From the NCBI RefSeq assembly GCF_039654945.1, contig NW_027361687.1, positions 27,714,001-27,778,000 on the forward strand: 64,000 nucleotides of DNA, given 5' to 3'. The position numbers and the translations under genes were made by a program. Source of the DNA: Dendrobates tinctorius. Lineage: Eukaryota. The notes under the pieces were generated by a model, which had not been told where the DNA came from, searched no databases, and saw nothing but the letters and a program-made list of their open reading frames with translations. This document shows positions 1-64,000 of this stretch, one piece after another (the stretch's first letter is position 1; each line of letters begins with the position of its first letter).

Positions 1-116
1 AACAGCCAGAGTGACTGTGTTAAGTGCAATGGGTATAGTGCACTCCTAATGATTTGCCAGTTTAGGTTGGCGGCATGGCTGAACCAATGGTCCGAATCGT
101 GCTTTCACCCAGGTTA

Positions 117-519
117 GGCTACTTTCAGACTTCAGTTTTTCTGCATCAGGCGTGATGCGGCGAAAAATGTAAAAGCCGGATCCGGCGCCGGTTGCCACAG
201 GATTCGGCTTTTTTGCCATAGACTAGCATTATCGCCGCATTGCGCCTGATGGCCATGCGGCGTGTCTGGCTTTTGCTGGATATGGCAAACAATGCCTGTC
301 CGGCATCTACAAAAAACGTTCCCTGTAACGTTTTTTGACAGCGCCGGACCGCTTTTTTCCACTGCACATGCCAGAAGACTCTCTCGCCCTCTCCCTCTCC
401 TGCACCGTCTCCGGCCTCAACAGATGATCCGGCGGGCTGCGGCTTCTACCGGATCAGGTTTGACAGCTTTTCGCCGCAGCCCGCCGGATTTAATAAAAAA
501 CTGAAGTCTGAAAGTAGCC
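117..519. mobile_element. PIF/Harbinger MITE
   Basis: TIR GGCTACTTTCAGACTTCAGTTTTT / AAAAACTGAAGTCTGAAAGTAGCC; TTA TSD (114-116, 520-522); internal CCGGAT motifs like those of the Harbinger at 6538. Confidence 0.85.
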
Positions 520-759
520 TTACTTCCAGCAGAAGCAGCTATGCCTTTGCAGCCCGAGAGAAACGCACGGACCCCAAGGCTGTCTGCTCAGATCTCTCGA
601 TACAGTACTTGCAAGTGCGCGCTTTTAAATTGTTTTTTGTTTGATCAGCTTCTTGCAAATAGCCTAAAGGTTGTGTGTTTTACTAATAAACCTAATTTGC
701 AATGGGAGCTGAATAATTTTACTTGCAAATATATGTGCACATGTATAACGTTTAGTTAG

Positions 760-930
<171 letters not shown>

Positions 931-1843
931 TGAGTGTGTATAACTGGAACATTGCTTCATATTTAGCATTACGTGTCCTGGGAAAACGGTTTATTTGAAC
1001 ACAATCCATGGTGACACCAAGGTGTCTGCGGATTGGGTCACGTTTCTACGCTGTGGCTCTTGCACTACATACATTCAGAACTCAAACTAATGGCTACTGC
1101 AAAAGCTAGAAACTGAGAAAGGGCTCACTCTGGTTCAGGATGGCATTTCTGTGGAGAAACACACACAGGGTTTTTCATCTAAAAATGTTTGAAGGGAAAC
1201 TTTTTTTCTTTTGGAAAATTGCATTTTTTATTTTTTTTTTTTTATTTTTTTTTATTTTTACTTTCTGACGATTTTTTTCTCAAACCTCTCAACCTTTATT
1301 AAAACTAAGAAAATTTGTGCAATTTTTACAGCAGCCAGTAGGGCTTTTTGAGACTCTAAATTCCTGTTGTCTTCGGAAACAACACACGCAGTGGGCACAG
1401 AAAAAATTTCTACATTTGTTTTTTTTTTTTCAGTCAAGATGGGGTGCAGAGTGTACGTACATTAATGAGAAAAAATGAACTTTTTGAATTTACCAAATGG
1501 CTGCAATGAAAATGTAATGGGGTCTGAATACTGTATACATTATCCACAGTGGTTAGACCCCGATCCTATCTTTTTTATTGAAGCATTTAATGAGTGTGAG
1601 CAAAGGTCATTGTGAAGGTGGAGAGCCGTGACGTCGCCATTCCTCTGATGAGTTTGGAGGCCCCCTACCTTTCCCATGTAATAGAAGGATCACACAGCTG
1701 GAATGTCCATGCCCGATTTTTCTGTTTACAGGGGAGATGAACACATGCCAGAGGACATTGCAATATCTTTAGCCTCCCTCCATGTCAGAAAAAACTCAAA
1801 TACTCTGCCTAGCTGAAAGCTTGTGACTTTGGGGGGGTTAAAG

Positions 1844-2005
1844 CAGGGTTCCCCAACTCCAGTCCTCAAGGCCCACCAACAGGTCATGTTTTCAGGATTT
1901 CCTTTGTATTGCACAGGTGAAGCAATTACCACCTGGGCAATACTAAGGAAATCCTGAAAACATGATCTGTTGGTGGGCCTTGAGGACTGGAGTTGGGGAA
2001 CCCTG
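1844..2005. mobile_element. hAT MITE, near-perfect 162-bp hairpin
   Basis: TIR CAGGGTTCCCCAACTCCAGTCCTCAAGG; 8-bp TSD GGTTAAAG (1836-1843, 2006-2013). Confidence 0.9.
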
Positions 2006-3091
2006 GGTTAAAGGGATGTCAGCCAACTGCCTTTTCATCTGATTGACGTGACCCTGCCACTTTGTAAGTGCGGTCTGTTCTGTGGACTCGCGATATAAAG
2101 CTGGGTGAGCGGAGCACAATGATATATTGGGTTGTGGTAAAGGATTCAGTATAACTTGGAATTTATTTATAGAAGTCCCTAGTGTTAATATGTATAGGAG
2201 TCCAGTGGGTGGGCCTACTCAGCGATTGACAGCTGTCGCCGTGCGCACAGTCACACAGGGACTGCCTACTGGACTCAGACAAATACCAGGGATTTCACTG
2301 AATAAAATCCAAGCTTTACTGAAACTTTTCCCACTAAAATGCAGATCAATCAACTTAGTTCCTCCTGCTCTATATCATCCTTCCACAGATATTAAATAAC
2401 ATTTTGCGAGCAAGTAGCAAAAAATCCAACTTCTCTCCACCTTGCGGGTTTTTATTTGACCCCATTCACTTGCATGTTTGATGCAATGTATCAGCGGCAA
2501 TAACTGAATTGGATTAAGCACGACCTGGTGTTCATGGAGCAAGAGAGGCGTAACGTGACCAGCGGCAGATGATTTAGGACAGACCCTATAAAGAATGACT
2601 TCAGGAGCACCTCTCAGGACATCGTGTTCTGAAGGTTTTTTCTTATTGTTACTTATTTTTCCATGTACCTTTTTAAGAGCGTGACATTAGCTAGAAACGA
2701 TCGTCCCGGGGCGAGGTGATTTCTGTAGTAACAATGAGGAATATTCCAGCTTTCCATGAGCCCAAGAATGCGTCCTGTGCGAACCCTGAACATTTCCAGT
2801 GCCGTATAACCTTGTTATTAACTGAGTGCAGGGGTCACATGAAGCGTGAGGCCATGAATGCATTCCACTTGACCCGTCTATTCTTTTGTAGTAAAAGTAT
2901 ACCATTACCTTGATGGGGTACAGTGCAGTGACCAATAAACAATGTCCGGGGCTGCGATATTCCTCTCCAGACGTGGCTTACATCCGGCTACTGCCGGAGC
3001 AGATATCAGCTGAGGAAAACCCCTGAAATGTTGAATTTCTTAATGGAGGATAGCTGACACATGGAGGGGTCCTTCCTAAAAGCATGGGTAT

Positions 3092-3361
3092 TGATGATGA
3101 GCGAATGTGCTCGAGTGTCTTTGGCGTGCTCGAAAAATATGTTCAAGTCCTCATGCCTGCATGTCTCACAGCTGTTCCACAGCCGCAACACATGCGGAGA
3201 ATCCCTGTGTATTAGGCAATCCCAGCATGTGTTGAGGCTGTCGAACCGCCGCGGGACATGCAGCCACAGGGACTCGAACATAATATTCGAGCACGCCGAA
3301 GACACTCATCACCCGAGCATGCTCAGATAACACCCTAACCCAGCACATTCGCTCATCACTA
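3092..3361. mobile_element. hAT-type MITE
   Basis: Termini TGATGAGCGAATGTGCT / AGCACATTCGCTCATCACTA; 8-bp TSD ATGGGTAT / ATGGGTGT (1 mismatch); internal palindrome. Confidence 0.75.
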
Positions 3362-4366
3362 ATGGGTGTACTTCTGTACTTCCCATCGTATGTGCCAAAC
3401 AATTTTAGAGCCAGCCTGGACTCCTTTTTAAAATGACAAATAATGGACAGTCTCTTTAATGACTTGTGTACTTGTTCTTGAGTGTAACTGTTTTGATTTT
3501 ATTGTATGTTTTTACATTGGTGTTTGCTTTCCTGCAGTAACCACATACACCCACTGTATCGCTTTCATTGCGGTGCTTCTCACTTTATTATCATTCCACT
3601 TAGCCACAGATCATCGGATCTCCATAGACATAATAATATCATGTAAAGATAGAAGCAGCCACCACAAAAAGCACTTATGTAGGTTGAAATGTGACAGTCT
3701 CAGGAAGATCACATGTGTGACGCTCGACAGAAGTGCTTCATGATTGGGGTGGATAAAACCCTATTCTTGTTATGATAGCGTGTTTTTAAGAGACATTTAG
3801 CCCATGCATTTATGCAAAAAAAACGTATCCAGCAGGAAGGCATTTCAGCACATTTATGTAAAGTACTGTCTACTGAAAGAGGCAAATCTGTTGTATGCAA
3901 AAAAAATAATAATAAATATCTTAGATAAACTAAATACCATCAATACCAGAGATTGACTGCCAAGGCTCAGCAAAGATGCGAATAGAGCACTTGCATCAAT
4001 ATCTACCACCATAACTCAAACTAATAACCTGATCTATGCTACTGCCTCAGCAATCATGGAAATGCCTGGCTATACAAAAAGGAAGAGCAACAGAAGTATG
4101 TGCCCTCCTTGGAAAAGGAGACTGGAGAGAAAGATCAAGATGACACGAAGGGAAGTAAGTCAGCCAACTAACAGAAATACAGAAGGGTGTAGAGATCAAG
4201 AATAAGACCAAGCTGGACAAGTCAAAGGCCTGACACCAACTGAGACCCTAGAGACTGCTAAACAAAGGCTCACAGCACTCGCTGCAAAACTAGGGAGATG
4301 CACTAGAGAAGCTGAGGCCAAGAAGATGAATGCCCTGTTCTCCAAAGAACCATCCAAGGTGTACTC

Positions 4367-5348
4367 TAGGGTGACCGCAAAAAATCGATGTCGGAATTTT
4401 GTCCGTCTGGACCCCACAAAACGATTCCCCTTTCCAGATATTGAGATAGCCAAAATTTGAGCTCGACCAAACGACGTTAACCCGTGCCGCTCGTCGCTCA
4501 AAGTTTGAAAAAATCCAAATTGAGGTATTTTAAGATTTAGGTATTTTGCATAGTCTGTTAGACTATAAAGAATGTGACAACAACATTGCAGAAATAGCCC
4601 TGACCAAATTTTCGAACCATTTGTGGTATTTGAATGCAGAGTTGGTGGGATTATCGTTTTTTGATCCCACCATTACAGACAATGAAAAGTTGTTAATGGC
4701 TAATAAATTGCTCAGTAGCACAGATGAACCATCAGAGCACGCTAGGGTTGTAAATCCAAAAGTTAGGAAAGAAAAATTAAGAGGTAGGAAGTAACCGACT
4801 TTAACGACCTTCTGACAAAAGATGAAGAACAAAAGTAATATGTCCTGCAAGTTGTAAGCAAATGCCGAGCATTATATTCTGACATTTCAAAAACTACTTT
4901 AACAAAAGCTCTAGAATATATTAGATAACTATGTATAATTATCAACTCATGTAGGTTAGCGTGCTCTGATGGTTCATCTGTGCTACTGAGCAATTTATTA
5001 GCCATTAACAACTTTTCATTGTTTGTAATGGTGGGATCAAAAAACGATAATCCCACCAACTCTGCATTCAAATACCACAAATGGTTCGAAAATTTGGTCA
5101 GGGCTATTTCTGCAATGTTGTTGTCACATTCTTTATAGTCTAACAGACTATGCAAAATACCTAAATCTTAAAATACCTCAATTTGGATTTTTTTAAACTT
5201 TGAGCGACGAGCGGCACGGGTTAACGTCGTTTGATCGAGCTCAAATTTTGGCTCTCTCAATATCTGGAAAGGGGAATCGTTTTGTGGGGTCCAGACAAAC
5301 AAGATTCTGACATTTTCCCCCCCCCCCATATGAGATCCGGTCACCCTA
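4367..5348. mobile_element. Fold-back non-autonomous hAT (hATm-like) derivative
   Basis: Termini TAGGGTGACC / GGTCACCCTA; perfect 8-bp TSD GTGTACTC (4359-4366, 5349-5356); inverted arms 4367-4744 and 4957-5348 each encode ALTKFSNHLWYLNAELVGLSFFD; the spacer encodes a transposase C-terminus-like LLTKDEEQK*YVLQVVSKCR. Confidence 0.8.
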
Positions 5349-6883
5349 GTGTACTCCCAACTACAGAGTAACAGCACAAAGTTAGGAACTCCACCAATAG
5401 CAGAGACTGAACAATACTGGAGGAACATATGGGAGAAGGAAAAAACGCACACCACCAGTGCAATGTGGCTGCCAGATCTGAGAATGAAACACAGCAACCA
5501 CCGTCCTAGAGCAAGAACCAGTCACCATTACAGAAGCAGATATCCAACAGCGGGTCAATAACATGAATAGCTGGACAGTACCTGGCCCAGACATGATCCA
5601 CACCTACTGGCTAAAGAAGTTAACAGCGGTACATGAACGCATGGCAAAGCAGATGAACCAACTGCTAGAAGCACCACCCAGCTTGGCTAACACAAGGAAG
5701 AACAGTGCTGATCATGAAGGATCATCACAAAGGAACAGTTCCATCCAACTACCGCCCAATAACCTGCCTTACAACAACATGTAAACTCCTGTCAGGCATC
5801 ATAGCCACTAAGCTACAGAACCATATGAACCAGTACATGAATCCAGCTCAGAAAGACATTGGGACCGACACCAGAGGCTCTAAGCACCAGCTCCTGGTAG
5901 ATAGAGTAGTCACTCAAGATCCAGACATACCATCTCAGCACAGCCTGGATTGATTACAGGAAAGCCTATGACTCAATGCCACACACATGGATCTGTGAAT
6001 GCTTGGCTCTCTACAATGTCAGCAGGAAATTAAGAACCTTCCTCATAAACTCAATGCGGCTATGGAGAACAACATTGGAAGTCATCTCAAGACAACTAGC
6101 ACAAGTGACCATCAATTGCAGCATATACCAAGGTGAAGCACTGTCCCCATTGCTGCTCTGCAGAGGCTTGAACCCCCTCAGTCAGATAATTACAGAGTCT
6201 GGTTATGGATACAAGTACAAGAGTGGAAGCACCATCAGCCACCTCCTCCACATGGATGACATCAAGCTGTATGCGAAAAACGAACGAGACATCAATTCAC
6301 TGATCCACTTGACAAGGATCTACAGCGAAGACATCGGGATGTTCTTCGGACTGGAGAAGTGAGGCCGGTTGGTAATAAAGAGAGGCATGGTAGTCAAGAT
6401 TGATGGAGTGGAATTACCAGCAGGACACATAGCAGATGTACAGACATGCTACAAGTACCTCGGCATCCCACAGGGATACGGTAACCATGATGAGGAGGCA
6501 AGGAAACCAGCAACATCCACATACCATCAAAGGGTAAGGCTACTTTCACACATCAGATTTTCGGCGTCAGGCGCGATCCGGCGTCGTGCCGGAACGCCGG
6601 ATCCGGCAAATGTTTAGTAAAACCGGATGTGACGGATCCGGTTTTCTGCCGGATCAGTCTTTTTCTTGACAGACAAAACCGGATCCGTCTCATCCGGTTC
6701 ATCCGTTTTTCTATCCGTTTTTCGACGGATTACGCCGGATCCGGTTTTTAAAATTGACCCTTGTGGCCTTCCGAACGGGATTGGCTACTGGAAAACTATA
6801 TATAGAGTGTTCCTACAGCCCTTCTTTGACAGGTTGTCGAGGAGAAAGTGCAGGTTGGAGAGAAGAGCAAGTTACTGGCGAAG

Positions 6884-8242
6884 ATGGATGTTGTCATTGG
6901 AAATATTTTGAAGAATTTGGCGGATTTTATAGCGGAGGCGAATCGTTTGAGGGTGATTGTTCTGGAGAAGGAGAGAGCGAGACAGCAGCGCATCAGGCAT
7001 CGTAGACGACGTTTGTGGATCCACCCCATCACAGCCAAGAGAATGACGCGTGGGGTCTATTCTACACTCTGCATGGACCTTCGACGAAACCCGGATAAAT
7101 TTTTTGGATATGTTAGGATGAAAATGGAGAATTTTGATTACTTGGTGGAGCGCATTGCACACCTCATAAGAAAAGCGGACACCTATTGCCGCTTCTCTGT
7201 TTCACCCGCAGAGCGTCTGATGGTGACTTTAAGGTAAGCCACATTTATTGGATGTGATCGCATCAGAGCACACTTTCACTGCAATCTTGTTGGTGGTAGT
7301 TTGTATCTCCAAGTGTTATAGCTCAGTTTTGGTATGTAATGCTGTGATTTAAAACTAATTTATTGTTTTTTAATTCCCCACAGATTTCTTGCAACTGGAG
7401 AATCCCTTTCGTCACTGCATTTCCAGTACAGACTCGGGATTTCCACCATATCTGGAATTGTGAAGTACACATGCCGTGCACTGTGGGACTCCTTAGCTGA
7501 AGAGTTTTTACCAGAGCCCACAACAGAGAGGTGGATTGAAATTGCTGACAAGTTTCAACAGATATGTCAGTTTCCCAACTGCTTGGGCGCTGTGGACGGG
7601 AAACATATCCGCATTGTAAAGCCAGCTGGATCGGGATCGGAATATTTCAATTACAAGAAATATTTTTCAATTGTCCTCATGGCCATCGCTGACGCGGAAT
7701 ACAAATTTATTGCGGTTGATATTGGGGCCTATGGCCGCTCCAATGACTCTCAAGTTTTCAAACTGTCTGCCATGGGGCGTAAACTGTATGGAAACACCTT
7801 CCAGTTCCCACCACCTAGACCGCTGCCGCAAACATCTGGTCCACCTATGCCATTTGTCTGTGTAGGGGATGAAGCCTTCCAGCTGTCAGAACACCTTTTG
7901 AAACCGTACTCTAGCAGAGGATTGACAAGACCAAAACGCATTTTTAATTACCGCCCCACAAGAGCAAGAAGAATGGTTGAATGTACCTTTGGTATTCTGA
8001 CAGCCAAATGGCGGGTCCTATTGACTGCGATCAACCTCAAGACAGAAACTGTGGACGAGGTGATCAAAGCGTGCGTGGTACTCCACAATTTTGTTATCTG
8101 CAAGGAACCCATTTCCATTGAGGAAACCACCTTGCAAGATTACCATGACATTACCACTAGAAGTTCTGTGACGGTTTCAGTAATGAGGGACAATTTTGCA
8201 CTATACTTTGTCACCTCAAGGCAGAGTACACTGGCAGGATGA
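6884..8242 (+). CDS. Harbinger (HARBI1/DDE_Tnp_4-type) transposase, 2 exons (6884-7233, 7384-8242), ~402 aa
   Basis: Splicing AG|gtaagc...cacag|A restores ERLMVTLRFLATGESFSSLHFQYRLG; catalytic motifs GAVDGKH, VGDEAF and RRMVECTFG are intact; apparent small frameshift near 8210 (alternative frame SPQGRVHWQDDRV*). Confidence 0.9.
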
Positions 8243-8754
8243 CAGAGTGTGAAAGATTTGTGCCCTAACCAAACTTGTGTACCTTCTGTACCAACAGTAT
8301 ATACCTTTGCCAACCAAAGTTGGCTATCTTGTCATGGTCTTACTATTTTTAGCTTTAGGCCACAGGTGTGTACCTGGTTGTGTTTTATGCAAAGTATTTC
8401 ACCTTGTAACAAAAGTTGTGTACATGGTTAGGAAATCACCAACAATAAACACAACTTTTTAGGTGAAATACTTTGCTTCAAACACAACCAGGAACACAAC
8501 TGTGGCAAAAAGCTAAAATTTACCCACAGTTATATACCTGGTTTTGAATACCTTTTTACCTTTGAAATACCCTGTATTTAACCTTTTTTTTAAACATAGT
8601 TCGCCGCAGAAAGAAATGACAGACAACCATTGTAAAACGATAATTTAACTTTTATTTAAAATATTTTTTTTTTTTGTAAAATGTTTTTAAAGTGAAAAAA
8701 ACTTTTTTAATAAATGTTTTAAACCAAATGACCATTTTTATTAAAAAACACACA

Positions 8755-11309
8755 TTATAAATCTGTGTAGTGTGGGGTGGAAATACTGCTGGAGGGGCTG
8801 CGGGACACTTCGACACTGGGAGTGTGGAGAGAGGACTGGGATCGTGGTGGGGAAGGAACAGTTAGAGGTGATGGTGTGGAAAAAGCTACAGAATGGGTGG
8901 ACATGTGGGAGGCAGAAGAGGTGGTGGGCGGTGGAGTGGAGGGTTGGGCAGGGACTGTAGGAGCAGATGATGTTGATGGAAAGTTGTATGGGGAAGGAGT
9001 TTGGTACGGGGAAGGAGTTTGGTACGGGGCAGGTTGCTGGAAGTGGGGAGATGTCTGGTACTGGGGAGGTTGCTGGTACTGGGGAGGTTGCTGGTATGTA
9101 ATAGGAGGGGGAGGATGGAAAGTGGCTGGAGGGGGTGCAGATGTAATAGGAGGGGGAGGATGGAAAGTGGCTGGAGGGGGTGCAGATGTAATAGGAGGGG
9201 GAGGATGGAAAGTGGCTGGAGGGGGTGCAGGTGGAGGAACTACAGTGGTGGGAGGTGGAGGTTGGGAGGTAACCTGCTGTAGAGCACCGTGGCACGAATG
9301 CATTACATGCATCTGCTGGGTAGGAGATAGTGTTGCCATGCGCTCCACAACAGACCTGAAAAAGGTGTGGTTTGGCGAAGATCTTGCTTCTGAATGCATG
9401 GTTTGCAGAAGTGTCTTCACCTCCAGAATGCTGGAGTTGATCTGCTGAAAGCCTGCGGAGATTTGCTCTGACAAGACTTTTAGACAGTTCTGGAAAGATG
9501 CATTCAGATGCAAGAACTCTGGCGCATAACTCTTTTCCTGACCCCTCTGCCGCTGCCGCCCAGTACCCGCATGTGTACTAGAGGTGGCAGGGGCAGAAGG
9601 GTGGGGTAAAGGGAAAGCGATCTCCTCACCAGCAGCTTCATGTAATGTAGGCGGCCACGATGCTCCTGTGCTGGTGGATGGGACAGATGGGTCGAATGTG
9701 TGGGAAGGCTGGGAAGGTGCAGATGTACCGGGGCGGTCGAAGTGTCCCTCGGTGCCGGTCTCCTCAGGGATCGCCTCAGAAGGGTCCAATCGTGCCGGCT
9801 CCCGAGTGCTGCTCACCGTGCTGTGGAATAAAGAGAAAAAAAAACAATTAAAATAGTGACATGGTATGGCCCTGGCTGAAAAAAAAAAAGTTACATGTAA
9901 ACATTTTTTTGTCACATGTGGTGTGTAATATTTACCTTCTGGTGAGCATTGTCTCCCGGAGGAACGACAGGGCTCGTGCGTACTTGTACTTGCTCCTGCG
10001 TCCTCCAGATCCACTCGGGGCCCGCATCTCTTTATTGAACTCCTTCTTGAAACGATCCCTCACAGACCGCCACCGCTTCACAATTCTCTCCCCTGAAACG
10101 AGAAAGGACAAAGTGGTTAGTATACAACATCAGTGTTTCCCAAACTCCAGTCCTCATGGTCCCCAGGGGTCATGTTTTCAGGATTTCCAAAGTAAATAGA
10201 AATCCTGAACACATGATCCGTGGGGACCACGAGGACTGGAGTTCGGGAAACACTGGTTTAAATCAAGCAACCGGTACTGTATATACTTACGCTCTTTAAT
10301 CTGGGCCCGAGCTTCGAGGTCCTCCCAGCGGTCCACAAGGAGCGAACAGATTTCCTCCCAGAGTCGTCGGGTAACGATCAGGTCAGCGTGGCGGCGGTCA
10401 GCCATATTCCAGAGCGGCTCCCTTTCTCTGACGAGATCGATGAGGCGGTCCACATCAATCCCTCCATCCTCACCGTCAGAGTCGGGAGCACGCTGTGAAG
10501 GCTGTTAAAGAAAAAGACAAAAATAACATAATTAGCCTCCACAAAAGAAATGAAATAAAAAGTGCAAAAAAAACAAAGCAAAAATATTTATACTTACACG
10601 CTGGTGACCGCCGCGTTGCTGTCGCCGACGACCCTGGGAGGCACTGCGAGGACCTCTTGGCCGAGCACCAGATTGGGAAGACTAGAGAAGAAAACAAAAA
10701 ATGTTATGTCTTTGGATGTAGGCATTTGTTTGCTGTGTGTGGTCTGCAGAACATTGTTTTCTATGTGTTGTGTGTAGTGTGATGTTGTGTTTCTGCGTTT
10801 GATGCAAAAAACTTACCAATTGTGAGCCCACTCCAAGTGTCTGTCCACCCCTTCCTTCTTCTTCAGGGAGCTCCTCTTCATCTTGTGATTCCTGTTTTGA
10901 AATAAAAGGCAATGAATACACATATATTACAGAGATGATGGATTTTGGAAATAAAAACTTACCGTCAAACGCTGACGATGCGAGGGAGGGCTCCCAGAAG
11001 ATGTGCTGTCTTCCTCATGGCCAGACTCCATGGCTGTGGGTGGTGTTTCTGCTGCTGCCATTGCTGCTGCTGCTGCTGCATCTATTGGGCGGCTGTTGAA
11101 TAAAGAGAAACAAAGGGCCAATGAATATCTTGATATTCCATAGCCCTAGTTTGGAGGAATGGGGGATTTGATAATTACCGTCTCTCATCTGCTGCTGGAC
11201 TCCCCTCCCGTTGTTCAGCATGCTGCTCCATTTGGGGTGGTGCTGATGGTGCTGCTGCTGCAGATGTCTGCTGCCTTCTCCTGCTCCTGGTTCTTGGCTT
11301 GGGTGGCAT
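8755..11309 (-). CDS. Harbinger ORF2 Myb/SANT-like (MADF) DNA-binding protein with BESS-like motif, 7 exons, 617 aa
   Basis: Exons 11309-11179, 11092-10963, 10891-10817, 10681-10598, 10501-10291, 10092-9936, 9820-8755; all GT-AG and phase-consistent, 1854 nt with no internal stop; MADF LIDLVREREPLWN...LWEEIC...KRWRSVRDRF; TATATAAAAG at 11350-11341. Confidence 0.88.
10131..10255. mobile_element. Small hAT MITE inside intron 5 of the Harbinger MADF gene
   Basis: TIR CAGTGTTTCCCAAACTCCAGTCCTC / GAGGACTGGAGTTCGGGAAACACTG; related to the MITE at 1844-2005; no clear TSD. Confidence 0.75.
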
Positions 11310-13321
11310 GTTGGGTGTGGCTGAGGGTCCCATTGTCTTGCTTTTATATATGTCCTGTGGGCAGAGCTACTGAGCATGCTCAGACCAAAGAAACCGGATC
11401 CGGCCGTCGCCGGATCAGGCGCATTGCGGCGCTCATAGGCTTTCATTGTATGAAAAAGCCCGACACGCCGGATCCGACGTGTCCGGCTTTTTCGCCGGAG
11501 ACAAAAAACGTTACAGTAGCCGTTTTTTCCAGACGCCGGATCGCGTCACATTGCCCGATCCGGCGAAAATCGGATGAAACGCATGGCCATCCGGCTCGAT
11601 CCGGCTCTAATGCAAGTCAATGGGGGGGGAAACCGGATCCGGCATTGCATTTCGCCGGATCCGGTTTTAGTCAAAAGCGCCGGATCGCGCCTGACGCCGA
11701 AAACCTGATGTGTGAAAGAGGCCTAAGACAGGTCCTGAAGAGCTAGCTCAATGGGAAGAATAAATTCCACACCATCAATACATATGCCCTGCCAGTTATC
11801 AGATACCCTGCTGGCATAGTGTGATGGCCAAAAGAAGATATGGAAGCTGCAGATGTGAAGACACGAAAGCTCCTCACAATGTATGGAGGTCTCCACCATA
11901 ATTCTAGCACCCAAAGATTGTATACCAACAGAAAGGACAGTGGTCGGGGCTTGATAAGTATCCAAGCCACCTTCACGGATGAAACAAGGAGTATCCAGGA
12001 ATACATCAGAAAAATAGCGCCAGAAGATGAGATGCTGAGAGAAAGCCTAAGGCAGCAACAACAACAGATATGGAAGGAAGAACAGGAACATAAAGCGCCA
12101 TAGCAAGACAAGCCGCTGCATGGGATGTACCATCGACAGATAATGGAGGTGGACGACATAGAGAAATTCTACCAATGGCTGGAGAAAGCTGGACTCTGAC
12201 TGAGACAGCACAGAGGCACTAATCATAGCGGCACAAGAGCAACCACTAAGTACCAGATCAATAGAAGCAGGAATCTACCTCACAAGACAAGACCCAAGGT
12301 GCATACTATGTAAAGAAAGTTCAGAAACTGTCCAACACAGTGGCAGGATGCAAAATGCAAGCAGGAACAGCGTATACCGAACGCCACAACCAAGTAGCGG
12401 GAATTGTATACAGGAACATCTGCACAGCATATGGACTAATTCCCCCTAAGTCCAGGTGGGAGACCCCAGAGAAAGTGGTGGAGAATAAAAGGGCTAAAAT
12501 CCTGTGGGACTTCAAGATCCAGACAGATAAGCAGGTGTTGGCTAACCAACCAGACATTGTGATAGTAGACAAGGATCAGAAGACAGCAATGATAATAGAT
12601 GTGGCAGTGCCAAGTGACAGCAACATCAGAAAGAAGGAATATGAGAAGCTGCAGAAATACCAGGGCCTCAAAGGAGACCTGGAGAAGATGTGGAAGGTGA
12701 AGGCAACAGTGATTCCAGTGGTGATAGGAGCACTTGGAGCAGTGACCCCTAAGTTGGGGAAATGGCTACAACAGATCCCAGGAACAATATCTTAACTCTC
12801 TGTCCAGAAAAGTGCAATGCTGGGAACAACTAAGATCCTGCACAGAACCCTCAAACTCCCAGGCCTCTGGTAGAGAACCCGAGTATGTGGAAGGACAAAA
12901 GAAAAAAACACCCCCATTGGGGGGTGAGAAGCAATTTTTTTGTGAATATATTTTAGGACAGCCAGGTAAGCTAGGGGTTAAACACTAACATTACAGGCCC
13001 TGATTAGATGCCCCTGGATAGTGATGAATAAAACCAGGCCATGTGTTCACTGGTCAGACAGCTGGGTGAGGCTGAGCAGTGTGTGTTGTGTTGGAGCTGA
13101 AGAGAGGCCATAATCTCTCTGAGTAGAGACTGCACAGGTAGTGTTTCCCAAACTGCAAGTATCACTGGTTGCTGTGGACAATAGCTGTTTTGTGTGACCA
13201 AACTGGGGCTAGCTCAACCGTGACTGAGTAGCCCAGGTCTCTATTATTTAGTTAGAGCCTGGACAGGGCTTGGGATTTATGCTTATGGTTCTGTTTTCGC
13301 TACTGTGCAACCAGTGGGGAG

Positions 13322-13323
<2 letters not shown>

Positions 13324-13384
<61 letters not shown>

Positions 13385-13408
13385 GCACACACACACACAC
13401 TCACACAC
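13324..13408. repeat. (TA)n followed by (CA)n microsatellite
   Basis: Direct reading. Confidence 0.95.
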
Positions 13409-13417
13409 TATGTGTAT

Positions 13418-15016
13418 GTATTCGGCCCCCTAGAACTTTTCAACCTTTTATGCTTCAAACATAAACATACCAAATGTAAATTTTTGCTGAAGAATCAACA
13501 GCAAGTGGGACACAATTGTGAAGTTGGACGAAATTTATTGGTTATTTTAAATTTTTGTGGAAATTCAAAAACTGAATAGTGGGGCGTGCAATATTATTCA
13601 GCCCCTTTAACTTAATACTTTGTTGTGTTCCCTTTTGCTGCGATTACAGCTGCAAGTGGCTTGGGATATGTCTCTATCAATTTTGTACATGGAGAGACTG
13701 AAATTCTTGCCCATTCTCACTTGGCAAACAGCTCGAGCTCAGTGAGGTTTGATGGAGATCGTTTGTGAACAGCAGTTTTCAGCTCTTTCCCCAGATTCTC
13801 GATTGGATTCAGGTCTGGACGTTGATTTGGCCATTCTAACACCTGGATACGTTTATTTGTGAACCATTCCATTGTAGATTTTGCTTTAGGTTTGGAATCA
13901 TTGTCTTGTTGGAAGACAAATCTCCGTCCCAGTCTTAGGTCTTTTGCAGACTCCCAACAGGTTTTCTTCCAAGAATGCTCCTGTATTTGGCTCCATCCAT
14001 CTTCCCATCAATTTTTAACCATCTTCCCTGTCCCTGCTGAAGAAAAGCAGCCCCAAATGATGCTGCCACCACCATGTTTGACAGTGGGGATGGTGTGTTC
14101 AGGGTGATGAGCTGTGTTGCCTTTACGCCAAACATATCGTTTGGCATTGTTGCCAGAAAGTTCGATTTTGGTTTCATCTGACCAGAGCACCTTCTTCCAC
14201 ATGTTTGGTGTGTCTCCCAAGTGGCTTGTTGCAAACTTTAAATGACACTTTTTATGGATATCTTTGAGAATTGGATTTCTTCTTGCCACTCTTCCATGAA
14301 GGCCAGATTTGTGCAGTGTACGACTGATTGTTGTCCTATGGACAGGCTCTCCCACCTCAGCTGTAGATCTCTGCAGTTCATCCAGAGTGATCATGGGCCT
14401 CTTGGCTGCATCTCTGATCAGTCTTCTCCTTGCTTGAGATGAAAGTTTAAAGGGACGGCCAGGTCTTGGTAGATTTGCAGTGGTATGATACTCCTTCCAT
14501 TTCAATATGATCGCTTGTACAGTGCCAGTGCTCCTTGGGATGTTTAAAGTTTTGGAAATCATTTTGTATCCAAATCCGGATTTAAACTTCTCCACAACAG
14601 TATCACGGATCTACCTGTTTTGTTTCTTGGTCTTCATGATGCTCTCTGTGCTTCAAACAGAGCCCTGAGACTAACACAGAGCAGGTGCATTTATACGGAG
14701 ACTTGATTACACACAGGTGGATTATATTTATGATCATTAGTCATTTAGGACAACATTGGATCATTCAGAGATCCACAATGAACTTCTGGAGTGTGCTAGG
14801 GTTTGCTGCACTGAAAGTAAAGGGGTCGAATAATATTGCATGCCCCACTTCTCATTTTTGAATTTCCACAAAAATGTAAAATAACCAATAAATTTCGTTC
14901 TACTTCACACTTGTATTTTCCACTTGTTGATTCTTCAGCAAAAATTTACGTTTGGTATCTTTATGGTTGAAGCGAGATATGTGGGAAAAGGTTGAAAAGT
15001 TCAAGGGGGCTGAATA
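13418..15016 (-). mobile_element. Degenerate Tc1 transposon
   Basis: Long inverted repeats (TATTCGGCCCCCT.GAACTTTTCAACC); ORF 14008-14595 with paired-like [18 protein letters not shown] and TVKHGGGSI motifs; frameshifted; outermost TIR bases lost. Confidence 0.9.
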
Positions 15017-16220
15017 ATGATAGAAATGTAGAAATGATAGGCAATTAGCAAGACAACCCCTATAAATTGCTCAGGTAGTGCAGGTGCAGCTCATCCAGGA
15101 TGGCGCATCAATGCGAGCTGTTGCAGGAAGGGTAGCTGTGTCTGGTAGCACAGTGTCCAGAGCATGGAGAAGATGCCAGCAGACAGGCCTGTACACCAGG
15201 AGATATGGAGGGGGCCATAGGAGGGCAACAACCCAGCAGCAGGACCGCTACCGCCTCCTTTTTGCAAGGAGGAACAGTAGGAGGAGTGCCAGAGCCCTGC
15301 ACAATTACCTCAAGCAGGCCACTAACATCCATGTATTTGATCAAACTGTTAGCAACAGACTCCATGAGGGTGGTATGACGGCCCAACATCCGCAAGTGGG
15401 TGTTGTTCATTTGCTAGAGAATACCAAGATTGGCAGATTCAACATTTGCACCCTGTGTCCTTCATGGATGAGAGCAGGGTCACACTGAACACTTGACAAA
15501 GTCTGGAGGTGTTGTGGAGAACATTCTGCTGCATTCAACATCCTTCAGCATGACCGATTTGGCAGTGGGTCAGTAATGATGTGGGGAGGCATTTCTTTGG
15601 AGAGCCGCACAGCCCTCCATGTGCTAGACAGAGGTACCTTGACTGCCATGAGGTACTGGGATGAGAGATCCTCACACCCATTGTGAGGCCATGTACAGGT
15701 GCAAAGGGCCCTGGGTTTCTTCTGATGCATGACAATGCTAGGCCTTATGTGGCTGAAGTGTGTCAGCAGTTCCTGCATGATGAAGGCATTGATGCTATGG
15801 ACTGGCCTGGTCATTCCTCAGACCTGAATACAGTCAAGCACATCTGGGACATCATGTCTCGTTCCATCCACTAACGCCACGTTGCACCACAGACTCTCCA
15901 GGAGTTAACTGATGCTTTAATCCAGGTCTGGGAGGAGATCCCTCAGGAGAACATCTACCGCCTCATCAGGAACATGACCATGCATTGTAGGGAGGTCATA
16001 CAGTCATGTGGAGGCCACACACACTACTGAGCATCATTTCCTTGTCTTGATGCATTTCAACTGAAGTTGGATCTGCCTGTAATTTGATTTTTCACTTTGA
16101 TTTTGAGTATCATTCCAAATCCAGACCTCGATGTTAATGTTGAGTTAAATTGATGGTTTTTATGTTTTATTGGTTCCAACTCATTCTACTATGAAATGAA
16201 TAAAGAATTGCAACTGAAAT
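15017..16220 (+). mobile_element. Degenerate Tc1 transposon, second family, 5'-truncated
   Basis: Fragments [14 protein letters not shown]...[44 protein letters not shown]. Boundaries approximate. Confidence 0.8.
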
Positions 16221-16325
16221 ATATATTTCCATACATACATACGTATATATCTCACTCAGAAGCCAGCAATGGACAGTGCAACATGCAGACTATAGAATGC
16301 AAACCGTACCAAATTGTTAATGAAA

Positions 16326-16480
16326 AAAGGGAAGAAAGTTCCAGCGCAAGGAATGGAAAATTAAAAATCCATTTTATTGTGCCAATGCATATTAAAATTC
16401 CAGCAGGTACAGCATATCAGTCGGATGACTGCAGAACAACGCGTTTCGACGCCTCAGGTCTTAATCATGTTCTTTTACTT
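16326..16480 (-). mobile_element. Short Penelope-like pLTR insertion
   Basis: 16-bp TSD CAAATTGTTAATGAAA (16310-16325, 16481-16496); contains a hammerhead motif followed by AATAAA on the minus strand. Confidence 0.75.
16433..16473 (-). ncRNA. Minimal type I hammerhead ribozyme, A3-U8 core variant
   Basis: Minus strand AGAAC-AUGAUUA-A-GAC(cugaggc)GUC-GAAAC-GC-GUU-GUUCU; helix I 5 bp, helix II 3 bp, palindromic AACGCGUU helix III. Confidence 0.7.
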
Positions 16481-17886
16481 CAAATTGTTAATGAAACCCT
16501 ACTGCACAAATGGTTTTTGTTTCAAATACATGCATTTAAGTTAAAAATAAAGACGTACTGCACTCAAAACCTAAAACTGTGTAATGCTTGGTGCAGGGCT
16601 AGAGAAGGTCTGTGCAATACAATGACAATAGTAATTTCTAAGTCCTAACACACACTGCCATATATTCTTAAAGGGACTTGGGGCTCGATAGTTACCGCTG
16701 TATGCCTTTCTATACAAATCTGACAAACAGATGATGCTCTGCTCCGGCATTGCTTCTCCAAGAGAATATCTCTACTATATGGCACCTGATAGAGCATCAT
16801 TGGCAGCAGAACAAAACGCTGCTGACTGGTGACCAGTTTACCCTGTGAAGGTGGTGTGAGTGATGCTGGCACGTTTCGGTAGGCACCAACAGGCTTTGTG
16901 GTTTACTTCCACCATCTGACCGTCATTGGAATATGTCAGCTTAGCTGTGCCATCTGCCAGATGATGTTTAATGTTTCAGTACGATTATGAATTGGCAGCA
17001 GAATATTCAGTCCACTTTTTAGTTATTTCCACCCATTTACCACTTTTCTTGTGAATTCCTTCAAGCTTTTATCTGGATAATGTATATACCTTAATTTTTT
17101 GGACCGTAAGATACAGTTTTAGCAAGAAAAAAAATCTTGGTTTACAAAGTGAGTGCTCCTTACAGTCCGGAGACAGCTGCCTTTGATGAAGGAGCACCCT
17201 TCCCCATCACTGTGAGAACTGATCTCCCTCCTCTTAGCTGCACATCCTGAAACCCCATCCATCCGACTAGCTCCATCAATCATATTTCCTGGAAGGAACT
17301 GCAAATTGGGGTAGTGTGAGTGTGTATAAATGTGCACATCTAGCAGAGCTGTGTATGTATAAATGGATATGTAGCAGAGCTGTGTATGAAATGTGATGTG
17401 CATATGTAGCAGAGCTGAGTGTATTTGATATGAAAATGTGCTTGTGTAGAAGAGCTGTGTATATGCAGATGTGCTTATGCAGCAGACCAGAATGTCTGTG
17501 CAAATGTGCTTATGTAGCAGAACCGAGTGTGCATGTACTGTCCATGCAGCAGTGTTGTTTTTGCAGAGTATACATTTCATGTCAGTGCTGTGAAGTTATA
17601 TGTAAGTAATACACATACTGCAAGGAAACGCCAACAATAGACTTCCCTATTCTACCCCCCGTGCATTAAAACTAGTGATATTGACCCCTTCACTTTACAC
17701 TGCCAGGGAAGTTTTAATTTGTAGGAAAAATGTTTTTCTGTTTTTTTTTTTTCTCCAGTTTAAACCTGTGGTGTGTCTTGTGGTAAAGTCCATCTTACAG
17801 TCCGAAAAATACAGTAATTTAAATTGTGTTATGCCCATTTTATTCTTGTTATGCCTTGGCTGTAGCATTGCATTTTGGTAGGGTGA

Positions 17887-18030
<144 letters not shown>

Positions 18031-18252
18031 TAATTTCTATGTCTGCCTATGGAATAGTTATGACCATACATTGGCTTATTATTGCATCATACTAAGCGTA
18101 GGATTAAGCTTACAGTCCAACCAAATTTATTGTACTTGAATTTAGGCACCCCTATTATACATGAAGTAGCCATGTGTTGGCTTGGCACCTTCATCAGGAG
18201 TCAGTTGCCTGATGAAGATGCCTTTGACCTTGATACAAATTAGTCTTCTCGT

Positions 18253-19302
18253 CTACATGCATGCAGCGCCGGGACAGTCGTCTCCTGTACATGCATGCAG
18301 CGCCGGAACAGTCGGCGCCTGTAATGCATGCAGCGCCGGAACAGTTGTCTCCTGTACATGCATGCAGCGCCAGAACAGTTGTCTCCTGTACATGCATGCA
18401 GCGCCGGAACAGTCGTCGCCTGTACATGCATGCAGCGACGGAGCAGTCGTCTCCTGTACATGCATGCAGCGCCGGAACAGTCGTCGCTTGTACATGCATG
18501 CAGCACCGGAACATTGTCGCCTGTACATGCATGCAGCACCGGAACATTGTCGCCTGTACATGCATGCAGCGCCGGAACATTGTCGCCTGTACATGCATGC
18601 AGCGCCGGAACAGTCGTCTCCTGTACATGCATGCAGCACCGGGACTGTCGTCTCCTGTACATGCATGCAGAGTCGGAACAGTCGTCTCCTGTACATGCAT
18701 GCAGCGCCGTAATAGTCGTCGCCTGTACATGCATGCAGCGCCTGGAACAGTCGTCGCCTGTACATGCATGCAGAGTCTGAACAGTTGTCTCCTTACACGC
18801 ATGCAGCGTCACAACTGTCGTTGCCTTTACATGCATGCAGCGCCTGGAACAGTCTGTCGCCTGTACATGCATGCAGCGCCTGGAACAGTCTGTCGCCTGT
18901 ACATGCATGCAGCGCCTGGAACAGTCTGTCGCCTGTACATGCATGCAGCGCCTGGAACAGTCTGTCGCCTGTACATGCATGCAGCGCCTGGAACAGTCTG
19001 TCGCCTGTACATGCATGCAGCGCCTGGAACAGTCTGTCGCCTGTACATGCATGCAGCGCCTGGAACAGTCTGTCGCCTGTACATGCATGCAGCGTCTGGA
19101 ACAGTCTGTCGCCTGTACATGCATGCAGCGCCTGGAACAGTCTGTCGCCTGTACATGCATGCAGCACCGGAACAGTTGTCGCCTGTACATGCATGCAGAG
19201 TCGAAACAGTCCACTCCTTTACATGCATGCAGCACTGGAGCAGTCATCGCTTTTACAAGCATGCAGCACCGGAACAGTCGTCGCCTGTACATGCATGCAG
19301 CA
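18253..19302. repeat. Minisatellite, ~33-36 bp unit (TACATGCATGCAGCGCC(T)GGAACAGTC(T)GTCGCCTG), ~30 copies
   Basis: Direct tandem periodicity; homogeneous 36-mer block ~18830-19160. Confidence 0.95.
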
Positions 19303-19689
19303 CAAATCTTAGTGCAATGATCAAATGCAATATCAGATCAGCACCATATATAGTTGTATTGCTTAAACCTACAATTCCATTATGTCCTTAACAATGGTAA
19401 GGAGATACTTGGAGATGTTGTTTCCAGCCATCATCAGACTTTGGAGCATAAAGGAACCCTAGTACTGATGAGACGTAGACAGTATCACAAACATTTATAT
19501 TCAGGTATCTTTATATGTGACCTCTTCTGTTTGTTTTCATGATGAGTTTTCATACCTGAAGCTCATCTCTGCAGACTTCCCTCTTCTCCATCTTCAACAA
19601 CACATCTCGTCCCCATAAATAATCTCCAATGCTGTGCTCATGAATAAATAATTGCCATTCACTGTGTTTACTGCATAAAATATTCCACC

Positions 19690-20766
19690 CTTCTCCTAAT
19701 GTCCCTTCTACACTGCCCTCTCCATAATGTCCCTTCTACACTGCCCTCTCCATAATATCCCTTCCACACTGCCCTCTCCTAATGTCCCTTCCACACTGCT
19801 CTCCATAATATCCCTTCCACACTGCCCTCCATAATATCCCTTCCACACTGCCCTCCATAATATCCCTTCCACACTGCCCTCCATAATATCCCTTCCACAC
19901 TGCCCTCCATAATATCCCTTCCACACTGCCCTCCATAATATCCCTTCCACACTGCCCTCCATAATATCCCTTCCACACTGCCCTCCATAATATCCCTTCC
20001 ACACTGCCCTCTCCTAATGTCCCTTCCACACTGCCATCCATAATATCCCTTCCACACTGCCCTCTCCATATTATCCCTTCCACACTGCCCTCTCCATAAT
20101 ATCCCTTCCACACTGCCCTCTCCATATTATCCCTTCCACACTGCCCTCTCCATATTATCCCTTCCACACTGCCCTCTCCATAATATCCCTTCCACACTGC
20201 CCTCTCCATAATATCCCTTCCACACTGCCCTCTCCTAATGTCCCTTCCACACTGCCCTCTCCTAATGTCCCTTCCACACTGCCCTCTCCTAATGTCCCTT
20301 CCACACTGCCCTCTCCTAATGTCCCTTCCACACTGCCCTCTCCATAATGTCCCTTCCACACTGCCCTCTCCATAATGTCCCTTCCACACTGCCCTCTCCA
20401 TAATATCCCTTCCACACTGCCCTCCATAATATCCCTTCCACACTGCCCTCTATAATATCCCTTCCACACTGCCCTCTCCATAATATCCCTTCCACACTGC
20501 CCTCTCCTAATGTCCCTTCCACACTGCCCTCTCCTAATGTCCCTTCCACACTGCCATCCATAATATCCCTTCCACACTGCCCTCTCCATATTATCCCTTC
20601 CACACTGCCCTCTCCATAATATCCCTTCCACACTGCCCTCTCCATATTATCCCTTCCACACTGCCCTCTCCATATTATCCCTTCCACACTGCCCTCTCCT
20701 AATGTCCCTTCCACACTGCCCTCTCCTAATGTCCCTTCCACACTGCCCTCTCCATAATATCCCTTC
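19690..20766. repeat. Minisatellite, 26-28 bp unit (CCCTTCCACACTGCCCT(CT)CCATAATAT), ~39 copies
   Basis: Direct tandem periodicity; strong C-rich strand skew. Confidence 0.95.
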
Positions 20767-20989
20767 CGTGCCTCACTACTCCAATATGTCTCCTCACACA
20801 CTTTCCTTCTTCCATAATGGATTCCACAAACTGCCCCTTTGCCATAATGTCCCACCACCTTCCCCTCTCCAGAATATCTCGCCCACATTGCCTTTCTGTA
20901 TAAAGTACCGCTACCCCACTGCCCCTTGCTATACTATGGACTCTTTAACAACCTCCCTTTAATTGTCCCATAATTTGCTCTTACAATAA

Positions 20990-21706
20990 GGGCCCCGTCA
21001 CACATAGCGACTCACCAGCGATCCCGACAACGATATCAACGTGTCAGGATCGCTGGTGTAACAAATATGAACCTAGCACTCAAAGGTATTTGTAAGGCGG
21101 TTTATTGTAGTACTACTAAGTGTACTACAATAAACCGCCTTACATATACCTTTAAGTTGAGTGCTAGGTTCATATTTGTTGCTTTAACGGTTTGGGAACC
21201 TAACCTTAGCACCATCTTGAGTTGTGCTCACGGTGTTCTTTCTATAGGATCGCTGGTGTGTTGCTACATGATCGCTGGTGAGCTGCCAAACAGGCAGATC
21301 TCAGCAGCGATCAGGACAGTGACACGCGGGTAACAAGCGACGCACGTCGCTTAGTTACCCGCAGTGTACGTTAAGATACCAGCGCGCTAGTGCAGGGAGC
21401 TGGTAACCAAGGTAAACATAGGGTTTCTAAGCGCCGCGTGGCGCTTAGAAACCCGCTGTTTACCTTGGATACCAGCTCGCTGGTCTCCCGCCTGCCACAC
21501 GCAGCGATGCGTGCTGGCAAGCAGGAGACCAACGATCAAAAAAATGTCCAGGCCATTCGAGCACGATCAGCGATACCCGGCCGGGGGGCCGATCGCTGAT
21601 AAGTGTGTCACACACAGCGATCTCGCTGGTGAGATCGCTGTTGCGTCACAAAACTTGTGACTCAGCAGCGATCTCACTAGCGAGATCGCTGTGTGTGATG
21701 GGGGCT
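20990..21706. mobile_element. Harbinger-type MITE (AGCGAT/ATCGCT subterminal motifs)
   Basis: TIR GGGCCCCGTCACACA / TGTGTGATGGGGGCT; TAA TSD (20987-20989, 21707-21709). Confidence 0.8.
21060..21245 (+). mobile_element. Hairpin-plus-tail retro-insertion (probably a Penelope-like 3' end) nested in the MITE
   Basis: 14-bp TSD AGGATCGCTGGTGT (21046-21059, 21246-21259); inverted repeat 21060-21111 vs 21120-21180 containing AATAAA, then a 65-nt unpaired tail with no poly(A). Confidence 0.65.
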
Positions 21707-22649
21707 TAACACTATTCCTTCACCTCCCCTGGCCCCCTCATCTAAACTAGCACATTTAATCTTCGGCTTCATCATGGAGCGCTTACCAATGCCGGCTGCA
21801 TCCTTGCCACCTTTACACGCCGGCAACAGTAGCAGTGTGGGACGGGGGATGGCGAGCAGCGCTCTGCCCCGGTCCCAGTGCTCAGGGGTCCAAATGTATT
21901 GGTGTCTGAACAATGAAAATTAATTTGAATGTAGAAAGAAGGGAGCCGGCATTTCTGCACTAAACTTTTTGGGCCGTATGTTGTGCCGCCCCGCCTTGGT
22001 TATTTGCATCAATCATAAGTTGTTAAAATTGCAAACTGCTTCTAAAAACCAGCACCTTTACAGGTTACTTATAATTAAAAATCCTGTCTGTTCCCAAGAA
22101 TGGAGAGATTTTTAAGTGAATTACTTGCTGCTCATTATCTAGATAACCGGCCTCCTCTGCCGTCTATCAGCGGTGACCAGTCTCCTAGGCAAGGAGCGCA
22201 GCATTTACAAGCTCTTTTCTATAGTGTTTTGTAAGCGCTGTTCTGAAGCCCTTGATCCTGTCCAACCTCTGACCCCCTGCGTGCCTTTGATGCTGCAGAT
22301 AAAAAGCTACCTCTGCATGCAGCATCAGAGAACGCACTGTTTGGGCCAGCGGAAGGAGCGCGCCGCTCCCCAACAAGCTGGAGGCAGGGGCCTGTTGAAG
22401 TTGTGAAAACCCCTTTATTCTACCTTTCATCAGGGGAGTGATTGCCCGATGGTCATTTCTGATCCTTATCCCATGATTTTTGGGTTTGCTGAAAAGGTTA
22501 TTGTTCTTGGCAACACATTATTGTTTTCAGCAGTACATTCTTCTCAGCAGCACATTTATTGTCCTCGCCAGCACATCATCCTGTCATTTTACACAGTGAA
22601 AGCATTCTTGACCAGCGAGGCAATACATTTTCTCCTTTTGCTCTTTTAG

Positions 22650-22790
<141 letters not shown>

Positions 22791-23579
22791 TAAATAAATA
22801 TATATAATATTTTTATCCGCACAGTTAATTTCTGCTCAGATTGTTACGTTGGTTGCTTCATCAGTTCCGACATAGTGTACCCACTAGCCAGGTAGCCCGC
22901 TCCTCATCTGCAGAACGTACACATTAGACCAATGATGCCCGAATCGGCTCATATCTAGGGGTACAGCCGACAACCTATCGTCATACGTAGGGGTCAGAAG
23001 GATGAGGCATATCAGATTTCGGATGGTTGTCCTTTTTTTTTTCTCTCTAAAATATAAAACTCTGAAAGAGATGTGTGACAGTGGCTCTCTTAAAGATAAG
23101 AAAGTGCTGCTTGTCCAGCTCCTGTGTATGGAAAATGTGGGACAAGCATCTAAACTGTCAATCAACCCACACACTCAGTCCACTCTGTTCCACTTTCCTA
23201 TACAGTTTGTTTTTTTCACCTTTATCCAGTGAATAGAAGCCTATGGGTCTGCTCGTTGTAAGTTTTTGGAGCTTGGGATTGGGACACGCTCATAGTGTTG
23301 GAGAGAGTAAGTACACTGTTAAAGAGGTTTTGCCAGCTGACAGGCAGAAATCTGCTGCCATAACATGTACCATTCATGCCACTGACCAGGAGGTGTGTGC
23401 CCGTGATTGCAAGACTTCACGGAGATCCCACTTTATAACTTCCAGGATCTGCTGCTTAGATACTTGGTGCCAGATACCATAGGACACATGGGAGCCTCCA
23501 TGGGAAGCGTGGGACCTATACATCAGCCTGAACGTATACATATTGTGATTTCTTTATTTCATTCTTTTCTGTACATCAG

Positions 23580-23742
23580 GTCATGCAGCATCCATCTGAA
23601 GGAAGTCAAGTGTTGAGCCTATTTAGCAACATGAAGGAAGCATCTGCCAAGGTAGCGGAGATCTGGATCTTCTCCCTCTCCAGTCAGCCAATTGATCATG
23701 AAGATAGTGCCATGAACAGCAGCCAGAAGATAAAGTCCACAG
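23580..23742 (+). CDS. PACS2: PACS2 coding exon (exon 5 equivalent)
   Basis: catcag|GTC ATG...ACA G|gtgtgt; [54 protein letters not shown]; 163 nt. Confidence 0.95.
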
Positions 23743-24184
23743 GTGTGTCCATGAGCAGGGTGACCGCCTCTGTGTGTAGGATCAGACTCGGACATGTCAC
23801 TCAGTCCCCAATTGGGTTTCCCAATGTCGGAAACCCATTACCCTGCTGCAGTTTGTTTTAAAAACTGAGCTTTACTCCCCTTCCCCGGCTTAAATCAGTC
23901 AGTCTCCACCACTGCTCCTGGTGTCTGCTGCTCTGATATTACATCGAAAGCCCTGCAGTCAATCTAGTCCACCAGACTACGATCAGACAACTTTGCATTG
24001 CAGACAAAACGCACCCCAGGAGCAACAGCGGAGACTCAATGCTGGACCCACGTAGGGTGAGTAAGGCGCGTTTTAGTTTGTTTGAAAAAAAACAATACTG
24101 CAGTCAGGAAACAGAGGTTTCCTGAAACCTGGAAAATCCTCCTTTAATAATAAAAAATATATATATTCCGTAATAAAAAAATGA

Positions 24185-24445
<261 letters not shown>

Positions 24446-25047
24446 TAAGGGAAGAAAGGGCAAAGTGTTCAGGAAGCCAGATCCTTTCTCTTTCGTCTAC
24501 CATTCTGATGCATTGAATGACTAGCCACCAGAGGGCGCTCATAATGAGATCAGGGAGGTATACACACCCACCAGGATGAATAATGGTGAGCGATAGAGCC
24601 AAGTAGGGTACAACAGTACACCTGCGTGTGTCACACTGAAATCACGGGCGGGTACTTCAGTCAAACCCTGCAATGTGGGCAGTGAGTGGTATATCCAGAA
24701 ATGGGATCTTTACAATGAATGAAAATATGCCATTGAGCAAATACAGTGGCTTGCGAAAGTGTTCACCCCCTTGTTTTTTTTTTTTTTTTTTTTTTAACTG
24801 TGTATTTTATTAACATTTTTAAACAGATACAGAAAAAGTACATGAATGTATAGATATGTCTCACAAGCTTGTTAGCAATAACTGTAAACCAGAAATCAGT
24901 ATACATATCTTAATATCCACTAATACAATGAAAACAGGGAATATGACAAGACGAACAATACAATACTAGACAGGGAAATATAAGGAGGGGGGGGGAGGAG
25001 CGGGGAAGGTGAATATTTCAGGCTTCCATCAAGGCCAAACTTCACTG

Positions 25048-28000
25048 TTATTCTTTATTGGCCCAATAAGTGTCCCATAGTGACCAAACACTTTCAAAAA
25101 GATCTACCGTGTCATTTGACAAGGCAGATAGATACTCCATCCTTCTCACATCTTGGATCCGAGAATGGAGATCGGCAAGTGAGGGTGGGTGGGCTAACCT
25201 CCAGTTACAGGCAATTAGACACCTGGCGGCTGTGGTCATATGCAACAGTAACCGCTTCACTCTCTTCCCCAGCTGAACAAGTGGTATATTTAATATGTAG
25301 AATTTAGGATCCAGGGGAACCCGAAGGTTAGTTACTTTATAAATAAGAGATTGCACCAGCCTCCAGAAACCCTGGATATTGGGGCATACCCAGAATATGT
25401 GCGGTATGTCTCCTCCTGTAGCTCCACACCTCCAACAATTGTCAGGTATAGTTGGGTTTAGTTTATGTAGTAGTGATGGGGTGTGATACCAATACATAAT
25501 TAATTTATACTGATTTTCCTTATAAACATAGCATGAAGATGTCTTTGAGGCAGTATCCCAGATCCGTTTCCACGTACACAAGGGAATGGTCTCACCAAGG
25601 AAATCTTCCCATTTCCTCATATAGGTGTGATTTGGCTTGTCTTCTGGGCATGGGGCAACTAAAATACGATATATATCTGAGATGAGGCCTTTAGTAGAAA
25701 CCCCAGCTCTGCATAATCTTTCAAATAGTGTAGGGATGGAGACTTCTAAGGAGGCAAAAAGGGAATGCATCAGGTGCCTTACTTGTAAATACCGATACTG
25801 GAAATTGCCAGGGAGATTGAATTTAGCAGATATGTTGGCGTAGGGGAGAAGGACTCTGGAACTTGCGTCTACTATGTCAGCAAAGCAAAAGAGTTTCCTG
25901 TCAAACCATGTTTTAGTCGCTATACCCTGCATACCGTCTGGCATTCTGGGATTAAAAAGAAAAGAAGTCAAGGGAGAACGTTCGGATTTAAGTGGAAACT
26001 TTTTGACACAACAGTCCCATATCCTCTTAGTGAAGGCTATAGGGCCCAGGGTATGTGGATCAAGCTTGTTAGATGAGGTGCCCCAGAGGTAGGAGTTGGG
26101 GTGTATTGGGGCAAGCCATAACTTCTCTATTTCCATCCATCTAGAGAAGGCACAGCGATTAGACCATGCAGGGATGTGACGTAAGTGTACTGCCCAGTAG
26201 TACCTAGTAATATCTGGGACCCCCAAGCCTCCTCTCAGTTTACTGTCAAATAAAGTGGTTTTCTTGATTCTATGTCTCTTGTGGGCCCAAACAAATTGAA
26301 GTATACTAGACTGAATGTTGCGCAACTCTTTGTATGGCACACACACACCGGAAGGGTCTCAAATAGGTAAAGTAGCTTTGGCAGAACAGACATTTTGACT
26401 GCAGAGATTCTGCCAAACAGAGACAACGGGAGCCTGTTCCAATTGAGCAGGAGCTTTTTTATCTCAGTAAATAAACTAGGATAGTTCTGCTGGTATAATA
26501 GCTTATACTTAGATGTTAATTGTATCCCCAGGTATGTCAAGGATATATTTTTCCATTTATAGTTGTAGTTTTCCTGTAATGAGGAAACCCGCACCTGTGG
26601 AATATTAAGAGGCAGAGCTTCCGTTTTGTTCTGGTTGACCTTATACCCCGACAGCCTTCCAAATTGTAGCAATAAGGAATGCAAATTCGGGAGGGTGATA
26701 TGTGGTTGGGACAAAATCAATAGGACATCATCCGCATATAGAGATAGCTTAAACTCCTTATCTCGTACCATTACTCCACGTATATTAGGGTCATTGCGAA
26801 TAGCAGCAGCCAATGGTTCAATACACAAGACAAAAAGAAGGGGGGACAAAGGGCATCCCTGACGGGTGCCGTTGTGTATTTGAAAGGGTTGAGATGTGGC
26901 ATAAGGAAGCCTGACCGAAGCTGAGGGGCATGAATATAGACTTTTCAGGGCAGTAATAAATGCACCCGAAATTCCAAAATGATGTAACGTTTCGAACATG
27001 AATGGCCACCCCAGTCGGTCAAATGCCTTCTCCGCATCCAAACTAAGAAGTAGTGCTTCACTCTCTGTCTTATTAACAACCTCTACTAAGTCAATGATCT
27101 TCCTGGTATTGTCTCCTCCCTGTCTACATGGTACAAAACCCACCTGGTCTTTGTGTATTAGGTGAGGGAGTAGCGCTGAAAGACGTAGAGCCAGTAGTTT
27201 AGTAAAGATTTTCATATCAGCATTAAGGAGTGCTATGGGCCTATAATTGGCACATTCCATAGCATCCTTCCCCAGTTTGGGTATAAGCGTAATGTAAGAA
27301 TGTAGCATACTTGCGGGTATAGGGGAGCCCGTGAGGAAGCTATTAAATAATTTAACTAAATAGGGGGTGAGTCGAACCGCAAACGCCTTGTAGTAGAAGT
27401 ATGTCAGGCCGTCTGGACCCGGTGATTTTCCATTAGGAAGTAATTTAAGCACCTCTCCTACCTCTTCACCCGTGATTTCTTTATTCAGTGTATTTACAGT
27501 GTTCTTAGTAAGAGTAGGCAGCTTACACTGCTCAAGAAAGGAGTGGATTAGGTCCCTCTGTTTTCCTGGGTCTGTAGGAAGAGTGCTAGGCAAAGAATAC
27601 AATCTTGACAAATAATCCTGAAAGATGTTTGCGACTTTAGTGGGATCATAGAACATATTCCCTCCCGAATCTCTCAAGGCATAAACGGATGAGTTCCCCC
27701 TATCCTCTCTAAGTTGGCGGGCTAAAAGGGAGTGAGGTTTATTTCCTTTGTCATAATATTTATGCTTGCTATAAAGTAGTAATTTTTCTGTTGTATTGAC
27801 CGCTAAGTCCCTCAGTTGGGCACGAGTCTTTACTATACCTCTAAGGGTACGTATTGTTGGGTTAAGGGTCATCCTATTCTCTAAGTCTCTGAGACTTTTG
27901 AGGAGCTGATCTCTCTGATATAATCTATCTTTTTTTATACGAGAGCTTAATGCTATGCATTGCCCTCTAAAGACGGCCTTATGGGCTTCCCAGACAGTAG

Positions 28001-28853
28001 AAAAATTAGGCACTGACCCCTCATTGTTCTCGAAGTATTCCATCAATCCGGCTTCCAGTTTGTCTCTGTAGGGAGCCCTCTTGAGGAGGGACTCATTGAG
28101 CCTCCAGTGGCAGACTCTTGTACGTGGGATTGTCTGGTTTAGGGTGAGAGTCATTGGCGCGTGGTCTGACCACGTTATTGCACCAATATCCACATTGCTC
28201 GTCAATCTAAGGGTCTGAATGTTGCCAAAGAAAAAATCGATCCTGGTGTGTGTGTCATGAGGGGGGGAGTAGAAGGTAAAGGTTTTTTCTGAGGGATGTT
28301 TAACTCGCCATAGATCAAATAAGGCAAACCTGCGGATCAGTCTTCGAAAGGCAGCTGTCAATTTACGTTGAGACGGGCTCGACAATTGATTGTTAATGGT
28401 CAACCTGTCCAATGAGTCAGAGAAAATAGTGTTAAAATCTCCACCCACAATCCACGCTGAGGAGGGGAGGCGTGTTAATTTGAGGAGTACCCGGTTCAAA
28501 AAGAGGACCTGGGAGGTATTAGGGGCGTAGATGTTACACAGAATAATTGGAACTTCCTTATATGACCCTTGTAGGATAAGGTACCTACCCTGTGGGTCTG
28601 CCAGGGAGGTAGTAACTTGGATGGGACAGGTCCTTGATATCAAAATCGCCACACCGGCTTTTTTCCTTTCCTGGGAGGCTAAGAAAATTGTGGGATAAAG
28701 GTGTTTAGCGAAATTGCAGTTCCCATTGAGATTCAGGTGTGTTTCCTGTAAGAAAACCACATCAGCTCGCTGGGTCCGCATCTCACCAAGCGCCATTCGT
28801 CTCTTAATGTTTGCGTTTAAACCCTTAACATTTAGTGTTAAAATTTTAACCAT
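25048..28853 (-). pseudogene. L1 ORF2 (APE endonuclease, RT, CCHC) with a single 2-nt frameshift at ~26340
   Basis: MVKILTLNVKGLN, LQETH, GGDFN, SDHAP; [27 protein letters not shown]; C-terminal CWRC...HIFWVC. The break lies in a (TG)n run; removing 2 nt gives a 1267-aa ORF. Confidence 0.92.
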
Positions 28854-29579
28854 ATTTTAGGTTGTAGTAGCAGAAAGCAAAATTAGCATTACATACAGAG
28901 ACCAACCGGGTATTGCCCATCTCAAAATTGCCTGATGGCCCACGATGGATGGCTCTCAAAGAGGTACAGAAGATTCCCTCACCACAATCAGGGTAGACAC
29001 ATAAGGAATGGGAGAAGACATTTACAATACACACAACACATAGATCACAACATTTACATGTCACAAATATTACCAGAGAGGAGTGAAGCCACAGGCGAAA
29101 GCCTTCTCCGCTACCGTCCTCTCCGGCCAGGGTCAGAGAAAAAAAGATTGGCATAACGTAAAACTTTACCAATATCTAAACCCTGACCTCCTTTACCAAC
29201 TCTTCCGTAGGAGGAACCAGGGTAACTCTAACCCTTAAAAGGGGGTCTGTAGCTATGGACACACTGCTATCACAGTCAGTGTCAAAAGCTAGATTCTAAA
29301 CATTTAAGAGAGGGGAGTGTTCAATTCTCACCGCCCTAGCAGCAAGCCAATGCAAATAGTGTGAGGAGTCTTAACCAGATATATTATCATAAAAGAAAAA
29401 GAAAAAAGTGAACAGCTACTTATGAAAGAAAGAACCAACCAAAGTCCCTATAATAAACTGGGGAGGGCACAAGATCCCCCACCAACTGCCCCCCAAGGGG
29501 GGACTCCAGCTTGAAACCAGAGATTCAAACACAGGGCTCCAGTTCCCAGAAGGAAGAAAAAATATGAAAAATTGTTATC

Positions 29580-30696
29580 TCAGGTCGGAGCCGGTCGTGC
29601 CTTAGGTCGTGATGAGGGAGATCCCCCCCTAGAGTCCACCTGTTGCCAAACCGGACGGAGTGGACTGGACGGCATCTCCAATTCCCAGTCCACCAGGGAG
29701 GGCGGAGGAACCCCCAGGTCAGTGCAGAAGGCTGGGAGGTCCCGAATAGATCGAAGCACTACCGTACGACCATCTTTTGAGGCTATGAGGGCAAACGGGA
29801 ACCCCCAGCGATATCGGATGCCCTTATCTTTTAAGGATGCAAGTAGTGGCTGCAGATGTCTCCTTTTCTGTAGGGTGATCCAAGATAAATCAGGAAATAA
29901 TTGGATCCGAGTCCCTTGATATTCAATTCTCTCCAAAGCACGGGCTTTAGCCATAATAGACTCTTTTAATTGGAAGTCATGGACACAGCAAATAATGTCA
30001 CGAGACTGATTTTGCGGCCCCCTGGGGCGTAATGCTCTATGTGCTCTGTCCAATTTTATCCTTTGAGTTGTGGGGCACTCCAGTACAGTGTTGAATATGG
30101 TTTCAAGTATGGCATGGACATCCTCATTACCCGTGGCCTCAGGGACGCCTCTCACTCGGATATTATTACGGCGTCCTCTGTTGTCCAGGTCTTCCAGATG
30201 TTTGTTAGTTTCACTCAGAGCCTGAGCATAAGAAGTCACGTTCTTTTGTAGTTTGATGATGTACTGTCTAGTAGCATCGTGATCCCTTTCCATTGAGTCC
30301 ACTCTGTCTGCTAGTAGCCCAACATCTTGGCGGATTGAGTTAATCTCTGACTTACAGGTTTCTTTTACTTCTGAGATCAGGGATTTGAAGTCCTCTTTGG
30401 TAGGGAGGAGATCCAGATACTTCTTCAATCCTCTGTGGTCAAAATGGTGTTCCATCTCTCCCGACTCAGTCTCTGATGGGGAGTCACGCGACCCCCCCCC
30501 CCCCCCCGTCCTCCTGCTGTGACACCAGAGCAGACAGTGAGGGCGTAGAGTCCAGGTCCATACCCACTGGGCCCGACCACGTAGTTTTATTTTACGCTTG
30601 AGTGCCTTTATGGATTGATTGTCGTTGTGACTTTGGTGGCATGGGGTCACTCGCAACACAGTCTCTCTTAGTAAGAAACTTGTCCAAAGGGGTCAT
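29580..30696 (-). pseudogene. L1 ORF1 (coiled coil, RRM, CTD)
   Basis: LEDLDNRGRRNNIRVRGVPE, LDRAHR, LFPDLS, YRWGFPF motifs; probable true start MTPLDKFL at 30696, with one stop and a shift in a G homopolymer (~30500). Confidence 0.85.
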
Positions 30697-31016
30697 AAAC
30701 GGCTGCCCCCTTCTTAATCTGTATGACCAGCTTGAACCTCGTCTCCTCCTCAGCCCCGCCAGGTCGTCCCCTAGTCCGTGCAATGTATTATATCTCCTTT
30801 CAATATTATTTATTGATGTAAAACCGTTAAAATTATAGCTGTCCACTTATGTCCTCCATCTGGGCGGAAAGGCAAGTCTCCCCTCTACGCAGACATTATA
30901 CAGGGGTGTATATCTCCTCCATGGCTCTTTCTCGTAGTAATTTCTTTACAACAGGCTATTATTTCGATGACCACTAGATGGCAGTAGAGTATAAGGCAAA
31001 AAGAGAGCCTTTCCTG

Positions 31017-31055
<39 letters not shown>

Positions 31056-33386
31056 GCAACTGCAGCCCAGTTTCCCGCTCCCTTCTTCTTCAGCTATCAG
31101 AGCTTGCAAAATGGCGTCGCCCACATGGAGCCCCGGGGTCCCGAGGGGGGCGCAATCGCCGCCGTTGCACCTCTGGAGCACAACCACTTTGTCACTTGGA
31201 GATGCCTCCTTCTCCTCAGGGACACTATCTCTCCCGTGTCTGAACTGGGACAGCACTGAAGGTAAGACCCAGGGCTGCACCCTGACTATGTGGAGGTGCT
31301 ATAAGAAGGCCTTACCTCCACTGTTTCTCTGTGCGTGCTAGGAGCAGTCCCACGGGTATAGTTCCGATCTCAGTGTTCTGCTTGAAGCCCTCCTGGAGTT
31401 ATTCTCCCAGCCCAGGTCTGTGTCCAGAACCCGGGGTGATAGCCAGGGAACCTGGCTTGCCCCTCGCCGGCCACCTAGGTGTGCTGAATCCTACAGGTAT
31501 CTTCCAGGGTAGCAGGGGAACCAAGTCAGGATGTTTTGCAGCAAATTGTAAAGTTTAAAGAGGAAGTTTCGTGTTCTAAAAGCAGGAGCCCAAGTGAAGT
31601 GCTTCTTCCCTGTTAGGTGCCCAGGCCACGCCCCCCCCTTGGCTTTTTACCCATTTTGTTACATTACATAACAATTGGTGTTTTAGTATTTTTGTATTCC
31701 GATTTGTGTGAGAGACATCAGCTCTTAATAGTTGGTGAGGTGGGAAAAATATAGGCATACATTTAAATTTATGGGATCAAATAACTAAAAATTGGCATGT
31801 GCATATGTATTAACCCCTTTTTGCTATGAAGCCCATAACATTTCTGGTGCAAGCAATTCCCTCCATAAGTCCCATGCTTAGTGACAGGACGTTCTCCCTG
31901 TCTGCAATCTAAGTGTCACATGTCTGTCATTGTATACGCTTTACCTTTTCTGAAAGGCCACAGAGGCTGCAATACCATTAACAAGAGGCACCAATAACCA
32001 AACACCATGAAGACTAAGATCTCCAAACAGCACCAAGAAGAGCAAGGAGATCTCCAAACACCATAAAGACCAAAGAGACCGCCGAACACCATGAAGACCA
32101 AGGAGATCTCCAAACAAGTTACAGACAAAGTTGTTGAGAAGTACAAATCAGGGTTGGGTTCTAAAAGAAAATCACAATCTGTAATGATTCCCCAGAGCTC
32201 ATGAAATCCATTATCATCAAATGGAAAGAACATGGTACCACAGCAAACCTTCCAAGAGAGGGCCGCCACCAAAACTTTCATCCTGGGCAAGGAGGGCATT
32301 AATCAGAGAGGCAGCACAGAGACCAAAGGTAACCTTGAAGGATTTACAGAGCTCCCAAGCAGAGACTGGAGTATCAATAAGCCCTACACTCCATAGAGAT
32401 GGCCAGAAAAAAAACCTTTACTTACACAAATTGTAAGGCTTGTTTTGAGTTTGCAAAAAGAGGTGGGAGACTCTCCAAATGTGTGGCGGTAGGTGCTGTG
32501 TTCAGATGAGACCAAAATTGAACTTTTTGTCCCCAAGGTAATCACTATGTCTGCCTCCAAACCAACACAGCTCATCACCCCAAGAACACCATCCTCATAG
32601 TGAAACATGGTGGTGGCAGTATCATACTATGGGGATGTTTTTTGTAAGCAGGGACAGGCAAACTACTCCTAGTCAAGGGGAAGATGGATGTTGCAAAATA
32701 CAGGGATATTCTTGAGCAAAACTTATTTCAGTCTGTCAGTGATTTGGGACTGGTTCACCTTCCTACAAGGCAATGACCCAAAACATACTTCTAAAACAAC
32801 ACAAGTGGTTTTAGGGGAAACATGTAAATGTTTTGGAGTGACCTAGTCACAGCCCAGACCTTAATGCAATTGAGAATCTGTGATCAGACTTGAAGATTGC
32901 TGTTTACCAGAGGAAACCATCTAACCTGAAGCAGCTGGAGCAGTTTTGCCTTAAGGAATGGGCAAAAATCCCAGTGGCAAGATGTGGAAGCTCAAAGAGA
33001 CTTATCCAAAGTGACTTGCAGCTGTAATTGTCACAAAAGGAGGCTCTACAAAGTACTGACTCTGGGGGTGAATAGTTATGCACACTGAAGTTTTCAGTTG
33101 ATTTGTTATATTTGTTTAATTTGCAATAAAAGGAAGGCATGTTCTTTACATGGACTGATGTAAACCCTCAAAAAACAAGAACGAAATTCCAGGTCGTGAG
33201 GCAACAAAACGTGAAAAAATGGCAAAGTGACAAATACTTTCGCAAGTCATTGTATAAATAAGATCATAAAAATATTTAATGAATGTGAAATTACATTTTC
33301 AATAGTCACTAAGAAATAATTGGCGCTGGAAATTGTGGAGTCAGACATGCATGCAGTATAATTGTTCATCTTCTTACATGCATATA

Positions 33387-34514
33387 CCGTATTCTTCGCT
33401 TTATAAGACGCTCCAGATTATAACACGCACCCCAAATTTTTAGGAGAAAAAAAAGAAATTTATTTATTTTTTTTAATAAAATGGTGGTGCTTTTTATAAT
33501 CCATGCATCAACTTATTGCTTACCGGGGGTGGTGGCTGGGGTGAAGCGGGGTCCCATGGTCGCTGCTGGAGGAGGCAGGAGAGGAGTGCTGCTGCAGGGT
33601 GAGATGAGGTGCTGTCCAATGTGCAGTGCGCCGCTGCGGGTGTCCGATGCTGCAGGTGTCCCCAGAGGCACTGCTGCCCGGGGTCTCTGCTGCTTTTGCT
33701 GCCCGGGGTCTCTGCTGCTGTTGCTGCCAGGGGTCTCTGCTGCTGTTGCTGCCAGGGGTCTCTGCTGCTGTTGCTGCCAGGGGTCTCTGCTGCTGTTGCT
33801 GCCAGGGGTCTCTGCTGCTGTTGCTGCCAGGGGTTTCTGCTGCTTTTGCTGCCAGGGGTCTCTGCTGCTTTTGCTGCCAGGGGTATCTGGCGCTGCTGCC
33901 CGGGGTCTCTGCTGCTGCTGCCCGCCGCTGCCCAGAGTGTCCGAGGCCGCCACTGCTTGGGATTTCGGCTGCTGCTGCCTGCCGCCGCTGCCCGGGATAT
34001 ACGCCGCTGCAGGGGGCTCTGTCGACATTTCTTGAAAGACCAGAGCCCCCTGGAAGTTCCGCAGTTTCAGCCTGTGCGTGTGGACTCCAGTAAAATGGCT
34101 GCCGACGCATGCGCAGATGGAGATCTCAGCATGGAGATGAGGATGAGATCTGAGCACTGAAATCTCATGTCCCGAGATTTTCGTCTGCGCTTGCACAGGA
34201 GGAAACCACAGAGCTGCCGGGGCGGCTCTGGCCTTTCACGAAATGTCGGCAGAGCCCCCCCTCCCGCAGCGACGGACATCCCGAGCAGTGGCGGTAGCGG
34301 ACGCGAACACCCTGGGCAGCAGCAGCGGACATCTCAGGCAGCGGCGGCGGGCAGCAGCAGCGCGACGGCAGCGCACACCCCCTCATCCCAGTCTGCAGCT
34401 ACGGTATGGGTAAGCGGAAACTGGTATATTGGCTTTGTAAGACGCACTCCCATTCCCCCCCCCCCCCCAAATTTGGGGTAAAAAAAAGTACGTCTTACAA
34501 AGCGAAAAATAAGG
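33387..34514. mobile_element. pogo/Tc2-like non-autonomous element with internal 25-bp minisatellite
   Basis: TA-CCGTATTCTTCGCTTTATAAGACG...CGTCTTACAAAGCGAAAAATAAGG-TA; GCTGCCAGGGGTCTCTGCTGCTGTT repeats at ~33670-33920. Confidence 0.78.
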
Positions 34515-34814
34515 TAATTTATGTGATTATGATCTATATAGCTACCTCCAAATCTGTAAGGGTTTAAGTGGATTCTGCTTTCAGAAAACCCCTGATGCAT
34601 TTAAACCCTCCTCGGGTGTCTTTTATTGTCTGCAGCACTGTTGTCACGTCAATCAAAAAGAAAAAACTTGATTGTGTTGCAATTTTCCAAGACCCATAAT
34701 GTTTTTGATTTTACTGACAATCTATGCTTTGGGACTGTTAGTTCTTTTTTCAGGGCAAACAAACGTTTTTATTGATGCCATTTTGGGATGGAATGACATT
34801 TTTATTGCTAATTA

Positions 34815-34845
<31 letters not shown>

Positions 34846-36430
34846 GCGGCATTGCAGGGACCAAAAAAACCCACAACTTTGGCGGTTATTTTTATTATCT
34901 TTTTAGAGTGTTTATCGATTACTTTTATATTTTGACAGCGATGATGCGTGTATTTTTAATTAATATATTTATTTTTTTAATAGAGGAGAAAGGGAGTGAT
35001 TTCAATTTTTATTTTTTATTTTTAAATTTTTAGTCCCGTTATTTGAACCGGATGACTTATGCTATATCTAGCAATACTTTACTATCGCTGTATACAGTAA
35101 AATGCATAGCCTCTAACTTCAGCAGATCACAGGCTGTCATAGCAATCTGTAGGCATCATGTGCTCACTTCACGGAGGGTGGAGGAGATGGGTGTTGAAAG
35201 GCATTTAAGTGTTTAATAGTAGTGGGCCGAGCTCTACTCCACCCGCAGCTTTTAGAGGTAGATCTTGGCCGTGTAAGACACTCTCAACTGTGTTGCTCCC
35301 ATGAGTGTTTTAACATTTTTTTCTCTTTTGAAAAACCCACCATTGTGTTCCAGAGATGTGGGCCTTTTATTTGGCGCTAGTTTTTCCTCTTAGCAAGAGG
35401 CATGGCTCACAGGATCCTCCGGGGAGTGTCTTTAGGCTACACTGCATTATTACCCTGTGAGCCACGCCTTTCAAAATCAGCATTAAACTAAAAGGCTGGA
35501 ACCGTATGGCAGGATTTGGAAAAAACAAAAACGGAGTACTCTGGGAGAAGCGCCAATAAAATAATAAACAAAAACTGGTCACTTTTGACCTGGTAGAGGT
35601 CCTGTTAAAGACCATTTTAGTACAACCTTTCCACCCTAACCCCAGGACTTGATGATACTTTGCACAAAGATAAAAAAAGGTCATCATGCTTCACCCACTT
35701 AGGAATAACACAGTACCCTCCGGTTTCCCCAGAGTTTTCCTTCTAGGGCTGGAAAGGGTTGTCCCCTCTTAAACTAAATGTTCTGTCTCGATAAAATAAT
35801 AAAGCTTATACTCCCCTCTTGTTCCCTCGGTGACTGCACTCGCGGTCCCGGGGCTGTGATGTGGTGGAATGACGTGATGCCGGTTGCCCAAGCAGTGGTG
35901 GCATCGCTGTCTACCCCTTTGGACAAACTGAACATGAAGAGGAAGTCAGGGGTCAGCTGCAGCCTGGTCACACCGCATCACAGCCCCGGGGAGAGTGACT
36001 GCCGACACCGCGGGAACGAGAGGCGAGTATAGGATTTAATATTTTCTCGGGGCTGAACATTTAGTTTAAGAATGGGTTGTCGTAGTGGACAATCCCTTCA
36101 ATCACGTCCACATTTCAGAGTGCAGAAAAAACACCCTGGTGGTAGAGCCATCGCAAAGAGATAACAAACCCACTTCAGGAAAAAGATCGTAGACACCTTG
36201 TGCACATAGCCTTAGGAAAACGACCTCATGTTCAATTTTGATTCATTTGTGCATGACTTGATCAAACTCAGCCATTCAAGTCTATGGGAGCAAAGGTGGG
36301 TGGGGAGGGAATACGATCCATTCTTCATAGATCCTATTTTGCAAACTCCCAAATCGGACCGCGTAATGTGAATGTGCTTCCTTATTTCATGTCTTTATGG
36401 TCATTGTCTTCTGTTGCTCGCTTACTGCAG

Positions 36431-36511
36431 GACCTGGATGATGATGAGTTTGATGTGGGGAAGCCAAAGAAGCAGCGAAGAACGATAGTAAGAACCACGT
36501 CCATAACTCGG
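36431..36511 (+). CDS. PACS2: PACS2 coding exon (exon 7 equivalent; basic NLS-like PKKQRR)
   Basis: ctgcag|GAC CTG...ACT CGG|gtcgg; [27 protein letters not shown]; 81 nt. Confidence 0.95.
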
Positions 36512-37722
36512 GTCGGTTTACTTTACTTACACTAACTTGGAAGGGTTGTGGCGTAAACTCCGTCAGCCATTATTGTGTCCTGCGCTCGTCATCCCTGCAG
36601 CCTGATTAACTTGGTTTTAAGCGGACATGTCATTGTGCGCCCATGTTCTGCACCTCCTCTGCACTCGGTGTGACAGGCACATCTCAGATCCCGTTGTAAT
36701 TCCCAGTAGTAACTTAACAGATGTACACATGGTCCATATTTTCCTCTAACACTGTACGACCTCTTGTTGTGGCTCTGGTGTTCAAGGACTGAAGATTGCA
36801 CTATTCTTGCAGACTTTAATGGCAGGAAATCATTAGCAACTCCCCTACTCAGTTTTTAGAGATCATTGTGGATTTCTAAGTATTGCTGGTACTTACTTAT
36901 TATAGTGCTCTCTCTTATTATCTTCATTCCCTTTTGGAACATCCACCTAATGTTGCCCAGTTTAATGGACACACATGCTTAGTAGATCCTAATGACCTCA
37001 GATGGCAGACTGACTCCTGCCGTCACTCAGGACAGCCAATAGGAAGCTGCCTTTTCCCATTCTGGACGGGACGTCAACACTCGGAGTGAGCACACTAGCC
37101 CCGGCGAAACCATGACTAGTCCCCAATGCAACACTGTCAGATGATTGGAAGGTTGTGCATCCTGTTGAAGGATCGAGTGTCCTCTGTTCACTCTACACAC
37201 CTTTCACTCTACTTTTCCACAATGACAAGTCCACTTTAATCAACTAATATCATAAATAACAATTTAATTTTTTATTCATATTTTATTTGTATTTTTATGT
37301 TTCATGCTTCAGTTCACAAAAGTTCATTCCTAACGATGGCTAAAGGAAAACCCGTTGCATGGAAAGTGTATTTTATCCTGCAGGCTTCATGGGCTGAGCA
37401 GATTCATGTATGGTTTTATGGGCATAAATTCTGCATGGTTTATTATTTATCGATCTCAACATCTGCCTATTTTGGGCTTACAGACCACGGGGTGGTCCTA
37501 CAGCAATTAGTTTTGTCAGTCACTCAATAGGACCAAATAGAAAGAAATAGCCAGCTCACCAGAGATCAAGCGCAGAAACTCGGAGCTCCGTGCGGACCAA
37601 CGTCATAGACCATAGAAGGAAAGTTCTGCTCCAGCTGCTATTAAAATCTTCTTTAATGAAAAACCATTAAAACATACAATGGTGAAGACTCTCCATATAA
37701 CCTCACCACAACAGAGATGACA

Positions 37723-37759
37723 GGCTACGCGTTTCGACCAGACGGTCTTTGTCAAAGCC
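37723..37759 (-). ncRNA. Mirror copy of the U3-A8 hammerhead motif
   Basis: Reverse complement of 45586-45622. Confidence 0.62.
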
Positions 37760-39779
37760 ATGTTTGAAATTTGCCTTAGATTAGACATATTATGTAGCTT
37801 AACGAATAAAACATCATATAAAAATCACATGATCACATGAGCCAATCCAATTGGACACATGTAATTAAATACAAAAGCGACATAGAGAGAAAAAAAAAAA
37901 AAAAAGTTTTTTTTCCTCTTTTGAGAAAAAAAAAAAAAAAAGGGGAAATTCAACAATAGTGCAACAATAGATCATGTCTTTTATTGAAACCGTTTGGATG
38001 TCTAGTATTTAAAAATGGTATATCCAAAATGCTTCCCGAGTAAGGAGACATCGCCTGATGTCTCCCCCACGGGATGACAGGTTTACTTTTTCTATTCCCT
38101 GAACTTTAAGGTGTGATGTATTGCGGACATGGCAATCAATAAAATGTTTGGAAACTGCTGAGACATTCCGTATAAAATTATTTGTATTGCTAATATCATT
38201 TAAATGTTCCCTTATTCTTATTTTTAGCTGCCTCGAGGTGCAACCAACATAGGATAAATCACATTGTTCACAATTAATTTTATTCACTATGTTGCTAGAA
38301 TTGCAATTGATATAATTTTTTATTTTAAAACATGAAGTATGATCATTATTAGTGAATTCCTGAGAAATTTGGGCATATTTGCATATTTTACAAATGTTAG
38401 CACCACATTTGTAAAAGCCCTTCACCGTTAACCAGTTTTCTTTAGGCTTGTGATGTGTTAGTGAAAACATGCTGGGGGATAATATACTCCCTAAAGACGG
38501 TGCTTTTCTTGACACCACATTAATTCCTGATGATAAAAAATTTTAACCAATTCATTATCCTGGTGCAGAATGGGTAGAAACTTGTGAACAATATTTTTTA
38601 TAGATGTGAATTGCGGGCTATACTGGAAACATATATAGGGTTTTTTTCCCATAGTTATTGCCTTTTTTTTCCCTTCTGTGCTTGATGCCAGCAAGTCATT
38701 TCAATCTTTGGTTTGCACTATTTTTTGTGCTCTAGTTAGGGTCCATTTTGGATAATTGCGATTTGTCAATTTATTGGTAACATGTGCAAATTCCTCTTGC
38801 AAGGATTCCTCTGAGCTGCAATTACGTTTAACTCTGGTGTATTCACCAACAGGGACTGACCTGATTGTATGTTTTGAATGACTGCTCCTTGCATGTAGCA
38901 CCGTGTTCCCACTGTATGGTTTATGGTGCGTTTTGGTATGAATGACCGCACCATCTGTGCCACTCAAACACAAATCCAGAAATGCAATATTGTTAGAACT
39001 GTAGTTATACGTGAATTTGATATTATAGTTATTAGAATTAATATATTTTATGAAATCTGGTATGGCAGAAATATCTCCACCCCAAATAATGAGGGTATCA
39101 TCGATATATCTACCATACCAGATTAATTGCTTTGAAAAAGGGTTGGCAGTGGAATATATATATTCCATTTCCCAGAATGACATTACAAGATTTGCAAGGG
39201 AGGGTGAGAATTTAGCTCCCATTGCAACTCCTCTAAGTTGCAAAAAAAATTCTCCATTGAACGTGAAGAAATTATGTGACATAAGAAATGCAACTACTTG
39301 TAGAATGTAATTTTGCAGCTCAGATGAAAAATTGCTGTATTTGACAAAATGGAATTGTAATGCTCGTATGGCTATATCATGGAAAATGCACGTGTATAAT
39401 GAAATAACATCACAAGTTAGCCAACTATATTTGGATGACCAAGTTTTTTTGGAGAATGCCCCCAAAACCTGTTTGGAGTCCCTGATGTATCCCGGGGTGC
39501 GCTGCACTAAAGGATGTAACAGCGAATCTACCCACTGACATAAATGCTCATTATTTGAGCCAATGCCCGATACTATTGGGCGCAAAGGTGGAATACCCTC
39601 AGATTTATGGATTTTGGGGACCCCATGTATTATTGGCAAAATGGGATTTTTTACCTCCAAGTATTCTGCTTGACTAGCTGTTAAAATCCCCAAACTGGAA
39701 CTTTCCTTTATTAGAGCACTACTTATTTCCTTAAATCTTATTGACGGGTTATGCGGTAGTTTTTTATAGATGGTACTTA

Positions 39780-40266
39780 GGCCGGTTTCACATTAGCGCT
39801 TTTTAAGCGCACGCACGGCCGGGGGTAGCTCCGCCCCCGAGCCGGCTCTCTGCCCGGCGTGCCCGCCCCTTGCTTGTAGCGCCGCCTCCTAGCGGACAGC
39901 GGCGCCTGCGATCGGCGCACCCTATCTTTAGCATAGGGTGCGCAGATCGTGCGCAGGCCGTGCGCTAGTTGCGCTTTGACCAGCGCTGCGCACTTTTGAC
40001 GGTGCGCCGTGCGCGCCAAAATCGAACTTTTCGGATTTTGGCGCGCACGGCGCACCGTCAATAGTGCGCAGCGCAGGTCAAAGCGCAACTAGCGCACGAT
40101 CTGCGCACCCTATGCTAAAGATAGGGTGCGCCGATCGCAGGCGCCGCTGTCCGCTAGGAGGCGGCGCTACAAGCAAGGGGCGGGCACGCCGGGCAGAGAG
40201 CCGGCTCGGGGGCGGAGCTACCCCCGGCCATGCGTGCGCTTAAAAAGCGCTAATGTGAAACCGGCC
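39780..40266. mobile_element. Palindromic Harbinger-type MITE (487 bp)
   Basis: TIR GGCCGGTTTCACATTAGCG; TTA/TAA flanks; absent at the equivalent site in the other PLE arm. Confidence 0.88.
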
Positions 40267-40359
40267 TAAGTCTGATAATAATTCCATCATTTTTTGAAAA
40301 TAATCAGTGGCATTCAATACCACTACCACTCCTCCCTTGTCTGACATTTTAATGACTAA

Positions 40360-41115
40360 GGCTAGTTTCACACTTGCTTTTTTTTGCAGCGCGTTTTTCC
40401 CGCAAAAAAACGCATTGAAAAAACGCATACAAAAGCATACAACTGCTGCGTTTTTTTTCAAGCATTTTTATGAGCATGCATGAAAAAAACGCAGCGTTTT
40501 TATGCGTTTGTATGCGTTTTTAGTGCGTTTTTACCGCGTTTGCGTTTTTTCCAACATTAGGTGGCCCCTCACACTAACCCAAACCATGACTTTACTAACC
40601 CTGACCCTAACCCTAACCCTTAACCAAACCATACTTAACCCAAACCCTAAACCCTAACTGACCCTAACCCTGACCCTAACCCTTAACCAAACCATACCCT
40701 GATCCTAACCCTAACCCTAAACCCCCTTAACTAACCCTAACTCTAACCCAAACCCCTAAATTCCATTGTCTAAACTAATGGTAAAAAAAAAAACGCATGT
40801 GCAAAAAAACGCGTACATAAGCATGCCAATGCGCACATATGCTCACCATAGACTTATAATGGGTGTCTTGCTGTAAAAAAAACGCATTGCGCGCGCATGC
40901 GTTTTTTTGAGGCAAGTCGGACGCTCAAAAAATGCAACAGGTTGCATTTTGTGCGCCCGAGCGCATACCGCAAAAAAACGCATGCGCGGTAAAACGCGTA
41001 CAAACGCATGTGTATGCGCACATAAGCGCATCCCATGCAAAGTATAGGGGAAAAAACGCATGCGCTATTTAGCGCTAAAATACAGCGAAAAAAAAACGCA
41101 AATGTGAAACCAGCC
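40360..41115. mobile_element. Harbinger-type MITE carrying telomere-like repeats
   Basis: TIR GGCTAGTTTCACA / TGTGAAACCAGCC; TAA TSD; AAAAACGCA motifs; degenerate (CCCTAA)n at ~40573-40760. Confidence 0.88.
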
Positions 41116-41669
41116 TAAATCAGCATTATTTTTCAAATCCTGCAGGATTTTGTGCTGATAATTTGAAAAATTTTTGTTGTTGTTTGATTTATCTTTGGAT
41201 TTCATTTGATCATATAAATGGAGCAAATCCCTCTCTACCATATCCTGAAATTGTTCCATGCAACTAGATCTCGTTTGGGTAAAAATACGGATTTTTTGTC
41301 TCAAAAGCATGTGTCTGTTCACATTGATCATTGCTGGAAAGGGAATGTTCATCTAGATCCTGCAGAGTAACCAGTGCTAACTGTTCCTCAAAATTCATGT
41401 CCACAGACTCATTGTTAGCATCTGAGGGGTGACTAGATAGAGGGACACAATCTGAATTATCAATGTCAAAAAAATGTTTTTTAACTGTCAAATTGCGAAT
41501 AAATTTATTAACGTCCATAATGGTGGAAAACAGATCAAAATCTCGATCAGGGACAAAATTGAGACCCAATGATAATATTTGGGTTTGTTCTTTGGTTAGG
41601 ATAGTTGAAGATAAATTGAGGACATTATTGCAGCTTTTTATTGGTGCCAATATTTTTTTCTCCGAGTTG

Positions 41670-42465
41670 GATGTTGCTAGAGACCGATCCAGAAAGGTTG
41701 CACAGGTGTTCTCTGATCCATCTAATCAGGGGGTGGCAGACCTAGACAAGAGTCTCAACAAATTTGAAAAGCTGCTTATATTGGAAACTAAAATCTGGTG
41801 GGATCATGCCACCTTAAATAACTATATTGCAAAGGACATGATACCAAGAGGTTTACGTATAAAAAAAACTGCCTACTACTGTTTACTCAGATGAGTTTAA
41901 AAATGAATGGAATGCTATATTGAGCAATTGTTCGGCAAATTTAATGAAATTAATAATAAAATATGAAGATCAGAAATTGAAGGAAATACAAGAGGAATTG
42001 AGTCTATTGAACATTTCAATGGTGGAATACAAAACATTACCACAATTTGACTCTTCAGTGACTGCTGTGAACAAAAAGGTGTCAACATTGGAAGATGAAA
42101 TTATGGATAGAAAGAAAAAAAAGTTCACAAGAGACTTGAATGACTATTCTACCAATATGGTGTATGAATGGGGAAAATGGAAGGGTCTAAATAGAACCCC
42201 AAAATCTATCTTGAAGCAAAGCCATGTTCACAATAAGCACAGAAACTCCACCAGAATTCCAAGATCTCATGTTTCCTTCACTTCATCAGAGTTGGATTCT
42301 TCTGACAATTTTTCAAGCATATCTGATGTTTCGTCTAATGAGATCACTCCAGGTGCGTCCAGACGTAATCTTCATTATTCAAAAAACGTCAGAGGTGTGG
42401 AGGCAGAAAACACCGGAGGAACACAAGGAATTACAACTCGTAGAAAAAAATATTGGCACCAATAA
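41670..42465 (+). pseudogene. PLE upstream ORF1 (coiled-coil rich), one extra A at ~41868
   Basis: KIWWDHATLNNYIAKDMIPRGLRIKK-[shift]-LPTTVYSDEFKNEWNAILSNCSANLMKLIIKYEDQKLKEIQEEL...KKFTRDLNDY; stop at 42463-42465. Confidence 0.75.
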
Positions 42466-45370
42466 AAAGCTGCAATAATGTCCTCAATTTATCTTCCATT
42501 ATTCTAACCAAAGAACAAACCCAAATATTATCATTGGGTCTCAATTTTGTCCCTGATCGAGATTTTGATCTGTTTTCCACCATTATGGACGTTAATAAAT
42601 TTATTCGCAATTTGACAGTTAAAAAACATTTTTTTGACATTGATAATTCAGATTGTGTCCCTCTATCTAGTCACCCCTCAGATGCTAACAATGAGTTTGT
42701 GGACATGAATTTTGAGGAACAGTTAGCACTGGTTACTCTGCAGGATCTAGATGAACATTCCCTTTCCAGCAATGATCAATGTGAACAGACACATGCTTTT
42801 GAGACAAAAAATCCGTATTTTTACCCAAACGAGATCTAGTTGCATGGAACAATTTCAGGATATGGTAGAGAGGGATTTGCTCCATTTATATGATCAAATG
42901 AAATCCAAAGATAAATCAAACAACAACAAAAATTTTTCAAATTATCAGCACAAAATCCTGCAGGATTTGAAAAATAATGCTGATTTAGTCATTAAAATGT
43001 CAGACAAGGGAGGAGTGGTAGTGGTATTGAATGCCACTGATTATTTTCAAAAAATGATGGAATTATTATCAGACTAAGTACCATCTATAAAAAACTACCG
43101 CATAACCCGTCAATAAGATTTAAGGAAATAAGTAGTGCTCTAATAAAGGAAGGTTCCAGTTTGGGGATTTTAACAGCTAGTCAAGCAGAATACTTGGAGG
43201 TAAAAAATCCCATTTTGCCAATAATACATGGGGTCCCCAAAATCCATAAATCTGAGGGTATTCCACCTTTGCGCCCAATAGTATCGGGCATTGGCTCAAA
43301 TAATGAGCATTTATGTCAGTGGGTAGATTCGCTGTTACATCCTTTAGTGCAGCGCACCCCGGGATACATCAGGGACTCCAAACAGGTTTTGGGGGCATTC
43401 TCCAAAAACACTTGGTCATCCAAATATAGTTGGCTAACTTGTGATGTTATTTAATTATACACGTGCATTTTCCATGATATAGCCATACGAGCATTACAAT
43501 TCCATTTTGTCAAATACAGCAATTTTTCATCTGAGCTGCAAAATTACATTCTACAAGTAGTTGCATTTCTTATGTCACATAATTTCTTCACGTTCAATGG
43601 AGAATTTTTTTTGCAACTTAGAGGAGTTGCAATGGGAGCTAAATTCTCACCCTCCCTTGCAAATCTTGTAATGTCATTCTGGGAAATGGAATATATATAT
43701 TCCACTGCCAACCCTTTTTCAAAGCAATTAATCTGGTATGGTAGATATATCGATGATACCCTCATTATTTGGGGTGGAGATATTTCTGCCATACCAGATT
43801 TCATAAAATATATTAATTCTAATAACTATAATATCAAATTCACGTATAACTACAGTTCTAACAATATTGCATTTCTGGATTTGTGTTTGAGTGGCACAGA
43901 TGGTGCGGTCATTCATACCAAAACGCACCATAAACCATACAGTGGGAACACGGTGCTACATGCAAGGAGCAGTCATTCAAAACATACAATCAGGTCAGTC
44001 CCTGTTGGTGAATACACCAGAGTTAAACGTAATTGCAGCTCAGAGGAATCCTTGCAAGAGGAATTTTCACATGTTACCAATAAATTGACAAATCGCAATT
44101 ATCCAAAATGGACCCTAACTAGAGCACAAAAAATAGTGCAAACCAAAGATTGAAATGACTTGCTGGCATCAAGCACAGAAGGGAAAAAAAAGGCAATAAC
44201 TATGGGAAAAAAACCCTATATATGTTTCCAGTATAGCCCGCAATTCACATCTATAAAAAATATTGTTCACAAGTTTCTACCCATTCTGCACCAGGATAAT
44301 GAATTGGTTAAAATTTTTTATCATCAGGAATTAATGTGGTGTCAAGAAAAGCACCGTCTTTAGGGAGTATATTATCCCCCAGCATGTTTTCACTAACACA
44401 TCACAAGCCTAAAGAAAACTGGTTAACGGTGAAGGGCTTTTACAAATGTGGTGCTAAGGCTGGTTTCATATTAGCGCTTTTTAAGCGCACGCACGGCCGG
44501 GGGTAGCTCCGCCCCCGAGCCGGCTCTCTGCCCGGCGTGCCCGCCCCTTGCTTGTAGCGCCGCCTCCTAGCGGACAGCGGCGCCTGCGATCGGCGCACCC
44601 TATCTTTAGCATAGGGTGCGCAGATCGTGCGCAGGCCGTGCGCTAGTTGCGCTTTGACCTGCGCTGCGCACTTTTGACGGTGCGCCGTGCGCGCCAAAAT
44701 CAAACTTTTCGGATTTTGGCGCGCACGGCGCACCGTCAAAAGTGCGCAGCGCAGGTCAAAGCGCAACTAGCGCACGATCTGCGCACCCTATGCTAAAGAT
44801 AGGGTGCGCCGATCGCAGGCGCCGCTGTGCACTAGGAGGCGGCGCTACAAGCAAGGGGCGGGCACGCCGGGCAGAGAGCCGGCTCGGGGGCGGAGCTACC
44901 CCCGGCCGTGCGTGCGCTTAAAAAGCGCTAATGTGAAACCAGCCTAACATTTGTAAAATATGCAAATATGCCCAAATTTCTCAGGAATTCACTAATAATG
45001 ATCATACTTCTTGTTTTAAAATAAAAAATTATATCAATTGCAATTCTAGCAACATAGTGAATAAAATTAACTGTGAACAATGTGATTTATCCTATGTTGG
45101 TTGCACCTCGAGGCAGCTAAAAATAAGAATAAGGGAACATTTAAATGATATTAGCAATACAAATAATTTTATACGGAATGTCTCAGCAGTTTCCAAACAT
45201 TTTATTGATTGCCATGCCCGCAATACATCACACCTTAAAGTTCAGGGAATAGAAAAAGTAAACCTGTCATCCCGTGGGGGAGACATCAGGCGATGTCTCC
45301 TTACTCGGGAAGCATTTTGGATATACCATTTTTAAATACTAGACATCCAAGCGGTCTCAATAAAAGACAC
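42381..45370 (+). pseudogene. PLE ORF2 (RT, GIY-YIG), disabled, interrupted by a MITE
   Basis: NLSSIILT...LSLGLNFVP, SDKGGVVVV, PKIHK...PLRPIVSG, RYIDD, YKCGANICKIC, YVGCT; several stops and frameshifts. A mirror copy lies at ~37975-41669 (-). Confidence 0.88.
44458..44944. mobile_element. Palindromic Harbinger-type MITE (487 bp), same family as 39780
   Basis: TIR GGCTGGTTTCA.ATTAGCG; TAA TSD (44455-44457, 44945-44947). Confidence 0.9.
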
Positions 45371-45585
45371 GATCTATTGTTGCACTATTGTTGAATTTCC
45401 CCTTTTTTTTTTTTTTCCTCAAAAGAGGAAAAAAAACCTTGTTTTTTTTTGTTTTTTTCTATGTCACTTTTGTATTTAATTACATGTGTCCAATTGGATT
45501 GGCTCATGTGATCATGTGATTTTTATATGATGTTTTATTCGTTAAGCTACATATATATGTCTAATCTAAGGCAAATTTCAAACAT

Positions 45586-45622
45586 GGCTTTGACAAAGAC
45601 CGTCTGGTCGAAACGCGTAGCC
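45586..45622 (+). ncRNA. Hammerhead ribozyme-like motif in PLE pLTR, U3-A8 variant
   Basis: GGC-U-UUGACAA-A-GACC(gucu)GGUC-GAAAC-GC-GUA-GCC; one extra U before the core. Confidence 0.62.
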
Positions 45623-46453
45623 TGTCATCTCTGTTGTGGTGAGGTTATATGGAGAGTCTTCACCATTGTATGTTTTAATGGCTTTTCATTAAAGAAGATT
45701 TTAATAGCAGCTGGAGCAGAACTTTCCTTCTATACTCAATAGGACCGCCCACTGGACTCCTAAATCCCAAACTAGCACAGTTTAGGATTAATACATGACA
45801 AGTTATACCGAATCTGTTCCCTCAAAACTGCAAATAAATCTGGTCACTTTTCTAATGTGACAGGTTCCCCTTACAGTAGATCTGTCATCAGGTTTTACAA
45901 CACGGTGAAAACAGACCTGATAAGGCTGGTGTACTTATTCAAATTCTCCAATTAAAATGAGCATTTTTTGAGTCCAGCTAGAGATGGATTCTTCAAATGG
46001 TCATTTTAGTATTATGCAGGAAAAGTTTCACACAGGTTTATATAGCAATGGATTTTTCACAATAAGTACACCAGCCTCACCAGGTCTAACTATTTATTAA
46101 CTTGACATTTTGTGTTGTGTAATCTGAACGCTCTTCTGCACAGGTTTGCACATATAAGCATATGAGAGACTAGAGGTTAAACTTTTATGTTCACCCTAAA
46201 TATTCATCAACATAGTGTCTGTAATCTGAGAATGTAGAATCTACCATCTTTTATTAGGCATTTAGCTATGCAAATTTTTCTTTTTAGTGAAGATACATAA
46301 AAGCATCAAAAAAAATAACAAAGGTATATTGCAAAGATGTTGGATTTTACAAGTGCTGTCATCGCCAGTGCTAGATAGCTGTGAATCTGCTTTAGCCTCA
46401 ACCATTGTAAAAATAAGTTTTGAAGCATCTGACAACCTGCTAGAAAACTATGA

Positions 46454-46558
<105 letters not shown>

Positions 46559-47502
46559 TGATGTCATTAGTCGGCTCTCGGGACCCAGTCCATCGGCTAC
46601 GTCCGCCATCTGTGGCCTCTTATGGGAGCCCTGGTAACTGAATCTCAGCTGACGCCATCAGCTTCTTTTCTTTTGATTAGGCGGTCTGGCACGACATTAT
46701 CATGGTATAACTCACCTGTGATGTTGCACCAGGCCGGCTAATCAAAAGAAGAGCCGCAGATGCAGTGAGCTTGGAGGTGGTTCTCGGGGGTCTTGCCCGA
46801 TGGCCGCAGATTAGACATAGCAGATGGACCTAGGTCCTGTGAATCGATACTCGCCAACTCCAGAGATAGTATATAATGTAGATTTGGAGGGACGAGTTGT
46901 CATCAAAGGGTTTTCCTATTTGGTACATTTATGACAGATTCCGGTCCCATGGAATGTAGGTTTTGGCGCTCCCATAGTAATTAATGGAAAGCGCAGTGTG
47001 CAGATGTTGAAGGAGCTGGTTTTGCACAGAACCAACAAGCGGTTTGCCTTGTCCAGTTTTCACCAAGTGATTGTTTTGATGCATTTCATGGCCAATCCTA
47101 TAAATCCGTTTTCTTAGAGAGGACCTGTCACCAGATTACTTTTCCCGCTTCTCCCCTGAGTATTCAGTTTTATTTACCGCAAGTCCGCCATATGGTTCCG
47201 GAAAGGTGGGCCTTTTTATTTGTTAAATTGACTCTCAGGATCCTCAGGGGTGTGAGTGAATGGTAACACTGAATTATTACTCTGTGAGCCATACCCCCTT
47301 GTAAAGACCATCAAAAGTAGCACTAAATAAAAAGGCCCATCTCTCCAAAACTGAATGATGGGTTAACAAAAAACAAAATACTCAAGGGAACAGCATTAAT
47401 AGAACAAGCAAAAACTGGTTGTTTTTGAACCAATGATGGGTCCCCTTTAAAGTAGATTAAGATAGAAAATGTCTTCATTGTGTTCTGTACTAATATTTCT
47501 AG

Positions 47503-47660
47503 GTGCTTGACTCTGAACAGGACCCCGGAGAGCATGTGCCAGAAGTGGAGGAGGATATGGACTTGCTGTACGACACCCTGGATATAGAAAATCCAAGTGA
47601 TAGCGGACCTGAAATGGAAGATGACGACAGCGTCCTCAGCACACCCAAACCAAAATTAAA
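47503..47660 (+). CDS. PACS2: PACS2 coding exon (exon 9 equivalent)
   Basis: tttctag|GTG CTT...TTA AA|gtgag; [52 protein letters not shown]; 158 nt. Confidence 0.96.
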
Positions 47661-48700
47661 GTGAGAAATTCAGTACATACTGCTCTGTATGCTTTTATTG
47701 GACATGAATAGACCGTCACATAAGAGACCAAGTAGCTGGCAGCCCGTAGAAGACACTTCTAGATTGTCATCTTAAAGGAATACACCCCAAATTACTTTGG
47801 TTAGGGAAAATCGGTGACATTTAAGAGGATCAGACTGAGTTATATGAAGAAAATACTTATCCCAAAGTGCAGAATGTTTTAGATCGTGGCAAAAAAATAT
47901 ATTTTTTTAAATGCTTCTTGTATTATTTTCAAATATCATTTTGTTTGAGTCCATGCAAGGACTGTCCGCAATTGTATCAAAGCCGATCATCAGTACAGCC
48001 CCGGCTATCTCCAGCAGTGTCCCAGAGTGTGAATGGAGCAGCAGTGTACACACTCAGACCAGGGCCTGGAGTCCCATGTTCTACCTGTCACTAGGGGTTT
48101 CAGCGTTTGGATCTAGAGTTGAGCAAAAATACTGTCATGACTCATGACCCTAAGCTCTGTGAACATCTTCCTACCTGCTGACTTCCTCAGAGCTTCTTCT
48201 AATATGTAGGTCAAGCTTGATGTTGTGCCAGACATACTATTCGGTTGTGGCACCACAAATGCCTGTAGGTAGGAAGAGGTTTGCAAGGCTCTGGTACGAC
48301 TGCCGCAGACTACTGACCTGACCGCAGGACCAGAATCCGGCAAAAAATTTTTTGGAAAACTGGCGAATATGTACGTATGTGTATGGAGCAGGCTCGGAGG
48401 CTGAGCCAGCACTGTACTGGGCAGAGATTACTCCTAGGAAAATGTAGCACATCTAAAATGTAGTGTATATCAAAAATAATAATAAAAAATTTGTATATTG
48501 GAAAAGGCCACTAATGGAGCAGAACATGCCGGGACATATTGTCATATGGAACAGAGTACAGAAGAAAGGAAAAAATGATTATATATATATATATATAAAA
48601 TTTTTCGCACAACATTGTTGGATCTGTGGATGGTGATTGATAAAGATGAGCATTTGGGTAGAAATACCAACTGAGAACTGATGGAAACCTTTTATTCTAG

Positions 48701-48791
48701 GCCTTATTTCGAGGGTCTTTCCCACTCCAGCTCTCAGACGGAGATCGGAAGCTTGCATAGCATAAGAAGCCAGAAAGAATTGCCAAGTCCT
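48701..48791 (+). CDS. PACS2: PACS2 coding exon (exon 10 equivalent)
   Basis: attctag|G CCT TAT...AGT CCT|gtaagt; (K)[30 protein letters not shown]; 91 nt, ends in phase 0. Confidence 0.95.
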
Positions 48792-49166
48792 GTAAGTATA
48801 GTATATAGGTCTGGTGACATGCTGGTTTGGATGTAGACACTGGTGAATAGATTTACAGCATTTATTCTACAGATTGCGGCCAGATAAAGGTTTCTAAGTC
48901 CATAAATGACGCTGTATTATTAATGGAGGGCATGCGAGCCTTACAGAATTGTTTTCTCAGTCGCTTCATTGGGGGAAACAGGAACCAGGGGTTAATATAC
49001 TGTCACCTGGAGGCTAACACTACTTAGTCTTAGAAACTACTACTTAAAGAGTCTAAAAATGTTGACTCCACCCCAGCAGGCAATTCTTTTGCAGCCAACA
49101 TTCAGGTACTCAATTTAGCTTAGTGTCATTCAGAGGCAGATATAGGTCTGAGGAACCAGACATGCC

Positions 49167-52100
49167 TTTTTTTTTTTTTAAATTTATTAACCGTAAAACA
49201 ACATATACACACATGTATATAGCCAAAGTAGTACACGTGCACCTGTCCATATAACTATAAAGGAACAGCAACCTTGCATATTAGATCCTTAGTACAACTT
49301 TGGTTTCATAAGTCCCTGCATTGCTGTGATGATAATAAACCAAATCAACAAGTGGACAGAACATTTTTGTCTTTATAACCACTTGGCGATATATATCTCA
49401 AAATGATACTACACATCTATTGAAACTACTACAACTACTACTAACACATTGCCAAGCACAGTTATGTGTTATTAATATCCATTTGATGCCATAGGATAAC
49501 CAGAAATATTTTAATCATAATATTTACAGTGGTGCTGAACCACTATGTACTAGAATGGTGAGATGAGAGGAGTTCCACCTGTCCCAAATTTTGTCAAATT
49601 TCCCTAGACAGCCCTGGTTTTGATGTAACGTTCGTTCATATGGTATAACATCCAGCACCCCAAATAAACAGACCAGTGGGTTATGGGGAAGCGGGATTGT
49701 ACTAATGAAGTCAGCAGCGATGTTACCTCATTCCAGTAGGAGAGGATAATAGGGTAACTCCACACTATATCAGTAAAGTCTGCCTCTGCTGAGTAACATC
49801 TTAAACATTCCGAAGATTTGAGTCGACCCATTCTGAAGAGTCGTGACGGGGGTTAAATATGACTGGTGTATCATATATACCATAATTGAATCATTCTATT
49901 ATTGATCGATGGAGACACCCCAATCGGAGACTCAAGAACCTCTTCCCAATCCTCGTCCTGAGCATCAGGAATAAGACCCCCCCCCCCCCCCATCTCCTCC
50001 TGACTGCCACCATGGTAGAGCTGGTTCCCACAGACAGCATATAAGTGTATAGAGCGGACATGAGCACCGGGGCCCCTGTGACTTAAGGATTCCTATTAGA
50101 GGGAAAGATAAGATAGTATGGGTCCCACACGCGGAGCATAAATGTGACTGAAAAGCTGATCTGAGCTGAAGGTAGCGAAAAAATTGGGACCTCGGGAAAT
50201 TGTTTTTAGATTGAATTTGTTCGAAGGGACATTAGGACACCATTTACATATAAATCTCTGACCGAGGAAACACCATGTACAATCCAGAAGTCAGCGGATG
50301 TTTTGTTTAACAGCACCGAGAAATAAACATTGTTCCATAATGGCATTTCAGCTAAAATATCCCCGAAGTGGACCACCTTTTTAATCTGTCTCCAAATTGA
50401 CCTTGCTAAACAGAGTAATAATAAATAAATAAAAGGTAATAATCGGGGGGATGCTAGGTTTATTCATTTCCAAAAAACCCAACGGGGCAGTCTATTCGTG
50501 CAGCATGGGCCAGCTAGCTGACTTTCGGAGTTAAGGCCCTTTTACATTTAGCGATGCACCAGCGATCCGACCAGCGATCCCACCCGGTCAGGATCGCTGG
50601 TGCATCGCTAAATGATTGCTAGTGAGCTTTCATACAGAAAGACCTCACAGCGATTCAGCAGCGACGCAGCGCACGATACTTACCATTCACACACAGCGAT
50701 CCTGCGTCCTCCCGCCCGCGTCCAGCGTCGCTCGTCGTCACAGCAGGAAGTCTCAGCAGGAAGCGCCCGACGAGAAATGGAGCCGGACATTCTCGCGCGA
50801 TCAGCGATGAGCAGCGGGGGAGCCGGTCGGAGGTAAGTATCACACATAGCGATATCGCTAGCAATATCGCTATAACGTCACAAAACCAGTGACGTTTTAG
50901 CGATATTGCTAGCGATATCGCTTAGTGTAAAACCCCCTTTAGACCAGTTGCTGTCAGCCATCCATCTACTCAAGGCCTTAACCTGGCCAGCAAGATAATA
51001 TAAATAGAAATCTAGCAGAGCTGCTCCGCCCATCTGTTTAGGTCTCTGCAAAGTAGATAATTTAAGCTTGGGTCTGGTTTTCCCCCATATAAAGGACGTA
51101 ATTAGAGAATTTAAATTTGCAAAGAAGGACTTGGGAATCAGCACCGCACTGTGTTGGAGGTAATAACGAAGCTTAGAGAGCAAAATCATCTTAATTAGGT
51201 TTATACGACCTGCGACAGATAGCGGTAGTTTACTCCAAGATGCAAATTTAAGTTTAACTAGATCCAATAGTGGAAGGATATTAAGTTGTAAGTCAAGTTC
51301 ACAATTTTTTTTTTAAAAATATTTATTCCTAAATATTTGAAATGTGACACTATAAGCAACAAAGATAAAGTATCAAGGTGGACTTGATATTCAGAGAGGA
51401 CCTTACGCGTATTGCCTCGATCGCAAGGACAAAGAGGGCTGGGGAGAGGGGGCACCCCTGACGCGTCCCTATTGACAGGGAAAATGGTTCCGATATAGTT
51501 ATTTATAATTATACGAGCCTTGGGCTTTGCGTATATTATGCTAATCCATTTTTGAAATCTATCACCAAAACCATATTTCCGCAAACACGCAAATAGGAAA
51601 GGCCATTTAAGTGAGTCAAAGGCCTTAGCATCGTCGAACAACGCCAAAGCCCAAGAATTATCCCACACCAAAGAGCTATAGAGAACCACCGACTGGACCC
51701 GCCTAATAATAATAGAAGTGCTTTTGCCAGGCATGAAACCAGTTTGGTCAGGGTGTATGAGATCCAATATAACAGAGTTCAATCCAGTGGCCAGAACCTT
51801 AGTGAAAATCTTATAGTCTACATTAATAAGTGATATGGGGTGGTATGATCCACATTCAAGAAGGTCCTTCCTTTCTTTTTTAAGTACAATAATATTTGCT
51901 TCGTAAAAGGAACCCGGCATACCCCCCCCCCCCCCCTCCAATCCTCTGAAACACCTCTAAGAGAAGTGGCGCTAATGCATCTTTACACTTTCTGTATAGT
52001 TCAATTGGGAACCCATCCGGACCAGGAGCCTTCCCAGAGGCCATATCCATCATAGCACCTTCTATTTCTTCTTTAGTGATATCAGCGTTCAGAAGGGCTC

Positions 52101-52385
52101 GCTGAGTAGAGTCCACCGAGGGGAATTTTATGTCTAATAAGTAGTCCAGACATTGTGGGATATATAATGTATTATTATAGTCAGAAAAGCAATGAAGTAT
52201 ATCCTCAGTTGAGGTTGCTATTGAATTATCTGGTTTCCGAATTTGAAGTATGGTATTAGATGTGTTATGTTGGCGTACAAAGAAGGCCAAAAATTTACTT
52301 GCCTGGTTTCCCAATTCAAAGTAGGACTGACGGGTAAAAAATAGTTTGCGTTTAGACTTGGGAATGTAACATATGGGAAGTCGAG
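49167..52385 (-). mobile_element. 5'-truncated degenerate L1
   Basis: Poly(A) with AATAAA at 49167-49190; ORF2 fragments GKAPGPDGFP, HPDQTGFMPG, AKAFD, LPLSVAGRINLIKM; degenerate TSD CAGACATGCCTT / CAAACATGTCTT. Confidence 0.85.
50534..50938. mobile_element. Harbinger-type MITE (AGCGAT motifs) nested in L1
   Basis: Termini AGGCCCTTTTACATTTAGCGAT / ATCGCTTAGTGTAAAACCCCCT; TTA TSD. Confidence 0.75.
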
Positions 52386-53278
52386 CAAACATGTCTTAAC
52401 CTTGATTAGGCAGGTAAGGAACTAAGCTTTTTCTCTTTTGATCTGCCAGTTTAGAAAGTTGGGTTGAGCTCAGGTGCTCCTGCTATTGCGCAACTCTTCT
52501 TTATTAGGTCGTCCATGACAGCACCACCTGAGAGAGGGGATCTGCCCTCCAGGAACAGGAAATCCTACAGATACATAAGGGCGGCGCCTCTCCCACGCAT
52601 CAGTTGGTTTCCTGTTCCTGGAGGACAGGATTCCCTACAGATCATGCCATCATGGACGAAGGAATCCCCAGGCCGGCTGTCCGACTCAGGTAGCGGGGGG
52701 GTCTCCTACCTCGGGCAGTACGGAGTCCCCTGGAAGCGCCACGGTGGCCCGGGTAGGGTTCCACGTTAGTGTGCGGGGCAGGTGGGAGCGGGGTCCGGCG
52801 GATGCCCGTCTCCTGGGCCGGCGGGTAAGTATGGGTCCTCTTCCCGGACCCCGGTCCTGCTGGTGCGGTCTCCCTTCATCCAGGCTGCGGTCGGGGGCGT
52901 GCGGCTGTGCCTCGGTGGCGTGCGGGGAGCGCTTTGCGGAGTCGGGCGCCGCCATGGCGCTGGTGGCCTGCGCGTCCCCGCGCGTTCGCTCAGACCGGAA
53001 GTGACGCGGTTGGCGGGGAGCGGGGCCAGTGGCGCCGAACCGGAAGTCGTATGCCGGCCGGCTTTCCTCCCTGTTGGTCCCCAGGCGCATCGGCGTGGGC
53101 GCCGACAGAGTGGCAGGGGCAGGAGTGGTGCACGGGGGGGGGGGAGTACCCATGGACGTCGGAGGGAAAGGGGGGGGCGAGAATCAGCCCCTGACCATGA
53201 CACCTGTGAACCCGGGTTTGCCGGGGGGAAGAAAAGGGCACAGAAACACTGCAGAGCGGCTTTAGCTCAGGTGCAGGA

Positions 53279-56036
53279 ATGGACGAGCCGGAAACTCCCG
53301 TGGCCCAGCTGGACCGAGAGCAGGAATGTACATCAGAGAGGTCCCAAACCAGCTCCCAGCAAAAGAAAAAACGAACTGGACAATCTGGCCATAGAAGTTC
53401 CTCCAGGCCGAAGGATCCAGCTCGCCCCCCCGTGATCCAGTACCTACGCCTTCTGCTCAGGGTAAGAGATCTTCGTGAATGTGCCCTGATGCAGTGTTCC
53501 CCTTATGTTTTCATCCTATAGGGGAAGAAATGCGCTGACAAGGCAAAAAACAGGGAATGCGCCCTTTGCAAATGCCCCTTGCCAGATGCCTACCCTAAAA
53601 GGTGTAGACCAGGGGTCCTTAAACTTTTTAAACGGGGCCAGATTTCGGTCCCTCGGACCGTTGGAGGGCCGTAATATAGTTTAAAAAAATTATGACTAAA
53701 TTCCTGTGCACACTGCACATATCTTATTTAGTAGTAATAAAACAAAAATAGGAACAAATACAATATTAAAAATGAAGTTAAATCATCAAACCGATTTTTT
53801 GGGTTCTTCGAATATCCTACACTTCGAGTCAATTTTTTCTCTTTCTTGATATCATTGTTTCCTAGGGATTCAAAATTGCTATTAGTAAAATACCAACATA
53901 TATACAGCGCTACAAAAACAATATACCAGCAATAAAACTGCCAACACAGAGACATGCAGCCTGATCAGTGCCCATCAATGCAGTCTGATCAGTGCCCATC
54001 AATGCAGTCTGATCAGTGCCCATCAATGCAGCCTGATCAGTGGCTATCAATGCAGCCTCACCAGTGCCCATATTGGTGGAACTCCACTTTTACCTCAGGC
54101 TCAGACTGGTGTGGTGCAAGAATGCAGCATAGGTCCCCAATAGACTGGTAAATGTCCCCAATAGGCAGCACAGGTCCCCAATAGGCAGGTAAATGTCCCC
54201 AATAGGCAGCACAGGTCCCCAATAGGCAGCACAGGTCCCCAATAGGCAGGTAGATGTCCCCATTAGGCAGATAAATGTCCCCAATAGGCAGGTAAATGTC
54301 CCCATTAGGCAGCACAGGTCCCCATTAGGCAGGAAAATGTCCCCAATAGGTAGCACAGGTCCCCACTAGGCAGAAAAATGTCCCCAATAGGTAGCACAGG
54401 TGCCCACTAGGCAGGAAAATGTCCCCAATAGGTAGCATAGGTCCCCACTAGGCAGAACAATGTCCCCAATAGGTAGCACAGGTCCCCACTAGGCAAAAAA
54501 AGGCCCCAATAGGAAGGAAAATGTCCCCACTAGGCAGAACAATGACCCCAATAGGACCCGGCATTAAAAAAAAAAAAAAATGTACTCACCTATGTCCCCC
54601 GCTGCTCTGAAGAGGCGCCCGCTCATCTCCGTCTTCTTCCTGCATAGGCACACAGGCGGCGTGACATCATCAGACCGCGCAGGCGGCGTGATGACAATCA
54701 CGTCGTCTCTGTGCACTGTGCTGCGGGAGGGCTGCGTAACGCCTTTCCTCGGCGCCTCGTCCCGCCCGCAATTACACGGCCCGCCGGCACTGAACTGCAG
54801 TGCAGTTCATGAGCTCAAAGTCGGCCTGGCCAGAGGCCGGATAAAAGTCTTTGGAGGGCCGCAGTTTGAGGACCCCTGGTGTAGACGGTGGCGGAAGAAA
54901 CCCCTGACTTCGCTACAAGTCTAAGGGAAATTATCAGGATGGAGGTTAAAGCCCTAAAATCCGTACCCCAGGGGGAGGCGTCTAGGAAGAGAAAGAGAGC
55001 AAGTTTCTCAGGGTCAGGCTCTTCAGCTGACCCTAGAGGAAATGAAGACTCCTCAGAACCCTCTATCTCCGTGTCTGCGTTCTCTTCAGAGGAAGACGCC
55101 AGTCGTTTCTGCCTAGGTCTGGAACAAGTGGACAAACTAGTTAAGGCAGTCAAGGCTACCATGGGGGTAACAGACACAAAACCAGAACTGTCAGCGCAAG
55201 ACCTAATGTTCGGGGGTTTCGACCCCAGGAAACGTAAGTCGTTCCCGTTAAACGACAAGGTCCAAAATTTGATTAATAGAGAATGGAGGAAACTAGAAAG
55301 GAAAGGCTCCCTACCACCAGCTTTTAAACGGCGATATCCCTTTGAGGACCCCATGGTAAATAAATGGGTCAAAGCCCCGAAATTGGATGCAGCAGTGGCT
55401 AAGGCGTCCAAAAAATCCGCTATCCCCTTTGATGACATGGTCTCTTTAAAGGATACGCTGGATAAAAAGGCGGACTCCTACTTGAAAGGCACATGGGAAA
55501 TGTCAGCTGGCGCCCTGAGACCGGCAGTAGCAGCTACCTGCGCAGCCAGATCTTTGATGGTCTGGCTGGACCAGCTGGAAACGCAGTTAGAGGACAGAGC
55601 CTCGAGGGAGTCTATCTTGAAAACCCTACCTATCATCCAGAATGCGGCAGCCTTTTTAGCCGACGCTTCGGCAGATTCCGCAAGAATGGCGGCCAAGGCC
55701 GCAGGGCTATCAAATGCAGACCGACGGGCTGTATGGCTGAAATGCTGGCCCGGGGATATGCAGGCCAGATCCTGGCTTTGCTCCATCCCGTGTGAGAGGG
55801 AATATCTATTTGGACCAGTCCTAGATCAACTGGAGAAGACAGACAACGATAAAAAGAAATTCCCTTCCCTGCCCACCCCTTCCTATAGATGTCCCTTTGC
55901 TAGGAAGAGATTTTTTCGGAGGAGGTCATCCAGGGACCGAGGCAGATGGGAAGATAAAAAGAAAAAAGGTACCGGGTTTATGTTTGGAGGGGGACGCCAG
56001 GAAGCATCCCGTGAGACCAAGAAACCCCCCCAATGA
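53279..56036 (+). pseudogene. DIRS gag-like ORF1, interrupted by a hAT element
   Basis: N-terminal MDEPETP..., ECALCKCPL zinc-finger half before the hAT insertion, then 54888-56036 with FKRRYPF...PKLDAAVAK...LKDTLDKKAD...LFGPVLD. Confidence 0.8.
53610..54878. mobile_element. hAT (Charlie-like) non-autonomous element with internal minisatellites
   Basis: TIR CAGGGGTCCT.AAACT; perfect 8-bp TSD GTGTAGAC (53602-53609, 54879-54886); ~21-bp repeats at 53954-54070 and 54130-54555. Confidence 0.9.
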
Positions 56037-56048
56037 TTAGAGGCCCCG

Positions 56049-57919
56049 GTGGGAGGTAGACTATCAGCCTTCTGCCAAGCCTGGTCGCGGATCTCAAACA
56101 GTAACTGGATCCTGAGGTTGGTAGCCTCAGGCTTAAAGCTAGAATTTGCCTGTGTCCCCCAGAACAGTTTTAGGGTCACCACGCTCAGGTCTTCCCTGGC
56201 GGAACAGACTGCCCTAGAAACCGAAGTTGTTGACCTATGTCAGAAAGGAGTACTGATAAAGGTACCAGAGGCGGAGAAAGGCGAAGGCTTCTACTCCCCC
56301 CTATTTTTGGTCCGTAAACCAGATAATTCTTACAGGACCATAATCAACCTGAAGGCACTCAACAGATACCTGGTTATTCGACCTTTCAAAATGGAAACGA
56401 TCAGTTCCACAATAAAATTACTGTTTGAAAATTGTTTTATGGTGGTGTTGGATTTAAAAGACGCTTATTACCATATACCCATCTATGTGTCTCATCAGCG
56501 TTTCCTTAGAGTGGCAGTTCATTTACAGGGGTCGTTACAGCATTTTCAACATGTCACACTTCCCTTTGGTATAGCAGTCGCCCCCCCAGGTGTTCACTAA
56601 AGATATAGCGGAGGTTATGGCCCATCTGCGGGAAGCAAACATCCTAGTAATCCCTTACCTGGATGACTTCCTTTTTGTAGGCAAAACGGCAGTCCATTGT
56701 CTGGATCAATTGCTAAAAGCAAAATCAGCTCTGGAGCAGTTAGGGTGGCTATTAAACATTAAGAAGTCCTGCCTACAGCCCATGAAAGTCCAGCAGTTCT
56801 TGGGCTTAACCCTAGACTCGCAGAATCACGAGTGTCGTCTTCTACCTGAAAAATTAGTTCGGCTACATCAGAAGGTCTTGAACGCCTCCAATAGACCTAC
56901 CATGTCTCTCAGGAAAGCAATGTCCCTCCTTGGTTCTCTCTCATCCTGCATCCCCGCGGTCCGATGGGCCCAGTTCCGTACAAGGGTGCTACAGGGCGAG
57001 GTTTTACGCCATCAAAAGATCCTGGGCGGTTATCTAGAAGGCCAGTTGACTCTGTCCCAACATACCTTGAGATCCCTTGAGTGGTGGCTAGACGAGAACT
57101 ATCTAGCCAGAGGGGTGCCCTGGGAATATAACGTAACCCGGGTAGTCACCACAGGAGCAAGCCCCCCATGTGGGGGGAATCTTGATCCAGGACCTGTGGG
57201 AATGCCATCAGTTGTAAATGTCCTCCAACCTGAAAGAGCTAACAGCCGTAGAGCAGGCAGTCAAAAACCTTTTTGTGTATCTACAGGGTCACCATGTTCG
57301 AATCTTCTCCGACAATCAGGTCACCGTGGCTTACATCAACCACCAAGGTGGGACTCGTTCCAGGCCCCTGATGGAGATAGCAGAACAGCTGTTCCAATGG
57401 GCAGAGCAATATCTCCTGTCTTTACCAGCTCTGCACATAAAAGGAAAAGAAAACACCACAGCAGACTTCCTAAGCCGCAACCTTCTAAAGCAGGGGGAAT
57501 GGTCCTTAAAAACGTCCATCTTCGACCGAATCGTACAAAAATCGAGGCATCCAGATGTGGACCTCTTCGCCACCAGAGATAACAGGAAGGTGCCTCGGTT
57601 CTGCTCTCTAAATCCCAGGGAGAACCCTCTGGCAGTAGCTGCTCTTCTAATCAATTGGGACTTCGGGTTAGCATACGCCTTCCCTCCCCTGGCTCTACTA
57701 CCCCTGGTGATGAGGAAGGTCAGGAAGGACAAAGCAAGGATTATAGTGATCGCCCCGTTTTGGTCCAGGAGGGCATGGTTCTCGTGCCTCAGGACCATGT
57801 CGGTGTCCGACCCTTGGGTCCTACCAAACATCCCAGACCTCCTATCCCAGGGCCCAGTTTACCATCCTCAGGTAGCTGGCCTACATCTGACGGCGTGGAT
57901 TTTGACCGGGCACTACTAA
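56049..57919 (+). pseudogene. DIRS RT/RNase H/Dam-like methyltransferase ORF, frameshifted
   Basis: VGGRLSAF, FYSPLFLVRKPD, LDLKDAYYHIPI, LPFG, PYLDDFL, FSDNQVTVAYINHQGGTRS, DLFAT...YAFPP. Confidence 0.9.
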
Positions 57920-58913
57920 AGGAGAAAGGTTTCTTCCTGACTTTAATTAACACCCTGCTCAAAAGCAGAAAACCGATTACAACCAAAATCTGTTAGGATC
58001 TGGAAAAGATTCCTTCAGGGGTAGTAGCTGGGCAGTTCTCTCCCATAGCACAGATCCTGGAGTTCCTACGAAGAGGTCTGGACATGGGACTCTCCACCAG
58101 CACCCTTAAGGTACAGGTGTCGGCTCTAGGGACGCTTTTCAACTGCCACATCGCCAGTAACTATTGGATCAATAGATTTATTAAAGCAACAGGCAGGTCC
58201 AGGCCGGTAGTGAGAAATAAATTTATGCCATGGGATCTAAACCTAGTCCTTATTGCCATGACAGAGTCCCCGTTTGAGCCTATTTCATTTAGATTCCACA
58301 AAAAACCTGTCCTTTAAAGTGGCTCTCCTGGTAGCGTTGACATCAGCCCGGAGAGTTCGTGACATCCAGGTGCTGTCTAGACCTCCTCCTTACATACAAT
58401 TCAGGGAAGACAGGGTAATTCTTACACCTGATCCAGCATACCTGCCTAAAGTAGCCTCCAGTTTCCATAGAACTCAGGAGATAGTTCTTCCTTCCATCCT
58501 TCCTCCCTAATCCCACGAACGATAAGGAAAGGAAATTTCACTCGCTAGACCTTAGGAGATGACTCATAGAGTACCTGGCAGTTACCGACCCCTGGAAAAA
58601 AGATAATGCCTTGTTTATTTCCTATCAGGGCACTAGGGCTTCAAAAAGCTCGCTAGCAAGATGGATTAGGGAGGCTATTTCATTAGCATACACCTCAAAA
58701 GGCAAACCGGCTCCTGGTAAGCTGAGGGCGCATTCCACCAGGGCCATGGAAACCTCTTGGGCAGAGAGATCGGAGGTCTCGATCGACCAGATATGTAAGG
58801 CAGCTACTTGGTCCTCTCCGAGCACCTTCTACAACCATTATAGACTAGACCTGGGTGCTTCCTCAGACCTCTCCTTTGCTGTCAGGGTTCTGCAGGCTGT
58901 AGTCCCTCCCTAA
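57900..58913 (+). pseudogene. DIRS tyrosine recombinase, frameshifted
   Basis: STLKVQVSAL, PWDLNLVL, LVALTSARRV, RAHSTRA, ATWSSPSTFYNHYRLD. Confidence 0.9.
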
Positions 58914-60037
58914 AGTAATTATTACTCTCTGTAATTCTCTCAGGTGGTGCTGTCATGGACGACCGAATAAAGTCGTAGTTACTCACCGGTTAACGGTATT
59001 TTTCGGAGTCCATGACAGCACCCGTATATTCCCTCCCTTTAGTTTAATTTGGGTGTGTACTACTTCCTCTTATATGTACACGGGTAATTAATAGTCGTGT
59101 AAGAGTATTGTATATAAATTATGCTATTAACTTTTGTGGTCCTCTTGTGCTCTGTAAAGCAACTGATGCGTGGGAGAGGTGCTGCCCTTATGTATCTGTA
59201 GGATTTCCTGTTCTTGGAGGGCGGATCCCCTCTCTCAGGTGGTGCTGTCATGGGCTCCGAAAAATACCGTTAACCGGGGAGTAACTACGACTTTCCCCCA
59301 CCGCCGTGGAAGCCCCTTGGGTCCTGAGCCGCCAGGCGTCTGTTCTTCTGTTCCATAGGGACGCTACTTAGTCTTCTGTCCACATCTTTATGGCGCTCTT
59401 CTCTTTTAATGATGCAAATCTTAGCAGAAGCTTACTATAAGCAGCAGGTGTTGGATTAGTAACCTGAGGGATGGCTATTCTTCCTTCTGCAGGACTAGCT
59501 TTAGTTTTCACACCCTAGGCACTGCTTTATGATGTCTCATGGTTCCCGTGTTCTCCACTGAAGCGACTGAGAAAGCTAACCACAAAAGTCTGGATTTATG
59601 TACTTGTACAATCTGCATATTATTAAGAGTCTAACGTACAGTACAGACCAAACGTTTGGTCACACCTTCTCATTCAAAGAGTTTTCTTTATTTTCATGAC
59701 CATGAAAATTGTAGATTCACTCTGAAGGCATCAAAACTATGAATTAACACATGTGGAATTATATAATTAACAAAAAAGTGTGAAACAACTGAAAATACGT
59801 CTTATATTCTAGGTTCTTCAAAGTAGCCACCTTTTGCTTTGATTACTGCTTTGCACACTCTTGGCATTCTCTTGATGAGCTTCAAGAGTTAGTCACTGGA
59901 AATGGTTTTCACTTCTCATGTGTGCCCTGTCAGGTTTAATAAGTGGAATTTCATGCCTTATAAATGGGGTTGGGACCATCAGTTGTGTTGTGCAGAAGTC
60001 TGGTGGATAAACAGCTGATAGTCCTACTGAATAGACT

Positions 60038-60684
60038 ATAAAGAACAAAAGTAGCATACTCCAGCATACCTGCTATATGGGGAATATATCATAATAAAGG
60101 CAATATAGCAACAAAATACCCCATAATACTCACAGTGCTGTGGACTGTACACAGACCAATTGTCAAACTGACATGAGAGGAGAGGGAAGATAAAAACCTT
60201 CCAAAACGACAATAAAGGTCAAAATATGTAAAATTGCTTTATTGGACACAGGGCAAGGAACAATACAGATTTAAAATGATAGCTGATAGCTTGTCACAAA
60301 AAGGCACTGTAGCCCCCTGACGAAGGTTCCCGAAACGCGCGTCGGGGTGGGCACCGGATCGCTTCTCTTGTCTGCGTGCACTTGACATACGTGGTATGTA
60401 GGACGTACTCATTGCCTACTACATGGTTATCTTCAGTGTATCTATGTGCTATCACTGTTCAATTGAGTACGCTATGTTCTTTCATTGTATATGGAATGAT
60501 GGTTATATTTTTCTGTCCCCCTTATATGGGTTATATTGAAGCAGCATGTGTAGACTACGGTGCCTTTTTGTGACAAGCTATCAGCTATCATTTTAAATCT
60601 GTATTGTTCCTTGCCCTGTGTTTAATAAAGCAATTTTACATATTTTGACCTTTATTGTCGTTTTGGAAGGTTTTTATCTTCCCT
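60038..60684. mobile_element. Non-coding Penelope-like inverted pLTR insertion inside Tc1
   Basis: 14-bp TSD CTACTGAATAGACT (60024-60037, 60685-60698); inverted repeat 60181-60312 vs ~60555-60686; hammerhead at the inversion junction. Confidence 0.85.
60313..60347 (+). ncRNA. Minimal type I hammerhead ribozyme, canonical C3-G8 core
   Basis: CCCC-CUGACGA-A-GG(uuc)CC-GAAAC-GCGC-GUC-GGGG; all core nucleotides present; palindromic ACGCGCGU helix III. Confidence 0.85.
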
Positions 60685-61971
60685 CTACTGAATAGACTGT
60701 TAGAATTTGTATTATGGCAAGAAAAAAGCAGCTAAGTAAAGAAAAACGAGTGGCCATCATTACTTTAAGAAATGAAGGTCAGTCAGTCTGAAAAATTGGG
60801 AAAACTTTGAAAGTGTCCCCAAGTGCAGTGGCAAAAACCATCAAGCGCTACAAAGAAACTGGCTCACATGAGGACCGCCCCAGGAAAGGAAGACCAAGAG
60901 TCACCTCTGCTGCGGAGGATAAGTTCATCCGAGTCACCAGCCTCAGAAATCGCAGGTTAACAGCAGCTCAGAATAGAGACCAGGTCAATGCCACACAGAG
61001 TTCTAGCAGCAAACACATCTCTACAACAACTGTTAAGAGGAGACTTTGTGCAGCAGGCCTTCATGGTAAAATAGCTGCTAGGAAACCACTGCTAAGGACA
61101 GGCAACAAGCAGAAGAGACTTGTTTGGGCTAAAGAACACAAGGAATGGACATTAGACCAGTGGAAATCTGTGCTTTGTCTGAGGAGTCCAAATTTGAGAT
61201 CTTTGGTTCCAACCACTGTGTCTTTGTGCAAAGCAGAAAAGGTGAACGGATGGACTCTACATGCCTGGTTCCCACCGTGAAGCATGGAGGAGGAGGTATG
61301 ATGGTGTGGGGGGGTGCTTTGCTGGTGACACTGTTGGGGATTTATTCAAAATTGAAGGCATACTGAACCATCATGGCTACCACAGCATCTTGCAGCGGCA
61401 TGCTATTCCATCCGGTTTGTGTTTAGTTGGACCATCATTTATTTTTCAACAGGACAATGGACTCAAACACACCTCCAGGCTGTGTAAGGACTATTTTACC
61501 AAGAAGGGGAGTGATGGGGTGCTATGCCAGATACCCTGGCCCCACAGTCACCAGACCTGAACCCAATCGAGATGGTTTGGGGTGAGCTGGACCGCAGAGT
61601 GAAGGTAAAAGGGCCAACAAGTGCTAAGCATCTCTGGGAACTCCTTCAAGACTGTTGGAAAACCATTTCCGGTGACTACCTCTTGAAGCTCATCAAGAGA
61701 ATGCCAAGAGTGTGCAAAGCAGTAATCAAAGCAAAAGGTGGCTACTTTGAAGAACCTAGAATATAAGACATACAGTATTTTCAATTGTTTCACACTTTTT
61801 TGTTATATAATTCCTCATGTGTTAATTCATAGTTTTGATGCCTTCAGAGTGAATCTACAATTTTCATAGTCATGAAAATAAAGAAAACTCTTTGAATGAG
61901 AAGGTGTGTCCAAACTTTTGGTCTGTACTGTATATCCTCAATTAGACTTGTAATAGCAATTAAGTCCTTAA

Positions 61972-62289
61972 AGGGGTTGTCCAGTGAAAACAAAGAATCG
62001 CCTGTCTGCTGGATAGGTGATTACTTGTTTTGGTTGGTGGGGATCCAACCTCACCAATTGGCAGAACAGGGAATCTTTATCCCCCGTCTAGAATGAAGCA
62101 ACAGGTTGAATGCCCGAATGCTGCACCATTCATTCTCTATGGGCTGGAGAAAGCTGAGCGCAGCACTGAGCAGCCGTAAAGTGAATGAATGGAGTGCCAG
62201 TGGAGATAAACGTGCCCCATTCTGCCAGTGGGTGCGGGATCTTCAATTTGTACTCCCATCACTTAATAATTTCTCACCGGACTACCCCT
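61972..62289. mobile_element. Kolobok/T2-type MITE
   Basis: TTAA-AGGGGTTGTCC...GGACTACCCCT-TTGA termini. Confidence 0.5.
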
Positions 62290-62357
62290 TTGAGAGAGAG
62301 TTTTTGGTAGAGATGGAAAAAAAAAAAAAAAAAGAAAAACCGTGATCATATCTAGAG

Positions 62358-63360
62358 CAGGGATACCAAACTCAAATACACACAGAGGGCCAAATTAAAA
62401 ACTTGGAAAAAGTCGCAGGCCAACCTTGATATCAATTAAAAAAATGTTTACAATTGAGGAAGTTTTTCCTTATCCTAAAATATAATAATGAAACCTTTCA
62501 TATGCAAACAAACTTAAAGGGGTTGTCCTAAAGAGTACGTTTTACTTAATAGATTTTAGAATAAAATAAACACGTAATCACAAATGGAGCATACTGGAAT
62601 AATGTAGTATGCTATGTAAGAGCAGCAAAAAGCTTATGACCTAATTTAAGTATGTAATGACAAAGGATAAAAAATCTAGAATTCGTAAATAATACAGATA
62701 ATAAAGTATGATGCGATGCCCAAAGGGCCCCCAAACAGAGTATGATACCCCCACAGTGAATTTCTCCACAGTACCCTCCACACGCATGACATGATGACCC
62801 ATACCCCCCCAAAGTATTGTGACCTCTACACTGTCTGATGCCTCAACTGTGATCCCCTCCACATAGTATAATGGACTCCACATAGTCTTCCATATAGAAT
62901 AATGGGCTCCACATAGTTGTCCATACAGTATAATGGAGCCCTTATAGTATTCCATACAGTATAATGGCCCCACATAGTCCTCCTCCATACAGTATAATGG
63001 CCTCCACATAGTCCTCCATACAGAATAATGGCCTCCACATAGTCCTCCATACAGAATAATGGCCTCCACATAGTCCTCCATACAGACTAATGGGCCCCAC
63101 ATAGTTGTTCATACAGTATAATGGGCCCCACATAGTCCTCCATACAGACTAATGGGCCCCACATAGTCCTCCATACAGCATAATGGACACCACATAGTTC
63201 TCCATACAGACTAATGGGTCCCACATTGTCCTCCATATAGAACAATATGCCCCACATAGTCCTCCATGCTGTATGATGGGGGGCCAATGCCGGCCTCGCA
63301 GGACAAATAAAATCACCCTGCGGGCAGATTTGGCTCTCTGGCCAGAGTTTGACATGTGTG
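62358..63360. mobile_element. hAT non-autonomous element with internal ~32-bp minisatellite
   Basis: Perfect 8-bp TSD ATCTAGAG (62350-62357, 63361-63368); termini CAGGGATACCAAACTC / GAGTTTGACATGTGTG; CCACATAGTCCTCCATACAG.ATAATGG repeats at 62855-63265. Confidence 0.85.
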
Positions 63361-63848
63361 ATCTAGAGCTTTGTGGTTGATTAACTGCGGTGTATGAGGA
63401 ATATCGGGTGATTTAGAGTATATGATTTATCCGGCAAAATGTGCCAGACTAAAGCTAGCGCACAGACCACACACCAGATTGAGTGCGCATACTCATTTTG
63501 CGCCTCACTAGTAAACGAACATTTATAAAATGCACCAGAATTAATAAAGTCTGCGCCATTATGGTGGTGCAGAAGATTGACATAACCTGAGATAACCAAG
63601 AGAAGGCGTCATAAAAGCCAGACTCGCTGTGTGTATTACAGACCTGCGGCACTGCCATATGTGAGGTGCAGCTTCTGGTTTTATGCCCCCCAATGAGGAG
63701 GAGGGGGATATTGCATCATTTGACAGGCGATGCACTTGTTAATATGAGGGTGGTGTGAGTAACACTCATGTAGGGCTATTGGCATAGAGAGGGGTTTACA
63801 CAACCCGAACATTTATATCTCACAGTTTTGTATATTTTGCATTTGCAG

Positions 63849-63908
63849 AACAGTAATGTCCATTTTGAGAAACCTCATCGTGACCTCGCTCAGTCCGCAA
63901 ACATTGAC
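63849..63908 (+). CDS. Candidate additional/alternative 60-nt PACS2 exon
   Basis: ttttgcatttgcag|AAC AGT...ATT GAC|gtaagt; open in phase 0 (NSNVHFEKPHRDLAQSANID) and compatible with the preceding exon. I do not recall this peptide in human PACS2. Confidence 0.4.
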
Positions 63909-64000
63909 GTAAGTCACCATTCATAAAGCTTTATATTAAGACGGCTGTCATGTAGGTAGAATGTAAAACCATCTATATGTGTATGGGAGGATGTACAGCC

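Follow-up and report, generated by a model that had tools for sequence, protein, structure and literature searches.

The window analysed here is the whole 64,000-nt stretch G000:C19:27714001-27778000 of the 6.36-Gb Dendrobates tinctorius assembly, the genome that was also searched for related copies. It holds a dead copy of a multi-copy Penelope-like element (PLE) with a C-terminal GIY-YIG nuclease. The main arm of the element spans 41668-45733 (+) and lies alongside an inverted, 5′-truncated second copy at 37535-41669 (−), the mirror arm, which two insertions split into segments 41115-41669, 40266-40359 and 37535-39780. ORF1 (41668-42465, +; stop codon at 42463-42465, +) encodes 265 aa in intact family copies, with a helical N-terminal 160 aa and a disordered, Ser-rich basic tail. 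ORF2 (42381-45360, +) comprises a reverse transcriptase (RT) with YIDD at 43746-43757, a CX4CX2C linker finger and a GIY-YIG-type endonuclease (EN) with CCHH. The RT region begins in the −1 frame relative to ORF1 with an NLSS...GLNFVP motif (42486-42554, +), upstream of the first Met of that frame at 42585.

Both reading frames of the window copy are damaged. In ORF1, the inversion junction with the mirror arm interrupts the start codon, and an A-run near 41861 has gained a base; ORF2 is broken by in-frame stops, small indels and one insertion. The small indels of the copy lie at 41861, 42826, 43075 and near 44200-44320, and the insertion is a MITE-like inverted-repeat element (44454-44947, unstranded) that splits the linker finger and has a second copy at 39775-40271 in the mirror arm. 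This 0.5-kb GC-rich element, with arms of ~176 nt, is thus present in both PLE arms, at element positions ~1.4 kb apart. The other mirror-arm insertion, at 40360-41114, has inverted repeats of the AAAACGCA type and, at 40594-40770, a degenerate TAACCC-like array. Elsewhere in the window, self-comparison revealed tandem repeat arrays at 18242-19303, 19683-20924, 33672-33921, 54124-54556 and 62858-63267.

The 3′ end of the element (45573-45733, +) is a pseudo-LTR, the same stretch being found upstream of ORF1 in intact copies. Within it we predict a minimal hammerhead-like motif with a U3-A8 core and a palindromic helix III (45590-45618, +, and 37727-37755, −); a U3-A8 minimal hammerhead is described in the available part of PMC4209133. 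Rfam returned no family at its threshold within 37000-46500, and the hammerhead-like motif was not matched. The RVT_1 match to the window element (E 4.6e-05) falls below Pfam's cut-off, and Pfam gave no match on the nuclease of the window copy; YIDD and the nuclease motifs were identified by direct reading of the sequence. In a shallow word-index search, the closest proteins to the element's product carry Pfam RT and GIY-YIG entries, and the nearest named homologs of its proteins come from frogs. The finger between RT and nuclease conforms to the CX2-5CxxC pattern (CGANICKIC in the mirror arm), which excerpts of PMC8557442 give as common to Neptune, Nematis and Naiad. The RT with its C-terminal GIY-YIG nuclease and CCHH is that of an endonuclease-bearing (EN+) PLE, as are the pseudo-LTR with its hammerhead-like motif and the partial tandem/inverted structure. 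The single ORF of such elements, on the other hand, is missing: the family and its clade have two frames with a −1 offset.

At the junction of these frames, ORF1 reads TCA AAA AAC, and the predicted frameshift site is the slippery heptamer A_AAA_AAC in ORF1 phase at 42381-42387 (+), 75 nt upstream of the ORF1 stop. The −1 frame is closed 12 nt ahead of the heptamer by TAA (42366-42368, +), a stop kept in 39 of the 40 other copies compared. It then reads KKRQRCGGRKHRR and runs into the NLSS...GLNFVP motif. All of this agrees with the initial annotation, as does the finding that TAG at 42441-42443 (+) is the sole −1-frame interruption before the motif. The mirror-arm counterpart of this TAG is GAG at 41660-41662, a change silent in ORF1, from which an open ancestral −1 frame had been proposed.

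A DNA search for the window's own family gave 41 matches including the window itself, from 40 of 197 candidates scored, and all 40 others were compared. GAG stands at 42441 in every one of them, which bears out the open ancestral frame and marks the TAG as specific to the window copy. Since the TAG is absent from all 40, the family has a separate, helical ORF1 of 265 aa, with the RT and GIY-YIG nuclease in the −1 frame relative to it. The heptamer is intact in 35 of the 40, the exceptions being two C>T changes, one A>G, one A>C and one deletion of the C. A family form with seven A's, in which a single ORF would have lost one base in the window copy, was not found: seven A's occur in none of the 40. 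Two one-base indels were found in the overlap among these copies; both are deletions, and neither yields a single ORF. The two frames overlap by 94 nt in the window family. Both frames are open in several natural copies, L003, L012 and L016 among them: ORF1 over 265 aa and the −1 frame over at least 594 aa. The latter has no Met before residue 72, which lies past the NLS..GLNFVP motif. The transframe peptide had been read from the window copy as KKRQRC; this does not hold for the family, whose version is KKRQRRGGRKH. A second in-phase run, A_AAA_AAA (42444-42450, +), occurs in the window family and was considered as a slippery site, but it is missing from most sister families and was rejected.

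To find sister families, we searched the genome with three ORF1 homologs from a protein database rather than with the heptamer (the shallow word-index protein searches had given 1, 3 and 5 matches). From the P0002 and P0003 searches we took 100 loci, namely the top 60 and 40 lower-ranked ones hand-picked for variety; two of them represent the same place and nine belong to the window's own family. ORF1 of the sister families is ~30-65% identical. The RT frame was −1 with an overlap of at least 60 nt at 83 loci and −1 with a shorter overlap at 2, while 10 loci had frame 0, 3 had frame +1 and 2 had no ORF2 match. Among the 83 overlapping loci, 75 carry in-phase A_AAA_AAC, 6 carry A_AAA_AAT and 2 neither, so that conservation of the heptamer in sister families, as A_AAA_AA(C/T), extends to 81 of 83. 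Elsewhere in these elements in-phase A_AAA_AAC occurs twice per 10,687 codons, giving a chance expectation of ~1% per overlap, and AAC makes up only 24% of their Asn codons. The 82 heptamer-bearing loci fall into 24 clusters at 85% identity, with a median pairwise DNA identity of 57%; the cluster count is conditional on the presence of the heptamer, and because the families are kin, the 24 clusters do not amount to 24 independent trials. An independent set was obtained with an RT protein named from Xenopus. It comprised 25 loci, 8 of them without ORF1 or the N-terminal motif; of the 17 parsed, 15 are −1 and 13 of these have the heptamer, the other two having new stops behind it.

Complete two-ORF copies also exist (L186 and L187), with ORF2 of 851 and 855 aa containing RT, linker finger and nuclease; open ORF2 frames of young copies span 800-855 aa. 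The ORF1 stop is particular to each family and follows the heptamer by 63-120 nt. As for the frame-0 loci, L138 is a lone one-base insertion: 39 other copies of its family are one base shorter, and all eight of its parsed siblings are −1 with the heptamer. Four more of the ten (L066, L124, L146 and L155) have −1 siblings next to them. Overall, ORF1 and ORF2 have become fused in single natural copies at L124, L138, L146, L150, L155, L066 and L203 by the insertion of one base within or close to the slippery region; the fused L138, one of 40 in its family, and L146 have open frames of more than 1,040 aa. In another group of loci (L065, L125, L129 and L191-L197), the overlap contains A_AAA_AAC twice in phase, at a spacing of 21 or 39 nt. 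Close relatives of these double-site families keep the first site only, which suggests turnover of the slippery site.

Conservation of the −1 frame begins at the heptamer. Across 19 representatives with standard spacing, mean pairwise identity of the −1 frame is 0.15 before the heptamer, where the frame is unconserved and often closed by stops, and 0.54 after it. The ORF1 frame over the same post-heptamer bases is only 0.37 identical. From the heptamer onward the −1 frame carries a conserved basic motif, KKRxRRxGRKH, encoded in the window by the dual-coding stretch 42381-42416 (+). The heptamer sits 3-57 nt after the −1 frame opens, and this position near the opening is kept although the distance to GRKH is 21, 24, 42, 45 or 54 nt depending on the family. 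No Met precedes the NLS..GL.F.P motif in 23 of 24 representatives, the exception being L134, with a Met in the overlap. Such a pattern is what entry of translation into the −1 frame at the heptamer would be expected to leave. In terms of the features of programmed −1 frameshifting, the heptamer is in phase, inside the overlap and conserved, and the downstream frame is open and conserved from the heptamer with no start of its own.

The initial annotation had also put forward a stimulatory stem, GGTGT/ACACC (42394-42398 with 42410-42414, +). This part of the proposal did not survive: the stem is perfect in the window copy alone. Position 42396 is C in all 40 other copies, and the stem is thus a private mutation of the window copy. 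The C places a C·A mismatch in mid-stem, changing the energy of the isolated hairpin from −4.7 kcal/mol in the window to −1.8 kcal/mol, and the central pair of the helix fails to form in 20 of 21 representatives of the families. RNAalifold returned no base pair on the 21 A_AAA_AAC families. For the annotated helix, as for a second, long-range one, 64% of cells are paired and covariation is not significant; a simple scan of the A_AAA_AAC group for pseudoknots gave no enrichment (mean z −0.18). In one family a change looked compensatory, but the alignment showed a shifted register. Just downstream of the heptamer, 21 of 24 families have a folding z below zero; the mean is only −0.93, compared with −0.71 for a control window placed 150 nt farther along; the region from the window family folds no better than shuffles (z 0.03). 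In the A_AAA_AAC group the predicted downstream folds are only weak and family-specific, and a conserved stimulator was not found.

A second two-ORF lineage in the same genome uses U_UUU_UUA (L265, L272 and L277-L301, e.g., G000:C51:20570760-20571210). The run is present in 24 of its 25 loci, which are 75-100% identical; of the 21 parsed, 19 are −1, and 17 have the heptamer inside the overlap. Ten close copies share a consensus stem from 9 nt downstream, with little covariation: a two-sided change is seen in only 1 of 19 pairs. The downstream stem of this lineage is longer.

In a related clade of the same genome the ORF1 domain is fused into one frame of 1021-1025 aa, counted from the first stop-bounded residue. 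ORF1 is 31% identical to the N-terminus of these single-ORF elements over 155 aa (E 6e-24). Judged by this match, ORF1 is the homolog of the N-terminal domain in single-ORF relatives and not an added gene. The heptamer was found in the linker of none of the nine single-ORF elements examined out of 11. Single-ORF relatives are abundant in the genome, and since a large sister clade runs on a single ORF, free ORF1 is not required by all relatives. An RT tree of 21 rows sets the A_AAA_AAC families apart from the rest (100/99) and places the U_UUU_UUA lineage as sister to the single-ORF clade, whose monophyly is supported at 84/89. An earlier, quick and unrooted version gave the same split; both trees were built without reference Neptune, Nematis or Poseidon elements. 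One change of state is enough on the tree, and the single ORF appears derived with one long-branch outgroup. Because this root is weak, we treat the direction of change between one and two ORFs as a hypothesis.

The ORF1 protein was modeled with AlphaFold2 (mean pLDDT 70.6). The model has long helices at residues 21-55, 75-121 and 127-161 and a disordered tail, and the modeled helices are in line with a coiled coil. ORF1 matched no Pfam family and no PDB fold at E 0.001. From its position, helices and basic tail, we infer that it may be a particle or RNA-binding protein.

Traces of the same sites can be followed in proteins from beyond this genome. An ORF1 profile search detected 2,370 proteins at E 0.001, and peptide footprints were counted in the best 150 of these plus P0002, after 37 two-ORF-type and 13 single-ORF-type rows had been dropped owing to a missing anchor motif or tail length. 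Fusion to the NLS motif occurs in 1 two-ORF-type versus 21 single-ORF-type proteins of the best 150 plus P0002. K-N, the dipeptide read by ORF1 through A_AAA_AAC, lies 18-45 residues from the end in 34 of 49 stand-alone two-ORF-type ORF1 homologs (9.9 expected) as against 6 of 29 single-ORF-type proteins (5.2 expected). F-L, the U_UUU_UUA footprint, is present in 5 of 49 and 5 of 29, respectively, with 0.9 expected in each. These are footprints in peptides, without DNA: K-N is exemplified by Ranitomeya imitator XP_069609164.1 and Ascaphus truei XP_075450962.1, with Engystomops also among the named sources, and F-L by Ascaphus MEE6469807.1 and XP_075456773.1. Several PLE ORF1 proteins (P0010, P0108, P0137 and P0139) are listed in frog annotations as uncharacterised host proteins.

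Taken as a whole, the junction layout is real and clade-wide, and it is strongly suggestive of a programmed frameshift. Very probably, RT-EN is made as an ORF1-RT-EN fusion by programmed −1 ribosomal frameshifting on A_AAA_AAC. Tandem tRNA slippage would take place with Lys in the P site and Asn in the A site, giving ...YSK(N/K)RQRRGGRKH.... Most ribosomes would terminate 75 nt past the heptamer and release free ORF1, presumably an abundant RNA-binding or oligomeric particle protein. A minority would slip back one base and yield, as a minor product, a fusion of ~1,080 aa, close in size to the fused single-ORF relatives. This is the scheme of the initial annotation less its stem: the checks on the genome for a seven-A form, for sister families and for splicing went in its favor, and the stimulatory stem did not. 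Contigs from four runs (kind unrecorded; at most three samples, two studies) span the junction with no indel or joint, contigs being a form of data that drops rare forms; the end of one such contig is what we take to be a cDNA template-switch oligo. We weigh these contigs neither in favor of the scheme nor against it.

The same frames would be joined if RNA polymerase slipped on the six-base run and added one A (or U), producing an edited, single-frame mRNA, and single genomic copies with a seven-A run do exist (L124, L138 and L155). We nonetheless regard such transcriptional slippage as improbable. The runs are only six long, and copies with seven A's are rare in the three families with siblings seen (1 of 40 for L138). 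Moreover, both lineages retain the full X_XXY_YYZ in ORF1 codon phase, and this phase matters to tRNAs, not to the polymerase.

A splice joining ORF1 to the −1 frame is less probable still. There is a donor-like CAG/GTGCGT at 42350-42358, and PLE introns are described in a part of PMC8557442. However, we found no common splice acceptor across families: from the −1 stop to the heptamer, 8 of 24 representatives, the window family included, contain no AG at all, and the purine-rich overlap has no pyrimidine tract. Conservation of the −1 peptide starts right at the heptamer, which splicing would give no reason to keep. A similarly slight chance attaches to separate translation of ORF2, by internal initiation or by re-initiation past the ORF1 stop. 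These are routes used by two-ORF non-LTR elements, and the L134 family has its Met within the overlap. Yet the other 23 representatives have no Met ahead of NLS..GL.F.P, residue 72 is the first in the window family, and both the heptamer and the conserved KKRxRRxGRKH would be left unexplained. Least likely is decay or an assembly artefact, in which a single-ORF element mobilised in trans lost one base in its A-rich basic block: single-ORF relatives are plentiful and the A-rich KR blocks of Naiad PLEs are described in excerpts of PMC8557442 as prone to frameshift mutation, but this reading is already contradicted by the family counts, with the −1 offset shared by dozens of families on an RT branch of their own, an ORF1 stop particular to each family 63-120 nt past the heptamer, and young copies with ORF2 open over 800-855 aa.

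Programmed frameshifting on the heptamer has close parallels in retroviruses, where A_AAA_AAC (MMTV gag-pro) and U_UUU_UUA (HIV-1 gag-pol) are classic sites. The same heptamer forms stand here in the phase of the upstream ORF, and an upstream, presumably structural ORF is followed by an enzyme in the −1 frame. Unlike these systems, the frog element is not a virus or an LTR element, its ORF1 matched Gag in neither Pfam nor structure searches, and the A_AAA_AAC group has no conserved stimulatory stem or pseudoknot. Among PLEs, canonical EN+ elements are called single-ORF in the accessible part of Craig et al. 2021 (PMC8557442), and excerpts of PMC6431247, with which those of PMC13159263 and PMC6515669 agree, divide PLEs into elements of one ORF with EN and of two ORFs without it. 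The Neptune clade in particular is described as single-ORF in the same part of PMC8557442, whereas in the frog family the N-terminal domain forms an ORF1 of its own, and RT-EN follows a conserved slippery heptamer in the −1 frame. By layout, a coiled-coil ORF1 upstream of a PLE RT resembles Athena/Terminon and the two-ORF Coprina elements as presented in sections of PMC6431247 and PMC13159263; those elements, however, lack the C-terminal nuclease and sit at telomeres, while the frog family carries the nuclease. The Fig. 1 legend of PMC8557442 indicates that, in animal PLE types, a frameshift with a pseudoknot can set ORF1 apart; in the frog A_AAA_AAC group no pseudoknot was found. Our literature searches turned up no description of programmed frameshifting in any EN+ PLE, and the available portions of PMC3846280 and PMC5408684 contain nothing on the subject; older PLE papers and Repbase/Dfam may bear on novelty.

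A broader scenario can be offered tentatively, as a possibility that we consider less likely to be right than wrong. In it, −1 frameshifting would be ancestral in frog, and perhaps many animal, Neptune-type PLEs, with A_AAA_AAC and U_UUU_UUA persisting and the single-ORF form being a later fusion. ORF1 would be an unrecognised particle-forming protein, and A_AAA_AAC would work without conserved RNA structure, via either the dual-coding stretch with its many basic residues or an RNA element to which ORF1 binds.

The absence of a conserved stimulator makes the A_AAA_AAC site useful as a test case for recoding, and the co-existence in one genome of young intact two-ORF, second-heptamer and fused single-ORF families provides a natural series bearing on the purpose of the frameshift. 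The two-ORF layout would also account for many stand-alone, uncharacterised frog proteins of 250-320 aa and for RT models missing their N-terminus. If a conserved, clade-wide −1 frameshift is indeed in use, EN+ PLEs would regulate the ratio of structural protein to enzyme in a retrovirus-like manner, and a role for free ORF1 in the poorly understood PLE replication cycle would become testable.
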